Below, in pieces: positions 1 through 64,000 of a stretch of 64,000 bases of DNA; position 1 is the stretch's first letter, and each line of letters begins with the position of its first letter. The notes below the pieces were generated by a model. The model searched no databases. It saw only the letters and a program-made list of their open reading frames with translations, and was not told the DNA's origin. This stretch comes from a bacterium (GTDB lineage Bacteria; UBA8248), in NCBI GenBank assembly GCA_965207065.1, contig OZ242260.1, positions 3,232,001-3,296,000 of the forward strand, given 5' to 3'. The position numbers were made by a program, and so were the translations under genes.

Positions 1-18
1 GCCCGATTCCTTGAACAT

Positions 19-921
19 TTGGCTACGCCCTCTGTTTCCCGCCCGGATTTCTCGACTTCTCTCACATGGGACATTTGGTATTTGATTAGCTTGCGTATTT
101 GTCTGGTATTTTTTTGCTTCGCGATAGCCGGTTGCGCGCTCCTTAAAACCGGACAAGTGGAGGAAGTCGCACCGCTCGATATGTCACGGGCGGAAATCAT
201 GGCCAAGCTGAGGCAGAGGCGATATCTCCGTGCGTACCGGGGCATGACATTCATGCAGTTGCGCTATCACGGCGATCGCTCGCAGGCGAGACACGAAAAC
301 CCCTTGGTTCCACAGGGTACGTTTGCCGGTAACGTGGCCCTTGTCCTGAGAAAGCCCGACTCGCTGCGGATGGAGCCGCTCTCTCCGTTCGGCACGCCTT
401 TGGTGGTGGTCGTCGCGCATGGCGCCTCGTTTCGCGCTTATTCGCCTTCGCGCAACGCCATTTACATGGGCAGGACGGACAGGCGGGGAATCGAGGAGAT
501 TCTTGGAATCCCGCTGAACAGCGGGATTTTCATCAAGCTTTTGCTGGGGGACTGGGCGGCTGTAATGGGAGGCGAGGAAAATCTCGAATTGAAAAAGCCG
601 GGTTCCGTCTATGTGCTCGAGACGAAGAGGGGAGCCGGAGGAGCGCTTTCGGGTTTTGTCGAACTGGAGCCTCTCGGTCTTCATCCCGTGAAAATGGAAC
701 TTCGCACGCAGCGGGGGGCAGTCGTTGTTCACTATGGCGAGTTTTTGAAAACCGCGAACGTGTGGCGTCCCTCACAGGTGGAGATCCTAGGGCCCGATGG
801 AAAGAACCGGCTCCACATCTCCTACCCGACGGATGAGGACGTGATGGACACGACGCTTCCGGACGAGTTGTTCCGACTGGAGACTCCCCGGGGCGCCAGG
901 ACGCTGTGGCTGGGAGGATAG
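19..921 (+). CDS. Outer-membrane lipoprotein, LolB/DUF4292-like (true start probably later than the TTG at 19)
   Basis: Hydrophobic stretch ending in lipobox-like AIAGC; LolA/B-like C-terminus (LFRLETPRGA); lies directly upstream of ispE, where lolB commonly sits. Confidence 0.55.
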   Translation: MATPSVSRPDFSTSLTWDIWYLISLRICLVFFCFAIAGCALLKTGQVEEVAPLDMSRAEIMAKLRQRRYLRAYRGMTFMQLRYHGDRSQARHENPLVPQGTFAGNVALVLRKPDSLRMEPLSPFGTPLVVVVAHGASFRAYSPSRNAIYMGRTDRRGIEEILGIPLNSGIFIKLLLGDWAAVMGGEENLELKKPGSVYVLETKRGAGGALSGFVELEPLGLHPVKMELRTQRGAVVVHYGEFLKTANVWRPSQVEILGPDGKNRLHISYPTDEDVMDTTLPDELFRLETPRGARTLWLGG

Positions 922-929
922 CCCGTTTC

Positions 930-1826
930 ATGAGCGGCAAAGTTGTTTCCGAAACCGTGGCCTTGAGAACGCCTGCGAAAATCAACCTGCGCCTGAGGAT
1001 CCTGGGACTGCGCGCCGACGGCTATCACGAACTCATCACGTGGATGCAGCAGGTATCGCTGTATGACGAGGTTCGAATCGAGCCGGGCGGCAAGAGGATT
1101 CTTGTTTATACGGATAGGGCTGATGTTCCCGGCGGCAGAGAGAACATCGTGCATCGCGCGGCCCGGGCCTTGCGGGAAGCATCGGGACGCGGTGCGCTCG
1201 GTGCGCGCATCTATCTGAAGAAGAACATCCCCGCGGGTGCAGGCCTGGGCGGGGGGAGCGGCAACGCGGCGGGAGCGCTCTGGGCGCTGAACCGGGCCTG
1301 GCGCCTCGGTATGCGCAAGGCGGAATTGAGCGAAGTAGCCGCGCGCGTCGGCTCGGATGTCCCGTTTTTTCTCGGTGGACCGGCGGCGGTTTGCCGGGGC
1401 AGGGGCGAGCGTGTCGAGACGAAAGAAGCTCTGAGGAGCGGCTGGTTTCTATTGGTCAAGCCCCCCGTGGTATTGTCCACGCACGAAGTCTATGGCTGGT
1501 CTCGTGCAAAACTGGGCCGGGAGGGACGAGATTTCGACGAAACAAAGGGTCTGGTGCGTCTCGGGAAGTATGAATACGGCAATGATTTGCAGAAAATCGT
1601 CTTTCCGAAATATCCCCGGCTCGAGAGCCTGTGTGAGGAGCTCTTACGCCAAGGCGCCGTTAGGGCCATGATGAGCGGCAGCGGCTCGACGATTTTCGGC
1701 TTTTTTCGACGGAAAGGGGAGGCCGAGCGGGCGGCAATCCGTATCAGGAAGAGTGAAAAGGGGGAGAATTGCGAATGTTTTCTCACGACTCCGCTTCAGG
1801 AGACGTGGTATTCGAAAAAAAACTGA
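930..1826 (+). CDS. ispE: 4-diphosphocytidyl-2-C-methyl-D-erythritol kinase
   Basis: PAKINL, DGYHEL, GHMP motif PAGAGLGGGSGNAA, GSDVPFF, MSGSGS; ATG at 930. Confidence 0.95.
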   Translation: MSGKVVSETVALRTPAKINLRLRILGLRADGYHELITWMQQVSLYDEVRIEPGGKRILVYTDRADVPGGRENIVHRAARALREASGRGALGARIYLKKNIPAGAGLGGGSGNAAGALWALNRAWRLGMRKAELSEVAARVGSDVPFFLGGPAAVCRGRGERVETKEALRSGWFLLVKPPVVLSTHEVYGWSRAKLGREGRDFDETKGLVRLGKYEYGNDLQKIVFPKYPRLESLCEELLRQGAVRAMMSGSGSTIFGFFRRKGEAERAAIRIRKSEKGENCECFLTTPLQETWYSKKN

Positions 1827-1884
1827 AAAGTTAGGGAAAATTCCTGAAAAAACGGGAAATAGAGAGAATTTCGCCTCTCACCAC

Positions 1885-1913
1885 TTGCCTCCGCCTGGAA
1901 AATCAAGTATCAA
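1885..1913 (+). promoter_or_regulatory. Possible sigma70 promoter for prs-rplY-pth
   Basis: TTGCCT-17 nt-TATCAA upstream of prs. Confidence 0.3.
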
Positions 1914-1960
1914 AAATCGCTCTTTGTGATTGAATGAACAATACCATGTGAGCAGGAACG

Positions 1961-2905
1961 GTGAATGGACATCAGTTAAAGGTCTTCGGCGGGCGATCGA
2001 ATCCGGCACTGAATCAGAGTATTTTTGATTCTTTGTACATCCGGCCCGGCTCGATAGAAATCATCGATTTCAGTGACGGGGAAACGTTTGTCCGAATAAA
2101 CGAGAACATCCGGGGCGCGGACGTGTTCGCCGTACAGAGTCTGTGTTCTCCCGGGAATGCGAACCTGATGGAAATGCTCATCATGCTCGATGCGTTCAGG
2201 CGCTCATCGGCCGAGCGCATCACGGCGGTGATCCCCTATTTCGCGTACGCGCGCCAGGACCGGAAGGTGCAGCCGAGAGTGCCCATTACCGCGAAACTCG
2301 TCGCCAACCTTCTGGCCGCCTCGGGTGCGGACAGGGTCATCGCTATGGATTTGCATGCGGGCCAGATACAGGGGTTTTTCGATATTCCCGTGGACCATCT
2401 CTATTCCGCGCCCATCATGATAGAGTATTTCAAGAAGAAGGAATTGAAAGATTTGGTGGTCGTCTCGCCCGACGCCGGAGGCGTGGAGAGGGCCCGTGAC
2501 TACGCGAGGAGGATGAACGCGAGTCTCGGCATCATCGATAAGCGGAGGGAGCGGGCGAACCACTCGGAAGTCATGAACATCATCGGCGACGTGAAAGGAT
2601 GCGACGTTCTGGTCGTGGATGATCTTTGTGATACGGCGGGCACGATCAGCCAGGGCGCCGATGCGCTCATGGCGGCCGGCGCGCGGCAGGTATACGCTTG
2701 CTGCACGCACGCAGTCTTGTCGGGCCCGGCGGTGGAGAGAATCGAAAAATCGGGCATCGTCGAATTCGTCGTGAGCGATTCGATACCTCTTTCGGATAAA
2801 GCGAAAGGCTGCTCTCGCATTAAAGTCCTGGAGGTGGGGAGGCTTTTGGCCGAGGCGATCCGCCGGATCCACGAGAATGCCTCCGTGAGCAGTTTGTTCG
2901 AATAA
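1961..2905 (+). CDS. prs: Ribose-phosphate pyrophosphokinase
   Basis: FSDGE, YARQDRK, DLHAGQIQGFF, VVSPDAGG, VDDLCDTAGT. Confidence 0.97.
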   Translation: MNGHQLKVFGGRSNPALNQSIFDSLYIRPGSIEIIDFSDGETFVRINENIRGADVFAVQSLCSPGNANLMEMLIMLDAFRRSSAERITAVIPYFAYARQDRKVQPRVPITAKLVANLLAASGADRVIAMDLHAGQIQGFFDIPVDHLYSAPIMIEYFKKKELKDLVVVSPDAGGVERARDYARRMNASLGIIDKRRERANHSEVMNIIGDVKGCDVLVVDDLCDTAGTISQGADALMAAGARQVYACCTHAVLSGPAVERIEKSGIVEFVVSDSIPLSDKAKGCSRIKVLEVGRLLAEAIRRIHENASVSSLFE

Positions 2906-2938
2906 CTATTCTGCTGGACGGAATATCTGGAGCGAAAA

Positions 2939-3613
2939 ATGGAAAATTTGTCACTCTCGGTGAATAAAAGAGCCCTGAAAGGAAAGAGCGGCGCCCGTGC
3001 GGTAAGAAAAGCAGGCAACATACCGGGCGTCGTGTACGGGATTAAAGATTCCACACCCTTGACCATCAGCCCCAAGGAACTGGAAGCCTTGCTCGGTACG
3101 AGGGCCGGCGCCAACGTCATCTTCCAACTCAACGTCGAGGGCGAAGCCGCCTCGGACCGCCCCGTTATCGTAAAAGAGCTTCAACGCGACCCGATGAAGG
3201 ACACGATTGTCCATGCGGATTTTCTGGAAATCCGGATGGACGAGAAGATCGAAATCGCCGTGCCTCTATCCTTGTCGGGTGAGTCGCCCGGTGAAAAAAT
3301 GGGTGGAACAGTCTCTCAGTTGCTGCGCGAACTGGAGGTATCCTGTTTGCCGAACGCCATCCCGGAGCAGATCGAAGTCGATGTTTCGGAGGTGGAAATT
3401 GGCGATGTGATTCACGTGCGTGATCTGCTGATTCCCGAAGGCGTTGAGCTGGTGGCCGACCCCGATGATCCCGTCATGACGGTTATGGTTCCGGTCGAAG
3501 AAGAGGAAGAAGAGGTCGAGGATGAATTTGATGTCGAAGGCGAAGGAGAAGATGCGCCGGATGCCGAGGCATCAGATGACGAGGGGGACAAAGCGGCTGA
3601 ATCTTCCGACTGA
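2939..3613 (+). CDS. rplY: 50S ribosomal protein L25/Ctc with acidic tail
   Basis: IPGVVYG, HADF, IPEQIEVDVS; prs-rplY-pth synteny. Confidence 0.95.
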   Translation: MENLSLSVNKRALKGKSGARAVRKAGNIPGVVYGIKDSTPLTISPKELEALLGTRAGANVIFQLNVEGEAASDRPVIVKELQRDPMKDTIVHADFLEIRMDEKIEIAVPLSLSGESPGEKMGGTVSQLLRELEVSCLPNAIPEQIEVDVSEVEIGDVIHVRDLLIPEGVELVADPDDPVMTVMVPVEEEEEEVEDEFDVEGEGEDAPDAEASDDEGDKAAESSD

Positions 3614-3655
3614 TGGTTCGTGCGGGAAGCCGGCAATAGTGAGACTGGGGTGTAA

Positions 3656-4195
3656 ATGGCTGCCGCTGTCTTGATCGTCGGTCTTGGCAACCCCGGTTTA
3701 GAGTATGCGCTGACGAGGCACAATCTGGGGTTCTGGGCGGTGGATAGAATGGCCCGCGCCCATCGCGTTTCGGTGAATGATTCGAAATACCATTCCGTCC
3801 TGGGCAGTGGGTCGCTCAGGGGGTGGAAATTCATACTCGCGAAGCCTCAGACGTTTATGAATTTAAGTGGCAAAGCCGTGAGGGCGCTCCTTCTCGGAGA
3901 AGGGCTGGCGCCTGAAGATTTACTTGTGATGCACGACGACATGGATATCGAGCTCGGACGTGTGAAGTTCAAGAAATCGGGTGGAGACGCTGGCCATCAT
4001 GGCATCGGCAGCATCATCCACTCATTGGGTACGGACGAGTTTTCCCGTCTGCGCATCGGGGTGGGCAGACCGCCGAGTGGCGTGAACGGTGCGGATTGGT
4101 TGTTGGATCCTTTTCTCGATCATGAATTGGAAGCAGTGGATCCTGCTGTTGATGAGGCGATGCACCGGGCGATTGAGTTCGTTGTTGGCAAATGA
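3656..4195 (+). CDS. pth: Peptidyl-tRNA hydrolase
   Basis: GLGNPG, TRHNLG, KPQTFMNLSG, HDDMD, RLRIGVGRP. Confidence 0.96.
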   Translation: MAAAVLIVGLGNPGLEYALTRHNLGFWAVDRMARAHRVSVNDSKYHSVLGSGSLRGWKFILAKPQTFMNLSGKAVRALLLGEGLAPEDLLVMHDDMDIELGRVKFKKSGGDAGHHGIGSIIHSLGTDEFSRLRIGVGRPPSGVNGADWLLDPFLDHELEAVDPAVDEAMHRAIEFVVGK

Positions 4196-4283
4196 CCTTG
4201 AATCCGTCTTGCTCATTGCAAAGTTGAAAGTCCATCTTAATACCTCTCGCTAAACAGCCCGTGAGGAGGAGGAAAGGGAGATA

Positions 4284-6281
4284 ATGGTTGCTTTCTCAAA
4301 CATGGCCGCAATCTTCGGGATTGCGGGGTTGGTTCTGGCGGCTGCGATTTACAATTGGGTTTCCAAACAATCAGACGGCAACGATCTGATGCGGAAACTC
4401 GCCGGCCAGATACATGAAGGCGCAATGGTGTTTCTGAAGAGGGAATACAAGATTCTCGCGATTTTCGTCGTGGTCGTCTTCGTTCTTCTGAGCGTCGCCA
4501 TATCCGTGAAAACGGGTATCGCCTTCATCGTCGGCGCCATCTGCTCGGTTCTCGCCGGCTTTTTCGGCATGAACTCGGCTACGAAGGCGAACGTGAGAAC
4601 GGCGGCGGCGGCGAATTCGGGCGCGGGCCAGGCGGGCGCGCTCTCCATGGCGTTCTTCGGCGGAACCGTGATGGGTCTTTCCGTCGCGAGCCTGGGACTT
4701 TTGGGCGTGGGGGCGTTGTTCTGGTATTTCGACCTGCTCAATAATGCGTCGAACGTGACCATCATCAGCGGTTTCTCGATGGGCGCGAGCTCCATCGCGC
4801 TGTTCGCGCGCGTGGGCGGCGGTATTTTCACCAAGACCGCGGACGTGGGCGCGGACCTCGTCGGCAAGGTGGAGGCGAACATTCCCGAAGACGATCCGAG
4901 GAATCCAGCCGTCATCGCCGACAACGTGGGCGACTGCGTGGGGGACGTCGCCGGCATGGGCGCCGACTTGTTCGAATCCTACGTTGGCGCCATCATTTCG
5001 ACGATATTCATCGGCTCGACCATCGGCACGGCCCTGGGCGCGAACAGCTCGGCGGCGATGGCGCTGCCCCTGCTGCTCGCTATGATGGGCTTGATCGCCT
5101 CCTCGATAGGCATCGCCTCGATGAAGGTGCTGGCATCGAAAAATCCGGCCCTCGCCCTCAGGAGCGCCACCGGAATCGCGACGGTCATATTCATCATCCT
5201 GGCTTTTTTCGTTACCGGCTCGCTGGGCCTGAATAACGGCGTGTTCGGCTCGGTTCTCTTCGGCGCGGCCGGCGGCGTCCTCATCGGCTGGCTCACCGAG
5301 TATTACACCGGAACGGGCGGAAAGCCCGTCGGCGAAATCGTCGCTGCCTCCGAGACCGGAGTGGCGACGAACATCATCAGCGGCTTCGCCGTGGGTCTCG
5401 AGAGCGTGTGCGCTCCCCTGCTCGTATTGGCGGTGATTACCCTCGTCTCGAACGGCTGGGCGGGGCTCTACGGCATCTCCATCGCCGCCGTGGGAATGCT
5501 GGCGACGATCGGCATCACCATGTCGGTCGATGCGTATGGCCCGATTGCCGATAACGCGGGCGGAATCACGGAAATGAGCGAGTTGGGGCCCGAAACGCGG
5601 AAGATCACCGACGGCCTCGACGCGCTGGGCAACACCACGGCGGCCATCGGCAAGGGATTCGCCATCGGCTCCGCCGCGCTGACGGCGCTCGCCTTTTACG
5701 CTGCGTACACGAAAGCGGCCGATCTTCAGCAGATCAACCTCACCGAAGCGAAGGTGGTGGCCGGCATGTTCATCGGCGGGGCAGTTCCGTTCCTCATTGG
5801 TGCGCTGACCATGAAATCCGTCGGTAAGGCCGCATTCATCATGATTCAGGAGATCAGGCGTCAGTTCCGTGAGATTCCCGGCATCATGGAGGGAACGGCG
5901 GACCCCGACAGTGCGCGCTGTATCGACATCAGCACCCAGGCCGCTCTCAAGGAGATGGTGCTCCCCGGCGTAGTAGCCGTCGTCGCGCCCATTATAGTGG
6001 GGTATCTGATGGGCAAAGAGGCTCTCGGCGGTATGCTCGCCGGCGCCCTGCTCTCGGGTGTTCTCGTCGCCTTGCTGATGGCGAACGCGGGCGGCGCCTG
6101 GGATAACGCGAAAAAAGAGATAGAAGACGGCAAACTCGGCGGCAAGGGCTCCGAGGCCCATAAGGCAGCCGTTGTGGGCGATACGGTGGGAGACCCGATG
6201 AAGGACACCTCGGGCCCTTCGATGAACATTCTGATCAAGTTGATGTCCATCGTATCTCTCGTGTTGGCGCCGCTTTTCTAG
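4284..6281 (+). CDS. hppA: Membrane-integral pyrophosphatase, probably K+-dependent Na+-translocating
   Basis: [54 protein letters not shown]; many transmembrane helices. Confidence 0.95.
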
Positions 6282-6382
6282 TGAAAGCGGGCGTCTGAAG
6301 CAAAGCAAGTATTTTTACGGCTCCTTGTTGGAGCCGCTATGGCCCGCCGAGGGCATGTATGCTAACCTTCGGCCATTATTGG

Positions 6383-6432
6383 CTCCTCGCTCCGGTTGGC
6401 GAAGGCCGGGGCCGTTCAGTCCGGGAGGAGGA
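6383..6432 (+). promoter_or_regulatory. Putative S6:S18 ribosomal-protein leader RNA
   Basis: CTCCTC can pair with the rpsF Shine-Dalgarno GAGGAG; inner stem CTCCGG/CCGGGG followed by unpaired CCG, the layout of the S6:S18 leader. Confidence 0.55.
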
Positions 6433-6436
6433 CTAG

Positions 6437-6853
6437 ATGAGACAGTACGAAACGATGGTTTTGTTGTCCCCGGAACTCACCGATGAAACCGTGGACGAGA
6501 AGGTTTCCGGTTTCGAGAAAAAGGTGACCGAAGGGGGCGGAGAAATTCTGAACGTAGAACGATGGGGCAAGAAGCGCCTCGCCTATCCCATCCAACGTCA
6601 GCGTCACGGCATCTATTTCATCGTCACATACCATTCTGAACCGGAAGTGGTGGCGGACATCGAGCGCGATATGCGCATCGATGAAGAGACGTGGCGCTAT
6701 ATGACGGTGCGGATGGATGAAGTTCTCCTGAGAAAACTCGAGAAAAACGCAAAAAGCGCGGCCGCCAGAGAAAGAGAGGGCGCTTCGGAGGGCGGTGACG
6801 GTGATTCTCCACGCCGGCCGGCGCCCGCCGCTTCGGACGATTCTAAATCGTAG
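6437..6853 (+). CDS. rpsF: 30S ribosomal protein S6
   Basis: MRQYE, WGKKRLAYPI. Confidence 0.96.
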   Translation: MRQYETMVLLSPELTDETVDEKVSGFEKKVTEGGGEILNVERWGKKRLAYPIQRQRHGIYFIVTYHSEPEVVADIERDMRIDEETWRYMTVRMDEVLLRKLEKNAKSAAAREREGASEGGDGDSPRRPAPAASDDSKS

Positions 6854-6863
6854 GGGTATCGTT

Positions 6864-7289
6864 ATGGCCCAGATGAATTCCGTTTATCTGCGCGGCAACA
6901 TGACGCGCGATCCCGAAAAGCGGTTTCTGCCTTCCGGGAATTCCGTGGTTTCTTTCGGGTTCGCGGTCAATCGGAGGTATCGCAGTGGAGAAGAGTGGAA
7001 AGAAGATACCTGCTTCGTGGATGTAGTCGTCTATGGACGCCAGGGCGATTGGGTGATGGAGCAGACAAGCAAGGGCAGCCCGCTCGTGGTGGAAGGGCGG
7101 TTGAGCTTCCGCTCATGGGAAGCGCAGGATGGCTCGAGGCGCAGCAAGCATGAAGTGGTGGCGAACAATATCCATTTCCTGTCCACCCGGGCCGAAATGT
7201 CTGGAGGAGGCGGTGGGGCGAGGAGCACGGAATCCTACACGCCGCCGCCGCAAGACTCGCCCATGACGGATGATGACATTCCATTTTGA
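6864..7289 (+). CDS. ssb: Single-stranded DNA-binding protein
   Basis: GNMTRDPE, VEGRL, C-terminal DDDIPF; ATG at 6864. Confidence 0.96.
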   Translation: MAQMNSVYLRGNMTRDPEKRFLPSGNSVVSFGFAVNRRYRSGEEWKEDTCFVDVVVYGRQGDWVMEQTSKGSPLVVEGRLSFRSWEAQDGSRRSKHEVVANNIHFLSTRAEMSGGGGGARSTESYTPPPQDSPMTDDDIPF

Positions 7290-7324
7290 TTTCGAAATTG
7301 ATTGCTCAGTTCTAGGAGATAGAT

Positions 7325-7594
7325 ATGGCGCTTGTTCCCCGTGGATTTGGCGATAAGAAAAAGAAGAGAAAAAAGCGTTTTCAGCGAAAGAAAATATGCC
7401 GCTTTACGGCGGATGGTGTGGCGTATATCGACTACAAGGACGTGAAAACGCTTCGTAACATGGTGAGTGAGCGGGGAAAAATCATTCCCCGCCGCGTGAC
7501 CGGCACCTCCGCCCGCTTTCAGCGGCAATTGACGACGGCGATTAAGCGCGCCCGCTACATGGCGTTGATGCCCTATACCGTAGACCATTCATAA
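7325..7594 (+). CDS. rpsR: 30S ribosomal protein S18
   Basis: [27 protein letters not shown]. Confidence 0.97.
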
Positions 7595-7611
7595 GTCGGA
7601 GATATTGAACG

Positions 7612-8238
7612 ATGCGCTTGATATTGCGTAAGGACATAGAGAGTCTCGGAGAGGTGGGAGACGTCGTTGAAGTAGCCGACGGCTACGGGCTCAACTACCT
7701 TATCCCGAAAGGTCTGGCGCTTCATGCCACGGCGAGCACGGTGCGCGCGACGCAGCATGAGCAGCGGCTGCGGGAAGCGCAAATCCAGGCGGCGAAACGA
7801 AGCGCACAGGATTACGCGGGCGAATTCTCGGGCGTCGAACTCGAATTCTCGATGCGTGTGGGTGCAGATGGCAGGCTGTTCGGCTCTGTGACCAACCGGA
7901 TGATAGAGGACGCTCTGCAGGAGAAGGGCCTCGATGTGAACCGCAGGAAAATCGTTCTGGATGAGCCGATTAAAATGGTCGGTACTTATGACGTCGACAT
8001 TCGCCTGCACCAGGAAGTGAGGGCGTCGGTTCAAGTGAAAGTCATGCCCGATGAAGCGTCCGTGGCGGCTGCGGCCGAGGCGGAAGAAGCCTCTGCAGCC
8101 GAGGTGGAAGAAGCTGCTGAGGCAGCGGATGAGGTTCAGGACGAAGCAGAAGCGTCGGCTGAGGCGACAGAGGCCGTTGTTGCGGATGAGCCGGAGGAAA
8201 GCCAGGACGCAGAAGGTGAGGAAAAGAAAGCCGAATAG
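7612..8238 (+). CDS. rplI: 50S ribosomal protein L9 with Ala/Glu-rich tail
   Basis: LGEVGDVVEVADGYGLNYLIPKGLA, GRLFGSVT. Confidence 0.96.
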   Translation: MRLILRKDIESLGEVGDVVEVADGYGLNYLIPKGLALHATASTVRATQHEQRLREAQIQAAKRSAQDYAGEFSGVELEFSMRVGADGRLFGSVTNRMIEDALQEKGLDVNRRKIVLDEPIKMVGTYDVDIRLHQEVRASVQVKVMPDEASVAAAAEAEEASAAEVEEAAEAADEVQDEAEASAEATEAVVADEPEESQDAEGEEKKAE

Positions 8239-8299
8239 CGTTTCGCATACCCGGTCTTTTCAGTTGTGTAGTGGCAGGACCAAAGATATCATAGAGTTG

Positions 8300-8334
8300 G
8301 CAGGGGCTGCCGATTTCCGACGCCCCTGTTTTTC
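8300..8334 (+). terminator. Rho-independent terminator after rplI
   Basis: GCAGGGGC...GCCCCTGT stem followed by a T run. Confidence 0.55.
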
Positions 8335-8440
8335 ATCGTATCCCGAATTTACTTTTTCAGATAGTTTGATCTTGGCTGCATCTGATGTAATCTAACGTCC
8401 ACGCCCGTTCTTTCCACTGAATCGTCATTGGAGTTTCGAA

Positions 8441-9865
8441 GTGGAAATGTCCGCTCGTGATGAGCGGTCCGCGCAGACGGGCCATCTCCCCCCACAGAAC
8501 ATAGAAGCCGAGCAGCGCGTTCTGGGCGCTTTGCTGCTGGATGGCTCGATGGTGCCGCCCGTTATGGAGGTGTTGCGGCCGGAGCATTTCTACCGCATGA
8601 GCCACCGCGTGATTTACGAGGGCATGCTCAGCCTTTTCGAGAAATCAGAACCCATCGACCTGCTTACCCTGGCCGATGCCCTGAAAAAGGCGGGAACGCT
8701 CGATACCGCGGGCGGGCCCGAATATATCGCGCGTCTGGCGGATGATGTTTCCAGCGCCAGGCGTGCTGAAATTTATGCGAAACTTGTAAGAAGCGCGGCA
8801 TTGCTCAGAGAGCTAATCCACACCTCGAACGCCATCGCACAGAGAGCCTTCACAGGCGAGGAGGATATCGATACGCTCGTGGACGACGCCGAGCGCGCGA
8901 TGTTGGAGGTTTCATCCGGCAGGTATCAACAAAGCGTAGAGGGAATGCGCGACATCATCAAACATACGTTTCCCTACCTGGAAGACCTCTATGATCGCAA
9001 GGAACTGGTCACCGGCGTGCCCACGGGTTTCTCCGACTTGGACAAGCTGACGAGTGGTTTGCAGCCCGGGGAATTGGTCATCATCGCCGGTCGTCCCAGC
9101 ATGGGTAAAACGGCGTTCGCCCTGTGCATCGCCGAATACGCCGCTTTGACCTCAAAAACCGCCACGGCGATATTCAGCCTTGAAATGAGTGCGCGGGCTT
9201 TGGCCATCCGCATGATGTGTGGACGCGCCATGGTGAATTCCAGGCAGCTTCAGAGCGGCTACATGCCGTCTCAGAAATGGCCGGATTTGATTCGGAGTGC
9301 AGGTGAATTATCAGAGGCTTCCATATACGTGGACGATGCGACGGATTTGTCCGTATTCGACATCCGGGCGAAATGCCGCCGCATCCAGGCGGATCAGGGC
9401 CTTGGCCTCGTTGTGGTCGACTATCTCCAGCTAGTGCACCACAGGGGTCGTTCCATGGAGAATCGCCAGCGCGAGATCAGCGAAATATCTCGCGGCTTGA
9501 AAGGACTAGCGAAAGAACTCGATGTGCCCGTCGTGGCCCTCAGTCAGCTTTCAAGGGCGGTGGAATCAAGAGAGGGCAAGCGTCCCAACCTGGCCGATTT
9601 GCGCGAGTCAGGCTCTATCGAGCAGGATGCGGACGTCGTGGCCTTGCTTTACCGCGAGGAGTATTATGAGCCGAAAGCGGAGAACAAAGGACTCGCCACC
9701 GTCATTCTCGCCAAACAGCGTAACGGGCCGACCGGTGAACTCGAACTCAAGTTTTTCCCGGATTATGCGCGATTCGTAAATCTGGATTCATTCCATGAGA
9801 GCGCGGTTGTGGGCTCGCAAAATGCGGAACCGGGCTATCCCGATGAAGCGGATGCGCCGTTCTAG
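8441..9865 (+). CDS. dnaB: Replicative DNA helicase (no intein)
   Basis: PPQNIEAEQ, GRPSMGKT, FSLEM, VDYLQL, SQLSR, DLRESGSIEQDAD, KQRNGPTG. Confidence 0.98.
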   Translation: MEMSARDERSAQTGHLPPQNIEAEQRVLGALLLDGSMVPPVMEVLRPEHFYRMSHRVIYEGMLSLFEKSEPIDLLTLADALKKAGTLDTAGGPEYIARLADDVSSARRAEIYAKLVRSAALLRELIHTSNAIAQRAFTGEEDIDTLVDDAERAMLEVSSGRYQQSVEGMRDIIKHTFPYLEDLYDRKELVTGVPTGFSDLDKLTSGLQPGELVIIAGRPSMGKTAFALCIAEYAALTSKTATAIFSLEMSARALAIRMMCGRAMVNSRQLQSGYMPSQKWPDLIRSAGELSEASIYVDDATDLSVFDIRAKCRRIQADQGLGLVVVDYLQLVHHRGRSMENRQREISEISRGLKGLAKELDVPVVALSQLSRAVESREGKRPNLADLRESGSIEQDADVVALLYREEYYEPKAENKGLATVILAKQRNGPTGELELKFFPDYARFVNLDSFHESAVVGSQNAEPGYPDEADAPF

Positions 9866-9907
9866 CGACGGAACAGCAATAATGTCTCCCCTAAGGGGGC
9901 TTTCTTT

Positions 9908-11083
9908 TTGAGCGAACATCTACTGCCGTCCGGATATCGCAACGCTCTTCTCATCGATCTGGACATCCTGATTCAAAATTATACAAATCTGACGAGTCTG
10001 CTTGCCTCTCGAGAACCGTTTGCCGTCGTGAAGGCGGAGGGCTACGGACACGGAGGCGTAGAGGTCGTTCGCGCTGTATATGAAGCGGGCGCCAAATGGT
10101 TCGGTGTGGCGGCCCTCGAAGAGGCGGAGGCGCTTCGGACTCATGAGATGGGAGATGGATTCGGCGATGCGCGTATATTGGTGATGAGCGATACGTTGGC
10201 GTATAACGCGAAAAGGCTGGTCGATGCGGATTGCGACGCCGCCGTCTGGCGCATGGATCAGGTGGAAGGCCTGGCGAGCGCGGCGAGAGAAGCAGGTAGA
10301 AAGGCGAGAGTCCACGTCAAGGTGGATACGGGGATGGGGCGTCTGGGGTTGCGCCCGGCGGAAGCCGTCGATTTCTTCGAGAAGATCTCCCGAGAGGAGG
10401 GAGTCGAAATTGCCGGGTTGATGAGCCACCTCGCCCGGGCGGACGAAGAAGATGGAGAGGCAGCGACGGGCGCGCAAATTCGCGAGATGGAGGCGCTGGT
10501 CCATGCGCTTCGGGAGAAAAACCTGCTTCCCCCCTATGTCCACGTGTCGAACAGCGCGGGTTTGTTGAATTATCCCCGGGCGCCCGGCAATCTGGTGCGT
10601 CTGGGCATTGCGCTTTATGGGGCCTCGCCTCAGTTTTCCGGGAGCGTAACTCTCAAGACCGCCATGACGTGGGTGGCGAGAGTGTTGCAGGTGAAAGAGA
10701 TCGATGCGGGCCGGCCGGTCGGTTACGGTGGAACTTATGAGAGAAACACTCCCGGTCGAATCGCAATCGTAGCGACGGGATATGGAGATGGCTATCCGCG
10801 CATTCTTTCCAACCGTGCGGATGCGCTGGTCGGCGGCGTCAGGGTTCCGGTGGCGGGGCGCGTATCCATGGATATGCTGGCGCTGGATGTGTCTAAAGTA
10901 GAAGGCATCGCGCCAGGGGACGAAGTCGTCCTGCAGGGTGAGCAGGGCGATGGTGCCGTCAATTGCGAGGAATTGGCCGACAGGGCCGAAACGATACCCT
11001 ATGAGATTATGTGCGGGGTGGGCGTCCGCGTCCCGAGAGTATATTTAAGAGAGGGCCGGGTGACCCATGTGCGCAAGTTGTAG
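9908..11083 (+). CDS. alr: Alanine racemase
   Basis: AVVKAEGYGHG, HVKVDTGMGRLG, GYGDGY, GRVSMDM, TIPYEI. Confidence 0.95.
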   Translation: MSEHLLPSGYRNALLIDLDILIQNYTNLTSLLASREPFAVVKAEGYGHGGVEVVRAVYEAGAKWFGVAALEEAEALRTHEMGDGFGDARILVMSDTLAYNAKRLVDADCDAAVWRMDQVEGLASAAREAGRKARVHVKVDTGMGRLGLRPAEAVDFFEKISREEGVEIAGLMSHLARADEEDGEAATGAQIREMEALVHALREKNLLPPYVHVSNSAGLLNYPRAPGNLVRLGIALYGASPQFSGSVTLKTAMTWVARVLQVKEIDAGRPVGYGGTYERNTPGRIAIVATGYGDGYPRILSNRADALVGGVRVPVAGRVSMDMLALDVSKVEGIAPGDEVVLQGEQGDGAVNCEELADRAETIPYEIMCGVGVRVPRVYLREGRVTHVRKL

Positions 11084-11115
11084 TGAATAGTTGCCTGAAC
11101 TGAACGAGAGCGGCC

Positions 11116-13070
<1,955 letters not shown>

Positions 13071-13093
13071 GCGACTGATTCTTAATGCCTTTG

Positions 13094-13122
13094 TTGACAA
13101 TGAGCGGGGGCTTTGCTACGAA
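13094..13122 (+). promoter_or_regulatory. Possible sigma70 promoter for yajC-secDF
   Basis: TTGACA-17 nt-TACGAA with a TG extension; the -10 element is weak. Confidence 0.3.
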
Positions 13123-13172
13123 GCCTTGGCTATGATGACAAGCAGGGCGTTTTTTCCATGGAGACATAGGGA

Positions 13173-13568
13173 ATGTTGGATTCATTAGCGGCATGGTTGG
13201 CTGATTCTTCTGTGGCGTATGCCATGGCTCCTCCTTCTGGCGGCGGCGGTGGCTCACCCAGTTTCCTGATTCAACTGGCGCCGTTCCTGATGATTTTCGC
13301 CATCATTTATTTCATCATGATCAGACCCCAGCAGAAGAAACAGCAGGAAATCCGCAGGATGCAGGAGGCTCTCAAGCCTGGAGATCAGGTAGTCGTGAGC
13401 GGGATCCTGGGTGAAGTTCTGAGAATCAAAGACGATATCGTAACGCTGAAAGTGGACGAAAACATGCGTATTCGCGTTCAAAGGTCATTTGTGACGGTTA
13501 TTCCCTCGAGCGCGAATGCGGAGCAGGCCAAGGCTCCCCAGAAAGAACAACCAGAAAAACAAAAGTGA
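13173..13568 (+). CDS. yajC: Preprotein translocase subunit YajC (start uncertain)
   Basis: YFIMIRPQQKK, LKPGDQV. Confidence 0.93.
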   Translation: MLDSLAAWLADSSVAYAMAPPSGGGGGSPSFLIQLAPFLMIFAIIYFIMIRPQQKKQQEIRRMQEALKPGDQVVVSGILGEVLRIKDDIVTLKVDENMRIRVQRSFVTVIPSSANAEQAKAPQKEQPEKQK

Positions 13569-13643
13569 AGTCATTTCACCTTCACTCGGTGAAATGGTTT
13601 TCGGTACGGGTGGCATGGAACCATCCGGCGTAAGGAGAGTTTC

Positions 13644-15194
13644 ATGAGGGGTGTAAGCTGGCGGGCGGCTGCGATAGCCATCGTTATCGTCGTTTCCGCG
13701 TTTTATCTGATTCCACCGGAAGAGCGCATCAATCTCGGGCTTGATTTGCAGGGCGGGATTCATCTGGTCCTCGAGGTGCAGTCCGAAAAAGCGGTGGAAT
13801 CGAAAATGAGCCGCTACTTCACCGAGCTTCGAAACCGCCTTTCGTTAGACGACATACGGACCCGTACCTTCAAGCGCGACGGGTTGAGACTGACCGTGAC
13901 CCTGCATCGTCCCGGTGACAGGGGCCGTTTCCTCTCCATGATGCAGAACTACCCGGATCTCACCCTGGAGCGGGAAGAGGGCAAGCCGCCGACGTTCGCC
14001 TATTTCCTCTCCTCACAACAGGTGGAGCGCACGAAAGAGCAGGCCATCATTCAGGCGCTCGAGACGATTCGGAACCGAATCGATCAGTTCGGCGTGCGTG
14101 AACCCACGCTCCAGCGACAGGGAGAACGTCGCATCATCATCCAGCTTCCGGGAGTGGAAGACCCCTCCCGGGCGAAGTCTCTGATCGGCAAAACGGCGCT
14201 CTTGGAGTTCAAGATGGTGGACAGTCAGGCCAACGTCGCGAGTGCGCTGGAAAGGGGTCGTTCGCCCGAGGGACTGCAGCTTTTGTATGAAGTATCGAGA
14301 GACAGGCAGACGGGCGAGGTGATCGAGCGTACGCCCCTGCTGGTGAAAAGAGAAGCCGCCCTGACCGGCGATAATTTAACCGATGCGCGCGTGGAAATCG
14401 GAGACCGCTTCAACCAGTCCTACGTGGCCATTGCGTTCGATTCCGTGGGGGCGGATGCGTTCGACCGCCTTACGGCGGCCAATGTGGGCAGGCGCCTCGC
14501 CATCGTGCTCGATGGTGTCGTTTACAGCGCGCCCGTCATTCAGGAGCGAATCAGCCAGGGCAGGGCGCAGATTACGGGGAGTTTCACGCTCGAAGAGGCG
14601 ACGGATCTGGCGATTGCTCTGAGAGCGGGCGCGCTCCCCGCTCCCGTGGAAGTGCTGGAAGAAAGAAACGTCGGTCCATCACTCGGAGCCGATTCCGTGC
14701 GTCAGGGTCTCATCAGCATCATCGTAGGTTTCGTTCTCGTTCTGATATTCATGGGTATCTATTACAAACTGAGCGGCGCAGTGGCCATCATGGCGCTCCT
14801 GTTCAACCTGTTGATCCTCATGGGTGCGCTCGGATTCTTCGGCGCCACACTTACCCTGCCCGGCATCGCAGGCATCGTGCTGACGGTCGGTATGGCGGTC
14901 GACGCCAATGTCCTGATTTTCGAGCGCATCAGGGAAGAATTGCGCCTGGGGAAAACAATCCGCTCCGCCATCGAATCGGGATACGGCAAAGCCTTCCTCA
15001 CGATTCTGGACGCGAATATAACGACGCTCATCGCAGCACTCGTGCTCCTGCAATTCGGGACGGGACCCATCAAGGGATTCGCCGTTACCCTGAGCATCGG
15101 CATCGTGGCGAGCATGTTCACCGCGATTTTCGTCACCCGATTCGTATATGACTTCTTCTTGTACCGAACCGACGTGAGGAGTTTGAGCATCTAA
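13644..15194 (+). CDS. secD: Protein translocase subunit SecD
   Basis: LGLDLQGG, RIDQFGVREP, VGPSLG, GMAVDANVLIFERIREE. Confidence 0.97.
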   Translation: MRGVSWRAAAIAIVIVVSAFYLIPPEERINLGLDLQGGIHLVLEVQSEKAVESKMSRYFTELRNRLSLDDIRTRTFKRDGLRLTVTLHRPGDRGRFLSMMQNYPDLTLEREEGKPPTFAYFLSSQQVERTKEQAIIQALETIRNRIDQFGVREPTLQRQGERRIIIQLPGVEDPSRAKSLIGKTALLEFKMVDSQANVASALERGRSPEGLQLLYEVSRDRQTGEVIERTPLLVKREAALTGDNLTDARVEIGDRFNQSYVAIAFDSVGADAFDRLTAANVGRRLAIVLDGVVYSAPVIQERISQGRAQITGSFTLEEATDLAIALRAGALPAPVEVLEERNVGPSLGADSVRQGLISIIVGFVLVLIFMGIYYKLSGAVAIMALLFNLLILMGALGFFGATLTLPGIAGIVLTVGMAVDANVLIFERIREELRLGKTIRSAIESGYGKAFLTILDANITTLIAALVLLQFGTGPIKGFAVTLSIGIVASMFTAIFVTRFVYDFFLYRTDVRSLSI

Positions 15195-16123
15195 TGGAAA
15201 TTATCCGGCCAGACGCATCATACGACATCATCGGCAAAACAAAGCTCTTCGTCGGCATCTCCACTGTGGTCGTCTTGTTGTCCGTTCTTCTGCTTATGAC
15301 CAAGGGTATCAACTACGGCATCGATTTCACCGGCGGCACGCTGGTTCAGGTGCAGTTCAAGGAAGCCAAGCCGATCGGCGACGTGCGAAGCGCCGTCGGG
15401 GGGCTTTCTTTGGGCGATACGGTCATCCAGAATTTCGGCTCCGAGGGGGAGTTCCTGATTCGTGTGGAGAAAAGCTCGGGCGACATCGAGGGTGTCGAAT
15501 CCGTCGTGAAAACAGCGCTCATCAAAAAATTCGGCAAAGAAGCATTCGAGATGCGCAGAACCGAAATGGTGGGCCCAAAAGTGGGCGCGGATTTACGCCA
15601 GAAGGCGCTGAGCAGCATGCTCTTCGCCCTCATCGGCATTCTCATCTACATCAGCTTCCGGTTCCAGTTCCGACAGGCGATAGCGTCGGTCGTGGCGCTT
15701 TTGCACGACGTCATCATCACGCTCGGCGTTTTTTCCTTGTCAGGCAAGGAGTTCACGCTCCCCATCGTGGCGGCCGTCTTGACGATCATCGGTTATTCAT
15801 TGAACGACACCATCGTCGTGTTCGACCGCATTCGCGAAAATACACGGGCTTCGAGACGCGCCGAGTTATCCGGGCTCGTCAACAAATCCATCAACCAGAC
15901 TCTCTCCCGTACGCTGCTCACCTCCGGGACGACTTTGGTCGCCGTGCTGGCGTTCCTCATACTTGGTGGCGATATAATCTCCGACGTGGCGTTCGCGCTG
16001 GCAGTGGGCATTGTGGCCGGTACGTATTCTTCCATCTACGTGGCGAGCCCCATCCTTCTCGCATGGCCGGAGCCGGCGCGCCGAGGCTCCAGAAGCAAGA
16101 GAAGTTCCACCGCTAAAGCCTGA
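15194..16123 (+). CDS. secF: Protein translocase subunit SecF
   Basis: GIDFTGGT, GYSLNDTIVVFDRIRE, GTYSSIYVA. Confidence 0.97.
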   Translation: MEIIRPDASYDIIGKTKLFVGISTVVVLLSVLLLMTKGINYGIDFTGGTLVQVQFKEAKPIGDVRSAVGGLSLGDTVIQNFGSEGEFLIRVEKSSGDIEGVESVVKTALIKKFGKEAFEMRRTEMVGPKVGADLRQKALSSMLFALIGILIYISFRFQFRQAIASVVALLHDVIITLGVFSLSGKEFTLPIVAAVLTIIGYSLNDTIVVFDRIRENTRASRRAELSGLVNKSINQTLSRTLLTSGTTLVAVLAFLILGGDIISDVAFALAVGIVAGTYSSIYVASPILLAWPEPARRGSRSKRSSTAKA

Positions 16124-16261
16124 GTAAATCCCGGGAAAGGGCAGAGGGTGTTTCTGCCCGGAAGAGCGTTTACACATCCCCGCCTAGGTAATGAAATCCT
16201 CTCTCAGAGTTATCACTCCATAGAAGATTCCGTACTGTCTTAGGTTCTGGGTTCTGAAATT

Positions 16262-17465
<1,204 letters not shown>

Positions 17466-17479
<14 letters not shown>

Positions 17480-18404
17480 TTCCTCCGGCTAGAATTTGAA
17501 GGAGAATCTTCTGGGCGTGGAGCCGGTTCCCGGCCTGCGTGAAGACGACGCTCCTGGGGCCGTCGATCACGTCCGCCGTCACCTCCTCTCCCCTGTGCGC
17601 GGGGAGGCAGTGCATGAAAACGGCGTCTTTATGCGCATGCCGGAAAACTCTCTCGTTTACCTGGTATGGGGCCAGGGCTTTCTGGCGGCGTTCGTTCTCA
17701 TCTTCCTGTCCCATGGAGGCCCACACGTCCGTATAAACGGCGTGGGCGTCCGCGCATGCTTCTTCCACGTCCTCGGTGATATGGATTTGCGCGTTCGATT
17801 CTTGCGCTGAACCCAGGGCCTGCTCCAGGATGTTGGCGTCTGGCCAATACCCATTCGGACATGCCGCGCTGACGTGGACGCCGATTAAAGCGCCTACGAT
17901 GAGCAGCGAGTGCAGCACGTTGTTGCCGTCTCCCAGATAGGCGAGCTTAAGGCCATCCAGTGCGCCGTAGTGCTCTCTCATCGTGAGGAAATCGGCGAGC
18001 GCCTGGCAGGGGTGGTGGAGGTCCGTCAGCCCGTTGATGACGGGGACGCTCGCGTTCGCTGCGATTTCCTCCACGCGCGCGTGCGCATACGTTCTGACGA
18101 CGATGCCGTCCACGTATTCGCTCAAAACCTTTGCGCTGTCCGCAGGGGTTTCCCCCCGGGCGATCTGCGTGTCGTTCGGCGCCAGGAAAATGGTGCTGGC
18201 CCCCAGTTGGGTGAGACCCGCCTCGAAGGAAACCCGTGTCCGTGTGGAGTGCTTCTCGAAGATGAGCGCAAAGTTCTTTCCCGACAGCGCAGGGCGGAGT
18301 TTTCCTTGCGCCGTTTCTTTTTTCTGGACGAGTGCCTCTTCGATGAGTCCGATAGTCTGCGCGGCGCTCAGTTCCTCGCCGGTCAGGTAGTCGAGCTTTT
18401 TCAT
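17466..18404 (-). CDS. argF: Ornithine carbamoyltransferase
   Basis: STRTR, HPCQ, DVWASMG, FMHCLP. Confidence 0.96.
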
Positions 18405-19594
18405 TTCACAAGATCCGAGAGGGCCTCATCGAGGAAATTCATCAGCTTGTCGATCATCTCTTTTTCCACGACGAGGGGAGGTATGAGCCGGATGACCTTC
18501 TGGACGGCCACGTTGAGCAAAAAGCCCGCTTCCAGGCCCTTCGTGACGATGGAGGTCGCGTCCACGTCCACCTCGCAGCCGATGATCAGGCCCTTGCCCC
18601 TGATATCCTTGATGATGGCGTGCCGCGTCGCCAATTCCTCGAGTCCGGCGGTGGCGTACGCTCCCATCTCCTGTACGTGTTCGAGGAATCCGGGCGCGGT
18701 GATGGCGTCCATCGCGGCGCACCCAGCGGCGGTGGCCAGGGGGTTGCCGCCGAACGTCGCCGCATGATCGCCCGGTTCGAACGCCATGGCCTTGTCCGAT
18801 GCGACCAGCGCGCCGATGGCGGTTCCGCCCGCCAGGGCCTTCGCGAGACTCATGGCGTCGGGCGCCACGCCCTCGTGCTCGTACGCCCAGAGTTTTCCCG
18901 TCCTGCCCAGTCCGACCTGGACCTCATCGAAGAGAAGCAGCAAATCGTTCGCGTCGCAAATCTCACGCAAGCCTTTAAGGTAGCCATCGGGCGGCACGTT
19001 CACGCCGCCCTCGCCCTGGATGGGCTCCACCATGATTGCGCAGGTATGCTCCGAAACCGAGGCGGCTACGGACTCCACATCGCCGAAGGGCAGGTAGCGG
19101 AACCCGGGCAGCAGCGGCTTGAAAGCCCCGTGAAATTTTTCTTGACCCGTGGCGGTGAGCGAGGCCATGGTGCGGCCATGGAAGCTCATGTCGAAGCTCA
19201 GTATCTCGTGGCGGCCTTCCCCGTATTTATTGAACGAATACTTTCTGGCGAGCTTGAGCGCCGCTTCGACGGCTTCGGTGCCGCTGTTGCAGAAAAACGC
19301 CTTATCGCCGAAAGAGAGCCGGTTCAGCCTTTTCGCCAGCTCTATCTGGGGTTCGATGTGGTAGAGGTTCGAGACGTGGATCAGCTTTCCGGCTTGCTCC
19401 CTGATGGCGGCCACCACGCCGGGGTGGCAATGCCCGAGATTGCACACCGCCAGGCCGGATACGAAATCCAGATACTCTTTCCCGTCCGCATCCCAGGTGC
19501 GGCAACCCTCGCCACGGACCAACGCGATGGGGTAGCGCCCGTAGGTAGGGGCGACGTTGAGTTCGGCGTCCGAGATCAGTGTGGCGTTGTCCAT
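18401..19594 (-). CDS. argD: Acetylornithine aminotransferase
   Basis: FCNSGTEA, FHGRT, DEVQ, AKALAGG; probable ATG at 19594; lies between argB and argF. Confidence 0.93.
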   Translation of the reverse strand: MDNATLISDAELNVAPTYGRYPIALVRGEGCRTWDADGKEYLDFVSGLAVCNLGHCHPGVVAAIREQAGKLIHVSNLYHIEPQIELAKRLNRLSFGDKAFFCNSGTEAVEAALKLARKYSFNKYGEGRHEILSFDMSFHGRTMASLTATGQEKFHGAFKPLLPGFRYLPFGDVESVAASVSEHTCAIMVEPIQGEGGVNVPPDGYLKGLREICDANDLLLLFDEVQVGLGRTGKLWAYEHEGVAPDAMSLAKALAGGTAIGALVASDKAMAFEPGDHAATFGGNPLATAAGCAAMDAITAPGFLEHVQEMGAYATAGLEELATRHAIIKDIRGKGLIIGCEVDVDATSIVTKGLEAGFLLNVAVQKVIRLIPPLVVEKEMIDKLMNFLDEALSDLVK

Positions 19595-19614
19595 GCTTTT
19601 CCCCAATAAAGAAG

Positions 19615-20490
19615 CTATCTGACGATTTGCGTGCCCACGCCTTCTTTCGTGAACACTTCGAGCAAAACAGCGTGTGAAACCCTTCCGTCGACGATGTGGG
19701 TTTTCGTGACGTCCGATGAGAGGGCGTCCAGACACGCGTCGACTTTCGGGATCATCCCGCCGGTGATGATTTTCTCGTCTTTGAGCCTGTTGACATCATC
19801 GCGCTTCACGGTGCTGATCAGGTTTTCGCTTTCATCCAGAATGCCGGGCACGTCCGTCAGGAGGATGAATTTTTCCGCATGAAGCGCCCCGGCGATGGCG
19901 CCCGCCGCCGAATCGGCGTTGATGTTGTAGACGTTGCCGTCCTGCCCAACGCCCAAAGGAGCGATAACGGGGATGAAACCGCCATCGGTAAGATGGTGGA
20001 TGATGTCGGGCCGTATGGCCAGGACCTCGCCGACGCGCCCCAGGTCATATTCCACGTCCTCTCCGCCGGGCCCTTTTCTGTTCATGATCAATTTCTTCGC
20101 CGTCGTAAGCCCTGCGTCCGATCCGGAAAGGCCCACGGCGTTACCCCCGTGCCGGTTGATGAGTCTCACGATGCTCTTGTTCGTGGCGCCGGAAAGCACC
20201 ATCTCCACGACGCCGACCGTTTCCTCGTCCGTCACCCGGAGGCCTTCGATGAACTCGCTGGTCTTGCCGATTTTCTTGAGGGTTTCGCCGATTTGAGGCC
20301 CGCCGCCGTGGACGACGACCACGTTGATACCCACGTACTTGAGCAGCACGATGTCCTGGGCGAAGGGGGCGTGAAGCTCCGGCTGCACCTGGGCGGCGCC
20401 GCCGTATTTGACGACGATGGTCTTGCCCGCAAACTGTTGGATATAGGGCAGCGCTTCAACGAGCGTCGCCGCCCTGTCTCTTGGTTCCAT
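19615..20490 (-). CDS. argB: Acetylglutamate kinase
   Basis: EALPYI, KYGG, VHGGGP, NINAD, GGMIPK. Confidence 0.96.
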   Translation of the reverse strand: MEPRDRAATLVEALPYIQQFAGKTIVVKYGGAAQVQPELHAPFAQDIVLLKYVGINVVVVHGGGPQIGETLKKIGKTSEFIEGLRVTDEETVGVVEMVLSGATNKSIVRLINRHGGNAVGLSGSDAGLTTAKKLIMNRKGPGGEDVEYDLGRVGEVLAIRPDIIHHLTDGGFIPVIAPLGVGQDGNVYNINADSAAGAIAGALHAEKFILLTDVPGILDESENLISTVKRDDVNRLKDEKIITGGMIPKVDACLDALSSDVTKTHIVDGRVSHAVLLEVFTKEGVGTQIVR

Positions 20491-20593
20491 GTCTAAACCT
20501 TCAAAAAGAAACGATGAAATACGGGTCTCTCGTCATAAGCCGAGAAATATACACTTCCCCGAGGCGCAAGGCCAAGGGGGAAGGGCAGAAGGT

Positions 20594-21952
20594 TTAGAGA
20601 ATATAACGGCTCAAGTCAAGGTCTTCGACGATGTCGCTCAAGCGCTCGCGCACGTAGGCGGCGTCTATCTCCACGTTTTCGCCGGACATCTCGGGGGCCC
20701 GGAAAGAAATTTCCTCGAGAAGCCGCTCCATGATGGTGTGGAGTCTTCTGGCGCCGATGTTCTCGGTCTGCTCGTTGATGCGGAATGCGAAGTGGGCCAC
20801 TTCCTTCACGGCGTCTTCCCCGAACGTGATGTTGACGCCCTCCGTCGCCAGAAGAGCCGGGTATTGGCGCACAAGCGCGTTCTCGGGTTCCTGGAGTATG
20901 CGGATGAAATCATCGCGGTCCAGGGAGTCGAGTTCCACGCGGATGGGGAAACGGCCCTGCAGTTCAGGCAGGAGGTCCGAGGGCTTGGCCATGTGGAACG
21001 CTCCCGCCGCGATGAAGAGGATGTGGTCCGTCTTCGCCGGGCCGTACTTGGTCTGTACGGTGGAACCCTCCACGATGGGGAGCAGGTCTCTTTGCACGCC
21101 TTCGCGCGAGACGTCGGGGCCGCCTCTTCCGTTGTTCTGGGCGGCGACCTTGTCGACTTCATCGAGAAACACGATGCCGGACTGCTCGGTGCGTTCGATG
21201 GCCTCGGCGTTCAGGTTGTCCGGGTCGATGAGCTTGTCCGCCTCATCCTGGGCGAGATACTCGAAAGCTTCGGGCACCTTCATGCGCCTGCTCTTGGGGG
21301 CTTGAGGCATGAAGTTTCCCATGATTTCCTTCATGTTGATCCCGATTTGATCCATGTCGTTCCCGCCCATGAAATGAATTTCGGGGCCTTTATCCGCCAC
21401 TTCTATCTCCACTTCACGGTCGTCGAGTTTGCCTTCGAGCAAAAGGGCGCGAAACTTCTGCCGTGTTCGCTGGTAGCTTTCCTCGCCGAGCGGGTCCTTG
21501 GATTGGCCCCGCTCGTCCATCGCGCCGAATCCGGGAGGATGCGGCAAGAGCATGTCGAGGAGCCGCTCTTCGGCCAGTTCCTGGGCTTTGGCTTTGTTGA
21601 TATCGCGTTGTTCTTCCTGGACGATGTTCCGCGCCAGTTCGACGAGATCGCGAATCATGCTCTCGACGTCCCGGCCTACGTAGCCCACCTCGGTGAATTT
21701 GCTGGCTTCGACCTTGATAAAGGGGCTTTTGGTTAGCTTGGCCAGGCGTCTTGCGATCTCGGTTTTCCCTACGCCGGTGGGGCCTATCATGATGATGTTC
21801 TTGGGAGCCACGTCCTCCGCCATCTCGGGCGGCAGTTGTTGTCTTCGCCAGCGGTTTCTGAGCGCAATCGCCACTGCTCGTTTGGCGTCCTTCTGGCCGA
21901 CGACGTAGCGGTCAAGTTCCTCGACGATTCGAGTAGGCGTGAGATTTTCCAT
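20594..21952 (-). CDS. hslU: ATP-dependent protease ATPase subunit HslU
   Basis: [32 protein letters not shown]-terminal DLSRYIL. Confidence 0.98.
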
Positions 21953-22500
21953 CAAAGGGTTTCCACTGAAATGTTGCTGTTGGTGTAGATGCAGATATCA
22001 GATGTGATTTCCAGAGATTTTCTTACGATTTCATCTGCGTTCAATTCAGGCTCCAGACTTAGGATTCCGCGCGCGGCGGCGATGGCCATGGGGCCTCCGC
22101 TGCCGATACCAAGCACGCCGTCATCCGGCTCGATGATGTCTCCCGTACCCGAGAGGATGAGCGAGGTATTCTCGTTCGCCACTGCCAGGAGGGCTTCCAG
22201 GCGGCGCAAGACCCTGTCCGTCCGCCAGTCCTTGCCCATCTCCACGGCGGCGCGGGAGAGGTTTCCCCGGAATTCTTCGAGCTTGCCCTCGAAGCGCTCG
22301 AACAGGGCGATGGCGTCGGAAGCCGAACCAGCGAAACCGGCGAGGACTTTCCCGTCGCCGAGCTTGCGGATTTTCACGGCGCCGTGCTTTACCGCTGCAT
22401 TTCCCATGGTGACCTGCCCATCCCCGCCGAGAGCAGTTTGTCCTTTATAGCGTAGAGCGAGAATGGTTGTGGAGCGAATAACTTCACCTGGCGTCGTCAT
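21952..22500 (-). CDS. hslV: ATP-dependent protease subunit HslV (short propeptide before TTI)
   Basis: TTILA, GDGQVT, GFAG, GSGG, ICIYTN. Confidence 0.97.
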
Positions 22501-23442
22501 CTATCGCCCTCGTTCTTGTTTCTTCTTTGCCCTGGGGTGCGCATCGTCATATACGGCGCGCAAATGAGAAAAATCCACCTGTGTGTATCTTTGTGTCGTG
22601 GATAGGCTTGCGTGTCCCAATAGTTCCTGAATCGATCTCAGGTCGGCCTCCTGGCTTTCCAGCAAATGCGTCGCCGCCGTATGGCGGAGAGCATGAGGGG
22701 TGAAATGATAACCGAAACCGCCTTTTTTTTCATACGCAAGGAAGATGGAACGCACGAAGGCCGGTGAAATCCGCTTGTTTCGTTTGTTGATGAATAGGGG
22801 CGTATCCTCGTGAGGAGCTATTCCTGCTTGCGCGAGATGGTTGTCTACAGCCTTTTCCGCTTCTTTGGTGATGGGTACGATTCTCTCTTTTCTTCCTTTC
22901 CCGCGAACGCGGATGAGTCTTTCCGCCATGTTCAAGTCGGAGCGGTTCAGCCCTGTCAATTCGCTGACGCGCAGGCCCGAGCCGTAGAGAAGCTCGAAGA
23001 TCGCCTTGTCCCTCATGCCTTCGGGGGTCGAAGTATCGGGCATCTCCATGAGGCGGACAGCGTCATCCACGGGCAGGAAGGTAGGCAGGGGCCTGTTTTC
23101 TTTGGGAGAGGGGACCTCTCCCGCCGGGTCGGATAGGGGGAGGCCCTCTCGCCTCAAGAAACGAAACAGGCTCCGTATGCTCGATAGATGCCGATTCACC
23201 GTCGCAGGGGAGACTCCCTTGCGGTACAAAAATCCGAGGTAGCCTCTGACGGCCAGAGAGTCGATTTCATCCAACGGAACCGGCTTCTGCGCCCAATCGG
23301 TGAGGAACTCATCGAAATCTTTCAAGTCCGCCGCGTATGCGCGAAGCGTGTGTTCTGAACTGTCTCGCTCATCGCGCAAATGCGCTTCAAACAACTCCCG
23401 AGCTTCGCTCAGACAGTTTGTGAGTCGAGTTTGCTTCGCCAT
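22501..23442 (-). CDS. xerC: Tyrosine recombinase XerC
   Basis: GLRVSEL, GKGRKER, HALRH, LLGH...TTQRY; topA-trmFO-xerC-hslVU synteny. Confidence 0.9.
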   Translation of the reverse strand: MAKQTRLTNCLSEARELFEAHLRDERDSSEHTLRAYAADLKDFDEFLTDWAQKPVPLDEIDSLAVRGYLGFLYRKGVSPATVNRHLSSIRSLFRFLRREGLPLSDPAGEVPSPKENRPLPTFLPVDDAVRLMEMPDTSTPEGMRDKAIFELLYGSGLRVSELTGLNRSDLNMAERLIRVRGKGRKERIVPITKEAEKAVDNHLAQAGIAPHEDTPLFINKRNKRISPAFVRSIFLAYEKKGGFGYHFTPHALRHTAATHLLESQEADLRSIQELLGHASLSTTQRYTQVDFSHLRAVYDDAHPRAKKKQERGR

Positions 23443-24743
23443 TGCTCCAAATCCTCGATAGCGCGATTGGTGACGTGCTTTTTCCTCAACTTTTTGGGAA
23501 CGCGCTTTTCCAGGGGCGGAAAGAGGCCGTAGTTGATGTTCATGGGCTGGAATTTTTTTGGATTCGCTTCGATGATGTAGCGATTCAATGCGCCGAGCGC
23601 AGTTGTGGCGGGCGGGGGAGTGATGGGTTCTCCCTGTATGGTGGCTGCCGCATTGATTCCCGCGATAAGGCCGATGGCGGCCGATTCAAGGTATCCTTCC
23701 ACGCCGGTGAGTTGGCCCGCCATGAAAATATGCGGGTGACGCTTGAGTTGCAAGGTAATCCGCATCAGGCGCGGCGCATTGATGTAGGTATTCCGGTGCA
23801 GGCTTCCGTAGCGTAGAAAACGGGCTTTCTCAAGTGCGGGAAGTGTCGAGAAGATGCGTTTTTGCTCGGGGTAGCGCAGCCTGGTCTGAAATCCCACCAT
23901 GGAAAAGTAATCGCCCGTCAGGTCCTCGCGCCTGAGTTGGGCGACCGCACAGTATGTTTCTCCCGTATCGGGGTGTTCGAGACCCACGGGCTTCATCGGC
24001 CCGAACGCCAGAGTGTCTTTTCCGCGAGCTGCCATTTCTTCGAGAGGAAGACAGCCCTCGAAATAGATCGCACGCTCGAATTCCCGGAGGGGGATTTTCT
24101 CGCCGACGAGAAGATCCTCGACGAATTGGTAATACTGCGTTTCGCTGAGGCCCAGGTTGATATAGTCGCCCTCACCGCCTTCTTCGTTGCCCTTTCCGTA
24201 GCGCGAGCCCTTGAACGCCGTCGACATGTCGATACTGTCCGCATGAAGAATGGGCGAAATGGCGTCGTAGAAATAAAGGTACTTGCCTTGCGTCAGGCGG
24301 GCGATTTCGGCGGAGAGGGAATCGCTCGTGAGCGGGCCGGTGGCGACGATGGTGAGGGTTTTCTCCTCCAAATCGTTGATTTCTTCTCGGTGGATGGTGA
24401 TTCGCGGATCGTTTTCGATCGTTTCGGTAATCGTCTTGCTGAAAGACGCCCGGTCGACGGCCAACGCCAAGCCTGCGGGAACCCGGCAGGAATCCGCGCC
24501 CTGCAAGATGAGCGAATCGAGTTTGCGCATCTCTTCTTTGAGTAGGCCCGAGGCGTTTTCCACCGAATTCGAGCGGAACGAATTCGAGCAGACGAGCTCG
24601 GCCAACCCGCTGGTTTCATGGGCGGGCGTTTTCTTGTGGGGACGCATTTCGTAGAGGTCGACCTCTACGCCCCGCCTGGCCGCTTGCCAGGCGGCTTCAC
24701 AGCCCGCCAGGCCACCGCCGATGATACGCAGTCTTTCGCTCAA
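23409..24743 (-). CDS. trmFO: Folate/FAD-dependent tRNA (uracil-54) methyltransferase
   Basis: GGGLAGCEAA, ELVCSNS, FYDA, HRNTY, GVEGY. Confidence 0.95.
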   Translation of the reverse strand: MSERLRIIGGGLAGCEAAWQAARRGVEVDLYEMRPHKKTPAHETSGLAELVCSNSFRSNSVENASGLLKEEMRKLDSLILQGADSCRVPAGLALAVDRASFSKTITETIENDPRITIHREEINDLEEKTLTIVATGPLTSDSLSAEIARLTQGKYLYFYDAISPILHADSIDMSTAFKGSRYGKGNEEGGEGDYINLGLSETQYYQFVEDLLVGEKIPLREFERAIYFEGCLPLEEMAARGKDTLAFGPMKPVGLEHPDTGETYCAVAQLRREDLTGDYFSMVGFQTRLRYPEQKRIFSTLPALEKARFLRYGSLHRNTYINAPRLMRITLQLKRHPHIFMAGQLTGVEGYLESAAIGLIAGINAAATIQGEPITPPPATTALGALNRYIIEANPKKFQPMNINYGLFPPLEKRVPKKLRKKHVTNRAIEDLEQWRSKLDSQTV

Positions 24744-27256
24744 GCCGAGGCCTCCTGGGCGGGGGTGACTTTCGAGGCTTCCTTCCGCTCGACGAGTTCA
24801 GGAGGACATTCTACCGCATATCCGCATTCTTTCTTGGGGCAGGCGAGCTGGTTCCCGTTCTTCTTGGTCGTCTTTATCGTCAGGATGGGATTCCCGCAAG
24901 AGGGGCAGGGCTGCGCCACGGGCCAATCCCAGGCGACGGTCTTGCACCCAGGGAAGCGATTGCACCCGTAGAACGGTTTTCCGGTACGGCGGGAGCGCCG
25001 CTCCACCAGTTCCCCGTCGCAATCCTCACGGGGGCAGGACACGCCGGTCGTCCTGGGGGCAGGGGCGGCCTGTCCATTGCCGAGCGCTTTTCTTTTCTTG
25101 TGCGTATCCGGGGATGCCGTGCAGGAGAGATATATTCCAAAAGGTCCTCGTTTCGCCTGCATGGGCGCGCCGCACTCCTCGCAAGGCTGGGCGAGTTCCT
25201 CGATACGGGCCATCTCTTCCGCCGCTTCCGGCTCAGGCTCGTTCTCGGTGGGAATGCTTTCCGAATAACGGCAGCCCGGGTAACCCGAACACGATATGAA
25301 CCAGCCGTTTTTGCTGAATTTCTTCACCAGCTCACGCTCGCATTCAGGACAATTTCTGCCGATGGGTTCTCCTTTGGTCTTGAGATTCGGCAGTTCTTTT
25401 TTGGCTATCTGAATTTTCCTGTCGAAACTGTCGTAAAAATCTCTCATCACGGGCAGCCACGACGTCGTTCCGTTCTCGATGTCATCGAGATATTTTTCCA
25501 TCTTTGCGGTGAAACCCACGTCGATCTGGTCGGGAAAACCCTGTATGAGAAGGCGGTTCACTTCCCGGCCAAGGGAGGAGGGCGTGAATTGCCTGCGTTT
25601 TCTTTCTATGGTGACGTATTTGCGCTTCTCCAACGTGTCCAGGATGCTCGCGTAGGTGCTCGGGCGACCCACGCCGTCTTCTTCGAGTTCCTTCACCAAA
25701 GAGGCTTCCGTATAGCGCGGCGGAGGCTGGGTGAAGTGCTGCTCGGGCGCGACGCCGGTGGGAGCGGATTCGGATTTCACGAGCGATAGAGGGTCGGCGT
25801 CCTCGAGAGGCGGAAGCAGCCTGTCTTTACCGGAACCGGCTGACCTGGAATTCGGGCCGTCCGCGTTGTTCCCGGGTTCGGAATCGCTTTGATATACCCT
25901 CAAAAAACCCTTGAATTTCAGGACGGAACCGCTTGCCCGCAGGAGGAGTTCCTCATCCTCTTGATGGTCGTGAGTGATGTCCACGCTCGTCTGGTCGTAA
26001 ACGGCCGACGTCATCTGGCATGCGAGAAAGCGCCTCCATATGAGGCTGTAGAGAGAGAATTGTTCGGGTTTCAGGAAAGCGCGCACCTTCTCGGGCGTGA
26101 GCCCGACATCGGTGGGCCGTATCGCCTCATGCGCGTCCTGGGCCGTCTCCCTCGTCTTGTAGACGTTCGGCCTATGGGGAAGGTGGTCTTTCCCGTATTT
26201 CGTCTCGACATACGAGCGGGCCGCGGCGATGGACTCAGGCGCCAGGCGTACGGAATCCGTTCTCATATAAGTGATGAGGCCGACGTTTCCCGCTTCGCGT
26301 CCCAGGTTCACCCCTTCATATAAAGACTGGGCGATGCTCATGGTCTTTTTTGCGCCGTAGCGCAGCTTGCTGGAACTTTCCTGTTGAAGAGTGCTGGTGA
26401 TGAAAGGAGCGGGCGGTCTGCGCCGACGCTCTTTTTTTTCAACCCTGGAGACTCTCAAAGCGCTGGCGGCAATTTTTTCCGCCAGTTCCATCGCTCTGGC
26501 TTCATTCGGAATTTCAGCCTCTTTTCCGGCGATTCGGTGCAGTTTGGCTTCAAACGGAGGGTCAAAGCCTGTTTTTTCCAGGTGCGCTGTGATGCTCCAG
26601 TATTCTTTTGGCTCGAAGGCATCAATCGCGTCTTCGCGTTCGCAAATCAGTTTCAGCGCGACCGACTGCACCCGGCCCGCGCTGAGGCCGAATGCGACCT
26701 TGTTCCAGAGTATTTCGCCGGAGAGCTTGAAGCCCACGATTCTGTCCAGCTTTCTGCGGGTTTCCTGCGCGTCCACTTTTTTCTGATCGATTCGACCGGG
26801 TTTCGCGAGCGCCTCCTGCACCGCACGTTTCGTGATCTCGTTGAAAGTCACCCGGTAGAACTCGCTCTCGGCCCCGGAAGCCCCGAGGAGTTCCTGAATG
26901 TGCCAGGCAATGGCCTCACCCTCGCGGTCCGGGTCCGGCGCCAGATAAATCTCCTTCGCCGCCTTCGCCGCCTTACGCAACTGGTCGATGGTCTTTACTT
27001 TTCCGTGAATGACGCCGTAATCGGCCTTGAAATCGTTGTGAACGTCTATTCCCATTTTGCGCTCACCCGTTTTTTGCAAGTCACGGACATGGCCCCGCGA
27101 CGCGAGGATATCGTAATCCGAACCCAGGAATTTCTGGATGGTGCGAACCTTTGTCGGTGATTCTACGATGAGGAGCTTGGGCGCGGGTTTTCGTGCATTG
27201 CTCCTGGATGGGGAGCGTTTCGATGCGGCTTTTTTAGATGTTTTTTTGTCGGTCAT
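24740..27256 (-). CDS. topA: DNA topoisomerase I with C-terminal Zn ribbons
   Basis: IVESP, DPDREGE, SAGRVQS, ITYMRTD, GRPSTY, several CPxC repeats. Confidence 0.97.
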   Translation of the reverse strand: MTDKKTSKKAASKRSPSRSNARKPAPKLLIVESPTKVRTIQKFLGSDYDILASRGHVRDLQKTGERKMGIDVHNDFKADYGVIHGKVKTIDQLRKAAKAAKEIYLAPDPDREGEAIAWHIQELLGASGAESEFYRVTFNEITKRAVQEALAKPGRIDQKKVDAQETRRKLDRIVGFKLSGEILWNKVAFGLSAGRVQSVALKLICEREDAIDAFEPKEYWSITAHLEKTGFDPPFEAKLHRIAGKEAEIPNEARAMELAEKIAASALRVSRVEKKERRRRPPAPFITSTLQQESSSKLRYGAKKTMSIAQSLYEGVNLGREAGNVGLITYMRTDSVRLAPESIAAARSYVETKYGKDHLPHRPNVYKTRETAQDAHEAIRPTDVGLTPEKVRAFLKPEQFSLYSLIWRRFLACQMTSAVYDQTSVDITHDHQEDEELLLRASGSVLKFKGFLRVYQSDSEPGNNADGPNSRSAGSGKDRLLPPLEDADPLSLVKSESAPTGVAPEQHFTQPPPRYTEASLVKELEEDGVGRPSTYASILDTLEKRKYVTIERKRRQFTPSSLGREVNRLLIQGFPDQIDVGFTAKMEKYLDDIENGTTSWLPVMRDFYDSFDRKIQIAKKELPNLKTKGEPIGRNCPECERELVKKFSKNGWFISCSGYPGCRYSESIPTENEPEPEAAEEMARIEELAQPCEECGAPMQAKRGPFGIYLSCTASPDTHKKRKALGNGQAAPAPRTTGVSCPREDCDGELVERRSRRTGKPFYGCNRFPGCKTVAWDWPVAQPCPSCGNPILTIKTTKKNGNQLACPKKECGYAVECPPELVERKEASKVTPAQEASA

Positions 27257-27412
27257 TTATTTCTCATGCCCACGGGTTGTTGTTCAGGATTCCGGTTATT
27301 GATGGATCTTCCTGGTGGGCGGCTTTATATTTTCGATTTGCGAACGCTTGCGCAATCGCGGGTTCATTTTCAATTATGAAATTTCCTGTCGACGCTTGAG
27401 GCGATCGCTTGT

Positions 27413-28591
27413 TCATAAGACTCTTTCGTACACTCCCGAGGTTGTTTGTCGCACGAGGCCTTCCAATTCCAGGCGCAACAAGGCGGATGAAACTTCCTGT
27501 GCCGGCATGCCACGCTGCTGTGTCAGGCCCTCTATAGTGTTGTCTCCATTTTCCAGCAGGAGGAGAAGCGCATTTTCGTCCTCCGTGAGATTCGGGTTCG
27601 GCGTCTCCTTTGGAACTTCGCTTTTTTCAGGGCCCAATCCCTTGACTCGAATCTGCGCTGGATTATCTAGCATACTTCGGACGTACTCTGGAAGAGCGTC
27701 GACGATGTCGTCCGCATTTTCCACCAGGTGCGCCCCTTGTTTGAGAAGGTGATGGCAGCCGGTGCTTTTCTGGGTATGGACGGGTCCGGGCACGGCCATC
27801 ACCTCGCGGCCCTGTTCGAGCGCCAGCCGGGCGGTCAGGAGAGCGCCGCTTCGCTGCGCGGCCTCAATGACGACCGTCGCAAGGGACAAGCCGCTGATAA
27901 GGCGGTTTCTCCGGGGGAAATTCTCTTTTCTCGGATGAGCGCGAAGGTGAAATTCTGATATCACGGCGCCTTGGGTGGCGATCTCCCGCCTGAGTTCCTT
28001 ATGTTCGGCGGGGTAGTTTTGGGTCAGACCACAGCCGAGGACGGCGATGGTTCTGCCTCCCGCATCGAGTGTGGCTTTGTGAGCTTCCGCATCGATGCCG
28101 TAGGCCATTCCGCTTACGATCGTAATTCCTTTTCTGGCGAGATCGGCCGCAAGCTGCCTCGCCACACGCTTTCCGTAGTCCGTAGGGCGTCGCATACCGA
28201 CAATAGCGACGGCGAGACGATCCGTGGCGAGGATTTCGCCCTCGATGAAGAATGCGCCCGGCGGGGCGTAAATCTCGCGCAGGGATTCAGGATACTGGGC
28301 GGAATCGCGCGTGATTATTCCTGCGCCTAGTTTCGAAGCCTCCTGACGGATTTTGGCGGCCAAATCGACCGGTGAGTCTTTATCAAGAACTTCACGCGCT
28401 TTTCGGCCGCACAGGCGCGCAAACACGTCGGAGGGCGCATTTAGAGCTTCCGTGGGACGCTCAAATGATTCGGTAAGTCGATTCAGTCGCTCGGGTGTCA
28501 TTCCCGGCAGGGTTTGTAAGACAAGCCAAGCGTCGGATGCGCTCGATGAATCTCGATTCTCGATACGCGTCGTGGGGTTCGAGGTGCTCAT
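27413..28591 (-). CDS. dprA: DNA-processing protein DprA/Smf
   Basis: IVSGMAYGID, FPRRNRLISGL, SGALLTA, C-terminal LELEG. Confidence 0.95.
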   Translation of the reverse strand: MSTSNPTTRIENRDSSSASDAWLVLQTLPGMTPERLNRLTESFERPTEALNAPSDVFARLCGRKAREVLDKDSPVDLAAKIRQEASKLGAGIITRDSAQYPESLREIYAPPGAFFIEGEILATDRLAVAIVGMRRPTDYGKRVARQLAADLARKGITIVSGMAYGIDAEAHKATLDAGGRTIAVLGCGLTQNYPAEHKELRREIATQGAVISEFHLRAHPRKENFPRRNRLISGLSLATVVIEAAQRSGALLTARLALEQGREVMAVPGPVHTQKSTGCHHLLKQGAHLVENADDIVDALPEYVRSMLDNPAQIRVKGLGPEKSEVPKETPNPNLTEDENALLLLLENGDNTIEGLTQQRGMPAQEVSSALLRLELEGLVRQTTSGVYERVL

Positions 28592-28687
28592 TCACGATCT
28601 CCGGTGTTCCTCACACCTGAACCCATAACATGGAGTCCGTATCTCGTGTCAAGACAGAGGATATGTTCAGAGTGATGTGGGAATGGT

Positions 28688-29449
28688 TTATCTATTTTCA
28701 TCAGGCTTATTCCGGGTGTAGTGCTTGAGGTTTTGAAGTTGAACCTTCGCTTTTTTGGACAGGGGGTGTGCGGGGAATTTTTCGACCAGGTTTTCGAATT
28801 CAAGGGATGCATTCAAGGGGAATTTCCGACGGATATAGATAAGCCCTCGTTTGTAATAGGCATCCGGAACTTTCTTGCTTTTTGGGTATCTTGTGATGAG
28901 TTTGAGTAATTCATTCAGCGCCTCGTGGTATTGCCTGAGTCCGTAGTAGGACTCCCCAAGCCAATATTGGGAATGAGGAGCCAACTGATTTTTGGGAAAC
29001 AGGCGCAAAAAACGAAGAAATCCTCGAATGGCTGCCTCATTTTTCCCGTCCCTGACGGCGCGGTAGGATTTGTTGTAGAGCGCCTGCGGGGTGATGGAGG
29101 CGACTTTTGGCTTTTCCATCCTTTTTTGAGGCGATTGGCGTATCGAGAAGTTCTTGGCGATGATGTTTTCCCGCCTCAGTCTTTCTATTGTGGCCTCCAG
29201 AGTGCTCATTTCCTTTCTCAAGTCACGAATTCCTTGAGTGAGCGTTTCGATTTTCCTGGCGGATTCGGCTGCTTGCGCCTCGAGGCGCACATTATGCGCC
29301 TTGGCGGTGGACAATTCTTTTTCGAGCGCATTGACGTCGGAAACGCTTCGGGGTTTCTCGTTGGGATTGGAGCCTGGATTGAGTTGGGGGAAATTGGCGC
29401 ACCCTGCAAGGAACACAGCGAATGCCAATGAGCACACACTTCGCCGCAT
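28688..29449 (-). CDS. Tol-Pal-associated TPR lipoprotein, YbgF/CpoB-like
   Basis: Lipobox LAGC, coiled coil, then TPR motifs QYWLGESYY and YPKSKKVPDA. Confidence 0.8.
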   Translation of the reverse strand: MRRSVCSLAFAVFLAGCANFPQLNPGSNPNEKPRSVSDVNALEKELSTAKAHNVRLEAQAAESARKIETLTQGIRDLRKEMSTLEATIERLRRENIIAKNFSIRQSPQKRMEKPKVASITPQALYNKSYRAVRDGKNEAAIRGFLRFLRLFPKNQLAPHSQYWLGESYYGLRQYHEALNELLKLITRYPKSKKVPDAYYKRGLIYIRRKFPLNASLEFENLVEKFPAHPLSKKAKVQLQNLKHYTRNKPDENR

Positions 29450-29497
29450 ATCATATATCCTCAGGGCGGCAAAATCACAAAAAAGCAGGGCGCCTCG

Positions 29498-31105
29498 TTA
29501 CAGGCGAACGACTTCGAAGCCTTCGCGATGCAGTTCGGCATCGCCTTTTATGACGAGTTGTATGTTGAGAAGGCTTTCGAGTTCTTCCACGTGCCTTCTT
29601 TCTTCATCGAGGAGGATATCCACGACCTCGGGGTGGATGTTGATGAGGAATTTTGAGGCGTCCTTGTGTGCTCTCCTCATCCGGCGCACTTCACGCATGG
29701 CTTCATAGCTCACCGAAATCGCGGACTTCACCTGTCCGCGTCCTTCGCAGTAAGGGCATGCGGTGCAGAGCGTTCTCTGGATGCTGTCCCGAACGCGCTT
29801 TCGGGTCATCTCGACGAGCCCTAGTTCGCTGATCTTCAAAATGTTGGTTCGCGAACGGTCTTTCCTGAGTTCCTCCTTGAAGGTGTTGAATACTTTATCT
29901 CGATTCTCTTCTTTTTCCATGTCGATGTAATCGACGATGATGATCCCGCCCAGGTTGCGCAGGCGCAATTGGGCTACGATTTCGCGCACCGCCTCCAGAT
30001 TCGTTTCGAGTATCGTCTCCTCGGGGCTTTTCTTGCCCACGAATCTTCCGGTGTTGACGTCGATCGTCGTGAGCGCCTCGGTCTGATCGATCACGATATA
30101 GCCGCCGTTGCGCAGCCACACGCGCTGGCCGAGAGCGCGCTCGAGTTCTAATTCGACGCCGAAATAATCGAATATCGGCTCATCGCCGTCATAGTGCTGG
30201 AGCTTGGGAACCAGATGCGGATAATAGCTTTGTATAAATTCCCTGGTTTTCAGATATTGTTCCTTGTCGTCGATGATCATCCTGTCGACGGAGGAATTGA
30301 ACAAATCCCTTACGGTCCGCTCAATGATGGTCAGGTTCGAATGAATCCGGGACGGCGAGGAAGCCGATTCGTTTTTGATCAGAATATCTTCCCAGAGCGC
30401 GTGCAGGAAATTCACGTTGGCTTCGATGTCCTGGGCGGGCATGGTTTCACTCGCCGTGCGCACGATGTATCCGGCTCCTGGTTGGCGGTTTTTGCGTACA
30501 AGTTTCTTGAGTCTTTTCCTTTCATCTTCGTTCTCGATTCGCCTGCTGATGCCGATTTGCTTGATCGTGGGCATGTAGACCACATACCGGCCAGGCAGAG
30601 TGATGTAGCTCGTCAGCCTGGAGCCTTTGGTGCCAAGGGGCTCTTTGCTGACCTGGACGATGACGTCCTGGCCGTCTTTGAGCAGGTCCTCGATGTGGCG
30701 CTCTTCTTCCCAACGGCGAGGTCGTCTTCCGATGAGGTTACGATGAGATCCGTTTTGCTGCTCGTCCTTGCCGCCATCGTGTTCGTCCCCGTTGCTGAAG
30801 TCGTTGCCTTCAAAATCGAGGTCATCGTCGTCTTCTGATTGTTCCGTCGCGAGTTTCCTGTAATTCTCGATGGATTCGATTGTGTCGACGTCGCTCACGT
30901 AGAGAAAGCCCGCCTTTTCCAGTCCGATGTCTACAAACGCCGCCTGCATTCCCGGCAGCACTTTTGTGACTTTTCCCTTGTATATATTGCCGACGATGTT
31001 CTTGCCGCTTTCTCGTTCGATGTAAAGCTCGGCCGCTACCCCGTTTTCGAGCAGCGCGATGCGCGTCTCAAACGGCTCGGCGTTGACGACGATTTCAGAC
31101 GGCAT
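29498..31105 (-). CDS. rng: Rne/Rng family ribonuclease (RNase G size)
   Basis: GNIYKG, PGMQAAFVDIG, IDVNTG, LRLRNLGGIIIVDYIDM, CPYCEGRG. Confidence 0.92.
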   Translation of the reverse strand: MPSEIVVNAEPFETRIALLENGVAAELYIERESGKNIVGNIYKGKVTKVLPGMQAAFVDIGLEKAGFLYVSDVDTIESIENYRKLATEQSEDDDDLDFEGNDFSNGDEHDGGKDEQQNGSHRNLIGRRPRRWEEERHIEDLLKDGQDVIVQVSKEPLGTKGSRLTSYITLPGRYVVYMPTIKQIGISRRIENEDERKRLKKLVRKNRQPGAGYIVRTASETMPAQDIEANVNFLHALWEDILIKNESASSPSRIHSNLTIIERTVRDLFNSSVDRMIIDDKEQYLKTREFIQSYYPHLVPKLQHYDGDEPIFDYFGVELELERALGQRVWLRNGGYIVIDQTEALTTIDVNTGRFVGKKSPEETILETNLEAVREIVAQLRLRNLGGIIIVDYIDMEKEENRDKVFNTFKEELRKDRSRTNILKISELGLVEMTRKRVRDSIQRTLCTACPYCEGRGQVKSAISVSYEAMREVRRMRRAHKDASKFLINIHPEVVDILLDEERRHVEELESLLNIQLVIKGDAELHREGFEVVRL

Positions 31106-33917
31106 TTTGTAATGTGCGGGGCGTTCCCGCTCTCCAGTGGACGGAGATTTTCTGAACCCGAGCCCTCAGGCATGCCTCGGGAGATAGCCCGAAACATCGG
31201 GCGAGAAGTTCCGTAACCTTCGGTTTAATGCCATCTCCATAAAGGAGTGTGAGGTGCAGGCGAATGACGGCGTCGGTCGATGATTCGAGCGAAAACCGCA
31301 CGATGGATGGCCGCGCGTCGAAATGTTTAATCTTTCCTTTGTGCTCGCGCGTGATTTCAATGCTGTTTTCATCCATGAACTCTTCGATGATGGTACTGAC
31401 CTGTAAATCCGGAGCTTCGGGCGAGTCAAGGTCTTTTCGAGACAAGGAAATTTCATAGGTTGCAGCCCTGAGCGCGTTGGCGGATGAAGGTGCTTTCCCC
31501 TCGATGCGCCATCCCGAACGGGGCTTGAGGCCTCGAGGGAGTTCACGTTTCAGGTTTTGGAACAAATCGCGTAATTCGATGCGCCCGTCGACCTCCAATA
31601 GTGAGAAATCCACCACCTCCGCGCGGCTCCCCACGCCTACGGGCAGCGCATGGGAGAAAACGATTTTGGGGTGCGGGTTGAAGCCTTTGGAATGTTCGAG
31701 GCGGTAGCCCGCGCGCTGTATGGCGCGGATGAAAGTTCTGAGAATCTCCAGGTGACTCAAGAAGCGGAGGTCTCCGGATTTTTCATAGATGAATCTGAAT
31801 TTGCGGATGGGCGCGTCGGGTTGTTCTTCGGCGAGGCCGGGGTTGTCGTCGTGTGCGCCCTCGAAACCCACCGGAACGGGCCCTGATTCCCGGGCGACGC
31901 TCTTGCGCCTCCTTTGTCTGGGACGCGGCGGCTCGGGCTGGGCTTTGGCGATTGCGAGCTCTACCGGTTCTGCGGGAGCGACGTCCTGTCCGGGCGGCAA
32001 ATCCGCCGCGTGAACCATACTGTCAGCCCGAGCGGGCGCGTTGATGACCGGGAGAGAAGAATTTTCAAGCGGCATGGGTTTTTCGTAGTGGTATTTGATG
32101 CCCTTGTATTTATCCAGAATGCCGCATTGACCGCACGCCTCATAGCGGCAATCGCCGATAGTGACCTCGCGGAGTGAGCGTTTCCAGTCGGCGAGTTGAT
32201 ACTCCTTCGTCACACCGCAGTCGAGATGATCCCAGGGGAGCGGGGCATCTTCCGGTATTTCGCGGTAGGCGTACCATTCCGGGTCGAGGTCATGTTCCCT
32301 GAAGGCGGCCATCCATTTATCGTAGTCGAAAAACTCCATCCAGCCGTCGAATTTACATCCCATGTCGACCGCCGTCTCGATGGCGTCCGCCTGGCGGCGG
32401 TCGCCTTTCGAGATAACCGCTTCCAAAAAACTGTGCTCGGGGTTCGACCAGTGCAGCTTGATTCGCCTGTCTGGCACGGCGCGCTTGATGAAATCGAGTT
32501 TCGCCTTGATTTCCTCTTTCGTGTTCTGGGGAAACCACTGGAAGGGCGTATGGGGTTTCGGCACGAAGGTGGAAAGGCTGACGTTGATGAAGCGGAACGG
32601 CTCGCCCGTTTTTCGCGAGCGCATCCTCATGCAGGACATGAGCATGTCCGCCATCTCCTGCAAGTCGTCGAAATTCTCGGTGGGGAGACCGAGCATGAAA
32701 TAGAACTTTACGCCCGGCCATCCGGTGTCGAGGATGTCCTGGAGGTTTCGCTTGAGGTCCGCTTCGGTCAACACCTTGTTGATGACGTTTCGCAGGCGCT
32801 CGCTGCCCGCCTCGGGCACCAGGGTGAAGCCCGTGCGGCGCACGCGGGCAATCTGGGCCAGGAGATCCGGGCTCATCGCGCCGACGCGCAACGATGGGAG
32901 GGAGATGGAGGTCTGCATGGGAGCGAGGCGCTCCATCATGCGGGGTACCAGGCCCTTCAGGGGTTGATAATCGGCGATGCAAAGTGATGAGAGGCTGATT
33001 TCCTCATAACCCGTATTCTTGAGGGATTCCTCAGCGAGTTCGAGGACTTTGTGGGGGTCCCGATCCCGAACGGGGCGATAGACCATGCCTGCGTGACAAA
33101 AGCGGCATCCCCTCGTGCATCCGCGCTGCACCTCGAGCGTCACCCGGTCGTGCACCACCTGGGTGAAGGGGATGACAGGCTGCGTGGGGTGGGGCGAATC
33201 GTTCAAATCCTCCAGTACGCGCGCCAGAACGGGATCCTGGTGGCCGCTGACGTGATGAAAACGCTTCACCTCGCCGTCGGGCTCGTGTTCGACCACGTAA
33301 CGACTCGGGACGTAGACCCCGTCAATCTCCTCCAGCATCTCGAGCAACGCTTCTCTGGGTGCGTTCGTTTGCCGCCACCTCTCGTGGGCTTTGATGACAT
33401 CGGGGAAAAGTTCTTCTCCATCGCCGAGAGCGACGGCGTCGAAGAACGGCGCCATCGGCTCCACGTTGAACGTCACGGGACCGCCCGCGATGACGAGCGG
33501 GTCTTCTCTCCGCCTTTGGGTGGTTCGCCTGGGTATGCCGGCCAGATCGAGCAGCAAGACGATGTTGCTGGCGGCCAGTTCGTACAGAAGCGATATCCCC
33601 AGAATATGGAATTCCCGGACGGGCGTTCTGCTCTCCAGCGTGGTCAGAGGCGCGTTCTTGCTTCTCAGGATGGTTTCGAAATCATCCCAGGGGAGAAAAA
33701 CCCGCTCGGCGGCGACGTCTTCATTTTCGTTCAGGAGGTGATAGAGAATGCGGATGCCATTGTGCGACATGCCGACTTCATAAGTATCCGGGAACGCAAG
33801 TGCGATACGATTTCTTACCTTGGCGAGATCCTTGTGGATCGAGTTGACCTCGTTCCCTAGATAACGCGAAGGTTTCTGGACGAAGGGGAAAACGTCCCGT
33901 GCGTAGTCTAAATTCAT
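31095..33917 (-). CDS. B12-binding-like radical SAM protein (TIGR03960 type) fused to a DUF2344/TIGR03936 domain
   Basis: KPSRYLGNE, FPDTYEVGMS, RGCTRGCRFC, PKPHTPFQW; C-terminal FLSHLE and GFNPHP; probable ATG at 33917. Confidence 0.88.
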   Translation of the reverse strand: MNLDYARDVFPFVQKPSRYLGNEVNSIHKDLAKVRNRIALAFPDTYEVGMSHNGIRILYHLLNENEDVAAERVFLPWDDFETILRSKNAPLTTLESRTPVREFHILGISLLYELAASNIVLLLDLAGIPRRTTQRRREDPLVIAGGPVTFNVEPMAPFFDAVALGDGEELFPDVIKAHERWRQTNAPREALLEMLEEIDGVYVPSRYVVEHEPDGEVKRFHHVSGHQDPVLARVLEDLNDSPHPTQPVIPFTQVVHDRVTLEVQRGCTRGCRFCHAGMVYRPVRDRDPHKVLELAEESLKNTGYEEISLSSLCIADYQPLKGLVPRMMERLAPMQTSISLPSLRVGAMSPDLLAQIARVRRTGFTLVPEAGSERLRNVINKVLTEADLKRNLQDILDTGWPGVKFYFMLGLPTENFDDLQEMADMLMSCMRMRSRKTGEPFRFINVSLSTFVPKPHTPFQWFPQNTKEEIKAKLDFIKRAVPDRRIKLHWSNPEHSFLEAVISKGDRRQADAIETAVDMGCKFDGWMEFFDYDKWMAAFREHDLDPEWYAYREIPEDAPLPWDHLDCGVTKEYQLADWKRSLREVTIGDCRYEACGQCGILDKYKGIKYHYEKPMPLENSSLPVINAPARADSMVHAADLPPGQDVAPAEPVELAIAKAQPEPPRPRQRRRKSVARESGPVPVGFEGAHDDNPGLAEEQPDAPIRKFRFIYEKSGDLRFLSHLEILRTFIRAIQRAGYRLEHSKGFNPHPKIVFSHALPVGVGSRAEVVDFSLLEVDGRIELRDLFQNLKRELPRGLKPRSGWRIEGKAPSSANALRAATYEISLSRKDLDSPEAPDLQVSTIIEEFMDENSIEITREHKGKIKHFDARPSIVRFSLESSTDAVIRLHLTLLYGDGIKPKVTELLARCFGLSPEACLRARVQKISVHWRAGTPRTLQNAV

Positions 33918-34233
33918 TATAATCAACCTGATAAAGTCTCTCTCGCCAAATGCGAGGAGACATATTTTCTTCTTAAGGTTCCCGACCTGCGCCTTTTGGG
34001 GGTCTGGGCGAACCGATCCCTTATATTGACGGATATGGGAAGAATTGGCAACCGGGATATATTTCGAACGTGAGGCATCTGGCTTCATTGCGCATGTTCA
34101 CGCATATTGATGCCAAGATCGAACGAGGGGCTTTGCCGTAATTCGGTAGTGAGGGTATTTTCAATTCGTTGTTTCTGGAGATATGATTTTACGGATTCTT
34201 GACCACTTCTGACCGATTCAGGGAGTTTCGCAG

Positions 34234-35697
34234 ATGGAGCCGATGAATTTCTTACTCTTGATGGATGATGAGCATACACAAAAAATGATGGGCTGCTATG
34301 GCCACCCGATCGTCAAAACACCGAACATCGACGCGCTCGCTGCGTCGGGCACCCGGTTCGAGAGCGCATATACGAACTGCCCCATCTGCGCGCCAGCCCG
34401 CGCGAGTTTCGCCACGGGCAAGTATGTGCATGAAATCAGCGCCTGGGACAATGCGCATCCCTACGAGGGAAAGCCGCCGAGCTGGGGCCACCGCCTCCAG
34501 GAAGCCGGGGTGAGAACCGCTTCGGTCGGCAAGCTCCATTACCGAAACGCCGAGCTTCCCGTCGGCTTCGACGAGCAAATTATCCCCCTGCATGTGCCCA
34601 AAGGTGGAATAGGTGATATCCATAGTGCGGTTCGCGATGAGAAGGGCCTGCCGCCCCGGAACAATCCGGAATGGATGGCCGAGCAAATCGGGCCGGGTGA
34701 CTCCAAATATATTTCCTATGACGGGCAAGTCACGGATTTGGCCTGCGAGTGGATTGCCGGGCGAGCGAAGGAACTTGACGAGCGCCCCTGGGCGCTGTTC
34801 GTCTCGCTCACGTGCCCGCATTTCCCCTTTATCGGCCCGCCCGAGTTTTACGATCACTACCCGCTCGAAGACATCCCGCTGCCCGATCCCCACCCTTCGG
34901 GCGGCTACGATTGGCACCCCTGGATTGCCGCGCTTCACGAATGCGCTCCATACGACGATTATTTCGATGACCACAAGCGACGCGTCGCACTCGCGTCATA
35001 TTTCGCCATGATCAGCTTTGTGGATTCGAACGTCGGAAGAATCCTGAAAACTCTGGAAGATTCAGGTTTCAGGGACAACACGCGGGTGCTCTTCGCAAGC
35101 GACCACGGGGATAATCTGGGTGAGCGCGGTCTATGGGGGAAATCCACGATGTATGAGGAATCCGTCGCCGTGCCTCTCATCGTCTCTGGGCCGGACGTTC
35201 CGAGGGGGAAGGTGTCGCGAACGCCGGTCTCGCTCGTCGATCTTTATCCCACAGCGCTCGATTGCGCAGGTTTGCTTGAGAGCGACGAGGAAGCGCAGCT
35301 GCATGGCGATTCCATGTTCCGGATCGCGAATGGACCCGATGTCCCCGAGCGCGAGATTTTCAGCGAATTCCATGCGCTCGGCGCCAAGACGGGGTTGTTC
35401 ATGATTCGTCGAGGTCGCTACAAATACATCCATTACGTGGGGCACGAGCCCGAACTCTTTGATCTGGAAGACGATCCCGAGGAGCGCCGCGACATCTCCA
35501 AGAGCCCCGCACACCAATCCATACTCTCGGAGCTCGAAGCATGTCTTATGCGCGTCCTCGACCCCGAAGAGGTGGATGGGCGCGCAAAGGCGGAACAGGC
35601 GGCGTTGGTCGAGCGCCACGGAGGGCGTGACGCGGTGATCGCCATCGGTAACAGTTTCGCGTCCCCGCCCCCGGGCGAGAACGAATACGGGGAGTAG
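34234..35697 (+). CDS. Cys-type sulfatase, choline-sulfatase-like
   Basis: DDEH, CAPAR (CxPxR), GKLH, PHFP, SDHG, WGKS. Confidence 0.88.
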   Translation: MEPMNFLLLMDDEHTQKMMGCYGHPIVKTPNIDALAASGTRFESAYTNCPICAPARASFATGKYVHEISAWDNAHPYEGKPPSWGHRLQEAGVRTASVGKLHYRNAELPVGFDEQIIPLHVPKGGIGDIHSAVRDEKGLPPRNNPEWMAEQIGPGDSKYISYDGQVTDLACEWIAGRAKELDERPWALFVSLTCPHFPFIGPPEFYDHYPLEDIPLPDPHPSGGYDWHPWIAALHECAPYDDYFDDHKRRVALASYFAMISFVDSNVGRILKTLEDSGFRDNTRVLFASDHGDNLGERGLWGKSTMYEESVAVPLIVSGPDVPRGKVSRTPVSLVDLYPTALDCAGLLESDEEAQLHGDSMFRIANGPDVPEREIFSEFHALGAKTGLFMIRRGRYKYIHYVGHEPELFDLEDDPEERRDISKSPAHQSILSELEACLMRVLDPEEVDGRAKAEQAALVERHGGRDAVIAIGNSFASPPPGENEYGE

Positions 35698-35703
35698 GGG
35701 AGG

Positions 35704-36846
35704 CTAACTGAACGCGTGAGTGAGACTCTTTCTTCTCATGCCGACGTTCAGGACCAGTGCGATGGCGATGAATGACGAGATGGAAGCGCTCCCCCCGTAG
35801 CTTACCAGTGGAAGCGGGATTCCGACGATCGGCATCAAGCCGAGCGTCATCCCGATGTTGAAGATGATGTAGAGGAAAAACGCCGTAGTGATGCCTACGG
35901 CAAGCAGGGCGCCTTCCTTATCGGCGGCGTTTAGCGCTGCGCTCAGACACCGGAGGATAAATATGAAGAACAAAGCCAATACAGTAACACTGCCGATAAA
36001 ACCGAGTTCTTCACTCAGTACAGAGAAAATAAAATCGGTGTGCTTCTCCGGCAGGAAATGAAGCCTGCTCTGCGTTCCCTGGAGCAGTCCCTTTCCCCAG
36101 AATTCCCCGCTGCCGACGGCGATGATGCTTTGCATACTCTGATAGCCTGCGCCGAGGGGGTCTGCGTCCGGGTTGATCAGGGTCAGGATGCGCTGTCTCT
36201 GATATGGCTTGAGGAATAACCAGCCCAGCGGTGCGCTCGCGATCGCCATGCATCCGATGGTGAGGATGACTCTTTTCCTGACGCCGACGACGAGGACCAT
36301 CGCTCCTGCTATCAGGAATACGGTGAGTCCAGTGCCCAAATCGGGTTGTCGTACAATCAGCAACACGGGCGCTATCGCCAGAACAAACGCCGGGAAAAGC
36401 TCCTTGAATCCAATGGGGTTTTCTTCTCCGCGAGAGCCGAAGTATCTGGCCAGCACGAGGATGACCGCCAGACGCGCAAGCTCGGAGGGTTGCAATCGCA
36501 AGGGGCCGAAAACGAGCCAGCGCTTCGCACCGTATACTACCTGTCCCGAGAAGAGGACGGCGATGAGCAAAACGATGACGAGGGCGTAGAAGAAATAGGC
36601 CCATCGCGTAAAAAAGTGGTAGTCGAAAAAGAGGATACAGGGCAATAGGCATAAGCCGATGGAAGACCACAACGCTTGTTTCAGGTGCAGGGAGTTTTTC
36701 AGGAAAACGGGGTTGGAATGAGTAGCGCTGTAAATCATATAAATACCTGTCAAGCTTAGTAAAAGCGTGGCTAGAGCGAGCAGCCAGTCCATCTGCGAGA
36801 CGGCTCGCCGAAAAGGGGATGATTGAGAAGGAGCGATCCCTGTCAT
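35704..36846 (-). CDS. rodA: Rod shape-determining SEDS protein RodA
   Basis: GAKRW, QPSE, QPDLGT, LPEKHTDFIF, SYGGS. Confidence 0.96.
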   Translation of the reverse strand: MTGIAPSQSSPFRRAVSQMDWLLALATLLLSLTGIYMIYSATHSNPVFLKNSLHLKQALWSSIGLCLLPCILFFDYHFFTRWAYFFYALVIVLLIAVLFSGQVVYGAKRWLVFGPLRLQPSELARLAVILVLARYFGSRGEENPIGFKELFPAFVLAIAPVLLIVRQPDLGTGLTVFLIAGAMVLVVGVRKRVILTIGCMAIASAPLGWLFLKPYQRQRILTLINPDADPLGAGYQSMQSIIAVGSGEFWGKGLLQGTQSRLHFLPEKHTDFIFSVLSEELGFIGSVTVLALFFIFILRCLSAALNAADKEGALLAVGITTAFFLYIIFNIGMTLGLMPIVGIPLPLVSYGGSASISSFIAIALVLNVGMRRKSLTHAFS

Positions 36847-38744
36847 CTACGCGCTCCCGGAGCCTGTTTGAGCGGGGCGGGCGGTTTTTCTTCAGTCGCT
36901 TCGTTCGAAGCCAGAATCTGTTGTTCGTTTTTCGTGAGATAAAAGGAAATGATCTCTTTTGCATATGGGGCGAAAAAAGACCCCGGTCTACCGGCATTTT
37001 CCCCTAAAATGGCGATAGCGATCGTGGGTTTTTCGTAAGGGGCGAATGCGACGAACCAGGAGTGGTCCCGAAATTTTCGCGGCAATTCTTCGGGTTTTCT
37101 TTTGCGGCCCGTGTATTTGAGGTCGACGGTCTGGGCGGTGCCCGTCTTGCCGGCCACGAAAATGTCGGGTACCTGGGCTTTTTTCGCCGTGCCCTTTTTG
37201 CCATGGACGACTTCTTTGAGCGCTTCTCGAACTTTCCGGAAAATCTTCTGTGAAATCGGGATTTTGCGGATGAGTCGGGGCCTGGATTCGAAGAGCGGCT
37301 TGCCACCGGGGCTCAGCACTTTTTTCACAATATAAGGTTTCCAAAGATTACCGCCGTTCGCCACGGTGGCGATGAGGTTGGCGGCTTGCATGGGGGTGAT
37401 GAGATTGAAGCCCTGGCCGATGGAAACGCTGATCGTCTCGCCTTCGTACCATCTTTCCTTGAATCGACGACGCTTCCAGGCATCCGATGGCACGAGCCCT
37501 CCTTTTTCGGCCGCTCCGAAACCGGTAGGCGAACCCAGGCCGAACATGCGCGCGTAACGCGCGATTCTCTCGATGCCCAGCTTGTGGCCGTTCGTGTAGT
37601 AGTAGACGTCACAGCTTTGGGCCAGGGATTGGATGAAGTCTATAGGTCCGTGTCCACCCTTCTTCCAGTCGCGAAATATTTTCTTTCCGAATGGAAACGT
37701 GCCGTGGCAGCGTATTTTTTCATCGGAACGCGCGATTTTCTCGTTCAGAATTGCGAAACCCATCACGATTTTGAAAATCGAGCCGGGAGGGTATTGCCCC
37801 CGGATGGCCCGGTTCTCGAGCGGTTTCAAGGGGTCTTTCATGAGGCCTTTCCAGTCTTTGGCGTCTATGCCGCCGGCGAAGATGTTCGGGTTGAATGACG
37901 GTTTGCTCACCATGGCCAAAATTGCGCCGTCCGAGGGGTCGAGAATGACGATGCTGCCCTCATGCGCTTCGAACAACTCTTCCGCCTTTTTCTGGAGTTC
38001 CATGTCAATCGTCAGATAGACGTTGTTTCCCGCTTTTTCCACAAACGGGCGGACGATGCGCAACTCTCTTCCGTAGGCGTCCACCTCCACTTGCTTGAAG
38101 CCACTCTGACCGCGCAGGAATTTTTCCTGAGTCCGCTCGACCCCGTACTGGCCGAGCAGGTCTCCCTGCCGGTAGTTTCGTTGCTTCAGGCGTTGCAGCT
38201 GACGGTTGGTCACCTCGCCCAAATAACCGAGAAGGTGACTCGCCTGCTCTTTGGACGGGTATCGCCTGAGGGGCGTCGCCTGAACGAATACGCCGGGATA
38301 GTCGGGCTTGTGCTCTTCCAGAAAGGCCATGGTTTTGCGGCTGATGTCCGCCTTGATCAGAAATGGCCGGAAGGGGTTCGCATTCCGGGTTCTTTGGTAG
38401 AGTACCTCAAAAGGTTGTTTCGTGATTTCGGCCAGCAGCCGGATGGTTTGCTTTGGGTTTTTTGCATTTTCCCGAATTAGATAAATGTTGAACGATGCGC
38501 GGTTATCCGCAAGCAGTTCTCCCTGTGAGTCGAGTACCATGCCCCTGGGGCTTTGCACGAGTCGATAGGCAATCCGGTTGTCTTCGGATAGGGTTCGGAA
38601 TTTTTCGCCCTGGATGACCTGAAGGTTCCAGAGCCTGATGAACAAGCCGAGAAGGATGATCCCAAAACATATCCCGAAGATGACGACACGGCGTTTGAGC
38701 GCGTCACTGGTCGCGGGATTTGAATTGAATTGCCATTCTTTCAT
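36843..38744 (-). CDS. mrdA: Penicillin-binding protein 2
   Basis: SIFK, SCD and KTGT motifs; lies between mreD and rodA. Confidence 0.95.
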   Translation of the reverse strand: MKEWQFNSNPATSDALKRRVVIFGICFGIILLGLFIRLWNLQVIQGEKFRTLSEDNRIAYRLVQSPRGMVLDSQGELLADNRASFNIYLIRENAKNPKQTIRLLAEITKQPFEVLYQRTRNANPFRPFLIKADISRKTMAFLEEHKPDYPGVFVQATPLRRYPSKEQASHLLGYLGEVTNRQLQRLKQRNYRQGDLLGQYGVERTQEKFLRGQSGFKQVEVDAYGRELRIVRPFVEKAGNNVYLTIDMELQKKAEELFEAHEGSIVILDPSDGAILAMVSKPSFNPNIFAGGIDAKDWKGLMKDPLKPLENRAIRGQYPPGSIFKIVMGFAILNEKIARSDEKIRCHGTFPFGKKIFRDWKKGGHGPIDFIQSLAQSCDVYYYTNGHKLGIERIARYARMFGLGSPTGFGAAEKGGLVPSDAWKRRRFKERWYEGETISVSIGQGFNLITPMQAANLIATVANGGNLWKPYIVKKVLSPGGKPLFESRPRLIRKIPISQKIFRKVREALKEVVHGKKGTAKKAQVPDIFVAGKTGTAQTVDLKYTGRKRKPEELPRKFRDHSWFVAFAPYEKPTIAIAILGENAGRPGSFFAPYAKEIISFYLTKNEQQILASNEATEEKPPAPLKQAPGARR

Positions 38745-38745
38745 C

Positions 38746-39273
38746 TCAGGATCGCTCCGGATAGGGCGTGCCCGCGTCGGATGGTAGCATCTTTCCCTCT
38801 ATTATTCCCAGAAGGCTGAAGATGAACGGCGCCAAAACGACGTTCAGGCCCACCGTCTTGATTGAATCCATCCAATATGTGAAAGCCATAAACTGAGTGG
38901 GTATAAATAATTGCGCGAGAATGAAAGCAAATAAGGCGTAGAATATCGAAGCGGAAAACACCACCGTGCACTGAAAAACGACGAAACGAGCCGTCATATT
39001 GGGTTTCAGTCCGCCCGTGTAATGACCGATCAGCCCTTTGAGGAGCGCGTTGAAACCCAGTAAGCCTCCTGAGAGGATATCCTCGAAAATCCCGAGAATG
39101 AATCCTCCTAGAAGTCCCGTTTCCCTGTCACGATGCAGACCCAGGAAAACCGTCGTAAGAAGCATGGCGTCCGGCTTGGCGCCAGTCCAGATCAAGAAAT
39201 AATCCGCCACCGACGTGTGCAGGACAATCGCCAGGACGGCGAGTATAATGTAAAATAATACAATCATTTCCAA
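38746..39273 (-). CDS. mreD: Rod shape-determining protein MreD
   Basis: Hydrophobic; KPD, GIFEDILSG; synteny. Confidence 0.85.
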   Translation of the reverse strand: MEMIVLFYIILAVLAIVLHTSVADYFLIWTGAKPDAMLLTTVFLGLHRDRETGLLGGFILGIFEDILSGGLLGFNALLKGLIGHYTGGLKPNMTARFVVFQCTVVFSASIFYALFAFILAQLFIPTQFMAFTYWMDSIKTVGLNVVLAPFIFSLLGIIEGKMLPSDAGTPYPERS

Positions 39274-40097
39274 GGGTTTTCTTTAGGTGCTATCATCAGG
39301 ATCATCACCTCTTCCAAATTGGAAAAATCGACAATCGCCCTGGCTTTTATTTTTGGGAACAACCCCCTGACGTCCGTGACTTTCGTTATATGGGCTACGG
39401 GAAGTCCTTTAGGAAAAATCCCCCCCAACCCGGAGGAAATAAGGAGGTCCCCGCGTTTCATATTCACGTGTTTCGGCATGTAGCGCACCTCGCTCTCTCC
39501 TTCCGGGGAGATGGTGAAAACCCCTTGTGAGCGTGAGCGTTGGGCGATGACGTTGACGGCGCTTCTCGAGTCGAGCAAGGTCAGAACCTGGCTCACGTTG
39601 TTTCCCACACGGGAGATTCTTCCCACAAGGCCCGCCTGGTGCATTACCGGCATGTTCCTGTTCACGCCATCTCGGGAGCCGAGGTCCAACAGCAGGGATT
39701 CTCCATAGATGTTTTTGTTGCGAGCCAATATTCGGGCCAAGCGAACGGGCGCCTCGAGATTCTGTGATGCACCGAGCAGTTTCTTGAGGCGTGCGACTTC
39801 TGATTTCAATTCCTGTATCTGAGCATGATGTGTATTCAGCGTTTGCAGCTTTCGCTTCAACTCGGTGTTCTCTTCATGCGCATTTTTGAGGAGTTGGTAT
39901 TTCTGCCAGAGTTCGACCGACCATTTTCTGGGAATGTCGGCGACACGAATGGTCGAACCCAGTATGGAGAGTATCGATCTCTCCAACAGAGTGGATTGAC
40001 CACGAAAGCGCACGCTCAGCGTCATGAGAGTGAAAGAGACGAGAAACAACCCTATGAGCAGGGCTAAACTTCTGCGTTCGACTAGAAACTGAAGCAT
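39264..40097 (-). CDS. mreC: Rod shape-determining protein MreC
   Basis: Transmembrane segment plus coiled coil; GLVGRI, SGLGGIFPKG. Confidence 0.93.
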   Translation of the reverse strand: MLQFLVERRSLALLIGLFLVSFTLMTLSVRFRGQSTLLERSILSILGSTIRVADIPRKWSVELWQKYQLLKNAHEENTELKRKLQTLNTHHAQIQELKSEVARLKKLLGASQNLEAPVRLARILARNKNIYGESLLLDLGSRDGVNRNMPVMHQAGLVGRISRVGNNVSQVLTLLDSRSAVNVIAQRSRSQGVFTISPEGESEVRYMPKHVNMKRGDLLISSGLGGIFPKGLPVAHITKVTDVRGLFPKIKARAIVDFSNLEEVMILMIAPKENPWK

Positions 40098-40176
40098 AAT
40101 ATTCTAAGGCGAATTTTCAGAAACTGAAGAAAACGCCATCGCGGGCAGTGACCGAAGCTTTGATGAACTATATCGG

Positions 40177-41235
<1,059 letters not shown>

Positions 41236-41482
41236 TCATTCCGTGGGCGAAGTTCTCACTATGATTACACTCCAAGTGAGAATACTCAAGGAAACCACCA
41301 ATTTCAAGGAGAAAGGCGCGCCGATGCGAGAAAAATTCCATTGAGCTGCGGGCCAGGCCGATGAAAATTCGCCTTCCCCGGTTTGCGATGACGCGAGAGG
41401 TGGGCTATTTTTCTCTTTTGCTCGCCACTGAAATCTTGTGCGATCGCATGGACGGTCGATTTGGAAGGAGTACAAAACATTG

Positions 41483-43381
41483 ATGCTTCGCTTTTTGAGA
41501 GAAAAGGGCAAAAGCTGGGTCCTAAAGGCTTTGCTGGGCTTCGTAGCGCTCACGTTCGTCTCTTTCGGCGGGTTCGCACTCACGGACAGGCAGGCTGATA
41601 CCGGAGGCGGCCGGGTCGCGGCGTGGGTGGGCGATACGCCCATATCGGTGCGCGAATTCGAGCAGCGCTATTATCAGCGGGCCGAAACGCTCAGGCGACA
41701 ACTGGGCGCCGCCTATAATGAGGAACTCGCGCGCCAGCTTGGTCTGAGGCGCCAGACGCTCGATTCTCTCATACTGGAGAAACTTCAGCTGCGTGAAGCC
41801 CGGCGGCTCGGGATTGTGGTCTCCAACGCGCAAGTCGCCCTCCAGATACAATCGCTCGCCCCATTTCAGAGAGACGGAAAATTCGACGCCCAGCGATATC
41901 GCAGCATCCTGGAGTCGAATGGCATCACCCCCCGACAGTTCGAGGCTGACCAAAGGCGGGTCGTTTTGCTCAACCAGCTTCGGGACTATGTGAACCTGGG
42001 CGTACTGGTCAGTGACCAGGAGGTGCGGGACGCCTTTGAGTGGAGAAACGCGGAAATCAAGTTGGCCGCCGTTCGTCTGAAACCCGAATCTTTCACAGCG
42101 GATGTGCTGAAGCTGGAAGCCGACCTGAAGGCCCATTACGAAAAAAACAAGGATCAGTTTAAAACAGGTCCGCAAAGGAAGGTGTCGTGGTGGTATCTGC
42201 CGTTTTCCGCGGTGGCGAAAGGGATCGTACTAAGCGATACGGACTTGAGGTCGTACTATACGCAAACCCGTGCGAAATACGGGCGCAAGGAGAGCGTGGC
42301 GGTAAATCAGATACTGCTGAAAATGCCTCCCAATCCGAAAAAAGAACTGATCGAGGCGAGCCGGAAACAGCTTGAAGAGCTGCGTGAGCGCATCATGAAG
42401 GGCGAGAAATTCACCGAACTGGCCAAAGCGCACTCCCAGGGTCCGGCAGCGAAGCGCGGGGGAGATCTTGGCGTTTTCGGCAGGGGACAGATGCTGCCTG
42501 AACTTGAGAAGGTGGCCTACGCCCTGAAAAAAGGAGAGGTGAGCAAACCGGTGAAGACTTCATTCGGATTGCACCTGCTGTGGGTGCGGGACAAGGTCTT
42601 GCCCGGCGAGAAACCCTTCGAGGAAGTGCGAAAGCAGGTGGAGCAAGATTTGCGGGCCTTGCGCTCCCGGGAGCAGGCGAAGAATGAATTAAGAAAGGTC
42701 CGCTATGCCGTGGAAGACAATAAGGCGGAGCCTGCTCTCGCCGGGCTGAAAAAGGGAGAAACCGGCTTTTTTGAAAGAGGCCGTGTTTCACAGACGGTGC
42801 CTGCATCTAATGTAGTGAGCGAGCTTGCTTTCGGTCTGAGCGGCGAGGAGAAGATATCCAGAGAGCGCGAGGGAGGCGGTGGCGTCGGCTTCGTGCGTCT
42901 TGAGGCGAAAAGGGAGCCTTTTGTCCCTGAATTCCAGGATGTGCGCAAACAGGTGGAGAGTTCATTCCTGCGCATCAAGGGGGCTGAGATTGCGAAACGA
43001 AAAGCGGCACTATGGCTCCAGGAGTTGAAGGATAAAAAGAGTAGCCTCTCTTCCATCGCCGAGGAGCTGAGTCTCAAAGTGCTCACTCCCAAGGCCTTCA
43101 AGCGAGCGGGCGTTCCTAATGAACTTGGACCTTCTCAAGAGATAGCGAGCCTCGCGTTCACCCTCAAAAAGGGCGGGTTCGGAACGGCTCAATCCGGTAG
43201 GGACGTGATTTTGTTTGAAGTGTTGGAGAAGCCACAGGCCGACATGAAGAAGTTCGAGTCAGAAAAGGCGGATTTCCGCCAGGGTATGCTGCGTCTGAAG
43301 GGTGTGATGGTCTTCAATCAGTATCTGGAAAGACTCAGGCAGGCGTCCAACATCCGCTTTGAGGAAGGATTCAACTTATAG
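41483..43381 (+). CDS. ppiD: PpiD/SurA-family membrane-anchored parvulin PPIase
   Basis: N-terminal transmembrane segment, SurA_N-like region, GGDLG, SFGLHL; divergent from mreB. Confidence 0.8.
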   Translation: MLRFLREKGKSWVLKALLGFVALTFVSFGGFALTDRQADTGGGRVAAWVGDTPISVREFEQRYYQRAETLRRQLGAAYNEELARQLGLRRQTLDSLILEKLQLREARRLGIVVSNAQVALQIQSLAPFQRDGKFDAQRYRSILESNGITPRQFEADQRRVVLLNQLRDYVNLGVLVSDQEVRDAFEWRNAEIKLAAVRLKPESFTADVLKLEADLKAHYEKNKDQFKTGPQRKVSWWYLPFSAVAKGIVLSDTDLRSYYTQTRAKYGRKESVAVNQILLKMPPNPKKELIEASRKQLEELRERIMKGEKFTELAKAHSQGPAAKRGGDLGVFGRGQMLPELEKVAYALKKGEVSKPVKTSFGLHLLWVRDKVLPGEKPFEEVRKQVEQDLRALRSREQAKNELRKVRYAVEDNKAEPALAGLKKGETGFFERGRVSQTVPASNVVSELAFGLSGEEKISREREGGGGVGFVRLEAKREPFVPEFQDVRKQVESSFLRIKGAEIAKRKAALWLQELKDKKSSLSSIAEELSLKVLTPKAFKRAGVPNELGPSQEIASLAFTLKKGGFGTAQSGRDVILFEVLEKPQADMKKFESEKADFRQGMLRLKGVMVFNQYLERLRQASNIRFEEGFNL

Positions 43382-43420
43382 AGGATATCGAATCAGTTTC
43401 TCTTCCCTCTATTTCCGGCA

Positions 43421-43735
43421 TTACCGCCAGAAATCTTCCCGATCCTCGGGCCTGATTTCGTGTTTTTCCTGCATTCCCTTTGCAAACAGGTCGGCCGCTT
43501 CTTTCTTTCTGGCCTCTTGTTGACTCATCAATTCCTGAATGTCGGGCGTTTTCTTCCTGGCCGCTTCGGCGAACGGGTCTTTTACCTGATGTCGCAGAAT
43601 CCGCACGGAGTCCTCTCCGATCTCGAAGCGGATTTGGTTCCCCGGCCCGGCGTCCAGGGATTTCATGATGTCCTTGGGCAGGTGAATTCTTCCCCCTTGG
43701 CCGATTTCGACGATGTATGGTTTTCTCTCACTCAT
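43421..43735 (-). CDS. AbrB/MazE/SpoVT-family DNA-binding protein (104 aa)
   Basis: GRIHLPKDIMKSLDAGPGNQIRF matches the AbrB pattern; GGAGG upstream of ATG at 43735. Confidence 0.7.
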   Translation of the reverse strand: MSERKPYIVEIGQGGRIHLPKDIMKSLDAGPGNQIRFEIGEDSVRILRHQVKDPFAEAARKKTPDIQELMSQQEARKKEAADLFAKGMQEKHEIRPEDREDFWR

Positions 43736-43833
43736 GAAGTATTTTCCTCCGAGCCTGCCGCCCACCCCCTTCGTTATGATCAGTTTATCAGGAGCGGGGA
43801 AAAACATGAAACACGCATTTCGAAGCGCCGGGC

Positions 43834-46383
43834 CTAGCCCCAGGTCAAAAGGTGCAGGCTTAGCGGATGAATGAGGTGCGGGTGATGGGGCACTGCGCGA
43901 ACCGATACACCGTGCATGCCCGGTTTGCGGCATTGTATTTCACCATGAAAACGATATGCGCCGCCGCCGAGGTCTTCCGAGAAGACCATCGGGGAGACGG
44001 CCTCGCCGGACAACAGGCTTTCTTCTTTCAAGGGGCCTTCGTAAATTTCGAGGCGGACTTCTTCGGGGGAGAGATTTCCGAGCGCAACCTCCGCCTCGAC
44101 CCTCATTTTCGCCCCCAGTGGAACGATTCCGTTTTGCGCCATCGATATCCGGGTGATCTCCACCCCGGGCCAGGAGCGGCGCACGTGCTCTTTCCAGTCG
44201 GAGAGCGACTTGGCGGGGTTCCTCTCATCCGCCATGAGGCGCGCATGGTGCGCTCCCAGGGGCAGGTAGAATTTTTCGGCGTACTCGCGCACCATCCGGC
44301 TCGTGTTGAAGTAGGGACAGAGAGTTTGCAGTGAATTCTTGATCATCTCCACCCAACCGTATGGAATGCCCTCTTCGCCTCGTTCATAGAAAAGTGGAAC
44401 CACGACCTGCTCGAGGGTGTTGAACAGGCTTTCACACTCCATCTCGTCCTGGTAGCCGGGGTCGTTATACGTCTCGAGACCTCCAATGGCCCACCCTAAA
44501 TGACTCGCATACCCCTCCGCCCACCAGCCGTCCAAAATGCTCAGGTTCAAGGCGCCGTTGGCGGCCGCCTTCATGCCGCTGGTTCCGCTTGCTTCTTGCG
44601 GGCGGCGAGGATTGTTGAGCCACAGATCCACCCCGTGCACGAGTTGCCGCCCGACGTGGATGTCGTAATCCTCCACGAAAACGATCTTGTCGCGCACGTT
44701 TTCCCTTCGGGCGAAATGGAGGAGTTCACGGATGAAACTCTTGCCCTCCATGTCCCTCGGGTGGGCTTTGCCGGAGAATACGAATTGAACGGGTTTTTCC
44801 TTGTTCGTGAGCAGCGAGACGAAGCGCTCGGGCCTCTTGAGCAAAAGGGTGGCGCGCTTGTAGGTGGCGAAGCGTCTCGCAAAGCCGATCGTCAGCGCTT
44901 TGGTATTGGGGAGAATGGTGACATTTGGGCGCGTGACGCTGCCCAGTGGCCGCTTGAGGGCGTGCGCGCGGCAGAACTCGACAAGCCGCTCGCGGCTTTT
45001 CTCCCGGACGCCCCAGAGTTCGCTCTCCGGGATGGAGGCGACTCTCTCCCAGATCTCCGGCTTGTCCGTCTCGTCCACCCAGGCGCCGCCCAGATGCCTG
45101 TCGAACAACTCCTTCATCCCGGGTGATACCCAGGTGGGAAAATGGACGCCGTTCGTGATGGAGTCAATGGGAATATCCTGCTCGGGGACTTCCGGCCACA
45201 TGGATTGCCACATTTTTCTCGAAACCTCTCCATGCAGCTTGCTCACGCCGTTCGCCGCCGAGGAGAGACGCAGCGCCAGGACGGCCATGTTGAAAGGCTC
45301 GTCCCCCTGTTCGGGGTTCACCCGGCCCAGACCCAGGAAGTCGTCCCATTCCATGGAGAGGGATTCCGCATACTTGCGAAAGTATTTTTCCATCATGTCG
45401 GGCGGAAAGATGTCGATACCCGCCGGGACCGGCGTGTGCGTCGTGAAAATGTTTCCCGCCGAGGTCAACTCCAGGGCCGCGCCGGCGTCGATGCCGAATT
45501 TCCCCATCGAATAACGGATTCTCTCGAGCGCCAGGAAGGCGGAATGCCCCTCGTTCATGTGGCAGACGACGGGGGGGAGGCCCAGCTTGTGGAGCAGTCT
45601 CACGCCGCCGATGCCGAGGAGTATCTCCTGGCGAATCCGCGTCTCCATGTCCCCGCCGTAGAGGGCGAGGGTGATTTCGCGCAGCGAGGGCGCGTTTCCG
45701 GGAATGTTGGCGTCCAGGAGGAAGATGGGGTTTCGGCCCACCTGCACGTGCCAGACTTGCGCGGTGAGAAGGCCGTCCGGGTAATCGACCTCCACCGTGA
45801 TGGGTTCTCCGTTCTCATCCAGCTCGAGGTGGAACGGCGTGTGATGGAAATCGTTGTCCGGGTAGCGTTCCTGCTGCCAGCCGTCGGGGCCTAAATGCTG
45901 GCGGAAATATCCCTGGCCGTAGGCGAGTCCCACGCCGATGAGGGGCAGTCCCAAATCGCTCGCGGATTTCATGTGATCGCCGGCGAGGACGCCGAGGCCG
46001 CCCGAATAGTTGGGTACGGATTCCGTGAGCCCGAACTCCATGCTGAAATAAGCGATGCGCAGCTCCTCGCTCTTTTCACTCGCAGGCAGGTTCTGGTACC
46101 AGGAAGGCTTGTGGAGATATGCGTGAAGTTCTTTGAGAACGCTCTCCATATCGCGGAGGAAATGCGCATCGCGCGCCGCCGCATCGAGCCGCTCCTGAGA
46201 GACGGAGCGCAGCATCTGCGCTGGATTGTAGTGGCAATCCTCCCACAGGGCATCGTCCAGCCTGCTGAAAAGCGCGCGCGCTCGATGGTCCCAGTCGAAG
46301 GCGATGTTGTCGGCGATTTCCTCGAGCCCTTTCAATTCCGAAGGAATGCTGGGCACTACCTGAAACGCAAGCACAGTGGTCAT
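43834..46383 (-). CDS. glgP: Alpha-glucan (glycogen) phosphorylase
   Basis: YFSMEFG, YSGGLG, HMNEGH, FARRFATYKR, EASGTSGMK. Confidence 0.95.
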   Translation of the reverse strand: MTTVLAFQVVPSIPSELKGLEEIADNIAFDWDHRARALFSRLDDALWEDCHYNPAQMLRSVSQERLDAAARDAHFLRDMESVLKELHAYLHKPSWYQNLPASEKSEELRIAYFSMEFGLTESVPNYSGGLGVLAGDHMKSASDLGLPLIGVGLAYGQGYFRQHLGPDGWQQERYPDNDFHHTPFHLELDENGEPITVEVDYPDGLLTAQVWHVQVGRNPIFLLDANIPGNAPSLREITLALYGGDMETRIRQEILLGIGGVRLLHKLGLPPVVCHMNEGHSAFLALERIRYSMGKFGIDAGAALELTSAGNIFTTHTPVPAGIDIFPPDMMEKYFRKYAESLSMEWDDFLGLGRVNPEQGDEPFNMAVLALRLSSAANGVSKLHGEVSRKMWQSMWPEVPEQDIPIDSITNGVHFPTWVSPGMKELFDRHLGGAWVDETDKPEIWERVASIPESELWGVREKSRERLVEFCRAHALKRPLGSVTRPNVTILPNTKALTIGFARRFATYKRATLLLKRPERFVSLLTNKEKPVQFVFSGKAHPRDMEGKSFIRELLHFARRENVRDKIVFVEDYDIHVGRQLVHGVDLWLNNPRRPQEASGTSGMKAAANGALNLSILDGWWAEGYASHLGWAIGGLETYNDPGYQDEMECESLFNTLEQVVVPLFYERGEEGIPYGWVEMIKNSLQTLCPYFNTSRMVREYAEKFYLPLGAHHARLMADERNPAKSLSDWKEHVRRSWPGVEITRISMAQNGIVPLGAKMRVEAEVALGNLSPEEVRLEIYEGPLKEESLLSGEAVSPMVFSEDLGGGAYRFHGEIQCRKPGMHGVSVRAVPHHPHLIHPLSLHLLTWG

Positions 46384-46462
46384 TTTTATTGTTCCCGATA
46401 AGGATATTGAGTCAGTCTATTATACCGATTTCATGAAGACGATTTAATGCTTCGGGCCCGAA

Positions 46463-46873
46463 TCATTCGGCGAGTCCATAGCCGCCTTTTTCCCTGAGCG
46501 CCACGTTGGGGCCCGGAGGCGAATATAAAACCATATATTTGAACAGCGCGTCACCCGTGCTAGTGATTTGGTGCATGTTGCCCGGAGGCACGAAGACGGC
46601 GTCGCCCGCCTCGACGGGAATCTTCTCCCCCTCGATGTCGATCACCCCCGTTCCGCTGATGATGTAGAAGGCGTGTTCTTCTTTGTCGTGCTTGTGGGCG
46701 GTGGAGGTGAGGCCCGGGTCGAATTCGTTGATGAGCAAGGCGAACTGCTTTGCGCCCACAGTCTCTTCATCCAGCAGAATGCGGAACATGCTCCTGCCTC
46801 CGGGCACGGGCAATTCCCCGCTCAGGGCTTCGCTCTCCCGCACGTGCAAGGGTTTATTGTGGCTATCGCTCAT
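46463..46873 (-). CDS. Cupin-domain protein
   Basis: HKHDKEEHAFYIISG...GDAVFVPPGNMH. Confidence 0.85.
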   Translation of the reverse strand: MSDSHNKPLHVRESEALSGELPVPGGRSMFRILLDEETVGAKQFALLINEFDPGLTSTAHKHDKEEHAFYIISGTGVIDIEGEKIPVEAGDAVFVPPGNMHQITSTGDALFKYMVLYSPPGPNVALREKGGYGLAE

Positions 46874-46941
46874 AACGGCTCCTTCGAATTGTAGAAACGT
46901 GGCCTGTTATATAAAAATCCGTTGGCTAGAGAATACGCGGC

Positions 46942-47763
46942 TCATGACGATTGTTCCTCGCGCCTGCGGTACATGTGGTTGAGCGGGCCCCTGCCGTTTC
47001 CAATGTCGAGCGCGTTCTCGATGGCGCCCTGAATGAAATCCTTCGCCCTCTTCACCGCCTCGATGGTGGACTCTCCCTGCGCCAGGCCCGCCGCGATGGC
47101 CGAGGAGAGCGTGCATCCCGTCCCGTGGGTGTGCGGGGTGTCGACCCGCCTGCCTTCCAGGGCGACATCGATTTCTCCGTCAAAAAAAATGTCCACCGCC
47201 CCGTCGGTGATGTGGCCCCCTTTGAGCAGAACGCATTTCGCCCCCCGCTCGTGGAGGGCCCGGACGGCGTATTTCATCTGTGCGAGGTTTTCGATTTCTC
47301 CGGATTCGAGAATATCGCGCGCTTCTTCCGTATTGGGGGTGACGACCTCCGCCAGCGGAAAGAGTTTTTCGACGAGCGCCTCTCTCGCGTCGGGCGCCAG
47401 GAGGCGGTCTCCGCTTTTGGCGACCATCACCGGGTCGAGCACGACGCGCGCGAGCGCGTGTTCCTGGAGCTTTTCGGCCACGACCTCGATGACCTCCACA
47501 GTGGCTAGCATGCCGATTTTCGCGCTCACTACGCTTAAATCCGAGCACACCGAGTCGAATTGCGCCGCGATGAAATCGGGCGGCGCGCCGTGCACCCCCT
47601 GCACGCCCACGGTGTTCTGCGCCGTCAGCGCGGTGATGACCGAGGCGCCATAGACGCCGAATGCACTGAAAGTCTTGAGGTCGGCCTGAATCCCGGCCCC
47701 GCCGCCCGAATCCGAACCCGCTATCGTCAGGGCGATGGGAGGAACGCCCGCGGATGTCGCCAT
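46942..47763 (-). CDS. thiD: Hydroxymethylpyrimidine/phosphomethylpyrimidine kinase
   Basis: IAGSDSGGGAGIQADLK, DPVM, TPN, KGGH, HGTGC; ATG at 47763. Confidence 0.95.
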   Translation of the reverse strand: MATSAGVPPIALTIAGSDSGGGAGIQADLKTFSAFGVYGASVITALTAQNTVGVQGVHGAPPDFIAAQFDSVCSDLSVVSAKIGMLATVEVIEVVAEKLQEHALARVVLDPVMVAKSGDRLLAPDAREALVEKLFPLAEVVTPNTEEARDILESGEIENLAQMKYAVRALHERGAKCVLLKGGHITDGAVDIFFDGEIDVALEGRRVDTPHTHGTGCTLSSAIAAGLAQGESTIEAVKRAKDFIQGAIENALDIGNGRGPLNHMYRRREEQSS

Positions 47764-47890
47764 GTCTCTCTCCTCTCGCGTCACATCATAAGACGATGCG
47801 ACATGGAAATGTAGCACACCGAGAATATATTGGGAGTATGTCAGAAATATGTCGAAGAGAAGAAAAAACGGAAAAACGCTTTAATGGGGA

Positions 47891-47923
47891 ATTCTTGACA
47901 AATTTGTTTGGGAATTATAGTCT
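47891..47923 (+). promoter_or_regulatory. sigma70 promoter overlapped by an IscR/Rrf2-type operator
   Basis: TTGACA (47895)-17 nt-TAGTCT; imperfect 25-bp palindrome ATTCTTGACAAATTTGTTTGGGAAT (47891-47915). Confidence 0.6.
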
Positions 47924-47967
47924 CACGCTCGGCTGGTCTTTGTAAAAAGATTTAGAAGGGCACTCTT

Positions 47968-48927
47968 ATGGCATTGGGCACCCGGGGCCGTCCGCCCCAG
48001 ATTCTGAGGGCGCTTCCCTCGCTCATCGATCGCATCGGAAGCACGAGCCTCGTCCAACTGCAGCGACTGCCAGATGCGTCGGGCGGGCGCGTATTCGCGA
48101 AACTCGAGCAGTACAACCCCGGCGGAAGCGTGAAGGATCGCATCGCGCTCAGCATGGTGCTCGACGCCGAGCGGCGCGGCCTCCTGAAGCCCGGCGGGAC
48201 GATTATCGAACCCACGAGCGGCAACACGGGGATAGGCCTCGCGCTCATCGGCGCCATTCGCGGCTACAGGACGATCATCGTGCTCAGCAAGAGCATGAGC
48301 CACGAGCGCAACTCCCTGCTCACGGGCTACGGGGCCGAGGTGGTATTCAGCTCCAGCGAGGGCGGCATGTACGGCTCGCTCGTGATGGCGGAAGCCATCC
48401 TGGATGAGAACCCGGACTACTACATGCCCCAGCAGTTCAACAACCCGGCCAACCCGGAAATCCACCGCAGAACCACGGCGCGCGAGATTCTGCGCGATAT
48501 GGGCGCGGAATCGGTGGACGCCTTCGTGGCGGGCGTGGGGACGGGAGGCACCATCACGGGCGTGGGGGAGGTCCTGAAGGAGAAGAGGCCGGAAACACTC
48601 GTCGTAGGGGTGGAGCCCGCCGCATCCGCCGTACTCTCGGGCGGGGAGCCGGGCCCGCACCAGATTCAGGGTATCGGCGCGGGATTTATTCCCGCCGTGC
48701 TCAACCGCGCGATCATCGACGAGGTGATGCCGGTGAGCGATTCGGACGCCTACGACATGAGCAAGGCCCTGAGCCGCGAGGAGGGCATGGCCGCGGGCAT
48801 TTCGGCGGGCGCCGCGGTAAGCGCCGCCCTGCAGGTGGCGCGGCGGATGAGTCCCGAGGAAAACGTGGTGGTCGTCATTCCCGACGGCTGGGAGAGATAT
48901 TATAGTCTGGAGCAGCATTTTCGCTAG
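47968..48927 (+). CDS. cysK: Cysteine synthase, CysK-like
   Basis: NPGGSVKDR, PTSGNTG, QFNNPAN, GVGTGGT, HQIQGIG. Confidence 0.88.
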   Translation: MALGTRGRPPQILRALPSLIDRIGSTSLVQLQRLPDASGGRVFAKLEQYNPGGSVKDRIALSMVLDAERRGLLKPGGTIIEPTSGNTGIGLALIGAIRGYRTIIVLSKSMSHERNSLLTGYGAEVVFSSSEGGMYGSLVMAEAILDENPDYYMPQQFNNPANPEIHRRTTAREILRDMGAESVDAFVAGVGTGGTITGVGEVLKEKRPETLVVGVEPAASAVLSGGEPGPHQIQGIGAGFIPAVLNRAIIDEVMPVSDSDAYDMSKALSREEGMAAGISAGAAVSAALQVARRMSPEENVVVVIPDGWERYYSLEQHFR

Positions 48928-48980
48928 AAATCTTCATTCGGCATCCCCGGAAGGCGGGGCATTCAGATCAGGAGAGAGAA

Positions 48981-49259
48981 ATGGCGGTAACGGTTCGTAT
49001 TCCGACACCCTTACAGGAGTTCACCCAGCAGCAGGACGCCGTGGATATCGCGGGCGCGGACGTGAAGGAAGTGCTCGCCAACCTCGACAGCCAGTTCGCG
49101 GGCATCGGCCAGCGCCTCTATGACGAAGAGGGTAAGCTCCGACGCTTCGTGAATATCTATGTGAACCAGGAAGACATCCGCTTCCTGCAGGGAGAGGGAA
49201 CGGCGGTGAACGACGGGGATGAGGTCTCCATCGTGCCGGCCATCGCGGGTGGCCGGTAA
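48981..49259 (+). CDS. Ubiquitin-like sulfur carrier (MoaD/ThiS/CysO type), ending GG-R
   Basis: VRIPTPL, RFVNIYVN, GDEVSIVPAIAGGR. Confidence 0.92.
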   Translation: MAVTVRIPTPLQEFTQQQDAVDIAGADVKEVLANLDSQFAGIGQRLYDEEGKLRRFVNIYVNQEDIRFLQGEGTAVNDGDEVSIVPAIAGGR

Positions 49260-49293
49260 TCGTCCGCAGAACCCCCGAGAGGAGAGTCATCCC

Positions 49294-49944
49294 TTGGGCC
49301 TGAGCGAAGAGCAGATACAGCGCTACAGCCGACACATTCTGCTCCCCGGTGTGGGAGGGGTCGGTCAGGAGCGCTTGCTCGCATCTTCCGTCCTCATTGT
49401 CTTTTCTGAGGATGAGGAGAGCGCGGCGCTCATGGCCCTGGCCTATCTGGCCGCTGCGGGCGTGGGCCGGATCGGCTGGTGTCCTCTGCATGAGAGCGAT
49501 GGATTGAAGCAGGAATCGCCGCTCTGCGCCTTCTATGGCGGCAGCCTGGGCAATGGTCTCAAGAGGCTCAATCCCGATTCGAGGCTGGTTTCCATTCGCC
49601 CGGGTGAGGGAGCGGAAGAGGTTTTCGACGCTCTCGTCTGGCTGGGCGATGCGTCCGCCGAAGATTTCGAGTCATCTAAGTCAATGGGAAAATTCGTCAT
49701 ACGAGGCGGGAGCCGTGGTGAGGCGGGAGAGATTTCAGAAGGCCCCGGAATCCTGGAGAAGCCAGGTATGGCGCCTCAAGGAGGGACAGCCTCGACGGTG
49801 GCGGCCCAGGGAGCTCTGGGCGCATGGCTGGCCGCCAGAACTTTAAGGCATCTGGTGAATGAGACGGATACAGTGGGGTCGACTACGCAGGCCCGTTTCG
49901 ATTTTTCGCATGGCTTGATTGAGGCGCATGCGAACCTTTCCTGA
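49294..49944 (+). CDS. Catalytically degenerate ThiF/MoeB-like protein (paralogue A)
   Basis: TTG start after GAGGAG; keeps RYSRHILL, GQERL, YLAAAGVG, RLNPD; lacks GxGxxG, NLxRQ and both CxxC; frame is intact. Confidence 0.8.
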   Translation: MGLSEEQIQRYSRHILLPGVGGVGQERLLASSVLIVFSEDEESAALMALAYLAAAGVGRIGWCPLHESDGLKQESPLCAFYGGSLGNGLKRLNPDSRLVSIRPGEGAEEVFDALVWLGDASAEDFESSKSMGKFVIRGGSRGEAGEISEGPGILEKPGMAPQGGTASTVAAQGALGAWLAARTLRHLVNETDTVGSTTQARFDFSHGLIEAHANLS

Positions 49945-49977
49945 GATTTTCAGGAACAAAGTGCGAGGGCCATATCA

Positions 49978-50916
49978 ATGGTCGAATCGACAGTGGAGAA
50001 TCCGGCGAGTGCGTTCAGAAATCTAGAGGATTCCCCAATCATCAAGTGTATCGGCAACACCCCCTTGCTCGAAATCAAGTTGTTCGAGAGCGAATTCCCG
50101 GAAGTGGAGGTCTACGCCAAGGCGGAGTGGTTCAACCCGGGCGGCTCGGTGAAGGACAGGCCTGCGCTCTTCATGGTGAAGGACGGCCTGGAAACGGGAG
50201 AATTGCGCCCCGGCAAGATTCTGCTCGATTCCACGAGCGGGAACACCGGCATCGCCTACGCCATGATCGGCGCGGCTTTGGGGATTCCCGTCCGCCTCGT
50301 CCTGCCCGCGAATGCGAGCGATGAGCGCAAGGCGACGCTCAAGGGCTACGGGGCCGATATCGTTCTCTCGGACCCCCTGGAGGGTTCCGACGGGGCGCAG
50401 CGCCTCGCGGCGAAGATGCACCGCGAGGAGCCGGAGAAATACTTTCTACCCTGCCAGTACGACAACCCCGCCAACCCGCTCGCCCACGTGGAGACGACGG
50501 CGCCTGAGATTCTGGAGCAGACCGGCGGGCGCGTGGAGCACTTCGTCGCGGGTCTCGGCACCACGGGCACCCTGGTGGGTACGGGGCGCGGCTTGAAGGC
50601 CAAGAAGCCCGACGTCGTGGTTCATGCGGTCATGCCGTCTGAATCGTTTCACGGCCTGGAAGGCATGAAGCACATCCCCACGGCCATTCGACCGGGGATT
50701 TACGATGAGGGCGTGCACGACAACCTGATTCCGGCGGGGACCGAGGAGAGCTACGACCTGGCCGACCGAATCTCGAAAGAAGAGGGCCTCTTCATCGGCC
50801 ATTCGGCGGGGGCCGCGCTCGTGGGCGTGCGCGAAGTGGCGAAGCAGATAGGGAAGGGCGTTATCGTCACCCTGTTTCCCGACGGGGGGGACAGGTACTT
50901 GAGCGAAGCGCGTTAG
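49978..50916 (+). CDS. cysM: Second cysteine-synthase-family PLP enzyme, CysM-like
   Basis: IGNTPL, NPGGSVKDR, STSGNTG, QYDNPAN, GLGTTGT, HGLEGMK. Confidence 0.8.
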   Translation: MVESTVENPASAFRNLEDSPIIKCIGNTPLLEIKLFESEFPEVEVYAKAEWFNPGGSVKDRPALFMVKDGLETGELRPGKILLDSTSGNTGIAYAMIGAALGIPVRLVLPANASDERKATLKGYGADIVLSDPLEGSDGAQRLAAKMHREEPEKYFLPCQYDNPANPLAHVETTAPEILEQTGGRVEHFVAGLGTTGTLVGTGRGLKAKKPDVVVHAVMPSESFHGLEGMKHIPTAIRPGIYDEGVHDNLIPAGTEESYDLADRISKEEGLFIGHSAGAALVGVREVAKQIGKGVIVTLFPDGGDRYLSEAR

Positions 50917-50927
50917 GGAGGCTTGAT

Positions 50928-51422
50928 TTGCGTCTGACACTAGAACAGGTGGAGGCGATGCACCGCCACGCGCGCGAGGCGTATCCCGATGAGTGTTGCG
51001 GTTTGATCATCGGCCCTCCGCGGGCGCGAGGGGAGCAAGAAGATACGCTCGCTCTTTTGCCGTGTAAAAACGTACAGAACGAGATGCACGAAAAGGACCC
51101 GGAAATTTATCCCCGGACGGCGCGGCGCGCCTTTTTGATCGATCCCTTCGAGTTCGAACGCATCGCCAGGCGGGCCGAGGAGGCCGGCGAGGTGGTTCGC
51201 GGCATCTTTCACAGCCACCCGGACGAGGACGCCTATTTTTCCCAGGAAGACGTGGATGCGGCGGTTCCTTTCGGGGATATCCCGGCGTTTCCCGATGCCG
51301 AGCACGTCGTCATGAGCGTGCGAGAAGGCGTAGTTCTTGGCCAGAAGGTGTATTCCTGGGACGCGGGGCGCAAAGAATTCGTCGAAAGCGAACTGGAAAT
51401 TCTTGAGGAGGCGGGCGCGTGA
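50928..51422 (+). CDS. JAB/JAMM (Mov34, Mec-like) metallopeptidase
   Basis: YPDECCG and HSHPDEDAYFSQED, an intact HxHx7SxxD motif. Confidence 0.92.
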   Translation: MRLTLEQVEAMHRHAREAYPDECCGLIIGPPRARGEQEDTLALLPCKNVQNEMHEKDPEIYPRTARRAFLIDPFEFERIARRAEEAGEVVRGIFHSHPDEDAYFSQEDVDAAVPFGDIPAFPDAEHVVMSVREGVVLGQKVYSWDAGRKEFVESELEILEEAGA

Positions 51423-52153
51423 GCGGTAAAAGCGCACTGGCGCGTACATCCGCCCTCATCGTGGGGGTCGGCGGCCTGGGCTGCCCCGCCGCGCTGGCGC
51501 TGGCCGCGTCCGGCGTGGGCCGCGTCGGGCTTGCGGATCACGACGACGTGACGCTCGACAACCTTGCCCGACAGATTCTCCACCGGACCGAAGACGTCGG
51601 CCGCCTGAAGGTGGACTCGGGCGCGGATTCCATATTCAGGCTCTCCGCCGAGGTGGCGGTGGACAAGATTCCCCAGAAACTCACGCGCAAGAACGTCGCC
51701 CGAATCATCGCGCCTTATGACGTCATCGTCGATGGCAGCGACAATCTGGCGACCAAACTCGCGCTGAACGACACGTGCGCCGTAGCGGGCAGGCCGTGGG
51801 TGATGGGGGGTGTTTTGCGCTTTTTCGGCCAGATGATGACGATTCTGCCGGGCAGGAGCGCGTGTCTGAGATGTCTGGTGGGCGAGGAGGGCGCAAATGC
51901 GCGCGGGCTCGATTGCGGGGACGCGGGCGTCTTCGGCGCGGTGGCGGGTTTCGTGGGCATGGCGCAGGCCGCCGACGCGCTGCGGGTTCTGGAGGGGTTC
52001 GAGCCCGCCTGGTCGAACAGGCTGATGACGGCTGATTTTGGGAAAAACGCCGTCGGGAGTGTGCGCGTGGCGCAGGATCCGGATTGTCCCGTCTGCGCGC
52101 TCGCCACGCGCGGGCAAGCGAAATTCCCCATGAAGCGCGGAGCGCTCGCTTAG
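51419..52153 (+). CDS. ThiF/MoeB-family E1-like adenylyltransferase lacking the N-terminal RYxR segment (paralogue B)
   Basis: GVGGLG, DHD, NLARQ, K, GSDN, CLRC, DCGDAGV, CPVC; in-frame TGA at 51404 excludes an N-terminal extension. Confidence 0.9.
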   Translation: MSGKSALARTSALIVGVGGLGCPAALALAASGVGRVGLADHDDVTLDNLARQILHRTEDVGRLKVDSGADSIFRLSAEVAVDKIPQKLTRKNVARIIAPYDVIVDGSDNLATKLALNDTCAVAGRPWVMGGVLRFFGQMMTILPGRSACLRCLVGEEGANARGLDCGDAGVFGAVAGFVGMAQAADALRVLEGFEPAWSNRLMTADFGKNAVGSVRVAQDPDCPVCALATRGQAKFPMKRGALA

Positions 52154-52191
52154 CGAATGGGACCGGGAGAAATGATGAAAGGATGCCGCCG

Positions 52192-52650
52192 ATGAAGATA
52201 TCGACCAAGGGACGATACGCCGTGCTCGCCATGATAGAGTTGGCCAGGCATTCGCAGACGCATCCCGTTCCCTTGCCGCAGATAGCGGGCAAACTCGGCA
52301 TCAGCCAGCATTATCTCGAACAGTTATTCGTGAAAATGCGCAGGGCTTCTCTGGTGAGCAGCACGCGGGGGCCGGGAGGCGGCTATATCCTGGCGCTCCC
52401 GCCTTCCGGGATCAACATGCGCGATGTTTTGTGCGCGGTAGGAGAGACGATTCAGCCCGTCGATTGCGGCGATGAATCTCCTTCGGCGCCGTGTCCGAAC
52501 ATTCCTGTATGCGGGAGCCGCGCGCTTTGGAAAAAACTCGAAGACGCGATTGACAAGACGCTGCGCGAGACCACGCTCGAAGAGTTGAGCGCGGCGTCTG
52601 CCGATGCGGGAGGTGGCGTTCGGCTGCCGAATTTCCAGGTGAGTATCTAG
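52192..52650 (+). CDS. Rrf2-family regulator (IscR/CymR-like) with three Cys
   Basis: STKGRYA, YLEQLF, STRGPGGGY, C-x8-C-x5-C. Confidence 0.92.
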   Translation: MKISTKGRYAVLAMIELARHSQTHPVPLPQIAGKLGISQHYLEQLFVKMRRASLVSSTRGPGGGYILALPPSGINMRDVLCAVGETIQPVDCGDESPSAPCPNIPVCGSRALWKKLEDAIDKTLRETTLEELSAASADAGGGVRLPNFQVSI

Positions 52651-52755
52651 CGCAGGCAGAGATTGAGTGCGTTTATAGGGTTTCATTCGCCTAATAGGGG
52701 GATGTTGAAAGTCCCGATTTCGAGACCGGGCGTATATTACTTACCGGGGAGAAAG

Positions 52756-64000: not shown

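Follow-up and report, generated by a model that had tools for sequence, protein, structure and literature searches.

Two ThiF paralogues with complementary defects in a Nitrospinota cysteine-synthesis operon point to a two-subunit bacterial E1

The window, by which we mean the whole stretch of 64,000 nucleotides analysed here, contains an operon for cysteine synthesis from a Nitrospinota bacterium, with the gene order CysK-CysO-A-CysM-JAMM-B-Rrf2, where A and B are two ThiF paralogues (Table 1). CysK is the first gene, a position unchanged in all related loci, and the Rrf2 gene, whose start was set where the Rrf2 profile begins, is the last of the conserved block. A ThiS-like carrier of the GG type, a CysM-type PLP enzyme and a JAMM hydrolase lie clustered (PF02597, PF00291/TIGR01138 and PF14464), as in the CysO/CysM/Mec+ pathway. 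The CysO translation ends in AIAGGR, with a single residue beyond Gly-Gly, and the TIGR01138 score of CysM is below the equivalog cut-off of 394.2 bits. No E2-like gene was found in the operon among the ORF translations and Pfam matches. A rhodanese-ThiF protein of 399 residues is encoded elsewhere in the genome of the window. The single run recorded as RNA (X2) contributed three 150-nt contigs, located over CysM, over the JAMM/B junction and over the region of the B end and Rrf2, and none over A; contigs over A come solely from run X1, whose status as RNA is a guess, and these data are no guide to whether A is expressed.

Table 1. Genes of the operon, with positions in the window.
Feature	Position	Strand	Evidence
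CysK (O-acetylserine sulfhydrylase A)	47968..48927	+	TIGR01139 cysK, E 3.7e-120, 400.7 bits (cut-off 350.95)
CysO-like sulfur-carrier protein (ThiS/MoaD beta-grasp)	48981..49259	+	PF02597 ThiS, E 1.7e-17
A, ThiF-fold paralogue, catalytically dead as judged by motif loss (pseudo-E1), with N-terminal RYSRH arm	49294..49944	+	Profiles, alignment, model, dN/dS
CysM-like PLP cysteine synthase	49978..50916	+	TIGR01138 cysM, E 7.5e-102, 340.8 bits; PF00291, E 2.8e-63
JAMM/Mec+-type metalloprotease	50928..51422	+	PF14464 Prok-JAB, E 1e-19; HSHP...S..D motif
B, complete ThiF/MoeB adenylation domain without N-terminal arm and without rhodanese domain	51419..52153	+	PF00899, MoeB/ThiF alignment
Rrf2-family regulator (IscR/CymR-like)	52192..52650	+	PF02082, E 2.7e-35; TIGR00738, 123.1 bits (cut-off 73.3)

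B contains 244 residues and begins with a GTG codon that overlaps the JAMM stop codon and is preceded by GAGGAGG. It matches positions 14-238 of the 238 positions of PF00899 (E 3.3e-60; 203.6 bits, cut-off 28.1), and its alignment with MoeB and ThiF chains spans the entire adenylation domain (E 2e-38 to 4e-39). The nucleotide site features a GVGGLG P-loop, and R51, K64 and D108 correspond to R73, K86 and D130 of MoeB. The cysteine pairs C149/C152 and C223/C226 and the loop cysteine C166 are all present. B retains every catalytic residue and the dimer helix; a rhodanese domain, as in fused E1s of the MoeZ type, is absent from it. Residue 3 of B aligns with residue 25 of E. coli MoeB, so that B starts approximately 22 residues late (at MoeB residue ~23-25). 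An in-frame TGA is located upstream of the start, at 51404-51406, and no RYxR was found in the open frame upstream of B at any of the 31 B orthologue loci. The first-pass annotation had credited B with the P-loop, the DxD-type, NLxRQ and DN motifs, CxxC and the loop Cys, and had described its RYxR segment as truly missing; both statements hold.

A contains 216 residues and begins with a TTG codon, with GAGAGGAG upstream. It retains an N-terminal arm (QRYSRHILLP...GQERLL), the segments YLAAAGVGRIG and LNPD and a GALGAWLAA helix; FSEDEES occupies the position of GVGGLGC in B. DxD, NLxRQ, DxSDN and CxxC are all absent from A in the alignment with B and other ThiFs. The protein lacks the P-loop, the arginine of NLxRQ, the lysine, the aspartate of DN and the Zn cysteines, and retains the dimer surfaces. 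No Pfam match to A, PF00899 included, was obtained at E<=0.01; in the longer ORF, no more than residues ~26-88 are matched by the NCBIfam MoeB models, with scores (E 4e-12) well under the cut-offs of these models. Alignment and profile searches thus agree with the earlier description of A as keeping the RYxR arm and scaffold motifs, with the P-loop replaced and the other motifs gone. Our motif assignments for A rest on alignments, and motif patterns on stop-to-stop ORFs were set aside. In the arm part of the stop-to-stop ORF of A, GVGGVG matches the P-loop pattern. The RYSRH pattern is common.

An AlphaFold2 (AF2) model of A (pLDDT 70, moderate confidence; pTM 0.73) has a Rossmann-like E1 (ThiF) fold. 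The best Foldseek matches of the model are ThiF (1zud, the top match, E 9.7e-10, TM 0.61/0.57), Uba4 and MoeB (1jwa, TM 0.61), followed by chains of SAE1 and APPBP1. Judged from its motif losses, A is a catalytically dead protein of the ThiF fold, and in the alignment its defects and those of B are complementary, residue by residue. Given that both proteins have orthologues across the phylum, this anatomy is not due to chance: one dead and one active-type adenylation domain are encoded together, in the same operon, in 30 genomes.

We surveyed linkage in 51 Nitrospinota genomes. Full-length A is present in 30, with an intact frame of 210-234 codons and identities as low as 38%, and 29 of these 30 also contain a B-type gene (at least 52% identity); in the remaining genome (G021) the contig ends just after CysM, before the slot of B. 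In G009 both genes are present and truncated at contig ends. No B-type gene occurs in any of the 20 genomes that lack A. Nine relatives have kept CysK-CysO-CysM-JAMM-Rrf2 and lack both A and B. The A slot and the B slot are both empty in G022, G034, G039 and G042-G045. In G037, A survives as a collapsed relic (with a stop and an internal deletion) and B is absent; in G010, A is absent and a C-terminal relic of B remains. Because A and B share an operon and the genomes are related to one another, the counts exaggerate the independence of the co-occurrence; coupled loss is supported only by the separate slots and by the relics. B-type genes without an A-type partner and a sporadic distribution of A, either of which would have refuted the first-pass proposal, are not seen within the phylum, where we find strict co-occurrence and repeated co-loss. 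That A and B are always kept or lost together in these genomes points to a two-subunit bacterial E1. As the relatives without A and B retain the rest of the operon, the pair is dispensable where another E1 can serve. ThiF matches approximately 36% identical to B, of the rhodanese-ThiF kind, occur in all genomes except one.

Calculated from 19 pairs with the window, A has a dN/dS of 0.31, as against 0.08-0.11 for CysK, CysO, CysM and JAMM and 0.23 for B; A evolves faster than every neighbouring gene of the operon. Within A, the values are 0.045 for residues 1-30, 0.20 for residues 31-62, 0.46 for residues 63-165 and 0.27 for residues 166-216. A is under purifying selection, which is strongest on the arm, and no neutral evolution is seen. 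The arm is retained at all 32 A loci: R10, Y11, S12 and H14 are invariant, and R13, the finger-equivalent arginine, is variable, being replaced by histidine at two loci (L054 and L056). Fifty-one positions of A are at least 90% conserved, and 22 of these belong to the predicted interface, which comprises 56 positions in all (odds ratio 2.9).

A complex of B, ATP, Mg and A was modelled with an ipSAE of 0.92 (0.92-0.93 in three runs), compared to 0.00 for the best of three controls. The runs have at least 90% of the contacts in common, and the partner pLDDT is 80-81. In the calibration of the tool, 58 of 80 solved complexes and two of 110 mismatched pairs attained this mark. The predicted interface comprises residues 6, 9-14, 16-18 and 20 of A and residues 46-58 of B (the NLARQ region); the tightest of the listed pairs join helix residues 170-181 of A to residues 174-185 of B. 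The model thus places the arm of A on the ATP site of B, but the score shows likeness rather than binding and may be a memory of the solved MoeB and ThiF homodimers.

Inactive and active adenylation subunits are also combined in NAE1(APPBP1)-UBA3 and SAE1-SAE2, in which the inactive subunit gives the arginine and to which the SAE1 and APPBP1 chains matched by A belong; here the split is seen in the genes, and the complex is predicted by a model. The eukaryotic enzymes have a catalytic-cysteine domain, a UFD and an E2, all three of which are missing from the A/B system, and their product is a protein conjugate, whereas here it would be a sulfur carrier. Since B is a bare 244-residue adenylation domain and the operon contains no E2, the pair would work like the adenylation core only, outside the canonical E1 class. 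The parallel to the eukaryotic E1s drawn in the first-pass annotation is therefore confined to that core, and nothing in the tree indicates that the two splits descend from a common one. The 2009 survey of the E1-like superfamily by Burroughs, Iyer and Aravind may already list inactive E1-like families.

In E. coli MoeB-MoaD and ThiF-ThiS (1jw9/1jwa and 1zud), the adenylating enzyme has the same domain as B, with P-loop, R73, K86, D130, CxxC pairs and loop Cys; A has the same fold, and in the model A and B meet through the dimer helix and N-terminal arm that these homodimers also use. MoeB and ThiF are described as symmetric homodimers with two active sites in excerpts of PMC12355090, whereas here there are two genes, one dead and one armless. 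The yeast ct6A dehydratase Tcd1-Tcd2 resembles A/B in being a heterodimer of ThiF-family paralogues with complementary residues, but it is eukaryotic and acts on tRNA, whereas A/B is bacterial with a Ubl as its proposed substrate. According to a 2026 paper (PMC13139853), Tcd1, which lacks the ATP-activating arginine, supplies the active site of Tcd2 with an arginine finger (Arg59), and the R59A substitution in Tcd1 has little effect. The bacterial E1 BilD, of the Bil antiviral ubiquitination system, pairs an inactive with an active adenylation domain as A/B may do, but fuses them in one chain with a Cys domain and works with an E2, whereas A and B are two genes of a sulfur-carrier pathway; its authors state, in the part of the article that we cite, that all other known bacterial E1-like proteins are homodimeric (PMC10557695).

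A ThiS-like carrier, CysM and a JAMM protease are clustered in M. tuberculosis as they are here. In that organism CysO, CysM and Mec+ carry out thiocarboxylate-dependent cysteine synthesis, and the role of E1 falls to MoeZ, one protein that combines ThiF and rhodanese and whose gene lies elsewhere. The present operon differs in containing the A/B pair, in lacking a rhodanese domain and in encoding a CysO (GG-R) that needs C-terminal trimming. By homology with this system, the JAMM protease would trim the trailing Arg of CysO; B, as the sole ATP/Mg site, would then adenylate the C-terminal glycine, and sulfur transfer would yield the CysO-thiocarboxylate, from which CysM would form a CysO-cysteine adduct. 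The JAMM protease would finally free the cysteine from this adduct.

We consider it probable (roughly 0.6) that A and B form an asymmetric MoeB-like heterodimeric E1 dedicated to the CysO of this operon. A, its own site lost, would dimerise with B by way of the canonical dimer helix and the C-terminal strands, with its RYSRH arm covering the nucleotide site of B; the reciprocal arm lost from B is the one that would have served the dead site of A. The obligate heterodimer with a single site put forward in the first-pass annotation agrees with the co-occurrence, co-loss, selection, fold and model. What has been weakened is the necessity of the arginine: an obligate dependence through this residue is the weakest step, because the arginine fingers of MoeB (Arg14) and ThiF (Arg11) are reported to be non-essential and TcdA to lack one, according to the excerpts of PMC13139853. 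The R13H variants weaken it as well, and B might work alone.

These same observations lend some weight to the idea that B is a self-sufficient, TcdA-like homodimeric ThiF that has shed a dispensable arm, and that A is a pseudoenzyme that serves this pathway in some other way; it might hold CysO or CysM, recruit a sulfur donor or be the partner of the rhodanese-ThiF encoded elsewhere. B has all catalytic residues and the dimer helix, and the genome encodes a third, complete ThiF, the rhodanese-ThiF. We regard this idea as unlikely, given that the most constrained part of A, a protein without a site of its own, is the arm that reaches the ATP site of its partner in the model, that A and B were lost jointly from separate slots, and that A docks on B in the model whereas the controls score zero. 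The matches of the rhodanese-ThiF kind, in contrast to A and B, occur in all genomes but one. That A is a functionless, decaying duplicate is strongly disfavoured, and we give it almost no weight. Its catalytic motifs and Zn site are gone, no other gene of the operon evolves as fast and it has no Pfam match, but its frame is intact across 30 divergent genomes, its dN/dS is well below neutral, particularly in the arm, its relatives form a large family, and genuine decay, as in G037, looks different.

A closer competitor, which we rate as less likely than not, accepts that A:B forms and makes A regulatory or structural, with the arm acting as a latch and not as the donor of a catalytic arginine finger. 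A might then make B more stable, restrict the enzyme to a single CysO per cycle or provide the docking site for a sulfur-relay partner. All the evidence for the heterodimer applies equally here, and the reportedly non-essential finger (PMC13139853, in excerpt), the R13H variants and the invariance of the arm residues around R13 fit it well. It differs from the MoeB-like heterodimer solely in the role of the arm, and no evidence presented here separates the two.

As to A-like proteins beyond Nitrospinota, 109 of the 120 best matches to an A-like profile are arm-bearing dead ThiFs, named from Binatia, 'Deltaproteobacteria' and Nitrospirota MAGs; A-like proteins form a large unnamed family. In a scan of genome contigs with the A alignment, full-length A was found in Nitrospinota only (L066-L071), among the matches listed, and the other 74 loci among these matches are canonical ThiFs. 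Profile A5 was applied with a strict threshold (E<=1e-62 or 1e-64), because canonical ThiFs score 150-200 bits with it; it identified one borderline A-like protein in 301 genomes of the phylum of G051, and none in 120 genomes of the phylum of G053 or in 251 of that of G054. Three metagenome contigs from outside the phylum (L146-L148) carry an arm-less ThiF and an arm-bearing, motif-less ThiF around CysO-CysM, and these are the only contigs on which A/B pairing outside Nitrospinota rests. A locus in G052 (L102) shares the gene order of the operon, and both of its ThiFs are complete. We considered it as the ancestral state and dropped it, because the tree groups neither ThiF1 with A nor ThiF2 with B and the BLAST preferences are slight.

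To our knowledge, E1-like enzymes of bacteria are generally regarded as symmetric homodimers, and the split into an inactive and an active subunit is treated as a eukaryotic hallmark, lately also seen in fused form in BilD. It is conceivable, though in our view less likely than not, that A/B is a branch of a widespread bacterial two-gene E1, in which an arm-less active ThiF clade reaching beyond Nitrospinota and a large family of dead, arm-bearing proteins would form obligate asymmetric heterodimers. If this is true, bacteria invented the inactive/active-subunit E1 in trans, in sulfur-carrier metabolism, independently of eukaryotes or earlier. A two-gene split E1 in ordinary sulfur metabolism would be a simple, expressible system in which one could ask what drives E1s towards asymmetry and what function the arm has, with its arginine. 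Proteins that at present carry the annotation "ThiF family adenylyltransferase" or "hypothetical" would, in their hundreds, be flagged as probable non-catalytic partners, and the A/B pair could show how pseudoenzyme subunits originate by complementary loss.

Re-reading of the starts, ends and motifs of A and B bore out the first-pass description of both genes. A, the catalytically dead ThiF-fold paralogue, retains RYSRH, GQERLL, YLAAAGVGRIG, LNPD and the Gly/Ala-rich dimer helix, has FSEDEES at the GxGGxG position, and lacks NLxRQ, Lys, DxSDN and CxxC. A has no match in Pfam, and only its N-terminal ~60 residues match NCBIfam MoeB models, far under the model cut-offs. B matches the Pfam ThiF family (E = 3.3e-60, profile positions 14-238 of 238) and contains both CxxC pairs and loop Cys166. 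In a comparison with solved structures, A residues 3-61 align to MoeB residues 4-59. B residue 3 aligns to MoeB residue 25, so that R51, K64 and D108 of B correspond in the alignment to MoeB R73, K86 and D130, which the available text of a 2025 review (PMC12355090) equates with catalytic residues of human UBA1.

The arm, the N-terminal RYxR-bearing segment, is kept in all 32 A orthologue loci, mostly behind a TTG start. Its absence from B is genuine: an in-frame TGA precedes the gene, and no RYxR lies upstream in any of 31 B orthologue loci. Several same-genus genomes (L037, L040-L048 and others) carry a 75-nt insert between JAMM and B, after a GTG overlapping the JAMM stop. With no stop in B's frame, the insert codes for a Pro/Ala-rich N-terminal extension of ~25 residues (SLHNPRAGLPDEAPPAS...) containing no RYxR; gene callers give B forms of 269-272 aa.

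Features in the window, with dN/dS (Nei-Gojobori, 19 orthologue pairs, each against the window; values for segments of A are pooled)
Feature	Position (strand)	Remarks	dN/dS
CysK			0.084
CysO (ThiS-like carrier)	48981-49259	ends AIAGGR	0.076
A	49294 (TTG start)-49944	216 aa; ribosome-binding site GAGAGGAG upstream	0.31
A residues 1-30 (arm)			0.045
A residues 31-62			0.20
A residues 63-165			0.46
A residues 166-216			0.27
CysM			0.087
JAMM			0.114
In-frame TGA upstream of B	51404-51406		
B	51419 (GTG start)-52153	244 aa; GAGGAGG upstream; start overlaps JAMM gene stop	0.23
Rrf2			0.075
Two adjacent small ORFs	54566-54898 and 54977-55249 (-)	110 and 90 aa; no Pfam match at E<=1e-4	
Threonine-synthase-like PLP enzyme	57807-59057 (-)	near operon	

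The two genes belong to a co-directional block encoding CysK, the carrier CysO, A, CysM, a JAMM protease, B and an Rrf2 regulator. A gene set of the CysK/CysO/CysM/JAMM type serves thiocarboxylate-dependent cysteine synthesis and is known from M. tuberculosis; here, in contrast to that pathway, the E1 is encoded inside the operon, split between two paralogous genes. Because the carrier extends one residue beyond Gly-Gly, trimming has to precede its adenylation, and the JAMM protease of the operon presumably carries this out. A third ThiF, complete and with an N-terminal rhodanese domain, is encoded elsewhere in the genome.

Full-length A occurs in 30 of the 51 Nitrospinota genomes searched, 29 of which also contain a B-type gene at at least 52% identity; the contig of the thirtieth (G021) stops immediately after CysM. 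In G009 both genes are present but truncated at contig ends, and a B-type gene was found in none of the remaining 20 genomes. No intact A or B was seen without the other among the 51 genomes, in keeping with the obligate pairing proposed in the first-pass annotation. The order CysK-CysO-A-CysM-JAMM-B-Rrf2 is identical in every locus examined. CysK-CysO-CysM-JAMM-Rrf2 operons with both slots empty are found in G022 and G034 (both of the same genus), in G039 and in G042-G045. G037 lacks B and has a collapsed A relic between CysO and CysM, with the arm degraded to QIQRSSRHVLPP, an in-frame stop before it and most of the middle deleted, while the C-terminal VGSTAQARF motif can still be recognised. 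G010 lacks A and retains a ~50-residue C-terminal B relic between JAMM and Rrf2. The empty slots and the two relics therefore show that A and B, though in separate slots, were lost together more than once. It is these slots and relics that carry the argument for coupling, as the raw counts overstate independence among kindred genomes and genes sharing an operon. The five-gene operons of close relatives, which lack the pair, show that A and B are not needed where another E1 can stand in. One bin (G029, contamination figure 16) contains two copies of the whole operon on different contigs (C6:36561-37208, C8:829567-830214), which may come from two strains.

A does not evolve neutrally. The pooled dN/dS of its arm (0.045) means that the segment reaching the partner's site in MoeB/ThiF is under enzyme-grade constraint, although A has no nucleotide site of its own. 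R10, Y11, S12 and H14 are invariant among orthologues; R13, the counterpart of MoeB Arg14, is His in two of 32 loci.

An AlphaFold2 model of A from 33 orthologues was of moderate quality (pLDDT 70, pTM 0.73), and its top Foldseek matches were ThiF (1zud, E = 1e-9), Uba4 and MoeB, with SAE1 and APPBP1 chains ranking after them. We then modelled B, ATP, Mg and A together with custom alignments. The ipSAE was 0.92 (0.92-0.93 between runs), compared with 0.00 for the best of three controls; the runs share at least 90% of contacts, with a partner pLDDT of 80-81. In calibration, 58 of the 80 solved complexes attained this ipSAE mark, as did 2 of the 110 mismatched pairs; these counts hold only roughly here because of the custom alignments and small molecules. 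The first-pass annotation had asked whether the arginine in the arm of A reaches the ATP site of B. In the model, A residues 6, 9-14, 16-18 and 20 do lie at an interface with B residues 46-58, the NLARQ stretch, but the score may reflect likeness rather than binding, since MoeB and ThiF homodimers have been solved. The tightest listed contacts are between A helix residues 170-181 and B 174-185. The 56 predicted interface positions include 22 of the 51 positions of A that are at least 90% conserved (odds ratio 2.9, descriptive only).

The B clade (at least 50% identity) is Nitrospinota wherever the record is named by its source, and the next tier, at ~45% identity, includes canonical ThiFs as well as further arm-less ones. 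There were 52 loci of 4 kb or more among metagenome relatives of P0228, an arm-less ThiF of that tier. In three, from outside the phylum (L146-L148), the ThiF is arm-less, and all three have a ThiF paralogue of 234-247 codons within 4 kb, around CysO-CysM, with RYSRQ present and P-loop, NLxRQ and DN absent. The other 49 have armed ThiFs and no motif-less paralogue as neighbour. The L146 carrier ends in AIAGG, and no JAMM gene was seen within this cluster; CysM and the A-like gene are separated by a gene for a NIL-domain protein (PF09383, 9464-9751), in whose place L147 has a similar small ORF. L146 also encodes (6781-8055) a threonine-synthase-like PLP enzyme like that in the window (PRK08197, 306 and 323 bits); at L146-L148 its gene is flanked directly by those of the arm-less ThiF and CysO, and it may be a second thiocarboxylate-using enzyme.

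Searching 1.84 billion representatives with an A-alignment profile, we found the arm, but neither P-loop nor NLxRQ, in 44 of the 87 listed matches of at least 195 aa. Among the best 120 matches to a profile of 23 A-like proteins, 109 were A-like by motif and 119 had two CxxC pairs. The sources label these A-like proteins "ThiF family adenylyltransferase" or "hypothetical" and assign them to Binatia, "Deltaproteobacteria" and Nitrospirota MAGs; Pfam and NCBIfam hold no model specific for them. In a quick maximum-likelihood phylogeny of 47 sequences, all competent ThiFs fell in one clade (SH-aLRT 100), within which eight Nitrospinota B proteins and five of the six other arm-less ThiFs form a 13-row subclade (support 96). 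The 20 A and A-like rows fall beyond the 100-supported branch, on a side made uncertain by long branches and odd composition. Pairs of complete ThiFs also occur. L102 (5718-11044; G052, named Nitrospinota) has the same gene order with both slots complete, armed and motif-bearing, one carrier gene common to the two E1s, a DsrE-family gene and adjoining second small ORF that separate ThiF1 from CysM, and a TusA gene ahead of ThiF2. Many Nitrospira/Nitrospirota loci (L072-L143) conserve CysK-ThiF-(about 1.2 kb)-CysO-ThiF-JAMM with two complete paralogues.

The most economical account, to which we give a probability of about 60%, is that A and B form an asymmetric dimer with a single active site, the product of complementary loss. 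The site of A would have died first, leaving the arm of B with nothing to serve and free to be lost; the arm of A would still serve the site of B and so be kept. The arm may take part in catalysis, serve as a lid or latch, or stabilise the complex. A comparable arrangement is the ThiF-family heterodimer of yeast, Tcd1-Tcd2, where the active site of Tcd2 receives an arginine finger from the defective Tcd1 (2026, PMC13139853). The available text of that paper also states that neither the MoeB (Arg14) nor the ThiF (Arg11) finger is essential, that R59A in Tcd1 had little effect, and that TcdA has no arginine finger. The main rival is that B, complete in its adenylation domain, works alone and A has another job in the pathway; with fingers reported as dispensable on one side and the joint losses on the other, we consider it rather improbable. 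That A is a functionless relic is nearly excluded, given the constraint on its arm.

According to the available text of a 2023 Bil-system preprint (PMC10557695), known bacterial E1-like proteins are all homodimers except BilD, in which inactive and active adenylation domains are fused in one chain. The literature searched, from which the 2009 E1-like superfamily survey was absent, yielded no account of a bacterial sulfur-carrier pathway with a dead and an active ThiF encoded as a pair by two genes. A and B probably represent a bacterial E1-like enzyme whose pseudo-subunit is a separate protein, and a member of a wide, unnamed family.
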